Notes under the pieces: model-generated
The model's database searches: none
What the model saw: only the letters and a program-made list of their open reading frames with translations
Told to the model about the DNA's origin: nothing
From: a virus
Lineage: Duplodnaviria; Heunggongvirae; Uroviricota; Caudoviricetes
IMG/VR virus record: IMGVR_UViG_2778261301_000003
Location: 1 to 11,318 of that record
Direction: 5' to 3' (one strand)
Length of the DNA: 11,318 bases
Shown here: positions 1 through 11,318 of the stretch, piece after piece
Layout of the letters: every line of letters begins with the position of its first letter
Numbering within the stretch: position 1 is the stretch's first letter
Program-made: the position numbers and the translations under genes

Positions 1-78
1 ATGCTTCCATCGGAAACGATGATCTGGCAGCCTGAGTTCACAGATAAAACACTCTCCAGGAAACCCGGGGCGGTTCAT
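1..78 (-). CDS. Hypothetical protein, 5' portion only (gene continues beyond window start)
   Basis: Reverse-strand ATG at 78-76 in frame to the window edge (MNRPGFPGECFICELRLPDHRFRWKH...), with a weak AAGG Shine-Dalgarno 5 nt upstream. Only 26 codons are visible. Confidence 0.25.
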   Translation of the reverse strand, partial: MNRPGFPGECFICELRLPDHRFRWKH

Positions 79-150
79 TACGCCTTGCTCCATCTTCCGC
101 CATATCGGCATGAATAAGGTCTGCGAGTGTGCTCACATTCACCTCTCCAG

Positions 151-333
151 TTACATTGGTTTTGTAATGTTGCTAGTCATCTTGCGAATAAAAAGATGCG
201 TAAGTAGCCTTGCTTCCCACATGTAAATCTCTTCAAGGCGAGATAAATCTACGAACACCGGACCTTTGTAATCTGGTCTTGATGCCCTTATGTATGAGCT
301 AATAGTTTGTGCATCTTGCTCGTCCAGATTCAT
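151..333 (-). CDS. Hypothetical small protein (60 aa) downstream of ren
   Basis: Track ORF 151..351 begins at a TTG; the first ATG is at 333-331, preceded by a purine-rich SD (GGGGGAGAGGGAAG). No recognisable motif. Confidence 0.4.
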   Translation of the reverse strand: MNLDEQDAQTISSYIRASRPDYKGPVFVDLSRLEEIYMWEARLLTHLFIRKMTSNITKPM

Positions 334-349
334 GACTTCCCTCTCCCCC

Positions 350-381
350 AAATAAAAAGGCCTGCGATTACCAGCAGGCCT
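350..381 (-). terminator. Intrinsic terminator after ren (tR2-like position)
   Basis: Minus-strand hairpin with stem GGCCTGC/GCAGGCC (359-365 and 374-380) and an 8-nt loop, followed on the minus strand by a U-rich tract (A-run 350-358 on the plus strand). Confidence 0.45.
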
Positions 382-406
382 GTTATTAGCTCAGTAATGT
401 AGATGG

Positions 407-697
407 TCATTGCCTTACCTCCATAAGCGCCCTATTAATAAACGCCGTCATTGGATTTGCACATCCCCACCCCGTACCATCTGGATTTCTTTTAATTGGC
501 TCCTTCTTCACTTTGCGTTTTGCATAAATAACCGTCTTCCACTTACGCTCAACAACACTCAAATGCCCTTGTTTCACCATATGCCTTGCTGCTTGAGCGA
601 TTCTGTTATTTGGTATTCCTGTGATCAGTGCTAATTCATGTGGGGAGAATTGTTCATGAGTTTTCAGATATTCCAGGATGATTTCTTTTCCAGTCAC
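407..697 (-). CDS. ren: Ren-like protein (96 aa)
   Basis: Same length as lambda Ren and a similar N-terminus (MTGKE.II.YL.TH...) from memory; located immediately downstream of the replication genes, with its start overlapping the upstream gene's stop (694-697). Confidence 0.55.
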   Translation of the reverse strand: MTGKEIILEYLKTHEQFSPHELALITGIPNNRIAQAARHMVKQGHLSVVERKWKTVIYAKRKVKKEPIKRNPDGTGWGCANPMTAFINRALMEVRQ

Positions 698-1587
698 GAT
701 CTGCTCCTGTAACTATCCCATGTAAACGCAAGAGTGCACCCGCCGCCATCATTCATTCTGTCAATAACACGCTCACCAATGAATGCCGAAAGTTCATCTT
801 TGCTCTGATTACTAATCAGGATTGTTGGCTTCATGTATTCATATCTGGTGTTGATAATTTCGAACATGATTAGCTTTTCAGCATCACTGCCGAACTGCAC
901 GCCAACCTCATCGATTATTAACAAGTCAGGATGCGTAAATTGCCTAATGACTTCTTCTTCAGTTCTGGTTGCGGCCTTAGACCATGTTGATTTGTACTCT
1001 CTGGCAATTTTCAACGCAGTGGTAAATATCACAGAGCTTTGATGCTCGATAATGGCGTGCCTAGCGATAGCCAGTGCAAGATGGTTCTTTCCAGTTCCAG
1101 GCTTACCACACATGACCAGTCCGCCACCTTTTTGAAGGCGTTCAGGCCACTTACAGGCATATGCCTGGCATACCTTAAGAACTCGCTTTGCATCATCGTT
1201 AACAGGCTCATAATTCTGAAGAGTGCAATTTTTGAACCTCTCTGGAATATTGAGAGAATTCAACAAGTATTCAATTTTTGATTGTCTTGCTCTTTGTTCT
1301 GCCTGCTCACGTTCAATCTCTTTCTTACGAATTTTCTCCTCAAGGCACTGTGGGCACTCAGATTTACTTGAAGTAATTCTTTTTCCTGAGATGGTCAGAT
1401 ATTTCTCATAGGAAGTATATTTACCGTGTTTCTCGCACTCTTCCACTGTGCTGGTAACTGACATTCCATCTGATGCTGATCCAATTTTGCTAAACTCAAG
1501 TTTCTGTTTCAGATCAGAAATGTCATTGATTTTTGAGTCTACAAGTTGCCTTTGCAGTGCCAGATTGTAACCATTTGTCGTATTCAT
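694..1587 (-). CDS. DnaC-like replicative helicase loader (IstB/DnaC-type AAA+ ATPase), occupying the lambda P slot
   Basis: Walker A GKPGTGKNHLA and Walker B LLIIDEVG are visible, with a Cys-containing N-terminal region (CEKHG...CPQC). Start chosen at ATG 1587 with AGGAG SD 5 nt upstream and 2 nt after the O stop; the track's upstream ATG at 1605 lies inside O. Confidence 0.8.
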   Translation of the reverse strand: MNTTNGYNLALQRQLVDSKINDISDLKQKLEFSKIGSASDGMSVTSTVEECEKHGKYTSYEKYLTISGKRITSSKSECPQCLEEKIRKKEIEREQAEQRARQSKIEYLLNSLNIPERFKNCTLQNYEPVNDDAKRVLKVCQAYACKWPERLQKGGGLVMCGKPGTGKNHLALAIARHAIIEHQSSVIFTTALKIAREYKSTWSKAATRTEEEVIRQFTHPDLLIIDEVGVQFGSDAEKLIMFEIINTRYEYMKPTILISNQSKDELSAFIGERVIDRMNDGGGCTLAFTWDSYRSRS

Positions 1588-1589
1588 AT

Positions 1590-2435
1590 TCACTCCTGCG
1601 CCCATGAAGGCATTTCAGTTTGTCCGTAATCTTTGGCGGCAAAGTTTTCCTGCATAGCTCGATGCTGCGGCCTCGGTTGAGGTTTCCCCTTTGGAGTCTT
1701 GGGCTCAAAAATCCCCTGCCAACCACTGGCGATGCTCTGGTTTATAATTTCTTCAGGTGTATATCCCTTCTCCAGACTTCTGCTTAGAACGTTGATAGCC
1801 TGAGTGACACTTTGCTTAGACTTGATCGACTTACCTATCTCCTTGCGATAGGTAACCCACGACAACCATGTTTCTGCTGATAACCAATCAGGCAACTCTG
1901 TTTCTAGCGGGTCGAACTTCTGAGAAACTTTTTTGGGGGATATAGGGGGTTTATTAATATTTTCTTTTGTCTTTAAAGAATGTCTTTTGTGTGTCTCTAA
2001 CTTCGAGACATTGAGTGTCTCTAATTTGGAGACATTTTTTGTCTCTAACTTCGAGACAAAGTTGCTAACTTGGAGACACTTGCTGAATTGCCACGCAGAT
2101 ACCTCCCTGTTTACACCGATTTTATTTCCATCCATAAACAGGCAATTCATTGAAATCAGTTCTTTTTTAGCCTTGTTAACATTCTGCCTTGACAGTCCTG
2201 TTAACTGAGCAATTTGCTCATCGGCTATTCGATCTGTTTTCTTATTGAAGCCATATGTTTTCCGGACGTAGGCCAGCATAACTTTCAACTGGCGAGCGGT
2301 TAAATCGGCACTTGCGATAGCTTCCAGCAGCTCGTTAGCGAATCTGGTGTAACCATCATCGATATCAGCCACTCTTAGCTCCTGTTCGGCAAAGTTACCT
2401 CTGCCGAAGTTGAGTATTTTTGCTGTATTTGTCAT
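1590..2435 (-). CDS. O: Replication initiator protein O (lambda O family)
   Basis: N-terminus MTNTAKILNFGRGNFA... matches lambda O from memory; the coding region contains the ori iterons (translated as repeated VSKLET) and an adjacent AT-rich tract, as in lambda ori. Confidence 0.85.
   Translation of the reverse strand: MTNTAKILNFGRGNFAEQELRVADIDDGYTRFANELLEAIASADLTARQLKVMLAYVRKTYGFNKKTDRIADEQIAQLTGLSRQNVNKAKKELISMNCLFMDGNKIGVNREVSAWQFSKCLQVSNFVSKLETKNVSKLETLNVSKLETHKRHSLKTKENINKPPISPKKVSQKFDPLETELPDWLSAETWLSWVTYRKEIGKSIKSKQSVTQAINVLSRSLEKGYTPEEIINQSIASGWQGIFEPKTPKGKPQPRPQHRAMQENFAAKDYGQTEMPSWAQE
1992..2078. repeat. Origin of replication iterons (4 copies, about 24-bp period) inside the O gene
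   Basis: TGTCTCTAACTTCGAGACA at 1992-2010 and 2040-2058, TGTCTCTAATTTGGAGACA at 2016-2034, and a degenerate fourth copy at 2060-2078. Each has inverted-repeat arms TGTCTC/GAGACA. An AT-rich tract at 1921-1991 lies on the O-downstream side. Confidence 0.7.
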
Positions 2436-2447
2436 AATGACTCCTGT

Positions 2448-2524
2448 GGATTGATCCAGTAATGACCTCAGAACTCCATCTGGATTTGATCAGAACGCTC
2501 GGTTGCCGCCGGGCGTTTTTTATT
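2448..2524 (+). ncRNA. oop: oop antisense RNA with pO promoter upstream and intrinsic terminator at its 3' end
   Basis: Sequence TTGATCCAGTAATGACCTCAGAACTCCATCTGGATTTGATCAGAACGCTCGGTTGCCGCCGGGCGTTTTTTATT is near-identical to lambda oop RNA from memory. Candidate pO -35 TTGAGT (2410-2415) and -10 CATAAT (2433-2438); the RNA is antisense to the cII 3' end. Confidence 0.7.
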
Positions 2525-2764
2525 GGTGAGTCCATCAAGCGCATACTTAAAAGCCCTGCTAATCGGACTGATATCTGATGCCATTCCGAAAGCACACAAG
2601 ACCGAAGCAATAAATCTCCAGTCCGTTCTGCTTATCTTCGATTCATGACAGCCAATCATCTTTGCCAGACCGCGCTGGGTAAGCGTTGACAGGTTGATGA
2701 GTAAATCTGTTTCTGCGCGATCAACGTCGCGCTGTGATAGTTTGCTGTAACTTGTTTGTTCCAT
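2468..2764 (-). CDS. cII: cII-family transcriptional activator (98 aa)
   Basis: C-terminus LTNKKRPAATERSDQIQMEF matches the lambda cII C-terminus from memory; the N-terminal HTH region (QRGLAKMIGCHESKISR) is divergent. Position between cro and O. Confidence 0.75.
   Translation of the reverse strand: MEQTSYSKLSQRDVDRAETDLLINLSTLTQRGLAKMIGCHESKISRTDWRFIASVLCAFGMASDISPISRAFKYALDGLTNKKRPAATERSDQIQMEF
2742..2755 (+). promoter_or_regulatory. pRE-like cII-binding motif (TTGC-N6-TTGT) overlapping the cII start region
   Basis: TTGCTGTAACTTGT on the plus strand resembles the TTGC-N6-TTGC cII box of lambda pRE, and is oriented to drive antisense-cro/cI transcription. The second half-site is imperfect. 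Confidence 0.35.
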
Positions 2765-2828
2765 TTCTTACTATTTCCATAGGTAAATAATCACTAATAC
2801 TCATCTTTCGATGAGTGATTAATTAGTT

Positions 2829-2863
2829 ACCGCGTTGTCGGCGGTGCAGATTGATAAAGAGCG
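2829..2863 (-). promoter_or_regulatory. nutR (boxA plus P22-type boxB)
   Basis: On the minus strand, boxA CGCTCTTTAT (2854-2863) is followed 8 nt later by the hairpin ACCGCCGACAACGCGGT (2829-2845) with a GACAA loop, between cro and cII. Confidence 0.6.
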
Positions 2864-2870
2864 GTGTTAC

Positions 2871-3080
<210 letters not shown>

Positions 3081-3097
3081 TTAGTACATGCAATCAT

Positions 3098-3161
3098 TAT
3101 CACCGCCAGAGGTAAAATAGTCAACACGCACGGTGTTAGATATTTATCCCTTGCGGTGATA
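3098..3161. promoter_or_regulatory. OR operator cluster (OR1, OR2, OR3) with divergent pR and pRM
   Basis: TATCACCGCCAGAGGTA (3098-3114), CAACACGCACGGTGTTA (3122-3138) and TATCCCTTGCGGTGATA (3145-3161) match lambda OR1/OR2/OR3. The cI ATG at 3172 sits right at the expected pRM leaderless start. Confidence 0.9.
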
Positions 3162-3168
3162 GATTTAA

Positions 3169-3885
<717 letters not shown>

Positions 3886-3892
3886 CACGTAA

Positions 3893-4330
3893 ATGATTAA
3901 AGAACGTATTTCTTATATCATTCCGATTGCGATGGATGAAGGCAACCCCGTAACTCCAGTTCTTATCTATGAAATGGATAAAGACTCCCATGAAGTGGAT
4001 CTGTCATTTGGCGCTTTTTTTATCGGCCTTAAGGCTACAAAAAAATATTCCATAGGCATTGAGGTTTTCAATGCTCAAGAAATACCGATACCAATTGACA
4101 CAAAACTGTACTCCAACCATAAGTTTTTTACGGTAGCAGAAGCCAACGATGGAGAAACCATCGTATCAACTTCTATGAGAATTAACTTCCCAAGGGTGAA
4201 AATTATCAAGCCTGGGATATTCGAAGTTAGAGCATCACTGGTTAATCCTGAGAAAGGCGAAGTAATTGATGTAAAAAGTTCGTTTTTTGACGTGAAGATA
4301 ACAGGATCAGTTCGCGATGAGTTTAGATAA
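3893..4330 (+). CDS. Hypothetical soluble protein (145 aa) in the rexA-equivalent position
   Basis: ATG 7 nt after the cI stop with no obvious SD, suggesting coupling to cI translation. No TM segment or signal peptide; hydrophobic/polar alternation suggests a beta-rich fold. Not RexA-like by size (145 vs 279 aa); no recognisable catalytic motif. Confidence 0.6.
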   Translation: MIKERISYIIPIAMDEGNPVTPVLIYEMDKDSHEVDLSFGAFFIGLKATKKYSIGIEVFNAQEIPIPIDTKLYSNHKFFTVAEANDGETIVSTSMRINFPRVKIIKPGIFEVRASLVNPEKGEVIDVKSSFFDVKITGSVRDEFR

Positions 4331-4688
4331 CAAGGTTGCTCAGCTTCGTCCAAATCAAAACATATCTCGCCCAATTGGACACTATTCCACTGATGATGCA
4401 TACTCTCGGCATGGTGGAGGAAACGGCGGAGGTAACATGCTTGAGGCTAGAGTTGCAAAGCTAGAGTCTGATGTTGAATACATCAAGCGCGATCTCGCTG
4501 AGGTAAAGTCAGATATAAAATCTGTTGATTCTCGTCTGTCAGGTATTGAGACAAGCATTAGCTCAGCAAAAACCACCATTAAGGCATCTGCGGTCGTTGT
4601 CAGTTTCGTGTTCGCATTTTGCGCCTACATTTTTGGAAGTTATGTATCCAAAATCCTTGATGCCTTAAACGGACTCGTTCTTAAGTAA
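4317..4688 (+). CDS. Hypothetical tail-anchored membrane protein (123 aa): Gly-rich N-terminus, coiled coil, single C-terminal TM helix
   Basis: ATG at 4317 overlaps the upstream stop (4328-4330). An alternative start at ATG 4437 with GGAGG 4 nt upstream would give 83 aa. Heptad-like segment LEARVAKLESDVEYIKRDLAEVKSDIKSVDSRL, then hydrophobic AVVVSFVFAFCAYIFGSYV. Architecture resembles XhlA-like or holin-like small membrane proteins (from memory, unverified). Confidence 0.6.
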   Translation: MSLDNKVAQLRPNQNISRPIGHYSTDDAYSRHGGGNGGGNMLEARVAKLESDVEYIKRDLAEVKSDIKSVDSRLSGIETSISSAKTTIKASAVVVSFVFAFCAYIFGSYVSKILDALNGLVLK

Positions 4689-4694
4689 CACACA

Positions 4695-4721
4695 ACCCGG
4701 CCTCAGTGCCGGGTTTTCTTT
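4695..4721 (+). terminator. Intrinsic terminator closing the cI operon (t-imm equivalent)
   Basis: Stem ACCCGGC/GCCGGGT (4695-4701 and 4708-4714) with loop CTCAGT, followed by TTTTCTTT. Confidence 0.7.
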
Positions 4722-4872
4722 GCCTCTCGATCCCCCCCTCCCAACAACACATAACCATTTGTATTTATTGGAAAACTAATAGATACAACTTGCTAAACAG
4801 TGCAATTCTGATCCCTCACCTACCTAACAATTCACCCCTGCAAAAAATAAATCCATATAAAAAACATACAGA

Positions 4873-4935
4873 TAACCATCTGCGGTGATAAATTATCTCT
4901 AGCGGTGTTGACACAAATACCACTAGCGGTGATAC
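4873..4935 (+). promoter_or_regulatory. OL operator cluster (OL3, OL2, OL1) with pL promoter reading rightward
   Basis: AACCATCTGCGGTGATA (4873-4889), TATCTCTAGCGGTGTTG (4893-4909) and TACCACTAGCGGTGATA (4917-4933) are lambda-type 17-mers. pL -35 TTGACA (4907-4912) and -10 GATACT (4930-4935), followed by the conserved ACATCAGCAGGACGC start region. Confidence 0.9.
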
Positions 4936-4981
4936 TAAACACATCAGCAGGACGCTGGAAGCCAAACGGAACAGATTGGCA

Positions 4982-5016
4982 TGCTCTTTAACTTCGATGG
5001 GGCGCTGACAAAGCGC
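4982..5016 (+). promoter_or_regulatory. nutL (boxA plus P22-type boxB)
   Basis: boxA TGCTCTTTAAC (4982-4992) and boxB hairpin GCGCTGACAAAGCGC (5002-5016) with a GACAA pentaloop, in the pL leader upstream of N. Confidence 0.7.
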
Positions 5017-5135
5017 AAACAGATACCAAACGAGATGGGTTTGGCGGTGATGTGAATTGCAGATGCAACGACAGCAACCAGAAGATCAGCACCTGGCGCA
5101 TCACCACCAAAGCCATTTCACATGAGGAAAACATC

Positions 5136-5444
5136 ATGACGGTAATCGTGTACGGAAAATCAACATTTGCAGGAAATGCCAAAACTCGCCGTCATGAGCG
5201 GCGCAGAAAGCTGGCTATCGAGCGTGATTCCATCTGCAACATCATCGATTCGATCTTCGGCACAGACAGTGAGGAAGATGTTCAGGAAGAACCGAGAAAG
5301 CGTTTAAGTCTTTCTGAAAAAGCAATATCACTCGGCATCATCAGTAAATCAAATACAGATGCGAATGGCGGAAGCGTTTGTTTGCCTGAAGTTGCACTGT
5401 ATGCTGCTGGTTACAGGTCAATGAAATCAATTACGGCGAGATAG
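5136..5444 (+). CDS. N: Antitermination protein N, P22 type (102 aa)
   Basis: N-terminal arginine-rich motif GNAKTRRHERRRKLAIERD matches the P22 N boxB-binding peptide (from memory). Start at ATG 5136 with AGGAA SD; the track's 130-aa ORF from 5052 runs into the nut leader and is rejected. Confidence 0.85.
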   Translation: MTVIVYGKSTFAGNAKTRRHERRRKLAIERDSICNIIDSIFGTDSEEDVQEEPRKRLSLSEKAISLGIISKSNTDANGGSVCLPEVALYAAGYRSMKSITAR

Positions 5445-5446
5445 AA

Positions 5447-5713
5447 ATGACTAGCAAACAAGTATCATATAAATGCTATTGCCCTTTATGTGGAAGAAAA
5501 TTCAGCGCCAAGGCAGCATGGAAGCATATCAATGATTATCATCCAAAAGCATCAGAACGTGAGTTGATGATGATAAGAGATGTAAAACGAGAAAAAATTT
5601 CTTTCGCAACAAAGCCACTAAACGCCAACAAAAACGCAATATTGTATCAAATGCATCGTTCAAGTGGTCCAGATTATTCTGGAGGGCTTCCATCTCTTGG
5701 AAAGAAAAAATAA
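5447..5713 (+). CDS. Small zinc-finger protein (88 aa), C2H2-like
   Basis: Motif C-x2-C-x11-H-x4-H (CPLCGRKFSAKAAWKHINDYH) near the N-terminus; starts 2 nt after the N stop; basic C-terminal tail. Confidence 0.55.
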   Translation: MTSKQVSYKCYCPLCGRKFSAKAAWKHINDYHPKASERELMMIRDVKREKISFATKPLNANKNAILYQMHRSSGPDYSGGLPSLGKKK

Positions 5714-5733
5714 CCACGCTCATGCTGGTTTTT
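5712..5733 (+). terminator. Possible weak intrinsic terminator (tL1-like) after the zinc-finger gene
   Basis: Imperfect hairpin AACCACGC/GCTGGTT (one bulge) with loop TCAT, followed by TTT, immediately after the stop at 5711-5713. Confidence 0.3.
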
Positions 5734-5846
5734 AATGACATAAATAACCGTATTTACTACCGCAAGCCACGCAGTGAAATGGGTGTGACTTGTGTTGGTC
5801 GCCAGAAAATGAAATTAGGCAGCAAACCACTTATTTGAGGTGAGAT

Positions 5847-6212
5847 ATGGAAGAACAAGCAAACAAGATTCTCGTAGAACTACTGCAAAAAGCCAGTAAT
5901 GGAATAGACGCGGCTGTTTCATTTAGCCAGGCACAGATTCCTGATGTCATCCATCAGCTTTTGATGTGGCACGCCGTATCATCAGCTGGAATTCAGGCTA
6001 TCTGTGTATTGGTGATTATAGCGTGTGTTTATCTGATGATTTTTGCATGGAATAAAGGAGATGATGCAGATATTGTTATTTTATCACTACTTGTCACATC
6101 AGGAATAGCGATTACTTCTATTGTTGTTTTCTTCAATTATTTCGACTGGCTGAAAATTTGGCTTGCTCCAAAACTTTACCTTATCGAATATGCCGCATCA
6201 TTGGTTAAGTAA
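5847..6212 (+). CDS. Small inner-membrane protein (121 aa, two predicted TM helices)
   Basis: GAGGTGAG SD upstream of ATG 5847; hydrophobic segments AVSSAGIQAICVLVIIACVYLMIFAW and IVILSLLVTSGIAITSIVVFFNYF. Confidence 0.6.
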   Translation: MEEQANKILVELLQKASNGIDAAVSFSQAQIPDVIHQLLMWHAVSSAGIQAICVLVIIACVYLMIFAWNKGDDADIVILSLLVTSGIAITSIVVFFNYFDWLKIWLAPKLYLIEYAASLVK

Positions 6213-6265
6213 TTTCATGCCGCATAGTCGGCCTTTATTTTTGGCATAAACAATATGGGGTAAAA

Positions 6266-6592
6266 ATGAAAGTTTTAATGGTTTATGAAAATGTTCCAGA
6301 GTCGACTGAAATCTATATTTTTGATGCCAATGAAGATGAAGTTAACGATTTGAAATTGTCTCACGGCAATTACACAAATGCTAATTGTGATGAAAGTATC
6401 GAAAAAGCACTATCACGTGTTCTTGTCAGAATTAGTGATCCAGAACATTGTGATGATGATTGGCTTTCTTATTGTGGAGCGGTAAAAACTGATGCAGGAA
6501 AATGGAGTAAAAGTAAAGTTGATAACTCAACTCCAATCATTATGAAAGATAGTGATATTGAAATGGTAATAATAACCGGAATGATTATGTAG
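6266..6592 (+). CDS. Hypothetical acidic protein (108 aa)
   Basis: ORF with a G-rich SD; about 21 Asp/Glu versus about 10 Lys/Arg by hand count; AT-rich codon usage typical of moron genes. Confidence 0.5.
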   Translation: MKVLMVYENVPESTEIYIFDANEDEVNDLKLSHGNYTNANCDESIEKALSRVLVRISDPEHCDDDWLSYCGAVKTDAGKWSKSKVDNSTPIIMKDSDIEMVIITGMIM

Positions 6593-6608
6593 GCTGCGAA
6601 TAAGCACT

Positions 6609-6636
6609 GTGTATTCATTCAAACGAGTGAATACAC
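6609..6636 (+). other. Perfect 9-bp inverted repeat (GTGTATTCA-N10-TGAATACAC) in the intergenic region
   Basis: Arms at 6609-6617 and 6628-6636; no U-tract follows. Could be an RNA hairpin (processing site or pause) or a dimeric protein-binding site. Confidence 0.35.
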
Positions 6637-6737
6637 GGAGCAATGTCGCTCGTAACTAAACAGGAGCCGACTTGTTCTGATTATTGGAAATCTTCTTTGC
6701 CCTCCAATGTGAGGGCAATTTTTTTGACGGAGGATAT

Positions 6738-7049
6738 ATGAAATTACGTGTCTGGCATATCCCGCAAGTACCTATGAAGCCGTTCATTGTAGAAGTGGCA
6801 AGTGTTGAAGAGGGTGTTCGCTTGATGGATGCACTGGCTGATTATGACGCCTTTCAGTATGACAACAACATCAAGCCTGACTACTGCAATGCTAACGGCC
6901 TTGAGATGTGGGATGAGAGCCTTACTGATGAAGATTTATCAGAGATGGAGCTTACGGATCGCTGGGTAGATTGGTACAGCGAATGCCAATGTTACGACGA
7001 CCCACGTAAATATATCGAAAGCCTGAAAGAAGAAACCTCAGCAGCCTGA
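6738..7049 (+). CDS. Hypothetical acidic protein (103 aa)
   Basis: Start chosen at ATG 6738 with GGAGG SD (track ORF starts earlier at 6684 without an SD); about 24 acidic versus about 10 basic residues; Cys pairs (CNANG, ECQC). Confidence 0.55.
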   Translation: MKLRVWHIPQVPMKPFIVEVASVEEGVRLMDALADYDAFQYDNNIKPDYCNANGLEMWDESLTDEDLSEMELTDRWVDWYSECQCYDDPRKYIESLKEETSAA

Positions 7050-7084
7050 GCGCGGATTTGACGCATACAAATTAAGGAGGATAT

Positions 7085-8053
7085 ATGAGTGAAGTAACAG
7101 ACTTAGTTGTTATTGAAAAAGCAAATGCAATGACTGTATTTCAGTCTGCAGACCAGATTGAAGAAATTCTCCAAAAGGTTGAACGTGAAGTTATGTCCTT
7201 TGTGCCTGATATCACAACGGCAAAGGGCAGAAAGGAGATCGCTTCTCTGGCGTATAAAGTTGCGCAGACGAAAACATATCTCGATGGTCTTGGCAAAGAC
7301 CTTGTTGCTGAACTGAAGGAAATTCCAAAGCTAATTGATGCTAACCGCAAGACAGTGCGTGATCGCCTTGATGAGCTGAAAGCCAAGGCGCGCCAGCCTC
7401 TTACTGATTATGAGGAGGAGCAGGCACGGATTAAAGCCGAAGAAGAAGCTAAGGCAGCAGCCGAAGCTCTCGCAAAGCAAATTGAGTCTGACCATGAAAT
7501 AGCGATTTTGATGGATCGCGAATTTGACCGCCAAAGAGAAGAGGCAAGACTCAAAGCGGAGCAGGAAAAGCGAGAGCATGAAGAACGCTTAAAAAGAGAA
7601 GCTGAAGAGAAAGCCAGAGCTGAAGCCGAAGCAAAGGCAAAAGCCGAAATTGAAGCAGCAGCAAGGCGAGAAGCAGAAGCTAAGGCAGCAGCGGAACGTG
7701 CAGAGCGTGAACGTATTGAAGCCGAGCAACGAGCACAGCGCGAAGCAAAAGAGGCAGCAGAACGAGCTGAAAGAGAAAAGCATGCGGCAATTGAAGCAGA
7801 ACGTCGTAAAGCACAGGAGGAGGCTGAACGAATCCGGCGCGAGGCTGAAGCAAAAGAGCAAGCCAGAATAGCAGAAGAAAAAAGAATCAAGGACGAAGAA
7901 GAGCGTAGAGCAAAGGATAAAGCTCACCGGAAAGAAGTAAATAACAAAATACTGGCTGACCTTATCAAGGTTGGCGCATCAGAAGATGTTGCTAAAAATA
8001 TCATAACAGCCATCGTAAAAGGCGAAGTATTCGCAACAAAAATAACCTACTAA
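7085..8053 (+). CDS. Hypothetical protein (322 aa) with a long Ala/Glu/Lys/Arg-rich helical repeat region
   Basis: Strong SD AAGGAGG; N-terminal domain of about 115 aa, a central low-complexity A/E/K/R-rich segment of roughly 170 aa (TolA domain II-like composition), and a C-terminal domain of about 40 aa. Confidence 0.7.
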   Translation: MSEVTDLVVIEKANAMTVFQSADQIEEILQKVEREVMSFVPDITTAKGRKEIASLAYKVAQTKTYLDGLGKDLVAELKEIPKLIDANRKTVRDRLDELKAKARQPLTDYEEEQARIKAEEEAKAAAEALAKQIESDHEIAILMDREFDRQREEARLKAEQEKREHEERLKREAEEKARAEAEAKAKAEIEAAARREAEAKAAAERAERERIEAEQRAQREAKEAAERAEREKHAAIEAERRKAQEEAERIRREAEAKEQARIAEEKRIKDEEERRAKDKAHRKEVNNKILADLIKVGASEDVAKNIITAIVKGEVFATKITY

Positions 8054-8077
8054 TAAAACCAACATAAGGAACCACCC

Positions 8078-8224
8078 ATGATTTACGCAATCGCGGGAGG
8101 CGCTCGCATGGGTGCCTTCCAATTAAATGAATCTTTACTTGAACGAATCACCCGTAAATTACGTGACGGATGGAAACGCCTTATCGACATACTTAATCAG
8201 CCAGGAGTTCCCAAAAATGGATAA
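8078..8224 (+). CDS. cIII: cIII protein (48 aa), anti-FtsH regulator of cII stability
   Basis: Translation MIYAIAGGARMGAFQLNESLLERITRKLRDGWKRLIDILNQPGVPKNG matches the lambda cIII core (ESLLERITRKLRDGWKRLIDILNQPGVPKNG) from memory; AAGGA SD. Below the 60-aa ORF-track cutoff, so found by hand. Confidence 0.85.
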   Translation: MIYAIAGGARMGAFQLNESLLERITRKLRDGWKRLIDILNQPGVPKNG

Positions 8225-8330
8225 AACACTTATGGCTATCCAGACTAAATTCACTATCGCCACTTTTATTGGCGATGAAAAGATGTTTCGTGAGGCCGTC
8301 GAAGCCTACAGGAAATGGAGGTCAAAATGA
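8217..8330 (+). CDS. kil: Kil-like small protein (37 aa)
   Basis: Starts inside the cIII stop region with AGGAG SD; MDKTLMAIQTKFTIATFIGDEKMFREAVEAY resembles lambda Kil as I recall it, and the position right after cIII is correct. Confidence 0.5.
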   Translation: MDKTLMAIQTKFTIATFIGDEKMFREAVEAYRKWRSK

Positions 8331-8515
8331 TTCCGGTAGAACTGGCGAAAACTCCAGAGTTAAGTCGATTAAAAAGAGAATATCACATTGCTGAGGCTCG
8401 TTACTGGCGTAAAGCGGGAGATAAATCAAAGAAACAACTTTGTTTATGGCAGGCACAAAGAGAGCGCATGAATGAGCGCGAGTTTCTTTCCCCCCCATCC
8501 AAATTACCATTCTGA
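8327..8515 (+). CDS. Hypothetical small basic protein (62 aa)
   Basis: ATG 8327 with GGAGG 5 nt upstream, overlapping the kil stop (ATGA); the track's upstream start at 8315 lacks SD spacing. Confidence 0.45.
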   Translation: MIPVELAKTPELSRLKREYHIAEARYWRKAGDKSKKQLCLWQAQRERMNEREFLSPPSKLPF

Positions 8516-8523
8516 GGCAAATT

Positions 8524-9204
8524 ATGGGAACTGCGACATTAATACTCGGTGAGTCTGGCACCGGAAAATCAACCAGCATGAGAAATATCAATCCAGAGGA
8601 AGCAATACTTATAAAACCAATAGGCAAGCCGCTTCCATTTAAATCAAAAGACTGGCTGGCATGGGATGCCAGAGCAAAAAAAGGAACCGTAGTTACCACT
8701 GACAAATGGGACGTAATAGTTGCCGTAATTAAGCGTGCTCACGAATACGGGAAAAGAATCGTTATTGTTGATGACTTCCAGTATGTGATGAGCAATGAGT
8801 TTATGCGCCGCTCAGAAGAAAAATCGTTTGATAAATTTACTGAGATAGGCCGCCACGCATGGGAGGTGATTAAGGCTGCACAGGATGCACCTGATGACCT
8901 GAGAGTCTATTTTCTTGCGCACACCGAAGAAACCCCTATGGGGCGCGTGAAAATGAAAACTATCGGCAAAATGCTGGACGAGAAAATCACTGTCGAAGGC
9001 ATGTTTACTATAGTTCTTCGCACTCTTACCCGCGATGACCAGTTCTTTTTCACCACGAAAAACAACGGTGCAGACACTGTTAAATCCCCAATGGGAATGT
9101 TTGATTCCAATGAGATTGATAACGATCTCTCTTTCGTCGATGCCACTGTTTGTGATTACTACGGCATCAATAATGTTCATCAAATTAAGGAAAACGCCGC
9201 ATGA
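8524..9204 (+). CDS. Sak4-like RecA-core ATPase (AAA_24-type), phage recombination protein
   Basis: N-terminal Walker A LILGESGTGKST and Walker B-like IVIVDD, about 226 aa; located where lambda has the Red genes and followed by an SSB-like gene. Confidence 0.6.
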   Translation: MGTATLILGESGTGKSTSMRNINPEEAILIKPIGKPLPFKSKDWLAWDARAKKGTVVTTDKWDVIVAVIKRAHEYGKRIVIVDDFQYVMSNEFMRRSEEKSFDKFTEIGRHAWEVIKAAQDAPDDLRVYFLAHTEETPMGRVKMKTIGKMLDEKITVEGMFTIVLRTLTRDDQFFFTTKNNGADTVKSPMGMFDSNEIDNDLSFVDATVCDYYGINNVHQIKENAA

Positions 9205-9788
9205 GCAACGTGATTTTTACTTATAACGAAGAAGCAGCACTGACCGCAGGGCAAGGTGGTTTTATTAACGAAACTGGCGCTCATATCATTACCATTACTG
9301 AAGCAGAACTAAAGCAATCAGAAAAAGGAGCCAAATTTATTGAGTTTTCTGGCGAATCCGACGACGGACGTAAAATCCAATATCTTAGCGTCTGTGTTCA
9401 GAAAAATGACGGAACGGAAAACAAATTTGGCGCAAATGTCGTTCACGCCATGATGGGGTGTGCCGGGATTGGACAATTAACGCAGCATATGGTTTCCGCC
9501 AGTAAATTTGTTGCTCCTGAGTTTCACGGAAAGAAAATCGGGTTAGTGCTACAGAAAGTATTAACCACAAACAAAAAGACTGGTGCAGACAGTTACCAGA
9601 TGGAAATACGCATCCCGTTTATTGCACAAACAGGCCAAACACTTAAAGAAAAGGCGGAAGGCAAGCAACCAGAAACTATCGCCAACATGGTTTCCAGCCT
9701 CAAAGATAAAGACAATCGCTCTAAAAACGTAAGCCAGAATCATGCAGATGATTATGGTTACAGCCAGAACGATTACCCTCCTTTCTGA
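9201..9788 (+). CDS. Putative ssDNA-binding protein partner of Sak4 (195 aa)
   Basis: ATGA overlap with the upstream gene; acidic C-terminal tail ending ...DDYGYSQNDYPPF, reminiscent of the acidic tails with terminal Phe in SSB and T7 gp2.5. The OB fold is not verifiable by eye. Confidence 0.4.
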   Translation: MSNVIFTYNEEAALTAGQGGFINETGAHIITITEAELKQSEKGAKFIEFSGESDDGRKIQYLSVCVQKNDGTENKFGANVVHAMMGCAGIGQLTQHMVSASKFVAPEFHGKKIGLVLQKVLTTNKKTGADSYQMEIRIPFIAQTGQTLKEKAEGKQPETIANMVSSLKDKDNRSKNVSQNHADDYGYSQNDYPPF

Positions 9789-9811
9789 TTATTGAAAATA
9801 AGGCTCCCATT

Positions 9812-10108
9812 ATGCCAGCGCCTCTGTATGGTGCGGATGACCCGCGCCGCTGTTCCGGCAATTCCGTATCGGAGGTGCTGGATAAATTCAGAAAAAACTA
9901 CGACCGGATAATGTCGCTACCGCAGGAAACGAAAGAGGAAAAGGAATTTCGCCATTGTATATGGCTTGCAGAGAAAGAAGAACGCGAGCGAATTTACCAG
10001 ACATCAATCCGACCATTCCGCAAAGCCACATATACCCACTTCCCTGAATATATCGACCCTCGCCTGCGTAATTACCGCTCACGCTATGGCGCTATCAGTA
10101 ATGACTGA
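9812..10108 (+). CDS. Hypothetical protein (98 aa)
   Basis: ATG-initiated ORF in the operon, weak AAGG SD; charged, Arg-rich, no recognisable motif. Confidence 0.45.
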
Positions 10109-10118
10109 GGAATTTACC

Positions 10119-10286
10119 ATGAGAGGACTTGCATACAATCCCGGCATTCTTCCGGCAGAAATGATTATTCGCCAACGAGTAAAGCCAATGCCATCGAGAG
10201 AGGAATTGCTTAAGAGAAATTCTTTTCCATCAGTGAATCAAAACAAATATCTGAATGCGATGTGGCGCAAAGGAGGCGACCAGTGA
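10119..10286 (+). CDS. Hypothetical small protein (55 aa)
   Basis: ATG 10119 with GAGG SD, starting 10 nt after the upstream stop; the longer track ORF from 9966 overlaps the previous gene. Confidence 0.35.
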
Positions 10287-11026
10287 GCAAAATTAACTAT
10301 CAGGCACTGCGTGAAGCGGCAGAGAAAGCCGGTGAAGATAAGTGGCAGGCTAAAAAAATAAATGGTGATTTTTTCGTTATTCGTCACGGTAGTTATACAA
10401 GACAGCATGGCTACACATCGTATCAACCCATTGCGGAGATTGATTGTAAGCCAGTCCGGGATTTTGTTGCCAAGGCTAATCCGGCTACCGTGCTGGCACT
10501 GCTGGATGAGAACGAAAGCATGTGCCGCGACCTCATTGCTCGCAATGGTGAGATTGAAGGGCTTCGAAAACTGGTTGCTGAACTTGAGGAGACAAAATCA
10601 AAACTCAACGAGCAGCGTGAATATTACGAAGGTGTTATCTCGGATGGAAGTAAGCGTATTGCTGAACTGGAGAAAAGCGAAGAGCAACTCATCAATGAGC
10701 GTGACCATGCTGAGTCTGCTTTAGCTGATATGTATTTTGCAGCAACCGGGGATAGGCCGGAGTGGAGTAACTGGTTCGGCTTTTCAGATGCCGTCGATAC
10801 CGTGGTTGACAGAATTGCTGATTTAGAAGCTAAACAGCCATCGCCAGCAGTACTGGAAGGACTGGTTAAAGCAGTGCGCTTCTATGAACAGGTAAAGTGT
10901 GAGAATCCGCCAGCTGAAACCGGAGCATGGAAGGACGCTGTTGACTGGGTGCTTAAAGAGGCTTGTCAGGCTGTAAATATTGGCACCAAAGGAGACGCAG
11001 GAGAGCAAAGCGATGAAAAACCGTAA
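10283..11026 (+). CDS. Ead/Ea22-like early-region protein (about 247 aa)
   Basis: GTG start at 10283 with AGGAGG SD 6 nt upstream, overlapping the previous stop. N-terminus [16 protein letters not shown]... and a central coiled coil resemble lambdoid Ea22-family proteins as I recall them. Confidence 0.5.
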
Positions 11027-11201
11027 AGCAAAGATTCTGTTAGCTCGCAGAAACGGTGTTGGGGTCTGGCGATGGTTGAGGATTAGCAACAGACGAGTGA
11101 GGTTGACGGGGTGTTGCGGGGTGATGGGGCACAGTTGTTGCAAAAAGCCCAGTGCGGCGCAAAACCGCTGGAAAAACCACTTGCGCACTAAAGGAGAGTG
11201 A
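11013..11201 (+). CDS. Possible small basic Cys-rich protein (62 aa)
   Basis: ATG 11013 with AGGAG SD, overlapping the previous stop; R/K-rich with CC-x5-CC; the coding region is G-rich. Could be non-coding. Confidence 0.3.
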   Translation: MKNRKAKILLARRNGVGVWRWLRISNRRVRLTGCCGVMGHSCCKKPSAAQNRWKNHLRTKGE

Positions 11202-11202
11202 T

Positions 11203-11318
11203 ATGGCGTTAACACACCGAGAACTCTGTCAGATTGCGTATAAGTTCCTTAAGCGCAACGGGTTCAAGGTTTGTTTTCATGACCGCTTTATAGCTGTAAC
11301 CAGTACCGGAGAACAGCC
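11203..11318 (+). CDS. Hypothetical protein, 5' portion only (continues past window end)
   Basis: ATG 11203 with AAAGGAGAG SD; open to the window edge (MALTHRELCQIAYKFLKRNGFKVCFHDRFIAVTSTGEQ...). Confidence 0.4.
   Translation, partial: MALTHRELCQIAYKFLKRNGFKVCFHDRFIAVTSTGEQ

Follow-up and report, generated by a model that had tools for sequence, protein, structure and literature searches.

What stands in the place of rexA and rexB behind the lambda-type repressor of this virus, and could it protect a lysogen against other phages? In the window (the whole stretch of 11,318 nucleotides analyzed here, from IMG/VR record IMGVR_UViG_2778261301_000003), two genes that we call ORF-A and ORF-B follow cI directly. 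Our best inference is that this pair is a good candidate for a new phage-exclusion system, and we put the probability that it gives phage exclusion of any kind at roughly one half. A compact, unrelated pair in the rex slot would offer a fresh and simple model of how a lysogen couples cytosolic recognition to a membrane component.

An exact replacement of the rex genes

The locus and its flanks contain the following features:

3172-3885, + strand: cI repressor of the lambda immunity type, first gene of the operon (Pfam HTH_3 and Peptidase_S24)
3882-4693, + strand: cargo replacing the lambda cI-rexA spacer, rexA and rexB (blastn breakpoints against lambda)
3886-3892: spacer of 7 nt between cI and ORF-A
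3893-4330, + strand: ORF-A, predicted 145-aa cytosolic beta-sandwich protein of the epsilon34 gp45 family, PHROG 5893
4317-4688, + strand: ORF-B in its long form, predicted 123-aa tail-anchored coiled-coil membrane protein of the epsilon34 gp44 family, PHROG 6136
4694-4721, + strand: intrinsic terminator in the conserved flank, homologue of lambda t_imm (T-tract after an 8-bp stem, of whose pairs 6 are GC)
4874-4890, 4894-4910 and 4918-4934, + strand: OL3, OL2 and OL1 (alignment to annotated lambda operators)
4908-4936, + strand: pL (TTGACA-17-GATACT in a promoter scan)

A sequence-only reading of this DNA had placed a lambda-type cI upstream of the pair, and the comparison bears this out: cI shares about 93% nucleotide and 95% amino acid identity with lambda cI, at a dN/dS of 0.06, and blastn gives 92.9% nucleotide identity to lambda across 2857-3881. 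This homology runs to 3881, 4 nt short of the cI stop, and restarts at 4694. Positions 3882-4693 are therefore an exact substitution for rexA-rexB, with 812 bp of cargo against 1404 bp of displaced lambda DNA, and the pair lies between cI and t_imm. The terminator had been thought to close off acquired cargo. Its strong hairpin and T-tract are present, but lambda homology restarts exactly where the stem begins, so that the terminator, which aligns with the lambda sequence directly after rexB, is t_imm itself and lies outside the cargo. Nor does it sit just before OL3, as had been stated; OL3 is about 150 bp downstream, the same distance as in lambda. AT-richness also failed as a mark of acquisition, since the cassette has 41.3% GC against 43.7% for cI and 43.5% for the window, a value equalled or undercut in 32 of 210 windows of the same size. 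ORF-A alone stands out, at 37.9%.

The pair had been assigned to the cI transcription unit, and its layout agrees with this. Both genes share the strand of cI and follow it after the 7-nt gap, a terminator comes after the last gene, and no terminator-like site was found on the + strand from cI to 4694. This is the arrangement of a repressor-operon moron, and we hold expression of ORF-A and ORF-B with cI in lysogens to be very probable. No promoter or terminator in the stretch from the cI stop to t_imm scored above chance. One candidate internal promoter at 4376-4404 reached 9/12 and was rejected, as the regional count of promoter-like sites was not above that of shuffled sequence. At the junction of the two genes an ATGA stop/start had been described. 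The overlap is real, with the ATG of ORF-B at 4317 lying 14 nt before the TAA of ORF-A at 4328-4330, but the TGA of the ATGA is out of frame for ORF-A.

Two conserved genes

ORF-A has a weak Shine-Dalgarno sequence and neither frame has an annotated function, which might suggest that they are chance or decaying frames without function. This reading is effectively refuted by conservation. Against homologues, dN/dS is 0.06-0.29, so both frames are real genes under purifying selection. An exhaustive search gave 123 representatives of the family at E<=1e-3 and 76 clusters of B, the order of A and B is kept across genera, and the fold predicted by AF2 is confident. In all 21 class representatives, the B frame is open from the stop of its partner, which would happen by chance with P ~1e-20.

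Both proteins have full-length profile matches that place them in the epsilon34 gp45/gp44 family: ORF-A matches phrog_5893 (E=3.4e-64, positions 1-140 of 140), and ORF-B matches phrog_6136 (E=2.9e-46, positions 1-120 of 120). The NCBI protein records for the pair are WP_000588958 and WP_000050903. ORF-A has no Pfam, NCBIfam or PADLOC family. Its AF2 model (pLDDT 89.6, pTM 0.84) has 8 strands, for which structure comparisons returned only generic Ig-like fold matches, and no relative was found among the sequences of solved structures. It has no TM segment, and neither the Pfam scan nor the AF2 model showed a DNA-binding domain. Selection on the protein is purifying (dN/dS of 0.12 against epsilon34), yet divergence is rapid, with 15-45% identity among relatives. 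A fast-evolving beta-sandwich without a catalytic motif suggests a binding module.

ORF-B can be divided as follows:

4317-4412, + strand: N-tail, aa 1-32, variable, partner-class-specific and predicted to be disordered (pLDDT <50)
4413-4436, + strand: Gly-rich hinge (GGGNGGGN), also a recombination joint (homologue alignment, homology end at 4433)
4428-4439, + strand: candidate internal RBS, GGAGG at 4428-4432, with start ATG at 4437 (homologue conservation)
4437-4592, + strand: predicted conserved coiled coil, aa 41-92, of seven heptads (a/d positions 93% hydrophobic, one register)
4572-4649, + strand: predicted single C-terminal TM helix, aa 86-111, with a 12-aa tail behind it (Kyte-Doolittle 19-aa maximum of 2.11)

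As modeled, ORF-B is a tail-anchored inner-membrane protein in which an N-tail and a Gly hinge precede the coiled coil and a single TM helix. In the AF2 model, residues 1-40 are disordered and residues 41-122 form one helix, with the TM helix running on unbroken from the coiled coil; nearly the whole mass of this small protein is predicted to be cytoplasmic. The structure models thus agree with the earlier view of the pair as a soluble protein and a small membrane protein. Among sequences in the PDB, the matches of ORF-B were confined to coiled coils, often trimeric ones, and all were weak (E of 8e-4 or worse). The N-tail has a dN/dS of 0.29, and many columns of the coiled coil are at least 90% invariant among homologues. 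ORF-A diverges fast and the coiled coil of ORF-B stays conserved, a pattern that fits a variable sensor and a conserved effector.

A candidate second form of ORF-B

Behind the hinge, a conserved GGAGG-N7-ATG points to a possible second, tail-less isoform of B, predicted to have 83 aa (4437-4688). The internal ATG or GTG is kept in all 32 unique homologue sequences. In 21 of the 32, GGAGG stands exactly 7 nt 5' of this start, and in the ORF-B of the window it stands 4 nt from it. The observed count is 22, compared with 6.1+/-2.2 or 12.9+/-2.6 expected from synonymous shuffles, and the hinge Gly codon at -4 is GGA in 22/32, compared with 10-25% for most of the other positions in the hinge (5/8 at -6). 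It should be kept in mind that GGAGG arises easily in Gly-rich coding DNA and that the spacing in the window is just 4 nt. The lambda S105/S107 holin/antiholin is a known case of two in-frame starts that yield nested membrane proteins. There the starts are two codons apart, compared with 40 codons in B, and the longer form of S carries a regulatory N-terminal extension, whereas the extension of the longer candidate B appears to be partner-binding. The pair could serve as a model in which internal initiation perhaps sets the balance between regulated and unregulated subunits.

The two nested candidate products, which recall holin/antiholin regulation, could also belong to a toxin-antitoxin-like addiction module or a prophage life-cycle module. 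Here B would be a membrane toxin or an XhlA-like holin accessory that A neutralizes or times, and the effect would be to stabilize the prophage or to tune lysis and induction, with other phages not the target. The operon is compatible with a type II toxin-antitoxin layout, in which a small upstream protein overlaps a downstream gene, here that of a membrane protein. The lack of a DNA-binding domain in ORF-A speaks against autoregulation of that type. NCBI names ORF-B "hemolysin XhlA", and XhlA (PF10779) is its best Pfam match, although at 21.6 bits (E=2.4e-4, residues 42-95) it falls below the gathering threshold of 34.7; the NCBIfam scan of ORF-B gave no XhlA model match. The match lies mostly in the coiled coil. 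Toxicity and pore formation are candidate properties of B.

XhlA of Bacillus PBSX does resemble ORF-B in architecture, with a C-terminal TM helix coming after a short coiled coil. However, the N-tail, the hinge and the dedicated partner set ORF-B apart, as does its setting in a lysogenic repressor operon: PBSX xhlA, which Krogh et al. reportedly described in 1998, belongs to a late lysis operon that also has a holin and an endolysin, whereas in the window, as in about 90% of the 82 loci surveyed below, the pair follows a repressor. We consider an addiction or life-cycle module quite unlikely; toxin-antitoxin function can coexist with defense. A precedent for a life-cycle role in this slot is Rex, which influences the lysis-lysogeny switch (bioRxiv 10.1101/2021.04.19.439022).

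Relatives and module exchange

A homologous pair in the same position was remarked on in phage epsilon34 in 2008 (PMC2629481), and in the searchable literature, beyond whose reach Brenes & Laub 2025 lies, we found nothing further on the pair and no report that its genes are expressed in lysogens. By tblastn, epsilon34 gp45/gp44 are true homologues, with 73% identity for A and 63% for B over residues 1-65. They follow the prophage repressor directly and have the same 14-nt overlap. Epsilon34 differs from the window in its repressor and immunity type and in the coiled-coil and TM part that makes up the distal half of B. Nucleotide homology stops at 4433, inside the Gly hinge, so this distal half is a different module. 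The same is seen in E. coli LR-60 and EPSSH018, which match the cassette only to 4433 and then have a different distal B module. Further relatives of the pair are g341c gp40/gp39 and those of phage NM-3.

The survey covered 82 loci with B homologues, with 80 contexts given by the IMG/VR sample. In nearly all of the 82 loci, the stop of a partner ORF lies -17 to +7 nt from the start of B, and a DNA-binding repressor is directly upstream of the pair in about 71 of 78 (about 90%). These repressors belong to at least eight families, including HTH+S24, CI-type HTH, S24-only and Arc/Mnt-like proteins. The order repressor, A, B with an overlapping junction is found in loci L001 and L002 and in 22 IMG/VR loci of the same class. 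That such pairs follow at least eight unrelated repressor families, and Mnt as well, strengthens the earlier reading of the locus as an accessory operon; the best explanation of 3882-4693 is a mobile, lysogen-expressed accessory operon in the exact place of rexA-rexB.

Partner class goes with the class of the B N-tail (AMI of 0.78) and hardly with the distal module of B (AMI of 0.10), although plain physical linkage could produce the former association, as the DNA is contiguous and the coiled-coil core is a homology patch for recombination. The A class of the window is paired with 4 distal B modules, and the "LVLK" distal module is paired with at least 12 partner classes, including Zn-ribbon proteins. 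It is possible, and we propose it tentatively, that these pairs form an unrecognized modular class of Enterobacterales repressor-operon exclusion systems. Such a class would be built around a two-form, tail-anchored B whose exchangeable N-tail recruits a small cytosolic protein for recognition, of one of several unrelated kinds (beta-sandwich, Zn-ribbon or 90-aa), and recombination at the Gly-hinge/coiled-coil core would shuffle the specificity and the membrane modules. The pair would then be a model for how specificity and effector modules are shuffled between phages.

Comparison with known exclusion systems

In lysogens, RexAB is the classic example of abortive infection (PMC8585504, PMC11077077). 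Like the pair, it occupies the slot from the cI stop to t_imm and consists of two genes, for a soluble and a membrane protein; these are cotranscribed with cI, as is predicted for the pair. RexAB is characterized by exclusion of T4 rII and other phages, accompanied by a loss of membrane potential. The earlier claim that the pair is nonetheless not RexA/RexB proved sound. BLASTP gave nothing significant, only a 49-aa match in the TM region (E=0.012), and no Rex family was matched in Pfam or NCBIfam. RexA is a 279-aa DNA-binding protein and ORF-A a 145-aa beta-sandwich. RexB, at 144 aa, is multi-pass with several hydrophobic segments, whereas ORF-B has one and is modeled as a tail-anchored coiled coil that crosses the membrane once. 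The cargo also departs from lambda rex in its shorter length, its 7-nt gap after cI and its overlapping genes.

The cI-distal slot had been called a hotspot for exclusion genes, and what we found points the same way. The interval from cI to N is described as a mosaic hotspot with abortive-infection genes in Degnan 2007, as that work is cited in PMC8585504. BstA of prophage BTP1 is a proven abortive-infection protein in this slot (PMC8585504), and alternative cargoes are found there in HK97 (gp48/49), HK544, HK542, mEp332, CL707 and ev099. BstA and these other cargoes share with the pair the hotspot downstream of the repressor, and they are expressed in lysogens, as is predicted for the pair, presumably from the promoter of the repressor. 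By tblastn, no homologue of A or B was found in BTP1, HK97, HK544, HK542, mEp332, CL707 or ev099, and BstA is unlike the pair in that it is one protein and has a DNA-based element for self-immunity. Not every cargo of the slot serves defense, as 434 Hex shows (PMC3564112).

A scan with defense-system models had been proposed for the pair and gave no match. In PADLOC-DB v2, ORF-A matched nothing and ORF-B had only weak coiled-coil matches (CorA-like, E=0.0046; LmuB, E=0.016). The family is absent from current defense-finder models.

Some members of the family could point to exclusion at the point of entry. A sibling pair fills the interval from mnt to gene 16, which is the sieA interval of P22, and a minority of pairs are morons within tail-gene clusters adjoining tape-measure genes. 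HK97 gp15 is likewise a moron within a tail-gene cluster, next to the tape-measure gene. Superinfection exclusion of this kind would be non-abortive: B would keep A on the cytoplasmic side of the inner membrane, and the complex would bind a component of the incoming phage (the injection channel, for instance, or an ejection or tape-measure protein), so that entry is blocked or aborted and the cell survives. Its comparators would be P22 SieA and HK97 gp15, which are small, prophage-expressed inner-membrane proteins, as is predicted for ORF-B, and membrane-tethered SNIPE. The binding-type fold and rapid diversification of A suit this reading, as does the nearly all-cytoplasmic mass of B. However, SieA and gp15 each consist of one protein, neither is a tail-anchored coiled coil, and no sequence similarity to SieA, gp15, Imm or SNIPE was detected. 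The periplasmic part of B is just the 12-aa tail, and no nuclease or other activity is evident. On balance we regard entry exclusion as unlikely, if less so than an addiction module. Its precedent is SNIPE, a membrane-anchored, cytoplasm-facing defense that is able to act during injection (PMC13190303).

Proposed mechanism

The sensor and effector logic of abortive infection can, by analogy, be applied to the pair. The cI operon would carry the two genes from pRM/pRE to t_imm. ORF-A would dock on the N-tail of full-length B, and a soluble recognition subunit would thereby be tethered to a membrane-embedded coiled-coil oligomer; we lean towards such an A-B complex. The internal RBS and ATG would yield short, tail-less B alongside long B, giving a mix of regulated and unregulated subunits, loosely like holin and antiholin. 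When a component of a superinfecting phage engages A, the B bundle would be freed, the inner membrane compromised and the infection aborted. The scheme would be a Rex-like logic built from unrelated parts. We hold exclusion in general to be clearly more probable than this abortive, membrane-effector version of it, which on its own is rather unlikely, although it ranks above entry exclusion.

Carriers of the family

The carriers are prophages of E. coli (including EPEC E2348/69), Salmonella, Klebsiella, Enterobacter, Citrobacter, Yersinia and Serratia. Presence in pathogens such as EPEC E2348/69 and Salmonella, together with lysogeny promoters and the lack of a defense signature in PADLOC, would also suit a moron that benefits the lysogen with no role against phages, for example through envelope-stress tolerance, ribosome or membrane remodeling, or host colonization. 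Some morons near the tail-cluster pairs encode secreted or lipoprotein-like products, which would fit such lysogenic conversion. Yet no virulence-type domain was found, placement is consistently in known exclusion-gene slots, and the rapid diversification of A and the swapping of modules are more typical of arms-race genes. We judge lysogenic conversion to be about as improbable as an addiction module. If the pair does exclude phages, its resistance spectrum would matter for phage therapy and prophage ecology, given the spread of the family across enterobacterial prophages. Among 5426 complete E. coli genomes, 14 carry the 836-bp cassette itself at >=98.7% identity, and 2 others carry part of it.

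Layout of the immunity region and limits of the cassette

The window is taken from a mosaic lambdoid prophage and spans its immunity and early region, where cI, cro, OR, and OL form a lambda-type set.

Features of the window
694-1605, minus strand, IstB/DnaC-like loader
1590-2435, minus strand, O-type initiator
2468-2764, minus strand, cII
2871-3071, minus strand, cro
3172-3885, plus strand, cI
3893-4330, plus strand, ORF-A
4317-4688, plus strand, ORF-B
4694-4721, plus strand, terminator (strong hairpin and T-tract)
4874-4890, OL3, ~150 bp past the terminator, as in lambda

After the terminator, the plus-strand order is OL/pL, the N gene, and then a P22-like early-left operon. Identity to lambda is 92.9% over 2857-3881 and 89% over 4694-4955, and a promoter scan recovers pR and pL at the lambda positions. 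Lambda homology breaks off at 3881, 4 nt short of the cI stop, and picks up again at 4694, where the terminator stem begins. The cargo at 3882-4693 (812 bp) replaces 1404 bp of lambda, comprising the spacer, rexA, and rexB. In lambda, the same stem directly follows rexB; therefore, the terminator is lambda t_imm and belongs to the conserved flank, not to the cassette as the sequence-only reading had it. That reading also placed the terminator just before OL3, which is displaced from it as listed, and described an overlapping ATGA junction; the ATGA is no stop/start overlap, and the genes overlap by 14 nt (ATG 4317, TAA 4328-4330). The finding itself holds up, with good coordinates. The general layout is as described, with two ORFs on the same strand as cI after a 7-nt spacer behind the cI stop and a single terminator, 4694-4721 being the only terminator-like site on the plus strand after cI. 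Searches of both proteins for RexA/RexB homology (Pfam, NCBIfam, and BLASTP against lambda RexA/RexB) returned nothing significant, and neither is Rex-like in size or topology, which bears out an unrelated cassette in the rex slot. A PADLOC defense-model scan found no homology of ORF-A or ORF-B to any model.

The supposed AT-richness relative to cI holds in direction (GC 41.3% vs. 43.7%, with 43.5% for the window) but is not unusual, as 32 of 210 windows of equal size reach a value this low; ORF-A alone is notable, at 37.9%. The dN/dS values were 0.12 for ORF-A against epsilon34, 0.29 for the N-terminal part of ORF-B, 0.06-0.14 against E2348/69, and 0.08 for ORF-B residues 41-123 against phage ENT1. 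This range (0.06-0.29) indicates that both ORFs are genuine genes.

Architecture of the two proteins

The sole family match of ORF-A is PHROG 5893 (function unknown; E=3e-64), and profile scans found no Pfam, NCBIfam, or PADLOC family. From a 45-sequence alignment, AlphaFold2 confidently predicted an 8-strand beta-sandwich (pLDDT 89.6, pTM 0.84). Conservation falls on core residues (P, L, Y, G, F) and shows no catalytic set, and the protein has neither a signal peptide nor a TM segment. We read ORF-A as a probable cytosolic binding module.

ORF-B matches PHROG 6136 (E=3e-46). Its homologues are labeled “hemolysin XhlA” at NCBI, despite a sub-threshold Pfam XhlA score (21.6 bits, cut-off 34.7). 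In the predicted model, a 32-aa N-tail and a following Gly hinge, GGGNGGGN, are both disordered, and one long helix runs from residue 41. Residues 41-92 form seven heptads with 93% hydrophobic a/d positions, and the only TM segment spans residues 86-111. Two lysines before this segment and a net-neutral tail after it favor an N-in, tail-anchored topology. The models pair a soluble beta-sandwich with a tail-anchored coiled coil.

Modular exchange at the hinge

Aligned with epsilon34, the window shows nucleotide homology over the C-terminal half of cI and across ORF-A, ending at 4433, within the hinge. Both partial E. coli matches (LR-60 and EPSSH018) also end at 4433; past this point, LR-60 has another distal B module and a B of 107 aa. 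This recombination joint inside gene B at the Gly hinge, beyond which the distal coiled-coil/TM module is no longer shared, lies at 4433 in the window and, in two comparison loci, at 4541 (L001) and 1748 (L091). These limits indicate modular exchange at the hinge.

Among 51 unique pairs, the class of the partner (the ORF directly upstream of any B-type gene) was strongly associated with that of the B N-tail (adjusted mutual information 0.78), a link confounded by physical linkage and recombination at the conserved core in a way that computation cannot remove. The same pairs revealed no association of the distal module (coiled coil and TM segment) with partner class (0.10) or with the N-tail (0.0). 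The A class of the window is paired with four distal modules, and its distal module (“...LDALNGLVLK”) with at least 12 partner classes. This pattern fits a two-part design, with partner and B N-tail as one unit and coiled coil and TM segment as the other, and we infer that the N-tail may be a docking peptide for the partner. Translation of the N-tail is certain: each of the 21 class representatives keeps the B frame open between the partner stop and the hinge, with a start codon at -17 to +7 nt relative to that stop (joint chance probability ~1e-20). The arrangement shows tight translational coupling of the two genes.

A candidate internal start in ORF-B

Right after the hinge, a start codon is present in all 32 unique homologues (ATG in 30, GTG in 2), three to four codons ahead of the invariant RVAKLE core. 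GGAGG lies exactly 7 nt upstream of it in 21 of the 32; in the window type, it lies at 4428-4432, 4 nt before ATG 4437. Sequences with such a GGAGG number 22, against 6.1+/-2.2 expected from synonymous-codon shuffles with E. coli codon usage and 12.9+/-2.6 with uniform usage. At -4, 22 of 32 sequences use the rare Gly codon GGA, while the GGA share is 10-25% at most other hinge Gly positions and 5/8 at -6. This position-specific synonymous constraint points to, but does not prove, a candidate internal ribosome-binding site that would yield a short B of 83 aa without the N-tail, with the caveats that the homologues are related to one another and that the window has a short spacing.

Possible function

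The pair occupies a position in the lysogen operon, where it may act as a prophage repressor-operon exclusion cassette against superinfecting phages. ORF-A would bind long B at its N-tail; the membrane-acting or anchoring part would be the bundle of conserved coiled coil and TM segment, and short B would modulate that bundle. In the version we prefer, infection would abort in a Rex-like way when a phage cue on A releases a membrane lesion; we tentatively give it a probability of about 0.3. A toxin–antitoxin-like role, or one in self-lysis and induction, seems improbable, as does, to a similar degree, lysogenic conversion unrelated to phages. The searchable literature, which did not extend to a functional screen of E. 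coli prophage defenses reportedly published by Brenes & Laub in 2025, yielded no experimental report on the pair.

Distribution and genomic context

Of 5426 complete E. coli genomes, 14 have the exact cassette and two more match it in part; EPEC E2348/69 carries it, again directly behind a lambda-type cI. Full-length lambda-type cI is found in 618 genomes of this set, so the cassette is a minority cargo of the slot. Other lambda-immunity phages (HK97, HK544, HK542/HK244, mEp332, CL707, ev099) have rexAB or unrelated genes there. The suggestion that the cI-distal slot is a hotspot was right but already known, this mosaicism being attributed to Degnan et al. 2007 in PMC8585504. The gene pair itself had been noted in epsilon34 in 2008 (PMC2629481); this phage and g341c and NM-3, all P22-like Salmonella phages, carry homologues of both genes at the same position but behind a different repressor. 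New here are the precise breakpoints, the structural account of both proteins, the recognition that B stands at the center of a sizeable modular family, the tie between partner and N-tail classes, and the candidate internal start.

Scanning IMG/VR with the B alignment yielded 80 loci, in nearly all of which simple ORF extraction placed a same-strand partner abutting B. Among 81 partners, extracted before the UPF_BP1 locus joined the set, 67 belong to the ORF-A superfamily, though very diverged (15-45% identity), 11 are a 4-Cys Zn-ribbon protein of ~130 aa, two are a 90-aa protein, and one is another Zn-ribbon-like protein. The ~130-aa protein replaces the beta-sandwich in some Enterobacter and other prophages (loci L003 4578-5294, L030-L035, and L054-L057), and the B genes beside it have an N-tail of a matching, different class. 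Judged by source names, the family is confined to Enterobacterales. An exhaustive profile search of 1.84 billion representatives gave 123 A-family matches at E<=1e-3, nearly all stand-alone proteins of 130-155 aa.

A DNA-binding repressor directly precedes the pair in ~71 of 78 cases and comes from at least eight sequence families (HTH_3+S24 of several kinds, Phage_CI_repr HTH-only, S24-only, and Arc-like, the last being Mnt). In the Salmonella phage UPF_BP1 (locus L089, 1813-2785), the interval between mnt and gene 16 in the immI region encodes a B-type protein and a partner of a third kind (94 aa); the corresponding interval of P22 (locus L090, 4337-5771) contains orf59a and sieA. This sibling pair in the sieA slot, together with the precedent of the membrane-tethered SNIPE (PMC13190303), speaks for exclusion at the entry step without cell death, a reading we hold to be unlikely and place behind the abortive, Rex-like one. 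In both UPF_BP1 and P22, mnt is mis-annotated as “partition protein ATPase.” The minority of pairs without an upstream repressor are morons in tail-gene clusters (loci L054 2942-4273 and L056 2693-4252), where they adjoin tape-measure genes and DUF6246 and are surrounded by small ORFs for secreted or lipoprotein-like products.

Other features of the window

OL1 and OL2 (4894-4934) share the same G-to-A change relative to lambda (cTGGCGG to cTAGCGG), and OL3 is identical to lambda. Despite the lambda-type immunity region, boxB (gcgctgacaaagcgc) and the N gene, at 5001-5015 and 5136-5444, look P22-type; the Pfam N_peptide match confirms the identity of the N protein only. This would put the mosaic joint between pL and nutL. 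The early-left operon carries a homologue of P22 gene 17 at 6684-7049 (PF17420, “superinfection exclusion gene product 17,” E=4e-55), CIII (8078-8224), the anti-RecBCD protein Abc2 (9812-10108), and Kil. Three 24-bp tandem repeats in the O-type replication gene (1987-2058), coding for VSKLET repeats, are presumably ori iterons. A 322-aa ORF at 7085-8053 matches no Pfam family, has extreme E/A/K/R content (a long charged helix or coiled coil), and is kept in the E2348/69 prophage.

Follow-up and report, generated by a model that had tools for sequence, protein, structure and literature searches.

We found that the last gene of the cI operon in a lambdoid prophage, which we call orf123, occupies the position that rexAB holds in phage lambda. 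orf123 is a real prophage gene that is both common and uncharacterised, and the conservation around its two in-frame starts suggests that it very probably encodes two isoforms. We consider there to be about an even chance that orf123 supplies the membrane part of an accessory cassette of two genes (orf145 and orf123) that is co-transcribed with the repressor in the rexAB slot and acts through a RexAB-like effector mechanism. Throughout, the window refers to the whole 11,318-nucleotide stretch of DNA that was analysed.

The cI operon and its second gene

In the window we recognise the immunity region of a lambdoid prophage of the lambda-immunity type. Its minus strand carries the genes for replication together with cII and cro, and a PR-like promoter (TTGACT-17-GATAAT, 3124-3096, minus strand) recovered in a promoter scan. 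The first gene of the plus-strand operon is the cI repressor (3172-3885; HTH_3, PF01381, E 4e-11; Peptidase_S24, PF00717, E 6e-28), which we take to be nearly identical to lambda cI. After a 7-nt gap comes the 145-codon partner gene orf145 (3893-4330, plus strand), whose stop overlaps the start of orf123 (4317-4688, plus strand) by 14 nt, and the operon closes with an intrinsic terminator (4694-4725, plus strand) made of an 8-bp GC-rich stem followed by UUUUCUUU, with a free energy of -14.3 kcal/mol (z -3.7) for 4694-4715. An identical terminator is found downstream of a different TM module in another locus of the family (L002). Beyond the terminator lie the PL promoter (TTGACA-17 nt-GATACT, 4908-4936, plus strand), found by promoter scan and marking the end of the rex-like slot, and the N antiterminator (5052-5444; PF25694, E 1.5e-35). 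An Rfam scan of the whole window returned no match.

This layout recurs in relatives and is shared with lambda RexAB, in which two genes are likewise co-oriented downstream of cI with a terminator before PL, and in which a cytoplasmic protein is paired with a membrane protein, as we propose for orf145 and orf123. In lambda, rexB can be expressed by itself from pLIT, a second promoter located within upstream coding sequence. The putative internal promoter described below might likewise express the membrane part alone, but it is located within the gene for the membrane protein itself, and its product would be an isoform truncated at the N-terminus. In contrast to the polytopic RexB, orf123 combines a single TM helix with a coiled coil, and Pfam, NCBIfam and PADLOC scans gave no match to a Rex family. 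Lambda RexAB shuts out superinfecting phages through a collapse of the membrane potential. Abortive-infection (Abi) genes, rexAB and bstA among them, are known to reside between cI and N (PMC8585504), and the same paper, citing Parma 1992, states that the RexA:RexB ratio controls activity.

The predicted structure of orf145 is confident (pLDDT 86.7) and all-beta, an Ig-like beta-sandwich that is expected to be cytoplasmic and has no signal sequence. Its best structural matches are generic, and such a modelled beta-sandwich would by itself name no sensor function. A PDB sequence search with orf145 found no match, and neither Pfam nor the structure search revealed a DNA-binding or antitoxin-like domain. 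This last result bears on a toxin-antitoxin-like addiction module, in which orf123 would be the toxin, orf145 or a short isoform of orf123 the antidote, and prophage stabilisation the outcome. A tightly coupled gene pair with a small membrane protein would suit such a module, and nested or overlapping antidotes exist in other systems. However, orf145 lacks the domains expected of an antitoxin, expression is driven by the repressor promoter rather than by autoregulation, and the cassette is exchanged among phages like other morons of the cI-N slot; we give an addiction role little credence.

We also considered orf145 as a homologue of XepA or YomS; neither is among its top structural matches, and the parallel with PBSX is one of gene order only. 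Likewise, phrog_3556 (276 profile positions) was considered as a fusion of partner and effector, but the relatives match just positions 128-276 of that profile, and no fused partner-effector ORF occurs in 99 loci.

Protein anatomy and two probable in-frame starts

The initial annotation had drawn the ORF at 4317-4688 on the plus strand, and its translation agrees exactly with ours, including SRHGGGNGGGN, LEARVAKLESDVEYIKRDLAEVKSDIKSVDSRLSGIETSI and AVVVSFVFAFCAYIFGSYV. It had also described a Gly-rich hydrophilic N-terminus, followed by a coiled coil and, at the C-terminus, a TM helix, an architecture that our heptad, hydropathy and AlphaFold2 results bear out. Residues 1-40 (4317-4436) form a variable N-terminal tail that is predicted to be disordered and ends in a GGGNGGGN linker. 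Residues 41-89 (4437-4583) form a coiled coil of six heptads that is continuous with the C-terminal TM helix and contains a conserved core, MLEARVAKLESDVEYIKRD, whose alignment columns are nearly invariant; L, I, V or M fills 13 of the 14 a/d heptad positions from residue 42 to 88, a count reached by 0 of 20,000 shuffles. Residues 92-110 (4590-4646) are the sole hydrophobic 19-mer of the protein (mean Kyte-Doolittle 2.11; no other stretch exceeds -0.08) and constitute the single TM helix, after which comes a 13-aa tail, SKILDALNGLVLK. When given a 35-sequence alignment, AlphaFold2 assigned pLDDT values below 50 over residues 1-36 and built one helix from residue 41 to 122. A PDB sequence search with orf123 gave weak coiled-coil matches, several of them trimeric (Lpp and the designed CC-Tri peptides), which may be coiled-coil noise.

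Since orf123 has no signal peptide, carries K85 and K89 on the N-terminal side of the TM helix and extends just 13 residues beyond it, we expect an N-in, C-out topology. P22 SieA and HK97 gp15 block DNA entry or change an envelope process without killing the cell, and orf123 might similarly act in non-lethal superinfection exclusion or lysogenic conversion at the inner membrane. Its place in the repressor operon and its predicted membrane anchor are consistent with such a role, and prophage Sie proteins are typically small membrane proteins from lysogeny modules (PMC10461980). On the other hand, with 89 hydrophilic residues and no signal peptide, orf123 would be nearly all cytoplasmic, with 13 residues outside; proteins that block injection generally work on the periplasmic side, and orf145 has no signal sequence either. 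A sensor-like modular partner together with interchangeable TM modules would also suit an effector better, and we judge a non-lethal exclusion function unlikely.

Two possible starts, ATG 4317 and ATG 4437, had been posed as alternatives. Both exist on the plus strand, but the comparative evidence favours the use of both, giving a long isoform of 123 aa and a nested short isoform of 83 aa (4437-4688, M41-K123) that would comprise the coiled coil and the TM helix. For the case of a start at ATG 4437, the Gly-rich stretch had been regarded as really an RBS, which captures part of its nature: two Shine-Dalgarno-like GGAGG motifs (4416-4420 and 4428-4432, plus strand) lie within the Gly codons upstream of ATG 4437, yet the same stretch is also a protein linker whose amino-acid sequence is conserved.

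Evidence for the long form comes from the region upstream of the internal start. In 47 of 47 unique homologue ORFs, which span 16 unrelated N-tail types, the reading frame of the long form continues uninterrupted for at least 17 codons before that start, and at most loci its first start lies within a few nucleotides of the partner stop codon or overlaps it. Over codons 1-33, dN/dS ranges from 0.25 to 0.6; for the comparison of the window with locus L057, dS is 1.28 and dN 0.32. Evidence for the short form comes from the internal start itself. Codon 41/42 is ATG, GTG or TTG in 54 of 54 lineages checked, and is ATG in 42 of them. Four lineages have GTG (L002, L052, L082 and L090) and eight have TTG (L085, L087 and L094-L099), so that all 12 non-ATG lineages use GTG or TTG and none uses another Val or Leu codon, while TTG makes up 5 of the 36 other Leu codons counted in six of the TTG lineages (L094-L099). 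A GGAGG-like sequence lies 4-8 nt upstream of codon 41/42, with a mean anti-SD duplex energy of -10.6 kcal/mol compared to -8.5 under synonymous resampling and a GGA share of Gly codons of 31% in the SD region compared to 20% locally. Additionally, 33 of 48 sequences encode Arg45, the fifth codon of the short form, by AGA or AGG, compared to a background of 21%. The internal start codon also coincides with a mosaic breakpoint and with the onset of the AlphaFold2 helix at residue 41.

A sigma-70 promoter-like element was found by promoter scan inside the gene (TGGACA-17 nt-CATACT, 4376-4404, plus strand), with its -35 hexamer at 4376-4381 and its -10 hexamer at 4399-4404, ending 32 nt before ATG 4437. 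Under strict criteria, 27 of 45 unique homologue sequences have such a site with a -10 hexamer ending 29-42 nt ahead of the internal start, compared to 1.6 expected from shuffles and a background of 0.6% of positions across these loci, although this position range was chosen post hoc and the significance is somewhat inflated as a result. Adding extended -10 sites raised the count to 32 of 45 against a background of 3.4%, and the element is absent in the other 13 of the 45 sequences. The codon phase of the -10 hexamer differs between homologues, being CAT-ACT (His-Thr), gCA-TAC-Tct (Ala-Tyr-Ser) or tCA-TCA-Ttt. Because the hexamer falls in a varying codon phase, the constraint seems to act on the DNA and not on the protein. 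The combination of this putative promoter, GGAGG and an ATG, GTG or TTG codon would be the signature of a nested expression unit.

These data also bear on whether the gene makes a single product, either the 83-aa form only, with the 40 upstream codons untranslated, or the 123-aa form only, with the internal signals incidental. Public records are inconsistent, some calling the long form and others the short form: gene callers often pick the internal start, several annotations give the short form only (P0055, P0131 and P0183), and RefSeq calls the long form in E. coli genomes. An exclusively short product is at odds with the upstream ORF being open in all lineages, with its start abutting the partner stop and with dN/dS below 1, while an exclusively long product is at odds with GTG or TTG in 12 of 12 non-ATG lineages, with a Shine-Dalgarno signal above the synonymous expectation and with a promoter-like element at a fixed distance. 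A single product appears very unlikely. P0055, P0131 and P0183 were examined as candidates for natural short-only genes; their DNA keeps the long ORF open, indicating annotation choices that give no separate proof of the short form, and no natural short-only gene was found.

Distribution and modularity of the family

orf123 matches phrog_6136 over its full length (E 3e-46), and all PHROGs matched by the family are annotated as of unknown function; literature searches found no study of the orf145/orf123 family. We recovered 76 close homologues, from Enterobacterales, and 80 IMG/VR loci with the family. A profile search returned 295 cluster representatives at E<=1e-10 and 2964 at E<=1e-3, among which some long proteins with multiple coiled-coil stretches are probably compositional matches. 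Of 5426 complete E. coli genomes, 16 carry the cassette with nucleotide identity of >=98%, and the copies there are annotated as 'hypothetical' or 'hemolysin XhlA family'. No match was obtained when the cassette was compared by Megablast with 50,697 phage records, and only a search of phages at the protein level recovered epsilon34, g341c, NM-3 and three Enterobacter phages; plasmids yielded a single weak partial match.

Genes 45/44 of Salmonella phage epsilon34 and 40/39 of g341c are true homologues in cultured phages. In epsilon34, gp45 matches phrog_5893 (E 2e-62) and gp44 has the N-tail type termed N1 and the linker. The pair sits in the same place, behind a c2-type repressor, but the coiled-coil/TM module of gp44 differs from that of orf123. 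Independently, the authors of the epsilon34 genome paper assigned genes 45/44 to the repressor operon, by position 'like rexA and rexB', and found nothing similar in the databases (PMC2629481).

The association with a repressor extends across the family. In 44 of 54 unique loci, the gene that immediately precedes the pair on the same strand encodes a repressor, whose kind varies between S24 cI-type, short HTH_3/Phage_CI_repr and Arc/Mnt-type repressors, the latter in immI-like contexts. The cassette itself occurs at >=99% amino-acid identity behind three different repressors (L001, L003 and L009). In 54 of 56 unique loci the family member is adjoined by a partner gene, the distance between the two ranging from -116 to +9 nt; most partners belong to the orf145 family, and some are a Zn-ribbon-like protein of 110-132 aa or a 90-aa protein. 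Since a few distant relatives have no recognisable partner or adjoin an integrase (L095), the pairing of orf145 with orf123 is not obligatory.

Alignment of the homologues revealed a hypervariable N-tail, then [H/Y]-GGGNGGG-x-M-LEARVAKLESDVEYIKRD, then divergent coiled-coil/TM ends. The N-tail falls into 16 hypervariable types, and the type co-segregates with the partner gene. On the other hand, the TM modules, namely C1, the L054 and LR-60 types (two different C-terminal modules that had been lumped as C2), C3 and the epsilon34 type, are distributed independently of the N-tail and partner. N1, for example, is combined with C1 and with the L054, LR-60, C3 and epsilon34 modules. Sliding identity breaks at about +105-120 nt, which corresponds to the internal start, both between the window and L002 and between L054 and epsilon34, and a second break, between the window and L054, falls at about +180 nt, past the conserved core. 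Judging from these comparisons, the family is modular, with the partner and N-tail forming a unit onto which unrelated coiled-coil/TM modules have been swapped. The co-segregation of partner and N-tail could reflect mere physical linkage on the DNA.

Known systems and proposed function

The initial annotation had linked orf123 to XhlA-type hemolysins and holin-like proteins, a connection that stayed below threshold in the HMM comparison. The XhlA profile PF10779 scored 21.6 bits (E 2.4e-4), below its gathering threshold of 34.7 bits, and the best XhlA E-value among 35 relatives was 8.3e-6. FlaC_arch, an archaeal coiled-coil family, matches 24 of these 35 relatives, compared to 21 for XhlA (at E<=0.01). 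Pfam and NCBIfam gave no family above threshold for orf123, and the holin families gave just phrog_10340 (E 0.0034 over 28 residues), which is noise. NCBI names many relatives 'hemolysin XhlA', a label that, as far as these profile scores go, rests on sub-threshold similarity. The small tail-anchored coiled-coil plan of the short form is also common to the CCDC90-like/DUF1640 family (PF07798); orf123 gave no match to this profile, and one distant relative (L065) passes its cut-off of 33.5 bits with 43.6 bits.

An XhlA-type holin accessory or lysis-timing protein, serving the lysis of its own prophage, is nonetheless a reading to which the sub-threshold similarity would lend itself. The short form resembles XhlA in size and layout, having a length of about 80 aa, a coiled coil at the N-terminus and a TM helix at the C-terminus, and the order of orf145 and orf123 parallels that in PBSX, where xepA, which encodes a beta-sandwich protein, lies directly before xhlA, with the holin gene xhlB and the amidase gene xlyA nearby (PMC6834076); XhlA is needed alongside holin and endolysin for PBSX lysis (PMC5589764). 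In contrast to XhlA, the long form has an extra 40-aa N-terminal tail and a Gly-rich linker. orf123 also lies outside a lysis cassette, its neighbours being cI, orf145, the terminator, PL and N, with no XhlB or XlyA among them and no endolysin within the 11-kb window. A role in lysis of the own prophage seems quite improbable to us.

Two in-frame starts in one membrane-protein gene, as we propose for orf123, have a precedent in lambda S, where S105 and S107 are made from in-frame dual starts and the isoform ratio is proposed to set the threshold for the membrane lesion. The S105 and S107 starts are separated by 2 codons of a single mRNA, whereas 40 codons lie between those of orf123, the second of which comes with a promoter-like element of its own. 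A further parallel is P22 sieB, a prophage exclusion gene that gives two in-frame polypeptides, the shorter of which counteracts exclusion (PMC12197685). SieB and Esc differ from orf123 in being unrelated in sequence, in lying in the PL operon and in being switched by the antisense RNA sas; we saw no antisense element at orf123, and there were no Rfam matches. Esc is made from inside sieB, as reportedly described by Ranade and Poteete (1993).

The initial annotation's idea of a membrane effector fits a two-gene cassette that is expressed in the lysogen from the rexAB slot. From position, architecture and modularity, we tentatively propose, at somewhat short of even confidence, that orf123 is a RexAB-like exclusion or Abi effector, with the partner docking on the tail of the long isoform and the short isoform tuning assembly or giving self-immunity. 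In the lysogen, the cytoplasmic beta-sandwich partner would dock on the N-tail of the long isoform and hold it inactive or arm it, and a cue from a superinfecting phage would alter the contact between partner and N-tail. The coiled coil would then oligomerise the TM helices into a membrane lesion, leading to depolarisation or premature lysis and, through either, to abortive infection or exclusion. The short isoform, made from its own promoter and start, would co-assemble through the common coiled coil and set the threshold, and it could confer self-immunity on the prophage once PRM transcription ceases after induction. Comparable logic is known from rexB when pLIT drives it by itself and from Esc, which originates within sieB. 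PADLOC-DB 2.0.0 gave no defence match for orf123, orf145 or 10 further relatives and partners, the best match of orf123 being CorA-like (E 0.0046), which is noise.

A broader reading, which we regard as possible but on the doubtful side, is that the cassette would be the first known member of a modular Abi family widespread in prophages. In such a family a hypervariable partner and tail would serve as the 'sensor', recombining with interchangeable coiled-coil/TM modules as the 'pore', and a tail-less isoform, made from a promoter and start codon inside the gene, would act as an antidote or threshold setter that provides self-immunity during the prophage's own induction.

Altogether, these findings draw attention to a family that is absent from the defence databases searched, and they expose an annotation problem, with long and short forms called inconsistently and 'hemolysin XhlA' labels assigned on sub-threshold similarity. 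The cI-N interval is a known hotspot of prophage exclusion systems, including rexAB and bstA. If a defence role for orf145 and orf123 is true, the cassette would represent a compact two-gene system with a modular sensor/effector design and a possible mechanism of self-immunity.

Occurrence of the cassette behind different repressors

The cassette formed by the partner gene orf145 (3893-4330) and orf123 (4317-4688), which encodes the coiled-coil/TM protein, recurs at other loci in the company of other repressors. We found the same cassette as in window 3172-4688, with 99% amino-acid identity in each case, at L003 (strain PK5), where it is preceded by a 66%-identical cI, and at L009, where it is preceded by an unrelated S24 repressor. 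Since near-identical copies lie behind differing repressors at these two loci and in the window, the cassette moves independently of immunity type. When it occurs in Arc/Mnt (immI-like) contexts, it is followed by a further small gene of mirror architecture, with an N-terminal TM helix leading into a coiled coil (L043 4333-4665; L083 4299-4673), for which no family assignment was obtained. Two distant orf123 relatives, L095 1501-1755 and L099 1193-1788, lie directly downstream of a phage integrase; the latter is accompanied by a 102-aa partner and the former has no partner gene, so the partner is not universal across the family.

Family links and start sites of orf123-type proteins

Relatives of orf123 align only to positions 128-276 of the 276-position PHROG profile phrog_3556, and positions 1-127 may correspond either to longer N-terminal tails or to a partner-like domain fused to the protein. 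The C-terminal part of one relative, L065 3968-4447, exceeds the Pfam threshold for CCDC90-like/DUF1640 (PF07798; 43.6 versus 33.5 bits), which ties the conserved core of the orf123 family to a different tail-anchored coiled-coil family. Public annotations conflict on where orf123-type genes start (protein records P0131, P0183, and P0055 versus P0100-P0105; loci L090 2336-2776 and L091 2390-2773), with the same gene type given as 90-93 aa from the internal start in some records and as 146-148 aa in others. At the DNA level, the long reading frame is uninterrupted even where the 90-93 aa form was called.

Genes of the PL operon and early-left region

In the PL operon, shortly after N, a plus-strand ORF of 121 aa with multiple hydrophobic segments (5847-6212) occupies roughly the same place as sieB of lambda and P22. 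The Pfam scan returned no match for this ORF, and partial copies are present in L004, L005, and L011. Likewise on the plus strand, a 322-aa protein (7085-8053) contains an extended, strongly charged repeat region rich in E/A/K/R; it matched no family in the Pfam scan, and a relative bears the RefSeq name "cell envelope biogenesis protein TolA."

The Abc2 anti-RecBCD protein (PF11043, E 4e-62) is encoded on the plus strand at 9812-10108, and further along the same strand, at 10262-11026, lies the gene for an Ead/Ea22-like protein (PF13935). The window is a mixture, with lambda-type immunity and P22-type early-left genes. P22 gene 17 allows phage to escape from exclusion imposed by a resident prophage, and its homologue ("superinfection exclusion gene product 17") is found on the plus strand at 6741-7049 (PF17420, E 7e-55). 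A counter-exclusion gene thus lies in the early-left operon, close to the cassette that is itself a candidate for exclusion.

Follow-up and report, generated by a model that had tools for sequence, protein, structure and literature searches.

A soluble protein with a predicted beta-sandwich fold and its putative coiled-coil membrane partner in the rexAB position of a lambda-like immunity region

The stretch of DNA analysed here, hereafter the window (11,318 nucleotides of the tailed-phage record IMGVR_UViG_2778261301_000003), contains a lambda-type immunity region in which, judging from the alignment with lambda, two small genes exactly replace rexA-rexB between the cI stop codon and the shared tIMM terminator. 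The first, ORF145, encodes a soluble protein for which an all-beta structure is predicted, and the second, ORF123, a predicted membrane-anchored partner. On their sequence features the two are good candidate components of a new anti-phage system encoded in prophages. The reading developed below, to which we give somewhat less than an even chance, is that ORF145 is the cytoplasmic subunit that confers specificity on, or gates, a RexAB-like two-gene exclusion cassette expressed in lysogens, in which the membrane protein would be the gated effector.

The cI gene (3172-3885, plus strand) codes for a 237-residue repressor of the lambda immunity type, with the Pfam domains HTH_3 (E 4e-11) and Peptidase_S24 (E 5.7e-28); 224 of its 237 residues are identical to those of lambda CI, and Cro is identical to its lambda counterpart at 65 of 66 residues. 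The segment comprising cro, OR and cI (window 2857-3881) is 92.9% identical to lambda 38255-37231, and it includes the lambda-type OR operators with the divergent promoters pR and pRM (3072-3171), a pR-like site being recognised at 3124-3096 on the minus strand. The homology with lambda ends at the last cI codon and restarts at a terminator stem, from which window 4694-4955 matches lambda 35826-35570, the region from the terminator after rexB through OL/pL, with 89.3% identity. This Rho-independent terminator (4694-4725, plus strand), for which the scan gave a stem at 4694-4715 followed by TTCTTTGCCT, is the homologue of lambda tIMM, where the cI-rexA-rexB transcript terminates. The OL operators and pL (4880-4940, plus strand; TTGACA-17-GATACT at 4908-4936) mark the far boundary of the slot. 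Within it, 812 bp carrying ORF145 and ORF123 stand in place of the 1404 bp that carry rexA-rexB in lambda.

The terminator scan of the window placed a strong site right after ORF123 and none resembling a terminator in the interval from cI to ORF145. Together with the lambda-like cro-OR-pRM-cI arrangement and the position equivalent to that of rexAB, this strongly implies, by analogy with lambda, that ORF145 and ORF123 are expressed in lysogens from pRM, the presumed promoter of a cI-ORF145-ORF123 transcript. The content of the rex slot is polymorphic among lambda-like immunity regions: in 5426 complete E. coli genomes, the counts were 618 for lambda-like cI, 99 for rexAB and 16 for the ORF145-ORF123 pair. 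In phage APC_JM3.2 the slot is empty, showing that the cassette is optional.

ORF145 (3893-4330, plus strand) encodes a protein of 145 aa with a mass of 16.4 kDa and a pI of 5.4. The cI stop codon TAA occupies 3883-3885, and the spacer CACGTAA (3886-3892, plus strand) separates it by 7 nt from the ORF145 ATG at 3893. The TAA at 3890-3892 lies in the ORF145 frame and abuts the ATG, so that no earlier start is possible and the start codon is unambiguous; in agreement with this, the N-terminus MIKERISY is kept by all ORF145 homologues. Full-length homologues form 20 clusters in a search of 5.8 billion proteins, and comparison with four of the homologues gave dN/dS values of 0.10-0.17, indicative of purifying selection; both results identify ORF145 as a real gene. 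An antisense ORF at 4075-4401 (108 aa) is regarded as spurious, since these sense-frame values rule against it. The maximum Kyte-Doolittle mean over 19 residues is 0.81, as against 2.1 for ORF123, and the lack of any hydrophobic segment indicates a soluble protein, as the preliminary description had supposed.

The same description had noted that ORF145 starts 7 nt after the cI stop codon without a Shine-Dalgarno sequence, and had taken this as a sign of translation coupled to cI. The first point is borne out by the pairing energy. The 22 nt preceding ORF145 pair with the anti-Shine-Dalgarno sequence at -3.1 kcal/mol, a background level given that 40% of the window positions score -3.0 kcal/mol or lower; within the pair the energies are -3.1 and -4.1 kcal/mol, and for comparison those of cro, O and N are -12.7, -6.9 and -6.3 kcal/mol. 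The spacer is therefore a candidate termination-reinitiation junction, and coupling to cI is plausible at this locus, but it is not general in the family, in which the spacers after other repressors measure 29-245 nt and some homologues have an SD-like sequence of their own. The last ~30 nt of an S24 repressor gene, ending in ..QWPEETFG*, accompany the cassette even where it follows an unrelated repressor. This remnant indicates that the ancestral gene started a few nucleotides after the repressor stop codon, and that the cassette moves by recombination within the conserved 3' end of the repressor gene.

The AlphaFold2 model of ORF145 (pLDDT 87.7, pTM 0.82) consists of eight strands without any helix, which agrees with the all-beta fold guessed earlier from the alternation of hydrophobic and polar stretches. 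The strands are arranged in two sheets, and their number falls in the range of seven to nine that, with Ig-like structural similarity, characterises the Ig-like/E-set beta sandwich to which the protein is predicted to belong. Sequence and profile searches of Pfam, NCBIfam, PADLOC and PDB returned zero matches for ORF145. The preliminary description was thus correct that no nuclease, ATPase or HTH signature is present; its statement that the protein has no recognisable domain stands for matches in these databases but not for the fold, nor for family membership, as ORF145 belongs to PHROG 5893 (E 3.4e-64), a phage protein family annotated as of unknown function, with residues 1-140 covering profile positions 1-140 of 140. 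The ORF145 profile also matches large proteins of 3360, 3267 and 743 aa, with several stretches in each, which resemble Ig-repeat proteins. A catalytic signature is absent from the predicted sandwich, and the fold itself offers no clue to a ligand. A virion or structural role was considered and rejected: Foldseek matches to tail and neck proteins reached only E ~1e-3 with TM <0.45, amounting to generic Ig-like similarity.

The ORF145 stop codon and the ORF123 start codon lie in a 14-nt overlap of the two genes, ATGAGTTTAGATAA (4317-4330, plus strand), which implies that translation of the pair is coupled. ORF123 (4317-4688, plus strand; 123 aa, pI 8.7; PHROG 6136, E 2.9e-46) is composed of four segments. 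Residues 1-32 (4317-4412, plus strand) form a variable N-tail (..QLRPNQNISR..DAYSRH) predicted to be disordered (pLDDT ~50), and this tail is the proposed docking site of ORF145. Residues 33-39 (4413-4433, plus strand) are a GGGNGGG linker, near-invariant across the superfamily. They are followed by a heptad coiled coil (residues 40-90; 4434-4586, plus strand), in which 93% of the a and d positions are hydrophobic in one register and the helix is modelled with pLDDT 81-92, and by a C-terminal section (residues 91-123; 4587-4685, plus strand) in which hydropathy indicates a transmembrane helix (~92-110) and a 13-residue tail. AlphaFold2 predicted disorder for residues 1-39 and a single continuous helix for residues 40-122, and the Kyte-Doolittle maximum of 2.1 is located near residues 88-110. 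The gene downstream of ORF145 thus encodes, as previously proposed, a membrane protein, and the combination of a disordered N-terminus, heptads and a C-terminal membrane helix indicates a tail-anchored coiled-coil protein with its N-terminus in the cytoplasm.

In RefSeq the two proteins are labelled 'hypothetical protein' and, for ORF123, 'hemolysin XhlA'. This name, along with weak matches to the Pfam XhlA family (PF10779) and to PHROG 1193 'hemolysin' (E 4e-4), raises the question of whether the pair consists of a genuine holin accessory of the XhlA type, ORF123, and its regulator, ORF145, the two setting the timing of lysis in the lytic cycle. Such a role is very improbable. The PF10779 match scored 21.6 bits (E 2.4e-4), below the gathering threshold of 34.7 bits, and falls mainly on the coiled coil (residues 42-95); the profile matches of ORF123 in PDB are generic parallel coiled coils only (for example Lpp, Hv1, sigma-1 and P22 gp26). 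Both genes are located before the tIMM terminator within the immunity region, on the same strand as cI, while the lambdoid lysis cassette belongs to the late operon, outside this window. No holin (XhlB) or endolysin gene adjoins the pair in any locus, the neighbours being the repressor, ORF145, the terminator and pL/N. With the XhlA likeness below threshold and mainly in the coiled coil, ORF123 may be an anchor alone rather than a pore-forming protein. If the pair excludes phages, this would be evidence that the 'hemolysin' label, which may be taken for that of a virulence factor, is probably misleading.

The distribution of the cassette was surveyed in 53 IMG/VR loci, in E. coli and phage records and in ten partner-anchored loci from Klebsiella, Enterobacter, Citrobacter and Salmonella, ~70 loci in total. 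All of them have the same gene order, with a cro-like gene on the minus strand and, on the plus strand, a repressor, a protein of 131-151 aa and a partner of 101-139 aa. The two cassette genes overlap or abut in every related locus (-23 to +6 nt, in some by the same -14 nt as here). Six upstream proteins from divergent loci were sampled, of which five match PHROG 5893 (E 8.5e-47 to 2.3e-7); the sixth, a 144-aa protein from locus L065, matches no PHROG. Apart from the latter, the upstream proteins of the divergent loci belong to PHROG 5893 or to its relative PHROG 5881. Close relatives of ORF145 are rare: a profile search of 1.8 billion proteins yielded about a dozen representatives of 131-149 aa, and a search of species-representative genomes with the ORF145 alignment yielded one locus only, in Dryocola. 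Megablast with the pair as query gave no match in the phage collection; the homologues in Salmonella phages epsilon34, g341c and NM-3 were found by tblastn. The partner superfamily comprises at least 660 clusters (E <=1e-3), and its sampled members are all located after prophage repressors, in Enterobacterales. A search for proteins in which ORF145 is fused to its partner, prompted by the 276-position profile of PHROG 3556, found none: the best 120 of the 660 partner relatives are 100-159 aa long and the matches of the ORF145 profile 131-149 aa.

More than 12 types of repressor precede the cassette, and its position after the prophage repressor is constant. The presence of the pair in the repressor transcription unit at every locus would be in keeping with genes without a defence function, modulating the lysis-lysogeny switch or the induction of their own prophage, or altering host envelope physiology by lysogenic conversion; RexA/RexB have also been reported to affect the switch or induction of their own prophage. 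Translation of ORF145 coupled to cI would link the level of ORF145 to repressor synthesis, and no known defence model matches the pair. This explanation is nevertheless improbable. A cassette that moves among more than 12 unrelated repressors and is missing from close relatives is hard to reconcile with a contact specific to one switch, and both halves diversify by modules in a way typical of arms-race genes.

Partners related to ORF123 differ in length (123 and 107 aa in E. coli; 103, 112 and 132 aa in Salmonella), the part from the N-terminus to the linker measuring 25-35 residues. Among 13 representative pairs, the identity of the ORF145-type proteins correlates with that of the partner N-tails (Spearman 0.93 over 78 pairwise values, which are not independent) and is uncorrelated with that of the partner C-terminal modules (0.03). 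At least five unrelated versions of the coiled-coil/transmembrane module exist, and different ones follow even identical ORF145 proteins; the XhlA-like module of ORF123, conversely, also accompanies ORF145-type proteins that share only 25% identity or cannot be aligned pairwise. In two E. coli variants, H15 and H16, the match to the query extends no further than base 541, equal to window position 4433, where the G39 codon ends. This places the recombination joint between tail and membrane module at the end of the Gly linker. From these comparisons, namely the contrast between the two correlations and the joint at 4433, ORF145 and the N-tail of the partner make up one evolutionary module and the coiled-coil/transmembrane part a second, freely exchanged one.

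The co-variation of ORF145 with the tail is suggestive of a physical interaction between them, but linkage of adjacent DNA could by itself produce a coefficient of this size. If linkage were the whole explanation, ORF145 might act alone and the adjacency of ORF123 reflect shared inheritance only. This is highly unlikely: none of the ~70 loci has an ORF145-type gene without a partner, the start/stop overlap is retained at 25-35% identity, and recombination has its joint within ORF123 instead of at the boundary of the two genes. The constant pairing, and a divergence of ORF145 that follows the tail but not the membrane module, lend indirect support to the earlier suggestion that ORF145 may serve as a sensor or adaptor for ORF123.

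The closest counterpart in position is the RexA/RexB pair of lambda, which excludes T4 rII and other phages, as has been proposed by depolarising the membrane, and has the same slot and regulatory context, from the cI stop codon to tIMM. In both cases the first gene is that of a soluble protein and the second that of an inner-membrane protein, and both pairs are optional morons presumably expressed from pRM. No match to a Rex family was found for ORF145 or ORF123 in Pfam, NCBIfam or PADLOC, and the proteins differ in build. RexA has 279 aa and is not known to be a beta sandwich, and RexB is polytopic with four transmembrane segments, whereas ORF123 has a single C-terminal transmembrane helix on a coiled coil. 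The RexAB segment is also the longer of the two, at 1404 bp against 812 bp.

True homologues are present in Salmonella phages epsilon34 (gp45/gp44), g341c (gp40/gp39) and NM-3, with gp45 being 73% identical to ORF145 over its full length. The epsilon34 pair shares with ORF145/ORF123 the 14-nt overlap, the position after the repressor, and the N-tail and Gly linker of the partner. It differs in the repressor, in an unrelated coiled-coil/transmembrane module of the partner (PHROG 6324 instead of 6136), and in a spacer of 32 nt instead of 7 nt. The authors of the epsilon34 genome paper (2008) placed genes 44 and 45, for which they had no database matches, after the repressor 'like rexA and rexB' (PMC2629481).

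Other systems resemble the pair in layout. An acidic protein (ORF145, pI 5.4) encoded before, and overlapping with, a basic one (ORF123, pI 8.7) is an arrangement like that of type II toxin-antitoxin or antiholin-holin pairs. Holin T of T4 with RIII is the precedent for a holin controlled by a cytoplasmic antiholin. This system and the XhlA-type holin partners (XhlA of the B. subtilis PBSX element, SPP1 gp24.1) are analogous in architecture, with a small single-TM membrane protein whose cytoplasmic N-tail a small soluble protein could bind. ORF145/ORF123 differ in lying in the immunity region and not in a lysis cassette. The gp30/gp31 pair of mycobacteriophage Sbash, composed of a cytoplasmic and a membrane protein, is reportedly expressed from the prophage and active against heterotypic phages. 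The mycobacteriophage Butters gp30/gp31 pair is described as prophage-expressed and as defending against heterotypic phages (PMC7542560). The Sbash and Butters pairs, like the proposed cassette, combine a cytoplasmic with a membrane protein in prophage expression; their hosts and sequences are unrelated to those of ORF145/ORF123 and their membrane partners are polytopic. BstA of the Salmonella prophage BTP1 occupies the slot between cI and N, is highly expressed in lysogens and confers abortive-infection defence (PMC8585504). It differs from ORF145/ORF123 in being a single DNA-associated protein with the self-immunity element aba, and has neither homology to the pair nor a membrane partner. 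In PADLOC-DB v2.0.0 (2023, so that later systems fall outside it) ORF145 had no match, and ORF123 only matches at the coiled-coil level (E >=0.0046).

Three features favour a gated effector: the gene of an acidic soluble protein comes first and overlaps that of a basic membrane protein; the characterised occupants of the slot, RexAB and BstA, are abortive-infection systems (PMC8585504); and both halves of the cassette diversify in a modular fashion. In the mechanism proposed, ORF145 and ORF123 would be synthesised constitutively at a low level in lysogens from pRM, with translation of ORF145 depending on reinitiation after cI and that of ORF123 on coupling to ORF145. The cytoplasmic N-tail of ORF123 would be bound by ORF145, and ORF123 itself would be oligomerised by its coiled coil and fixed in the inner membrane by its transmembrane helix. 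In the resting lysogen ORF145 would keep a holin-like ORF123 inactive, in the manner of an antiholin or of an antitoxin encoded first. Once the variable beta sandwich senses a cue given by a superinfecting phage, ORF123 would be released or reorganised, and would then permeabilise or depolarise the membrane and abort the infection, comparable to what has been proposed for RexA/RexB.

Several of the same observations would also fit a membrane-tethered blocker that brings about superinfection exclusion without cell death. ORF123 would then be a stalk or anchor holding multiple ORF145 copies beneath the inner membrane, where ORF145 would bind and sequester either a component of the phage, incoming or early, or an inner-membrane host factor on which DNA entry depends. 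ORF123 is nearly devoid of a periplasmic part, its XhlA match is below threshold and its PDB profile matches are confined to generic coiled coils; the free exchange of the coiled-coil/transmembrane module suits a generic anchor, and the Ig-like fold of ORF145 is of a binding type and lacks catalytic residues. We regard this alternative as unlikely, although less so than a role in the switch or in conversion. ORF145 and the N-tail are predicted to be cytoplasmic, whereas most known injection blocks act on the other side of the membrane; a mere anchor gives no obvious selective reason for frequent swapping; and the antitoxin-first gene order is better suited to a gated effector.

Extended to the whole family, the gated-effector reading would describe a large unnamed group of plug-and-play abortive-infection cassettes, in which a variable Ig-like sensor docks on a matching tail and single-helix effectors are swapped at GGGNGGG. 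This generalisation is doubtful, and is offered with less assurance than the role of ORF145 in the cassette of the window.

A two-gene accessory cassette of a soluble and a membrane protein in the repressor operon is a well-known arrangement, unlike the proteins and the modular architecture seen here. Searches of the literature on XhlA and prophage defence, on lambdoid hotspots, in the DefensePredictor supplements and with the accessions WP_000588959, WP_000050904 and YP_002533504/5 found no paper naming or testing the pair, although Degnan et al. 2007 or Brenes & Laub 2025 may describe it.

RexAB is among the oldest known abortive-infection systems, and its mechanism is still poorly understood; the window presents a natural alternative in the same slot, where the replacement is built of two much smaller unrelated proteins, a putative sensor with its matching tail and an exchangeable membrane module. 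If the cassette does exclude phages, it would provide a minimal tractable model (16 kDa and 13 kDa) of a cytoplasmic sensor gating a membrane effector, and a functional annotation for hundreds of 'hypothetical protein'/'hemolysin XhlA' pairs in prophages of Escherichia, Salmonella, Klebsiella, Enterobacter and Citrobacter. If the plug-and-play reading of the family is also true, these cassettes would be among the commonest occupants of the rex slot in lambdoid prophages, and mechanistically distinct from RexAB.

The lambda homology of the window stops at 4955, immediately past OL/pL, while the elements that follow look P22-type, and there thus appears to be a mosaic joint between the operators and nutL. 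These elements are a boxB-like hairpin at about 5003-5017 (GCGCTGACAAAGCGC), which is similar to the P22 nutL boxB, and N (5136-5444), a protein with a Pfam N_peptide match (7e-36) and the arginine-rich motif GNAKTRRHERRRKLAIERD that looks to be of the P22 rather than the lambda type. Lambda immunity would here be joined to what looks like P22-type antitermination.

Three ORFs of the pL operon have no Pfam matches. They encode an 88-aa protein with a zinc-finger-like motif, CxxC...HxxxxH (5447-5713), a 121-aa hydrophobic protein that is probably a membrane protein (5847-6212), and an acidic 108-aa protein (6266-6592). In other lambdoid phages sieB occupies roughly the same location as the gene for the 121-aa protein. 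Further downstream, a 322-aa protein (7085-8053) consists mostly of E/A/K/R-rich repeats (EAEAKAKAE...) and falls in no Pfam family; in the related phage APC_JM3.2 it carries the annotation 'TolA' or 'cell envelope biogenesis protein'. Next come an AAA_24 ATPase (8524-9204) and a protein annotated as DUF669 in APC_JM3.2 (9201-9788).

Two weak sigma-70-like matches, each 9/12 and on the plus strand, lie in or near the ORF145-ORF123 cassette, one inside the 3' end of cI (3739-3768) and the other inside ORF123 (4376-4404). Both are probably due to chance, since the total of six promoter-like sites shows no excess over shuffled controls (4.4 +/- 1.9). The first could in principle allow cI-independent transcription of the pair, for which lambda pLIT, which transcribes rexB, would offer a parallel.

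The 3' end of an S24 repressor gene, about 30 nt encoding ..QWPEETFG and the stop codon, is kept as a non-coding remnant ahead of the cassette behind unrelated repressors, and looks like a recombination footprint of cassette movement. The segment is found at 3855-3892 in the window and upstream of the ORF145-type gene in the related loci L026, L036, L039, L042, L061 and L004; the epsilon34 lineage has two copies of TTTGGGTGAT, a duplication of this motif. A recombination break also falls at the GGGNGGG linker of ORF123 (residues 33-39, window 4413-4433), which is near-invariant across hundreds of partners that have otherwise diverged. The linker may have been retained because it serves as a flexible hinge, because it is a site of crossover at the DNA level, or for some other function.

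In Dryocola sp. BD626 (L009) the repressor and the ORF145-type gene are separated by an additional 131-aa ORF with a hydrophobic N-terminus (3576-3971), which may represent another moron stacked in the slot of this cassette. Among 5426 complete E. coli genomes, rexAB occurs in 99, and many of these may be laboratory lambda lysogens, because every copy is at least 99% identical. A lambda-like cI is present in 618 of the genomes; therefore, in most lambda-immunity-like prophages the slot lacks rexAB and either has other content or is empty.

Follow-up and report, generated by a model that had tools for sequence, protein, structure and literature searches.

Textbook accounts of how RNA polymerase can be reprogrammed by a short, disordered protein draw on N and Nun of the lambdoid phages, both of which read an RNA hairpin by means of an arginine-rich peptide. 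Descriptions of Nun usually place it only at the N slot of HK022. Small early proteins such as lambda Ral and Rac Lar are also encoded near N in the pL operon, and the Ros/MucR family (PF05443) is known in bacteria for a DNA-binding finger of C2H2 type, which in Ros has a shorter Cys-His spacer and lies inside a larger globular domain. In Nun, the arginine-rich motif binds boxB RNA and the C-terminus, with its His and Trp residues, blocks RNA polymerase (PMC5386594, PMC4124055), while lambda N binds NusA AR1 (PMC7171158). HK022 itself needs no N and carries nun in the N slot (PMC9378689, PMC5386594).

The window analysed here, a stretch of 11,318 nucleotides, is a lambdoid prophage region that spans immunity and early-left functions and combines a P22-like left operon with a lambda-like immunity region. 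A lambda-like cI gene (3172-3885, plus strand) lies upstream of pL, and the minus strand carries cro, cII, O and a DnaC-like gene. A promoter scan placed pL at 4908-4936 (plus strand; TTGACA, a 17 nt spacer and GATACT), amid lambda-type operator repeats, as the sole sigma-70-like site within 4600-6300. Reading on from there along the plus strand, we found a nutL site (4982-5016) composed of a boxA-like TGCTCTTTAA (4982-4991) and a boxB hairpin GCGCTGACAAAGCGC (5002-5016), which we take to be P22-type. This is followed by the gene for a P22-type N antiterminator of 102 aa (5136-5444, plus strand), which matches Pfam PF25694 N_peptide over its full length (residues 1-102, E = 7.2e-36) and has GNAKTRRHERRRKLAIER as its arginine-rich motif. 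The N stop falls at 5444, and an ORF that encodes a zinc-finger protein of 88 aa (5447-5713, plus strand; ATG start) begins at 5447, leaving a gap of 2 nt.

Several other features of the window were noted along the way. Two overlapping plus-strand ORFs (3893-4330 and 4317-4688; PHROG 5893 and 6136, function unknown) occupy the rexA/rexB position after the lambda-like cI and are followed by a strong terminator (4694-4715); the second encodes a weakly XhlA-like coiled coil with, by eye, a hydrophobic C-terminal stretch, and the pair may be an exclusion or defence pair in place of rexAB. Further along the plus strand are homologues of P22 gp17 (6738-7046; superinfection exclusion; Pfam GP17, 2e-55) and of P22 Abc2 (9812-10108; anti-RecBCD; 4e-62), and between them a protein of 322 aa with a very high content of Glu, Ala, Lys and Arg (7085-8053; PHROG 1376, function unknown) that is probably a coiled coil. 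The several long ORFs that overlap the latter in other frames and antisense are probably artefacts of its biased composition.

The first-pass annotation of this DNA had described an 88-aa protein with the motif C-x2-C-x11-H-x4-H as the first gene directly downstream of N, and its coordinates, motif and placement all proved exact. The full pattern is C12-P-L-C15-x11-H27-x4-H32, with F19 at the position expected from the classical 'CxxCxxxF'. Translated in six frames, the window (134 segments, 10,623 aa) has no second such pattern, and shuffling the 88-aa protein yielded it in 139 of 200,000 cases. The protein is basic (pI 9.9). Codon differences between the gene and its relative at locus L020 were more often synonymous (37) than non-synonymous (28), so that the ORF is to be regarded as a real gene under purifying selection. 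Conservation of the Cys and His residues in homologues, on which the earlier proposal of a finger depended, was borne out: the pattern C-x2-C-x3-F-x7-H-x4-H was intact in 107 of 108 loci confirmed by tblastn, and in an alignment of 30 sequences that reaches down to 20% identity C12, P13, C15, F19, H27, I28, H32, L40, I43 and R44 were invariant and D45 and R48 were at least 90% conserved. Both the ligands and the tail peptide described below are kept down to about 40% identity, in several genera.

Structure prediction with AlphaFold2, which was poor with 4 sequences (pLDDT 49) and better with 30, gave the beta-beta-alpha arrangement of a C2H2 finger at a pLDDT of about 80. The predicted finger coincides with the invariant columns and takes up residues 9-32 (5471-5542, plus strand), with strands at 9-11 and 18-20 and a helix at 21-31 (pLDDT 82-85). 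It is followed by a second, basic helix at residues 37-50 (5555-5596, plus strand), which carries the family motif E-L-x-x-I-R-D-A-R-R in the version ELMMIRDVKR; taken together, finger and second helix were predicted at a pLDDT of 77-85. The remainder of the protein, residues 51-88 (5597-5710, plus strand), is predicted to be a disordered tail (pLDDT about 50), and a codon comparison with relatives showed that this tail ends in a conserved peptide, SGGLPSLGKKK (5678-5710, plus strand). In diverged relatives the peptide is held at the amino-acid level despite many synonymous codon changes, which rules out that the tail is conserved merely through its overlap with the A-tract of the terminator that follows. 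No other protein family among the loci examined carries this peptide, and fold searches returned no significant match. We infer that the protein binds zinc.

The only full family match of the protein was to PHROG 20899, a family of unknown function (E = 2e-64, 88 of 88 positions), and a PHROG scan gave, beyond this, only weak finger matches and no match to the Nun family PHROG 5632. Scans against Pfam, NCBIfam and the PADLOC library of defence systems returned nothing above threshold. The classical finger families scored 14.1 bits (zf-C2H2 PF00096; Pfam gathering threshold 25.2) and 14.9 bits (zf-C2H2_4; threshold 27), and the best single Pfam match was to the Di19 zinc finger PF05605 (E = 1.1e-3, residues 11-37), at 19.6 bits against a threshold of 27.5. 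The two have the CPxC...H-x4-H spacing and the 'HP..A' continuation in common; Di19 is a plant family, and the resemblance is one of pattern only. A profile built from the family itself matched designed consensus C2H2 fingers in the PDB (Aart at a summed E of 6e-9, 1MEY at 1.4e-5), in agreement with the earlier view of the protein as a C2H2-type finger. A Ros/MucR identity, which the annotation had singled out for an HMM search, found no support, as PF05443 was absent from the Pfam matches at E <= 10. We found no characterised homologue and no solved relative of the protein, and a literature keyword search for a zinc-finger factor of N or Nun type returned nothing relevant.

In its sequence, 'kCPxCGkxF...H...H', the finger is near the consensus 'YKCPECGKSFS' of the TFIIIA/Kruppel-type C2H2 fingers (PF00096; 1MEY, 2I13), with which it also shares the predicted beta-beta-alpha fold. 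The classical spacing is C-x2-4-C-x12-H-x3-5-H, whereas every member of the present family has a spacer of 11 together with H-x4-H. Unlike the classical proteins, moreover, these are of enterobacterial prophage origin, have a single finger rather than an array and carry an additional conserved basic helix.

The end of the gene coincides with a weak terminator-like hairpin that overlaps its stop codon (5712-5733, plus strand). This was found by folding (AACCA-C-GC / TCAT / GC-TGGTT, then a T run; -6.7 kcal/mol, z = -2.2) and was not called by a consensus terminator scan. An intrinsic terminator that overlaps the stop codon directly follows every gene with the window's type of tail, and in relatives with the same tail this same place is occupied by strong canonical terminators of -11 to -14 kcal/mol. 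The order pL, nutL, N, finger gene, terminator puts the finger gene in the first, N-independent pL transcript, and the position of the terminator after it means that it is co-transcribed with N. The first-pass annotation had likened this position to the slot of lambda Ral, and the likeness holds in that the gene is the first after N; it fails in that the gene lies before the first terminator and not after it, between N and the terminator-like hairpin, in a slot that elsewhere holds a homologue of Nun.

These elements belong to a mosaic module (4942-5853, plus strand) that comprises the transcript start, nutL, N, the finger gene, the hairpin and a relic of another N gene, and that is about 99% identical in many prophages, with flanks that differ on both sides. 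The relic, first noticed through the frameshift variant P0004, is a non-coding remnant of the 3' end of a lambda-type N (5743-5838, plus strand; in frame, with ..YYRKPRSEMGVTCVGRQKMKLGSKPLI and ..MGVTCVGRQKMKLGSKPLI each running to a stop) and aligns with the lambda-type N of locus L028 (BLASTP, 55% identity over 31 aa, E = 1e-9). A P22-type module of nutL, N and finger gene thus replaced most of an ancestral lambda-type N. A shorter relic (..SKPLI and a stop) in the prophage of E. coli ETEC4085 (L115) suggests an independent event.

In that same ETEC4085 prophage, the same N is followed at 2 nt by a gene for a 92-aa homologue of Nun (L115 2812-3090) in place of the finger gene, and this too stands before a terminator and the N relic. 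The homologue has an arginine-rich motif, SRNRRREARK, and the C-terminus VVNHAHQRNPKKKW, and it matches HK022 Nun by BLASTP (1e-10) and the 'Nun-like' PHROG 5632 (1.5e-29). At L028 both occur in a row, a lambda-type N being followed by a Nun-like gene (5682-5975), a finger gene with the window's tail and a terminator. Among 5,426 complete E. coli genomes, this N gave a match of any kind in 266 and was present at 80% or more of its length in 48; N and the Nun homologue were contiguous in 32, and the finger gene was found in 14, the counts of 48, 32 and 14 having been made separately rather than matched genome by genome. Strains W and UMNK88 are among the 32. In a comparison of prophages whose cassettes after N differ (the window at 5461 versus L114 and L115), the homology extended about 15 nt into the cassette ORF, and finger and Nun-like genes are alike at their 5' ends; this shared stretch points to a recurrent recombination junction.

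A word-indexed protein search had returned only 7 clusters of near-identical E. coli proteins, and it was an exhaustive profile search that reached the wider family, whose members are roughly 50-90 aa long; the eukaryotic multi-finger proteins that this search also returned were set aside as motif matches and not relatives. Scans of viral contigs added 108 loci, 28 loci of the window's tail class having been found by way of the tail peptide and thus independently of the Cys and His residues, and two scans of species-representative genomes found no family member. By name, the sources include E. coli, Yersinia, Proteus, Pantoea, Kosakonia, Sodalis and Arsenophonus, and the only cultured phages with the family are Klebsiella phage phiKp_30, in which the tail is truncated, and an unannotated Wanchaivirus record. 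Across about 110 loci, the finger gene lies directly 3' of an N with an arginine-rich motif or is itself the first pL gene.

The members share a core, made up of the finger and the helix E-L-x-x-I-R-D-A-R-R, and end in one of three kinds of tail. The window's own class ends in ..SGGLPSLGKK(K/R), and in 27 of 31 cases is preceded, at gaps of 2-33 nt, by an N with a P22-like C-terminus, although the arginine-rich motifs of these N proteins differ. The short forms (48-60 aa) mostly begin 8 nt after N, and near-identical short forms were found after lambda-type and P22-type N alike, which led us to reject the idea that the finger co-varies with the type of N and which indicates that its target is not a particular N or boxB. 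In the remaining class the core is fused to the last ~25 residues of a P22-type N (CLPxVAxxAAGxRK..VTAR), a tail that differs from that of the window protein. Members with this fusion score 29.2 bits against Pfam N_peptide (threshold 27.9); their tail matches the last 25 aa of the window's N (BLASTP 4e-9) and the 'N-like' PHROG 271, and tblastn matches them to annotated N genes of Stx phages. Behind cI and pL these fused genes come first, and no arginine-rich N precedes them.

At L029 (6010-6252 and 6302-6475) and also at L031, N is followed by a tandem pair of finger genes, the one with a GGLPSLGKKR tail and a terminator and the other a short form, which suggests that the tail classes are paralogues with distinct roles. 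Damaged copies were seen at P0003, P0004, P0007, L001 1689-1982 (phiKp_30) and L017. In some, a frameshift has garbled the CxxC stretch or the tail, and the others include the truncated tail of phiKp_30 and a C12F variant. The gene is dispensable in some lineages.

Where a fused member occupies the N slot, the leaders that were checked share conserved blocks with putL and putR of HK022. They contain a 4-bp stem that closes an AACGGC loop and has compensatory changes at three of its four pairs; pairing is possible in 95% of cells, as compared with 73% for shuffled controls and no more than 52% once the partners are slid. The stem was tested by naming it, and RNAalifold did not recover it. Rfam, which lacks families for nut and put, returned nothing of relevance for the leaders, and a blastn search of one put-like leader against phages returned no match. 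At L032 the cI and cro genes are HK022-like as well. Given that HK022 carries nun in its N slot, the put-like leaders place these fused finger proteins where nun sits. We had also considered that fused members in the N slot might serve as the sole N of nut-type phages, and rejected this on account of the put-like RNAs carried by the members checked, L032, L034, L038 and L043.

Put-like leaders with the AACGGC loop, the covarying stem and a GGCAAAACCCA block were seen in diverse prophages. They lie at about 1710-1790 and 440-530 (minus strand) in L032 and at 5860-5950 and 4530-4615 in L043; others are found in L034 and L038, downstream of cro, and in L046, L054 and L058. Some gene calls read the put region as a false N-terminal extension of the protein (..PEVAKPTF..). 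In L034, L038 and L039, some 90-170 nt ahead of the finger gene, the leader carries a further hairpin with compensatory changes (GGGGTGA..TCACCCC versus GAAGTGA..TCACTTC), after which come a CCC-GAGA-GGG hairpin and a boxA-like GTGTTCTTTAA; this element may represent a variant of putL or a site of nut type.

How, then, does the finger protein compare with the two known factors? Like HK022 Nun (PHROG 5632), it is small, basic and largely disordered and has a basic C-terminus (..GKKK, as against ..KKKW in Nun), and the same two slots serve for both, namely the N slot in phages of put type and, in N-type prophages, the interval from N to the first terminator. Unlike Nun, to which as to N the window protein has no detectable similarity, it carries a C2H2 finger and ends in another peptide, and it is missing both the arginine-rich motif and the C-terminal ..HAHQRNPxKKW arrest motif, so that the equivalence between the two is positional. 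With N of lambda and P22 (PF25694, PHROG 271) it shares a plan of recognition module, disordered linker and docking peptide; the N and finger genes adjoin and share a transcript, and the fused relatives carry the ~25 C-terminal residues of a P22-type N. The window protein differs from N, however, in that it has neither an arginine-rich motif nor an N tail, gives no match to N_peptide and no BLASTP alignment with the adjacent N, and is optional wherever N occurs.

Our preferred reading, drawn from gene context and from the fused relatives and given a little less than an even chance, is that the finger protein is a modular factor directed at the elongation complex according to the logic of N and Nun. 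The fusion to an N tail, the nun slot in put-type phages, the alternation with Nun and the co-transcription with N are four independent lines that point this way, as does a build like that of N and Nun, in which a disordered linker lies between a small recognition module and a conserved peptide at the end. In such a scheme, the finger and second helix would take the place of the arginine-rich motif as a module that recognises nascent RNA, DNA or a host factor, and the flexible linker would join this module to the short docking peptide, whose partner would in turn be RNA polymerase or a Nus factor, with an acidic repeat of NusA as one possibility. The outcome might be the arrest or exclusion of rival lambdoid phages, as with Nun, or a boost to early read-through in the phage itself. 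What the protein targets, what its tail binds and in which direction it acts are conjectural in this scheme; the optional nature of the gene and its independence from the type of N favour a host or rival target over an obligatory N partner. The peptide LPSLGKKR resembles ILSLNRKPK of lambda N, which we take to be its NusA-binding residues, as well as VLSL(S/T)RKPK of the lambda-type N proteins in these loci, a likeness between short motifs that we offer as a lead. Unrelated accessory genes are known to accumulate in the region after N, and the sharing of a slot with Nun could be a coincidence. The lack of similarity between the window protein and N or Nun, the optional nature of the gene (14 genomes, as against 266 with this N), the damaged copies, the fold searches without a significant match and the weakness of the window's own hairpin also speak against the reading.

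C2H2 fingers more often bind DNA, and the first-pass annotation had already raised a small nucleic-acid-binding regulator, which the data leave as a possible description. In its specific form, this would make the protein a sequence-specific DNA-binding regulator of early phage or host promoters, working by the logic of Ros/MucR or of eukaryotic C2H2 proteins and with no involvement of the elongation complex. The classical finger sequence with its predicted fold, the basic character of the protein and its place in the first transcript are what one would expect of such a regulator, but a single finger confers little DNA specificity, the protein has no match to Ros/MucR at E <= 10, and neither the N-tail fusions nor the alternation with Nun would be explained; we therefore judge it rather unlikely. 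The same fusions could instead mirror a physical partnership, the protein being a helper of N that acts as chaperone or stabiliser of the disordered, Lon-sensitive N or as a regulator of its translation, and the 2-nt gap and the common first transcript would fit this. Near-identical finger proteins nevertheless follow unrelated types of N, members occur in put-type phages that show no N in the N slot, and the finger gene was found in 14 genomes as against 48 with a full-length N and 266 with any copy, which makes a role as helper improbable.

Anti-restriction, or some other anti-defence function, was the other role that the first-pass annotation had suggested, the protein being a functional counterpart of Ral or Lar placed first after N, and it turned out to rest on position. 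Lambda and P22 do carry ral near here, Lar-family proteins are small and zinc-binding, the gene would be expressed early, and a Lar-family protein is annotated elsewhere in a related prophage. The finger protein, however, has no sequence match to Ral or Lar and matched no restriction-alleviation family in Pfam (E <= 10) or NCBIfam (E <= 0.1), its only PADLOC match was at chance level (E = 0.038), its gene lies upstream of the terminator, and the context of the family is tied to N and Nun and not to defence loci. We accordingly regard such a function as distinctly improbable, and context and fused relatives together suggest control of transcription elongation rather than restriction alleviation. 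That the ORF is in decay or without function, a leftover of recombination around N, might be suspected from the recombination scar with its lambda-N relic and from the frameshifted or truncated copies (P0003, P0004, P0007 and phiKp_30), but the excess of synonymous over non-synonymous differences and the conservation of ligands and tail peptide in several genera have already largely refuted it, and we give it very little credence.

Extending the preferred reading of a factor aimed at the elongation complex from the window protein to its relatives, the finger family may form a third class of lambdoid elongation factors beside N and Nun, with docking tails that can be swapped, a proposal that we consider possible but doubtful. 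The tail would be an N-type tail, the SGGLPSLGKK(K/R) peptide or none, and the window protein would come from the first pL transcript as a substitute for Nun, and by docking on RNA polymerase or NusA would arrest or redirect transcription of co-induced rival lambdoid prophages.

The fold and the proposed logic are each known, and it is their combination that is new. If the protein does act on elongation, a eukaryote-like C2H2 finger would represent a new way of targeting the elongation complex and would be among the very few uses of the C2H2 fold in bacteria or phages; if it does not, there is still a compact phage finger whose conservation extends to a C-terminal peptide. That either a Nun homologue or this protein fills the stretch from N to the first terminator also suggests a dedicated site for anti-transcription weapons between co-resident prophages; in E. 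coli strains with multiple prophages, such weapons would have a bearing on how Stx and other lambdoid prophages are induced.

Follow-up and report, generated by a model that had tools for sequence, protein, structure and literature searches.

A probable early inner-membrane accessory protein of a lambdoid phage and its widespread family with near-invariant ends and a hypervariable core

The 121-residue open reading frame at positions 5847-6212 (+ strand; ATG start, TAA stop) of the 11,318-nucleotide stretch of viral DNA analysed here (the window) is a gene of the PHROG 3054/Sf6 gene-34 family, in which two near-invariant terminal segments flank a hypervariable pair of transmembrane helices, and its product is probably a small, early, inner-membrane accessory protein of the phage. 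The window comprises the immunity and early-left region of a lambdoid phage with a phi80-like pL operon. The gene, its family, its architecture and its position in the operon are established here, while the membrane topology is drawn from the relatives and the timing of expression from sequence. Small membrane proteins with no assigned function make up one of the largest gaps in the understanding of phage genomes, and this family is present in the model phages phi80, Sf6 and HK633 and in the DH5alpha chromosome. The gene is in databases many times over as a hypothetical protein, and its family has neither a name nor a Pfam model. New here are the conserved-variable-conserved architecture, a topology in which the ends probably face the periplasm, the extent of the family and of its host range, and the fact that it is independent of SieB.

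That the open reading frame is a genuine gene and not a chance reading frame follows from a full-length match to PHROG 3054 (E=9.7e-47; residues 1-121 on profile positions 1-137 of 137), from the 574 relatives retrieved by a word-indexed search and from the 4,710 clusters (50% identity) found at E<=0.001 in an exhaustive profile search, 1,939 of them at E<=1e-10. Direct reading of the sequence places a Shine-Dalgarno element, GAGG, at 5837-5840 (+ strand), with the ATG 6 nt further on. The identical sequence is recorded in 39 E. coli contigs, labelled 'hypothetical protein' in every one, and 43 of 5,426 complete E. coli genomes carry the gene in full length.

The encoded protein opens with a conserved N-terminal domain (aa 1-46; 5847-5984, + strand) that is predicted to be helical, carries a net charge of -3 and bears the motif F..AQIPDVIHQLL.W immediately ahead of helix 1; alignments, the signal peptides of relatives and charge statistics suggest that it lies on the periplasmic side. 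Transmembrane helix 1 (aa 47-68; 5985-6050, + strand), which is hypervariable family-wide, is marked by hydropathy and by an AF2 pLDDT of about 80-89, and the likewise hypervariable transmembrane helix 2 (aa 76-99; 6072-6143, + strand) by hydropathy. The two are joined by the short polar loop NKGDDAD (aa 69-75; 6051-6071, + strand), probably cytoplasmic, the counterparts of which in relatives range from 7 to more than 55 residues. A conserved, amphipathic and aromatic-rich helix, DWLKIWLAPKLYLIEYAASLVK (aa 100-121; 6144-6209, + strand), presumably periplasmic and juxtamembrane, completes the chain. The two strongly hydrophobic helices that a first-pass annotation had read in this protein are borne out by Kyte-Doolittle peaks (19-residue windows) of 2.79 at aa 49-67 and 2.54 at aa 76-94. 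The AF2 monomer shows a long helix at residues 2-70, helix 2 at 74-97 and a kinked C-terminal helix, with moderate confidence (mean pLDDT 72-74, pTM 0.44-0.48). A terminator-like hairpin within the reading frame (5941-5957) was set aside; it overlaps the codons of the invariant PDVIHQLL and is regarded as a coding by-product.

Family alignments of 36 and 110 members delineate two near-invariant blocks, namely the N-terminal 46 residues and, straight after helix 2, a C-terminal segment of 22 residues, WLKIW(L/I)APK(L/V)(Y/W)LIEYAA.LVK; the protein of the window carries both terminal motifs (QIPDV..QLL.W and WL.IW.APK..LIEYA) around its two-helix hairpin. Among the 110 diverse members P32, A107, P108, K109 and L112 are invariant. 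Pairwise comparison of 118 enterobacterial members gives a mean identity of 81% in the N-terminus and 91% in the C-terminus, as against 35% in the middle, where the helix-loop-helix segments fall into 23 types; indeed, 407 pairs of enterobacterial members have N-termini at least 90% identical and middles less than 30% identical. The same pattern is found in the DNA, of which the first 110 nt, the last 70 nt and short flanks are common to about 80 of 86 related loci and the middle to 25. Thus, with ends in common and a divergent middle at both the protein and the DNA level, the gene is, as far as such comparisons can tell, a mosaic, the core of which is swapped via recombination in the conserved ends.

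The Sf6 gene 34 protein, the PHROG 3054 members and the 121-residue open reading frame of the phi80-derived segment of DH5alpha are true homologues of the protein, and relatives vary in the middle cassette and in loop length. Open reading frames of DH5alpha, HK633, N7 and SPN9CC are 98-99% identical to it and share its position just after N, and a 140-residue E. coli protein named 'Gene 34 protein' at source, taken as of the Sf6 gene 34 type, is 52% identical. The copy in the phi80-derived segment of the E. coli DH5alpha chromosome (3342-3707 of the segment retrieved) is identical at 119 of 121 residues (98%), and the gene order there is that of the window (N, a zinc-finger open reading frame, the 121-residue and then a 109-residue open reading frame). 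In HK633 (NC_019719.1), RefSeq miscalls the gene at 4090-4765 of the retrieved locus as a 129-residue other-frame product, gp43, and a 58-residue C-terminal fragment, gp42; an intact 121-residue open reading frame, 99% identical to the window protein, is in fact present.

Phages with a member of PHROG 3054 include lambdoid and P22-like temperate phages, virulent phi92-like myoviruses, N4-like Salmonella phages, many Vibrio phages and phages of Rheinheimera and Pseudomonas, and the family is also found in prophages of Enterobacterales, Pseudomonas and Thalassotalea and of the beta-proteobacterial Achromobacter, Castellaniella, Candidimonas and Uliginosibacterium. The presence of members in virulent phages shows that the function is not specific to lysogeny. 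Outside the family the searches gave no lead: the protein matched no family in Pfam (E<=0.01), NCBIfam or PADLOC-DB (the last being defence profiles, of which 0 families were matched); a Pfam scan of the 110 members at E<=1 gave scattered chance matches to membrane families, each from at most 6 members; a sequence-profile search of the PDB gave a single chance match (E=0.9); a Foldseek structure search returned nothing beyond the family itself; and, among PHROG profiles, PHROG 3054 and one PHROG of no known function were matched and nothing else. No paper on the PHROG 3054/Sf6 gene 34 family was found in the library searched, and no relationship to a known lysis or transport component emerged from the homology searches.

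The gene is borne by the early-left operon, between N (about 5133-5444) and cIII (8078-8224), all on the + strand, where the first-pass annotation had located it. A pL-like sigma-70 promoter (TTGACA-17-GATACT, 10 of 12 consensus matches) is found at 4908-4936 (+ strand), between the terminator of the cI operon and N. The N antiterminator is of the P22 gene 24/phi80 type (Pfam N_peptide, E=1.5e-35; PHROG 271). Terminator scans of the window revealed no terminator between pL and the gene, and no promoter-like site was found on the + strand between 4936 and 6558, so the gene should share the first pL transcript with N, with pL as the probable source of its transcription. Because pL is repressed in the lysogen, a gene on the pL transcript is probably expressed early and lytically, and not in lysogens. 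Operon position downstream of pL thus favours the early expression that had been claimed for the protein, whereas its claimed expression in lysogens goes unsupported, there being no promoter-like site from pL to the gene and, in relatives, terminators 55-70 nt upstream of it.

Those terminators bear on how the gene would be read. Many relatives have a tL1-type terminator 55-70 nt upstream of the gene and a second terminator 5 nt downstream, so that in them the gene would need N-mediated read-through, and this terminator pattern, with no promoter of the gene's own, fits N-dependent read-through better than independent (moron) expression. In the window the downstream site, 5 nt past the stop codon, is occupied by a weakened terminator-like hairpin (ATGCCG-CATAGT-CGGCCT, one mismatch) and a T-run (6217-6243, + strand), and relatives have there the perfect hairpin AGGCCGCATAGTCGGCCT followed by TTATTTTT. 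A strong intrinsic terminator with an 8-bp stem and T7 (6697-6718, + strand) stands immediately 3' of the membrane gene in most relatives; in the window it is separated from it by an acidic open reading frame of 108 residues, orf108 (6266-6592, + strand; PHROG 4658), which is present in only 2-3 of 86 related loci. As for the upstream side, the roughly 100 non-coding nucleotides at 5746-5846 keep their nucleotide sequence in 33-62 related loci, including those with another gene upstream, and contain a tL1-like terminator in many relatives and none in the window.

The same evidence weighs on the idea, which underlies the first-pass description of the gene as sitting at the position equivalent to that of sieB, that the protein takes the place of SieB as an immunity or exclusion factor expressed from the prophage. 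SieB, of about 180-190 residues, is transcribed antisense to pL from its own promoter, is expressed in the lysogen and acts by abortive infection rather than by an entry block. The sieB genes of lambda and P22 are likewise encoded in the N-cIII accessory region, and the window has no sieB; such a replacement is nevertheless highly improbable. The gene runs with pL, and has no promoter of its own, whereas sieB runs against it; terminators stand just upstream of it in relatives; the family is common in virulent phages; and SieB is not homologous to the protein, an hhalign comparison of a family profile with SPN9CC SieB giving a probability of 0.6% and Pfam SieB (PF14163) remaining unmatched. Furthermore, SPN9CC and a dozen P22-like phages related to it have the gene (98% nucleotide identity) right next to an intact sieB on the other strand. 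Since the two genes coexist in SPN9CC-type phages, the gene, on this comparison of genomes, is not SieB and not a SieB substitute either; what the two have in common is a variable region and not a function slot, and the SieB-equivalent framing has to be abandoned.

About 71 of 86 related lambdoid loci have N immediately upstream of the gene and in the same orientation, and N is the only constant neighbour there; outside the lambdoids none recurs. The idea of a constant pairing with the coiled-coil protein downstream, or with the recombination module of Sak4 type, was considered and dropped; the Sf6 gp33-like 322-residue protein is downstream in 17 of 87 loci. In virulent phages (phi92-like, N4-like, Vibrio and Pseudomonas) the gene is found among early, replication or nucleotide-metabolism genes. 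No domain fusion occurs among the 150 best matches listed from the exhaustive search, all of which are stand-alone proteins of 103-184 residues. The scattered distribution of the gene, and the fact that it stands alone, with no conserved neighbour or fusion, suggest that it is accessory in nature. Individual contexts depart from these patterns. In a Proteus prophage the gene directly follows a cassette of holin, endolysin and i-spanin; in Candidimonas it adjoins an integrase; and in a contig labelled Pseudomonas lundensis (3400-4520 of the retrieved locus) a member with an enterobacterial-type N-terminus lies with a 62-residue open reading frame in a terminator-flanked cassette on the opposite strand, the flanking genes being portal and terminase as judged by size and order alone. 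The last looks like a moron-type insertion, or the contig is possibly mislabelled.

What the conserved ends may do depends on the side of the membrane they face. For the family, the relatives with signal peptides and the charge statistics make N-out, loop-in, C-out the most likely topology, with both conserved blocks at the periplasmic surface of the inner membrane. A subfamily of 49 sequences (153-227 aa), to which gp18 of Pseudomonas phage Bjorn belongs, carries an N-terminal extension resembling a Sec signal peptide, with a K/R-containing start, a hydrophobic core and an AxA|A(E/D) site, which directly precedes the conserved N-domain; with a signal peptide ahead of it, the N-domain of the Bjorn-type proteins must be exported. 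A start-codon artefact was considered for the Bjorn gp18 extension and dismissed, as AAGGA stands before the ATG and the extension is kept in 49 relatives. Across 373 members, the 28 residues that precede helix 1 have a K+R of 0.88 and a D+E of 2.76, the first 8 residues following it a K+R of 2.40 and a D+E of 0.75, and in 70% of the members the K+R of the loop equals or exceeds that of both flanks combined.

The target protein by itself is ambiguous. It has no signal peptide, its loop contains 1 K and 3 D and its C-tail 3 K, so that the positive-inside rule is not obeyed for an N-out/C-out arrangement and its topology has to be taken from its homologues. An opposite arrangement, in which the conserved termini would be cytoplasmic and the short acidic loop periplasmic, the protein then acting inside the cell (e.g. 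as a membrane tether or trap for a cytoplasmic factor of phage or host), draws on these charges, on the 46-residue N-tail of the target protein, which would otherwise need export without a signal peptide, and on the short-loop members, which have a K+R of 5.5 in the termini versus 1.2 in the loop. It is nonetheless judged unlikely, given the 49 relatives with a cleavable-looking signal peptide before the same N-domain, the charge bias around helix 1, which favours N-out over the whole family, and the K/R-rich, coiled-coil-like and, thus, cytoplasmic character of the long loops. The question of orientation is separate from the ranking of functions and cuts across the functional options.

With regard to function, the order of preference is exclusion of secondary phages, counter-defence or host takeover, a role in lysis timing and, last, SieB-like lysogen immunity. 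Envelope-level exclusion of secondary invaders during lytic growth is the leading guess, and a tentative one, made by analogy. The protein would be produced from pL together with N, as an accessory inner-membrane protein that is made soon after infection or induction but not by a repressed prophage; the helical hairpin, i.e. the poorly conserved transmembrane helices and their variable loop, would serve as an anchor; and the conserved 46-residue N-terminal helical segment and the 22-residue C-terminal amphipathic helix, lying together on the periplasmic face, would interfere with an envelope-crossing step, such as the entry of the DNA of a second phage, in a cell that is already infected. Judged by the anatomy of the family, the two conserved blocks on the periplasmic side of the membrane would do the work, with the core serving either as anchor or as specificity cassette; that the protein would act in the phage-producing cell follows from the early timing of its expression.

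Such an exclusion would be after the manner of T4 Imm, P22 SieA or HK97 gp15, through an unrelated protein. Characterized small early phage inner-membrane proteins are mostly exclusion factors (T4 Imm, Sp, P22 SieA and HK97 gp15), which speaks for this assignment. T4 Imm, a small phage protein of the inner membrane that is expressed early and has two hydrophobic helices, resembles the target protein, known here from its sequence, in this outline; however, no sequence relationship is found, Pfam Imm_superinfect being unmatched by the target and by the 110 members at E<=1, and, unlike in T4 Imm, the conserved and presumably functional parts of the family are the extramembrane termini. HK97 gp15 and P22 SieA, phage proteins of the inner membrane that counter incoming phage DNA at the envelope, offer a possible functional analogy, although they are prophage-expressed morons or independent genes, differ in size and number of helices and have no detected homology to the family. 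The few members at moron-like sites (the terminator-flanked cassette of the P. lundensis contig and the Candidimonas gene beside an integrase) and the virulent phages that carry the gene, as a stand-alone accessory gene, in early or replication clusters are also in keeping with exclusion. On the other side stand the Pfam, NCBIfam, PADLOC, PDB sequence and Foldseek searches, which indicate no function; the target protein itself, which breaks the positive-inside rule, has no signal peptide and has a moderate AF2 model; and the Proteus prophage, where the location after the lysis cassette would suit a lysis-related role. Moreover, the periplasm-facing parts are near-invariant across phages of E. 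coli, Vibrio and Pseudomonas, and exposed parts so constant fit a conserved host component or self-assembly better than they fit the recognition of diverse phages.

It is this constancy that favours the second option, counter-defence or host takeover, in which the periplasm-facing cap would bind, neutralize or re-tune a conserved host envelope protein for the benefit of phage development, candidate targets being a membrane defence sensor or effector, FtsH-HflKC, Tol-Pal or the cell-wall synthesis machinery. The extreme conservation of the terminal motifs over distant hosts suggests that they meet a conserved host target or self-assemble; the neighbours in the pL operon are host-directed (cIII versus FtsH, kil versus FtsZ, abc2 versus RecBCD, and gene 17); and the gene is also found in virulent phages. 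Yet the gene has neither a known partner nor a conserved neighbour, many lambdoids can dispense with it (lambda and P22 are absent from the matches listed, most records lying outside that list) and there is no similarity to known anti-defence proteins, the PADLOC search covering defence families only. The option is therefore considered doubtful, and placed after exclusion.

A part in lysis timing or envelope protection would liken the protein to an antiholin or to Spackle, i.e. to a factor that senses or blocks periplasmic events such as lysis from without or premature triggering of the holin. T4 RI antiholin and Spackle are early proteins with active parts in the periplasm of the infected cell, as is proposed for the target, and the probable topology of the family would, like that of T4 RI, place domains in the periplasm with an anchor in the inner membrane. 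The Proteus prophage gene right after holin, endolysin and i-spanin, and the presence of the gene in N4-like and phi92-like phages, go in the same direction. T4 RI and Spackle are, however, secreted or SAR-anchored single-domain proteins that show no homology to the target, and most genomes show no association of the gene with a holin. It sits in an early operon, far from the lysis cassette, in lambdoids and in almost every other context seen. As to membership among the holins themselves, the gene of the window lies in the early pL operon and not in a lysis cassette, and no holin or antiholin family in Pfam or PHROGs is homologous to it; the Proteus prophage, a distant one, is the only case seen of lysis genes next to it. 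Taken together, a lysis-related function is improbable.

Returning to exclusion, a bolder version, to be regarded as a long shot, would make of the family a new and widespread class of phage envelope exclusion or immunity proteins, in which the N-terminal helices and the C-terminal amphipathic helix would make up an invariant periplasm-facing cap directed at a conserved structure of the host inner membrane, while the hypervariable hairpin and loop, a swappable cassette of which enterobacterial members alone have 23 types and which recombination within the conserved ends exchanges, would determine specificity or allow escape. Its users would be virulent and temperate phages of gamma- and beta-proteobacteria alike. 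The signature itself, near-invariant and probably periplasm-facing ends flanking a hypervariable membrane core, is unusual. Should the protein block phage entry or disarm a component of the envelope, it would be a common new player in phage-phage competition that could affect phage cocktails; should it do neither, it would still be a cheap and well-defined target for a first functional study.

The remaining genes of the window complete the picture of the region. In the pL operon, N is followed, 3 nt past its stop codon, by a small open reading frame of 88 residues (5447-5713, + strand; PHROG 20899) with a C2H2/C2HC-like zinc-finger signature that is sub-threshold in Pfam; this reading frame is rare among relatives, occurring in 2 of 87 loci. 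Downstream of the membrane gene and orf108 come, on the + strand, a homologue of P22 gene 17 (about 6738-7049), a 322-residue protein of the Sf6 gene 33 type with a long E/K/A/R-rich coiled coil (7085-8053), cIII and kil (8217-8330). Homologues of the 322-residue protein are labelled 'TolA' or 'coiled-coil domain-containing protein' in RefSeq, and it differs from HK633 gp41 by a 22-residue repeat length. The recombination module that follows consists of an AAA_24 (Sak4-type) ATPase (8524-9204, + strand) and a 195-residue protein (9201-9788, + strand) in place of Erf or Red-beta, with abc2 (9812-10108, + strand) next to it and then an Ead/Ea22 protein (10262-11026, + strand).

On the other side of the immunity region, the - strand encodes a DnaC/IstB-like loader (694-1605), the replication O protein (1590-2435), cII (2468-2764) and cro (2871-3071). 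Directly 3' of cI (3172-3885, + strand), in the place that rexA and rexB hold in lambda, two overlapping open reading frames are found, of which the first (3893-4330, + strand; 145 aa, PHROG 5893) encodes a soluble protein and the second (4317-4688, + strand; 123 aa, PHROG 6136) a protein that combines a coiled coil with a hydrophobic helix at its C-terminus and gives weak XhlA/hemolysin-like and CorA-like matches. The pair, which is closed by the strong terminator that ends the cI operon (4694-4715, + strand), looks like a candidate two-gene defence module expressed from the prophage.

Follow-up and report, generated by a model that had tools for sequence, protein, structure and literature searches.

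Two small acidic early-left proteins of a lambdoid Escherichia coli phage: an orthologue of P22 gene 17 and a rare lambdoid member of an uncharacterised phage family

Results

Two unrelated accessory genes in the early-left operon

The window (the whole stretch of 11,318 nucleotides analysed here) carries two small, strongly acidic proteins in its early-left operon, which belong to two unrelated families. Sequence comparison identified the downstream protein, ORF B, as the orthologue of P22 gene 17, an already known gene, and placed the upstream protein, ORF A, as a new and rare lambdoid member of phrog_4658, a known but uncharacterised family. The best overall explanation, which we hold to be reasonably probable, is that both are unrelated accessory cargo genes, ORF B encoding a counter-exclusion inhibitor and ORF A an early binder and neutraliser of another protein. 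A preceding sequence-only reading of the same DNA had pointed out both ORFs and missed the identity of ORF B; we found both of them, on the plus strand, at the positions it gave (6266-6592 and 6738-7049).

The window spans the immunity and early region of an E. coli phage or prophage of the lambdoid type, with the map reversed relative to lambda (Table 1). The best coverage of the window in any E. coli genome or phage record was at most about 55%, and the partial matches are those of an ordinary lambdoid mosaic. The assignment of the two ORFs to the early-left operon was borne out by the gene order on the plus strand, in which cI, a pL-like promoter and N precede both of them. The pL-like promoter was positioned between the cI-side terminator and N, and its consensus match suggests that it is the pL promoter that would drive the operon containing ORF A and ORF B. 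The true start of N is probably the internal Met near 5133. The promoter scan revealed no sigma-70-like promoter directly before ORF A or ORF B.

Several other features of the window were observed. The two genes following cI occupy the lambda rexAB position and form a candidate prophage-expressed defence or exclusion module; the 145-aa protein belongs to phrog_5893, and the 123-aa protein (phrog_6136, with weak XhlA/holin-like matches) has a coiled coil and a C-terminal transmembrane segment. The 88-aa protein has a pI of 9.9 and a C2H2/C2HC-like zinc-finger signature, and its gene starts 3 nt past the N stop codon. The 322-aa protein is highly charged (78 Asp and Glu, 70 Lys and Arg) and equivalent to Sf6 gene 33. 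Its names in RefSeq vary between 'cell envelope biogenesis protein TolA' and 'coiled-coil domain-containing protein', and the phage HF4s record labels it 'similar to phage phi80 Agt; Gam antitoxin protein', so that its function looks unsettled. The 98-aa protein near the end of the window showed 93% identity to P22 Abc2 (anti-RecBCD), and the operon combines a Sak4-type recombination module with this P22-type RecBCD modulator. The genes cIII and kil, carried by other phages before the recombination genes, were not identified within the window, and ral was absent from it.

Table 1. Features of the window, listed from the immunity region to the recombination genes.
Feature	Position	Strand	Evidence or family
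DnaC-like gene, O-like replication gene, then cII and cro		minus	
cI	3172-3885	+	
145-aa ORF and 123-aa ORF after cI	3893-4688	+	
Terminator after the two post-cI genes	4694-4715		
pL-like promoter, TTGACA-17 nt-GATACT	4908-4936	+	promoter scan, 10/12 matches
N antiterminator	5052-5444	+	PF25694 N_peptide, E 1.5e-35, residues 29-130; phrog_271
88-aa basic zinc-finger-like ORF	5447-5713	+	phrog_20899
121-aa membrane ORF	5847-6212	+	phrog_3054
ORF A, 108 aa	6266-6592	+	phrog_4658 (function unknown)
bsq4 boundary sequence and lambda tL2a-type intrinsic terminator	6604-6725	+	
Hairpin 1, 9 bp	6609-6636	+	terminator scan
Terminator stem, followed by T7	6697-6718	+	terminator scan; strong intrinsic terminator
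ORF B, 103 aa	6738-7049	+	PF17420 'superinfection exclusion gp17'; phrog_1510; P22 gene 17 orthologue (by sequence)
322-aa coiled-coil protein	7085-8053	+	phrog_1376
Sak4-like ATPase	8524-9204	+	
SSB-like/DUF669 protein	9201-9788	+	
Abc2 orthologue, 98 aa	9812-10108	+	

Acidity of the two proteins

A hand count had suggested about a two-fold excess of Asp and Glu over Lys and Arg, and calculation confirmed it, giving 21 against 10 residues in ORF A (net charge -11, pI 4.36) and 24 against 9 in ORF B (net charge -15, pI 4.11). No other of the window's 20 plausible genes encodes a protein with so low a pI. Acidity is a conserved trait in each family: the median net charge was -10 in 170 sequences of the ORF A family, 84% of which had a pI below 5, and -14 in 111 sequences of the ORF B family, with 97% below this value. 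By itself, acidity is weak evidence of function, and the description early, acidic and small fits many phage proteins with other roles. A ratio of acidic to basic residues of at least 2 occurred in about 15% of the proxy ORFs of 70-140 aa in the fetched phage loci, a rough figure because this set includes relatives of ORF A and ORF B, and two equally acidic genes side by side would be expected by chance in about 2% of adjacent pairs. The N-termini of the two proteins look alike (MKvLxxYExxPE and MKLRVWHIPQ), and we considered a common ancestry, which was rejected at an hhalign probability of 0.2%.

ORF B is orthologous to P22 gene 17

The start of ORF B was assigned to the ATG at 6738, which is preceded by a GGAGG Shine-Dalgarno sequence. 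A longer version beginning with the TTG at 6684 was discarded, because it would traverse the terminator hairpin and because the alignment with P22 gp17 runs residue for residue from 6738. ORF B matched PF17420 (GP17) over the whole profile (positions 1-98 of 98); the score was 185.2 bits, where the Pfam gathering score is 25, and the E-value 2.3e-55. As evident from the full-length, ungapped alignment, 91 of the 103 residues were identical to those of P22 gp17 (88%), which also has 103 residues, and the identity to the gene 17 product of ST64T was 95%. These matches identify ORF B, at the level of sequence, as the P22 gene 17 orthologue. The remark that neither protein is a lambda early-left gene was correct, yet ORF B is a classical early-left gene of P22. 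The two gp17 proteins are alike in length, acidity and position in the pL operon downstream of the N/24 antiterminator. They differ in host, E. coli for ORF B and Salmonella for P22 gp17, and in neighbours: ORF B follows the bsq4/tL2a element and precedes the 322-aa coiled-coil gene, whereas P22 gene 17 precedes c3 and kil.

The phenotype that links gene 17 to Fels-2 reportedly goes back, according to papers that cite it, to Semerjian, Malloy and Poteete in 1989 (J Mol Biol 207:1). The P22 RefSeq note on gene 17 reads 'allows growth on phage Fels2 lysogen', and the statements on gene 17 in two later papers, citing the 1989 study, describe gp17 as required against the Fels-2 exclusion system (PMC6486243, PMC9409062). 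As far as these statements go, gene 17 is genetically a counter-exclusion gene. The family carries the label 'superinfection exclusion' in Pfam, PHROGs and RefSeq alike, a misleading name that points in the wrong direction, because both the P22 record and the citing papers give growth on a Fels-2 lysogen. This growth phenotype is that of P22 gene 17, to which ORF B is linked by homology.

The gene 17 family was also found in strictly virulent phages (Kuttervirus, Gamaleyavirus, and Nocardia and Mycobacterium phages; records of Bacillus phages matched too), an occurrence that fits a function in the lytic cycle and not a prophage-expressed exclusion. In a 46-member alignment the family core was strongly conserved, with invariant W6, P9, Q10, F16, L33, Y36, D37, F39, Q40, K46, D48, Y49, N51, G54, W76 and W79, many of which are aromatic (W6, F16, Y36, F39, Y49, W76 and W79). 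An acidic loop at residues 59-75 of ORF B is cut to 4-6 residues in many homologues; the family median net charge was -9 in the core and -6 in this variable loop, and both parts are therefore acidic. The AF2 model of ORF B (pLDDT 91.6) predicted a small α+β sandwich with the order β-β-α-β-α-β-α. Our literature search on PF17420, on gene 17 with Fels-1 or Fels-2 and on AbiU with P22 found no mechanistic study.

Cargo genes of Fels-2

In the P2-like prophage Fels-2 (NC_010463) we found two cargo genes after the portal gene, at 22639-25335, the position of the P2 old hotspot. One encodes STM2723.1, a 565-aa protein that matched AbiU in PADLOC (E 2.7e-112) and AIPR PF10592 (E 8.8e-43) and that has been named abiU (PMC3853940). 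The other encodes the unannotated 243-aa protein STM2726, for which no family match was found. Copies of the AIPR gene with about 97% nucleotide identity were found in some E. coli genomes, and an E. coli lambdoid phage could therefore meet the AIPR protein. We propose STM2723.1 as a candidate target of gp17, on the single ground that it is recognisable as defence cargo in Fels-2; STM2726 is an equally open candidate. Both proteins are candidates for the factor behind the classical Fels-2 exclusion of P22 17- mutants.

ORF A belongs to a widespread family with a predicted fold of its own

ORF A matched phrog_4658 over its entire length (residues 1-108 against profile positions 2-109 of 109) with an E-value of 2.4e-38, and the same PHROG was matched by all 67 sampled relatives. 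When 1.84 billion cluster representatives were searched with a profile, 756 matched the family at E <= 1e-3. Many relatives have about 85 residues and are without the central region (roughly residues 57-95). With known members such as Yersinia phage JC221_223, Morganella phage vB_Mm5 MM5_130 and Klebsiella phage RCIP0047_00048, ORF A shares the N-terminal motif MKvLxIYExIPE, the motif HGxYxN and the C-terminal motif IDxVVxTGF. Most known members are in virulent myoviruses, and ORF A is a rare lambdoid copy about 30% identical to them. A tblastn search revealed full-length homologues of about 30% identity in 114 phage records, all virulent or non-lambdoid, among Klebsiella 48-kb myoviruses, Stephanstirmvirinae and T4-like Straboviridae of Enterobacter, Cronobacter, Citrobacter, Yersinia and Morganella. 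A word-indexed protein search gave a few near-identical copies in E. coli prophages and one relative at 82% identity.

Across 67 diverse family members, only P11, N38 and G105 were conserved in at least 90%. H33 and Y36 were variable and the three cysteines were not conserved, and ORF A is therefore unlikely to be an enzyme or an Fe-S protein. The AF2 model (pLDDT 94.4, pTM 0.86) predicted a β-hairpin, three helices and a C-terminal strand. This predicted fold had no analogue among the solved structures in the PDB, and a BFVD fold search with the model matched uncharacterised family members only. Sequence searches for solved relatives, with single sequences and with the 67-member profile, gave nothing below E 0.1. 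Pfam, NCBIfam and PADLOC searches with ORF A and ten distant relatives gave nothing significant apart from a weak NCBIfam ferredoxin match, and PADLOC had no match for ORF B either. We dismissed a plant-type [2Fe-2S] ferredoxin as noise: its E-values were insignificant (0.53 in the PDB, 0.025 in NCBIfam), and in place of the ligand pattern C-x4-C-x2-C...C the protein has three Cys in another spacing, none of them conserved in homologues. No mechanistic study was found in the literature on phrog_4658 and WP_000866358, and the motifs of both ORF A and ORF B were absent from the supplements of an accessory-gene counter-defence screen (PMC12373910).

Genomic contexts of ORF A

The GC content of ORF A is about 33-34%, against a fraction of 0.44-0.49 in its flanks. 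A query comprising ORF A and the adjoining boundary (6200-6740) was covered to at least 80% in only 16 of 5426 complete E. coli genomes, whereas the 3' boundary element alone was present in about 2200 of them. The neighbours of ORF A are variable, with ral, Nmad5 or the 121-aa membrane ORF upstream and gene 17, the coiled-coil gene or cIII downstream, past the boundary element. Two prophages have the order ral - orf - A - cIII, from which it follows that ORF A there occupies the position of P22 gene 17. In Salmonella P22-like phages the 121-aa membrane protein gene, about 97% identical at the nucleotide level and located beside sieB, is directly followed by bsq4/tL2a; relative to these phages, therefore, ORF A is an insertion.

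Outside these genomes, homologues at 48-53% identity were found in IMG/VR lambdoid contigs, one or two genes downstream of the repressor or of an N-like gene. In three Straboviridae lineages a homologue of about 30% identity is flanked by ndd and the holin gene t, in an early part of the genome with many small ORFs. In phi92-like phages (Stephanstirmvirinae; L004 2501-2833 and L010 5877-6212) the homologue lies inside a phage-borne tellurite-resistance-like cluster of TerC, TelA, vWA-TerF and TerD and is adjoined by an RNA ligase gene. On other contigs it adjoins genes for Erf, DNA ligase, polynucleotide kinase and thymidylate synthase. The thread common to these contexts appears to be an early, dispensable and horizontally mobile gene, which suits a counter-defence or host-takeover factor.

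The intergenic bsq4/tL2a element

The span between the two genes (6593-6737) contains hairpin 1, a second small hairpin and the strong terminator, and the element separates ORF A, upstream of tL2a, from gene 17, downstream of it. It showed 97.5% identity to the corresponding stretch of lambda. The homologous stretch is annotated in the Sf6 record as 'bsq4; boundary sequence' and 'terminator, homology to phage lambda; tL2A', and in the HK97 record as 'terminator', so that the element is already known. It is also present in lambda, HK97, HK022, Sf6 and P22. The stems of P22 and of another prophage (L011) differ in sequence and are still complementary, and 13 of 37 predicted pairs showed compensatory changes in the three sequences compared. 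This small alignment suggests a selected RNA or DNA structure, not merely a recombination linker. An Rfam search of the whole window revealed no family at gathering score, and no Rfam family covers the element. A boxA-like CGCTCGTA at 6647 was set aside, as its occurrence is at chance level. Unless a terminator acts earlier, expression of ORF A could precede full N-dependent read-through.

Discussion

The sequence-only reading had suggested that the two proteins may be DNA mimics or inhibitors of host defence. Inhibition of a defence is supported for ORF B through its homology to P22 gp17 and the Fels-2 phenotype, and the case for ORF A is circumstantial. We hypothesise that ORF A is also a defence inhibitor, on the basis of its early operon, the variable slot that it shares with ral and gene 17, the early regions of the virulent phages that carry its relatives and its conserved acidity. 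Ral of lambda and P22 is a small early counter-defence protein whose gene occupies the same variable segment, located between N and tL2a; in several prophages this gene lies directly upstream of ORF A. Ral belongs to an unrelated family (PF11058).

Ocr (T7 gp0.3), ArdA, T4 Arn and lambda Gam are likewise small, strongly acidic and early, and are encoded on phages or other mobile elements; they bind a defence or repair enzyme, and binding of this kind is the working model adopted here for ORF A and ORF B. It is distinctly unlikely that one or both of the proteins are DNA mimics like these four, titrating a DNA-binding defence or repair enzyme such as type I restriction, RecBCD or a nucleoid protein. 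What resembles the mimics is the strong net negative charge, measured from composition (-11 per 108 aa and -15 per 103 aa) and kept across each family, together with an early expression class and a slot shared with the anti-restriction gene ral. The models were compared with Ocr, ArdA, Arn and Gam, and neither resembled these known mimics in fold; sequence similarity was also absent, and the mimic reading gained no positive support. DNA mimics are without a common fold, and a differing fold therefore does not exclude mimicry. A Gam-like role would be less needed because Abc2 is present in the window. It is highly improbable that ORF B, and ORF A by analogy, is a superinfection-exclusion protein expressed from the prophage to block other phages, as the family label in Pfam, PHROGs and RefSeq would have it. 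The label misreads the genetics recorded for P22, both genes sit in the repressor-controlled pL operon with no promoter of their own in the scan, both families are common in strictly virulent phages, and both proteins are devoid of a signal peptide and a transmembrane segment. Proteins of the SieA/SieB type have their own promoter in the repressed prophage and are usually membrane-associated, and neither feature was found for ORF A or ORF B.

For ORF A, a role in host takeover or phage physiology unrelated to immunity is doubtful, though its homologues keep company that could indicate a different role. Such a protein might modulate a nucleic-acid or stress pathway of the host, or it might be an adaptor for phage proteins involved in replication, recombination or RNA repair; this would agree with the ndd region of T4-like phages, among host-shutoff genes, with the tellurite-resistance-like cluster beside RNA ligase in phi92-like phages and with the DNA- and RNA-metabolism neighbours elsewhere. 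The sporadic occurrence of ORF A in E. coli genomes and its variable neighbours are what one expects of dispensable cargo in an arms race and not of a gene for core physiology, and in lambdoid phages its slot is the one common to ral and gene 17.

In the explanation that we prefer, counter-exclusion by ORF B and early binding by ORF A, both genes would be unrelated, interchangeable cargo of a hypervariable accessory slot in the lambdoid pL operon, with the order N, variable genes, bsq4/tL2a, variable genes and recombination genes, and would be transcribed only in lytic growth. ORF B would act on a prophage-encoded factor of abortive infection or exclusion, as its stoichiometric protein inhibitor or as a decoy; the AbiU/AIPR protein at the Fels-2 cargo hotspot is the most concrete candidate for this factor, and gp17 would bind through its invariant aromatic and acidic surface. 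ORF A would be a small non-enzymatic α+β protein without conserved catalytic residues that binds and neutralises a host or prophage protein early in infection, as a counter-defence or host-takeover factor. Lambdoid phages would have acquired it as a low-GC module, whose probable source is virulent enterobacterial phages.

A bolder combined claim, that phrog_4658 is a new and widespread counter-defence class and that gp17 is the first known inhibitor of the AbiU/AIPR protein of a P2-like prophage, is tentative and on present evidence rather unlikely. If neither idea holds, the two genes are nothing more than the usual accessory cargo of a mosaic lambdoid phage. Two hypotheses open to experiment follow from the analysis: gp17 would act against the AbiU/AIPR protein of Fels-2, and the phrog_4658 fold would serve in counter-defence. 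The genetics of gene 17 date back to the 1980s, and the AbiU/AIPR link provides a directly testable pair; if the link is true, gp17 could be the first inhibitor of the AbiU/AIPR Abi family. ORF A points to a phage-only family of considerable size, whose fold is confidently predicted and has no solved relative; the family is found in early regions of Klebsiella, Enterobacter and Cronobacter phages of the therapeutic type and in E. coli prophages. If the counter-defence idea is true, phrog_4658 (at least 756 clusters) would be a counter-defence family common to T4-like, phi92-like and Jedunavirus-like virulent phages and to lambdoid temperate phages, which would have acquired it by mosaic exchange at the bsq4/tL2a boundary, and ORF A as a counter-defence factor would matter for host-range prediction and phage engineering.

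Follow-up and report, generated by a model that had tools for sequence, protein, structure and literature searches.

The closest described system for the locus treated here is the recombination module of phage HK620 (NC_002730), and most of what is known of its two central proteins comes from one study (Hutinet et al., 2018, PMC5928155). Purified HK620 Sak4 requires ATP to bind ssDNA and leaves dsDNA unbound; alone, it anneals strands weakly, and this annealing depends on ATP. Its partner HkaK, a tetramer, binds ssDNA with an affinity about 4-fold below that of E. coli SSB. HkaK blocks annealing by RecA and strongly stimulates that by Sak4. [quoted passage not shown] Deletion of this hexapeptide abolishes the stimulation of Sak4 in vitro and lowers recombineering 10-fold. 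When recombineering was assayed with oligonucleotides, sak4 alone gave a 15-fold increase and sak4 with ssb a 210-fold increase, equal to that of the whole module, and abc2 added nothing (PMC5928155). In a survey of lambdoid Rec modules, that of HK620 is counted among the prototypes, and HkaK is called 'SSB-2' (2025 Genome Research, PMC12315714).

The locus and its kinship with HK620

The window, that is, the whole stretch of 11,318 nucleotides of Caudoviricetes DNA analyzed here (positions 1-11318), holds the early region of a lambdoid (pro)phage, as judged from a gene list based on ORFs and profiles. On the minus strand lie a DnaC/IstB-like loader (694-1605), an O-type replication protein (1590-2435), cII (2468-2764), and cro (2871-3071, recognized by Pfam Cro). 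The plus strand carries a lambda-type cI repressor (3172-3885), the N antiterminator (5052-5444), a superinfection-exclusion gene of the P22 gene 17 type (6684-7049), cIII (8078-8224), and kil (8127-8330). Four plus-strand genes follow. The first is a small HkaM-like ORF of 62 aa (8327..8515; phrog_1723, E=2e-33), whose ATG overlaps the stop codon of kil in an ATGA at 8327-8330. Next come sak4 (8524..9204), the homologue of hkaL, encoding a 226-aa ATPase that consists of the RecA core only and is a single-strand annealing protein, and ssb (9201..9788), the homologue of hkaK, encoding a 195-aa phage SSB of the DUF669/N4-gp45 type ('SSB-2'). The last is abc2 (9812..10108), the homologue of hkaJ, for an anti-RecBCD protein of the P22 type. 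The module thus spans 8327 to 10108, which is wider than the sak4-ssb pair (8524-9788) to which the initial annotation was confined. An Ead/Ea22-like gene (10262-11026, PF13935) lies beyond it. With sak4 and ssb placed between cIII/kil and the ea22-like gene, the pair takes the slot that gam-bet-exo has in lambda, and no homologue of Gam, Bet, or Exo was found when the 20 window ORFs considered probable genes were scanned with Pfam and PHROG; the initial view of a non-Red module in the place of the Red genes is thus borne out.

The module is nearly identical to that of HK620. A megablast search with positions 8100-10150 of the window matched 391 phage records; HK620 DNA is 98.1% identical across hkaM-hkaL-hkaK-hkaJ, and phage APC_JM3.2 covers the full query at 97.8% identity. 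At the protein level identity is 97-99.6%, with one substitution (D43E) between Sak4 and HkaL (225 of 226 residues identical) and two each between the SSB and HkaK (193/195), Abc2 and HkaJ (96/98), and the HkaM-like protein and HkaM (60/62); the Walker motifs and the NDYPPF tail are unchanged. The RefSeq labels of the HK620 proteins are Sak4-like ssDNA annealing protein, single strand DNA binding protein, abc2 anti-RecBCD, and 'recombinase'. Codons that differ from HK620 are mostly synonymous (8 synonymous to 1 non-synonymous in sak4, and 11 to 2 in ssb), and the family is large with a gene order kept in six phages of other genera; for both reasons sak4 and ssb are real genes and not chance ORFs. 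The sak4-ssb pair is therefore that of an HK620-type module, which is already known, and there is no novelty in the pair itself. We hold it nearly certain that the hkaM, sak4, ssb, and abc2 genes form the recombination module in the early left operon of an HK620-type lambdoid (pro)phage, acting by RecA-independent annealing. This assignment draws on the sequence identity, motifs, predicted folds, and gene order reported here and on biochemistry done by others on 99%-identical HK620 proteins, from which we infer the role in the phage.

The window as a whole is strongly mosaic, as the share of it that any one phage record covers in one place is at most 37%. Its parts are a lambda-like cI/cro, an N peptide, a P22-like gene 17, the HK620-like Rec module, and the replication pair of O and a DnaC-like protein. 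It may serve as an illustration of lambdoid mosaicism, in which a lambda-type immunity region is joined to an HK620-type Rec module. Several ORFs outside the module also deserve mention. Between gene 17 and cIII lies a plus-strand ORF of 322 aa (7085-8053) with a long coiled-coil center rich in Glu, Ala, Lys, and Arg. It matches phrog_1376 and phrog_21365, both without assigned function, and gave no match in Pfam, NCBIfam, or PADLOC; HK620 has no such ORF. Directly 3' of the lambda-type cI, at the position of rexA/rexB in lambda, are two plus-strand ORFs (3893-4330 and 4317-4688). Neither has a PADLOC match; the second shows a weak, sub-threshold XhlA-like match and a predicted C-terminal hydrophobic segment. 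They are possibly an exclusion or defense cassette carried by the prophage. Finally, just after abc2, at the position of HkaI (DUF2737) in HK620, an ATG-started plus-strand reading frame (10119-10286) forms the in-frame C-terminal part of the listed ORF 9966-10286.

The Sak4 ATPase

The initial annotation had described the product of 8524..9204 as a Walker ATPase with a RecA core and the motif GESGTGKST, and it had named AAA_24 and Sak4 as families to be searched. The P-loop is present at residues 9-17 (8548..8574, plus strand) and is accompanied by a Walker B motif, IVIVDD, at residues 79-84 (8758..8775, plus strand), so that both motifs of the Sak4 family are found. The protein matches phrog_2872, 'Sak4-like ssDNA annealing protein', at E=3.9e-108 over residues 1-220 of 226, and Pfam AAA_24 at 30.2 bits, above the gathering score of 27; the match to the broader Sak4 PHROG 124 reaches only E=1.7e-5. 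Residues G9, S11, G12, G14, and K15 of the P-loop and D83 and D84 of Walker B are invariant among 7 divergent phage homologues and 44 database homologues. An AlphaFold2 model was built from an alignment of 44 database-homologue sequences. The model is a single domain (pLDDT 88.3, pTM 0.87), in which the Walker B aspartates come after the beta-strand 79-82. Searching the PDB by sequence and by profile gave no relative for either protein of the pair, the matches being P-loop-level noise and a spurious one to a geranyltranstransferase; the link of Sak4 and the SSB to solved structures is made by fold comparison only. By this comparison a Sak4 is the nearest solved structure to the ATPase, and next come RAD51D (13.6), RecA (13.3), RAD51C (12.9), KaiC, XRCC3, Rad51, DMC1, and RadB (11.3), which agrees with the initial 'RecA-core' description and with the RecA/Rad51-type fold of the Sak4 family. 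Lopes et al. [quoted passage not shown] The Sak4 of Staphylococcus phage 52A (PDB 8rc5; PMC11846896) shares 14% identity with that of the window in structural alignment, and this protein and those of lactococcal phi31 and Pseudomonas PA73 (Lopes et al., 2010, PMC2896510) come from phages whose host phylum is unlike that of the window. The only PADLOC match, of the ATPase to mad8 (E=2e-5), was confined to residues 1-23, the P-loop, and was dismissed as a motif-level match.

ATP-dependent ssDNA binding, annealing, and recombineering are known from the HK620 protein, and with a single residue of difference they can be expected of the window Sak4. The fold, which is nearest to proteins of the RecA/RAD51 family, also raises the thought that Sak4 might be a mini-RecA, truly capable of strand exchange once given conditions or partners absent in vitro. 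Staphylococcal Sak4 indeed forms filaments with ATPgammaS (PMC11846896), and sak4 with ssb raised the number of crossover recombinants 20-fold in a recA host. However, this rise is modest and leaves crossover in vivo 500-fold below that by RecA, and in a PhiX174 strand-exchange assay HK620 Sak4 formed neither joint molecules nor products with either SSB and did not affect RecA (PMC5928155). RecA/Rad51 also have a secondary DNA-binding domain, to which Sak4, 226 aa long and modelled as a single domain, has no counterpart. We therefore regard a strand-exchange role as improbable.

The partner SSB and its tail

The partner of Sak4 was initially described as a 195-aa protein whose gene overlaps that of the ATPase by an ATGA, and this was confirmed: its plus-strand ORF (9201..9788) begins in the start/stop overlap at 9201-9204 (gccgcATGAgcaac). 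The protein ends in ...HADDYGYSQNDYPPF / ...DDYGYSQNDYPPF, its last residues being NDYPPF (9768..9785, plus strand). This hexapeptide is the tip of the tail that recruits Sak4 in HK620, and it is identical there. Of the acidic C-terminal tail ending in Phe that had been claimed, the Phe stands, but the acidity is mild: the 20 C-terminal residues include 3 Asp and lack Lys and Arg. What determines function is the NDYPPF tip.

As to family, the partner matches phrog_743, 'single strand DNA binding protein', at E=2.4e-66. The SSB part of the initially proposed SSB/gp2.5 assignment is therefore supported, but the partner is not of the gp2.5 type; it belongs to the SSBs of the DUF669/N4-gp45 type, which are neither gp2.5 nor canonical SSBs. 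No Pfam match was obtained, to canonical SSB (PF00436) or otherwise, and PDB sequence and profile searches gave no relative; by contrast, the SSB of epsilon34 matches PF00436 at E=2e-37. A gp2.5-type identity was rejected, as there was no match to that family at the sequence or profile level. The partner is thus SSB-like in function while standing outside the sequence families of canonical SSB and gp2.5. There is also a mismatch between annotation and models. NCBI names the database homologues 'DUF669 domain-containing protein', and Hutinet et al. also use DUF669, yet in the Pfam copy used no model, including any for DUF669, matched at E<=1 the partner or six divergent partners, 7 proteins in all. 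In the release searched, the Pfam DUF669 model may be either missing or narrower.

A model built from an alignment of 45 database-homologue sequences (pLDDT 83.3) shows strands beta1-beta2-beta3, a helix, and then beta4-beta5, that is, an OB-type barrel, with residues 177-195 disordered (pLDDT below 50). Its fold neighbors are PrgE, the closest, and then SSB/RPA/PriB. The initial annotation had made its case depend on an OB fold or ssDNA binding in the partner; the barrel is modelled, and ssDNA binding has been demonstrated for a protein with which the partner shares 99% identity (PMC5928155). An OB fold was predicted for DUF669/N4-type SSBs by Kazlauskas et al. (2016, PMC4889955), and at the level of a model this prediction is borne out for the window SSB. 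ssDNA binding and stimulation of the cognate Sak4 are known from the HK620 SSB, and as 193 of 195 residues and the whole tail are the same, the window SSB is predicted to do likewise (PMC5928155). With E. coli SSB and T7 gp2.5 it would share an OB-type barrel, a flexible tail with an acidic motif plus Phe, and recruitment of partners by this tail, the tip being DDDIPF in E. coli SSB and NDYPPF here. PrgE of the Enterococcus plasmid pCF10 (PDB 8s4s/8s4t; PMC11137577) is 11-13% identical to the window SSB, with no sequence-profile match. It forms filaments on ds and ss DNA and oligomerizes via an N-terminal tail, whereas the HK620 SSB is a tetramer that acts via its C-terminal tail. There is a minor possibility, suggested by the modelled fold, that DUF669-type phage SSBs and plasmid PrgE make up one structural family; if so, PrgE gains the phage relatives that its authors could not find.

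The pair is widely conserved. Among phages of Acinetobacter, Pseudomonas, Aeromonas, Moraxella, Roseburia, and Stenotrophomonas, all six carry a Sak4 homologue (41-56% identical) directly followed by an ORF of 200-235 aa. These partners are 19-44% identical, and their alignment keeps little beyond an acidic motif at the C-terminus that closes with P-F, in most cases D-[DE]-[LIM]-P-F, of which the Stenotrophomonas phage has one variant. The ATGA overlap of sak4 and ssb is annotated in HK620 (L001 7073-7076) and in E. coli prophages as well, but it is not a family feature: four of the six divergent phages have gaps of 10-25 nt, the Roseburia phage has a longer overlap, and only the Moraxella phage has one of 4 nt. 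The ATPase family comprises at least 7,981 protein clusters, including an identical one of 1,036 member sequences. In complete E. coli genomes the pair occurs in 195 of 5,426 (about 3.6%), in every case on the chromosome, which is consistent with prophages; at the one locus inspected (H43) it lies among prophage genes. Dozens of Stx1a- and Stx2a-converting phages carry it too. Since the usual RefSeq labels are 'ATP-binding protein' and 'hypothetical' or 'DUF669' protein, the practical value lies in annotation, and the names Sak4 annealase and cognate SSB can safely be given to the pair. Otherwise the module has little discovery value: it is a textbook-level example for lambdoid phages, its genetics and biochemistry are published, and for a relative there is a cryo-EM structure.

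There is also an older interpretation. By analogy of position with arf-erf-abc1-abc2 of P22, the 2001 annotation of HK620 called the genes erf and abc1, so that the ATPase would be a generic P-loop NTPase and its partner an Abc1-like anti-RecBCD factor; the RefSeq labels 'ATP-binding protein' and 'hypothetical protein' and the weak PADLOC mad8 match (residues 1-23) are compatible with this. Against it, that match covers the Walker A segment only, the family, fold, and biochemical evidence points to Sak4 and SSB, and ssDNA-binding and annealing assays published for 99%-identical proteins contradict it. Neither protein has sequence similarity to P22 Erf or Abc1, and the positional names arf/erf/abc1/abc2 were corrected by Hutinet et al. 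(PMC5928155), who found only Abc2 to be truly homologous to its P22 namesake. On these grounds, the lack of similarity and the HK620 assays, the P22-style annotation was rejected, and we give it practically no chance of being right.

Flanking genes, mechanism, and known systems

Downstream of ssb, Abc2 matches Pfam PF11043 (Anti-RecBCD_p2) at E=4.3e-62 over its full length (residues 1-98 on profile positions 1-97 of 97) and phrog_656 at E=8e-57, and it is 98% identical to HK620 HkaJ. The earlier statement that no Gam-like gene is visible is literally true but functionally misleading, since Abc2 is the functional counterpart of Gam within the module and supplies control of RecBCD. At the other end, the HkaM-like protein terminates in ...PSKLPF. 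The tail PS(E/K)LPF is invariant between the HK620 type and gp37 of epsilon34 (L009 3001-3189), the two proteins being 66% identical; this comparison leaves out the GE_vB_TR homologue, an unverified record with frame disruptions. In epsilon34 the gp37 gene heads another module, composed of a Rad52-type annealase, a canonical SSB, an Rv2179c-like exonuclease, and Abc2, so that HkaM-like genes accompany both Sak4-type and Rad52-type modules. The tail resembles the tips of SSB tails (IPF/PPF). Judging from this resemblance, an outside chance exists that the HkaM-like protein is a mimic of the SSB tail that competes for or redirects proteins binding such tails, either clients of host SSB or the phage annealase. 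The PHROG label 'recombinase' for HkaM looks carried over from the old 'arf' annotation. NCBIfam gave no match for the HkaM-like, Sak4, SSB, or Abc2 proteins.

The module would work as follows. Sak4, the ATPase made of the RecA core only, would bind ssDNA only with ATP and anneal complementary single strands, weakly when alone. The phage SSB, which is translated together with Sak4 and forms a tetramer with a diverged OB fold, would coat ssDNA and expose its C-terminal NDYPPF tip, which would recruit ATP-bound Sak4 onto the SSB-ssDNA complex and strongly stimulate annealing. Abc2 would bind and modify host RecBCD, and the modified RecBCD is presumed to be the source of resected ends; end resection would therefore come from host machinery, which lambda gets from Exo plus Gam. 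The net function would be RecA-independent single-strand-annealing recombination during lytic growth, and recombination-dependent replication and genome repair are probably a further role. One may go further and suppose that the pair serves mainly replication, the DUF669-type protein being the replication SSB and annealing by Sak4 driving recombination-dependent replication or the theta-to-sigma switch. Viral DUF669 proteins have been argued to be replication SSBs, because a virus that has one carries no gene for a further known SSB (Kazlauskas et al., 2016, PMC4889955), lambdoid Rec modules have been implicated in the theta-to-sigma switch (2025 Genome Research, PMC12315714), and HK620 SSB also stimulates strand exchange by RecA. 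However, the genes sit in the recombination slot of the pL operon, away from the O and DnaC-like genes at 694-2435, E. coli SSB is at the disposal of the phage, and the sole direct data are annealing and recombineering assays. A mainly replicative role is thus possible but somewhat unlikely, and it overlaps with the recombination module, which we prefer, rather than excluding it.

Compared with known systems, the module is closest to that of HK620 (NC_002730; Hutinet et al., 2018, PMC5928155), with which it has in common the same four genes in the same order and the ATGA overlaps of kil/hkaM and sak4/ssb. The phage around it is unlike HK620, with its lambda-type cI/cro, P22 gene-17-type gene, 322-aa coiled-coil ORF, and DnaC-like loader. 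Lambda Red (Gam, Bet, and Exo) occupies the same slot of the pL operon, following cIII/kil, and does the same overall job, namely RecA-independent annealing recombination together with control of RecBCD, yet it has no homology to the window module. The annealase is an ATP-dependent protein of the RecA fold here and a Rad52-fold ring in lambda Red. Unlike lambda Red, the window module needs an SSB of its own and has no dedicated exonuclease, and RecBCD is modified by Abc2, whereas in lambda it is blocked by Gam.
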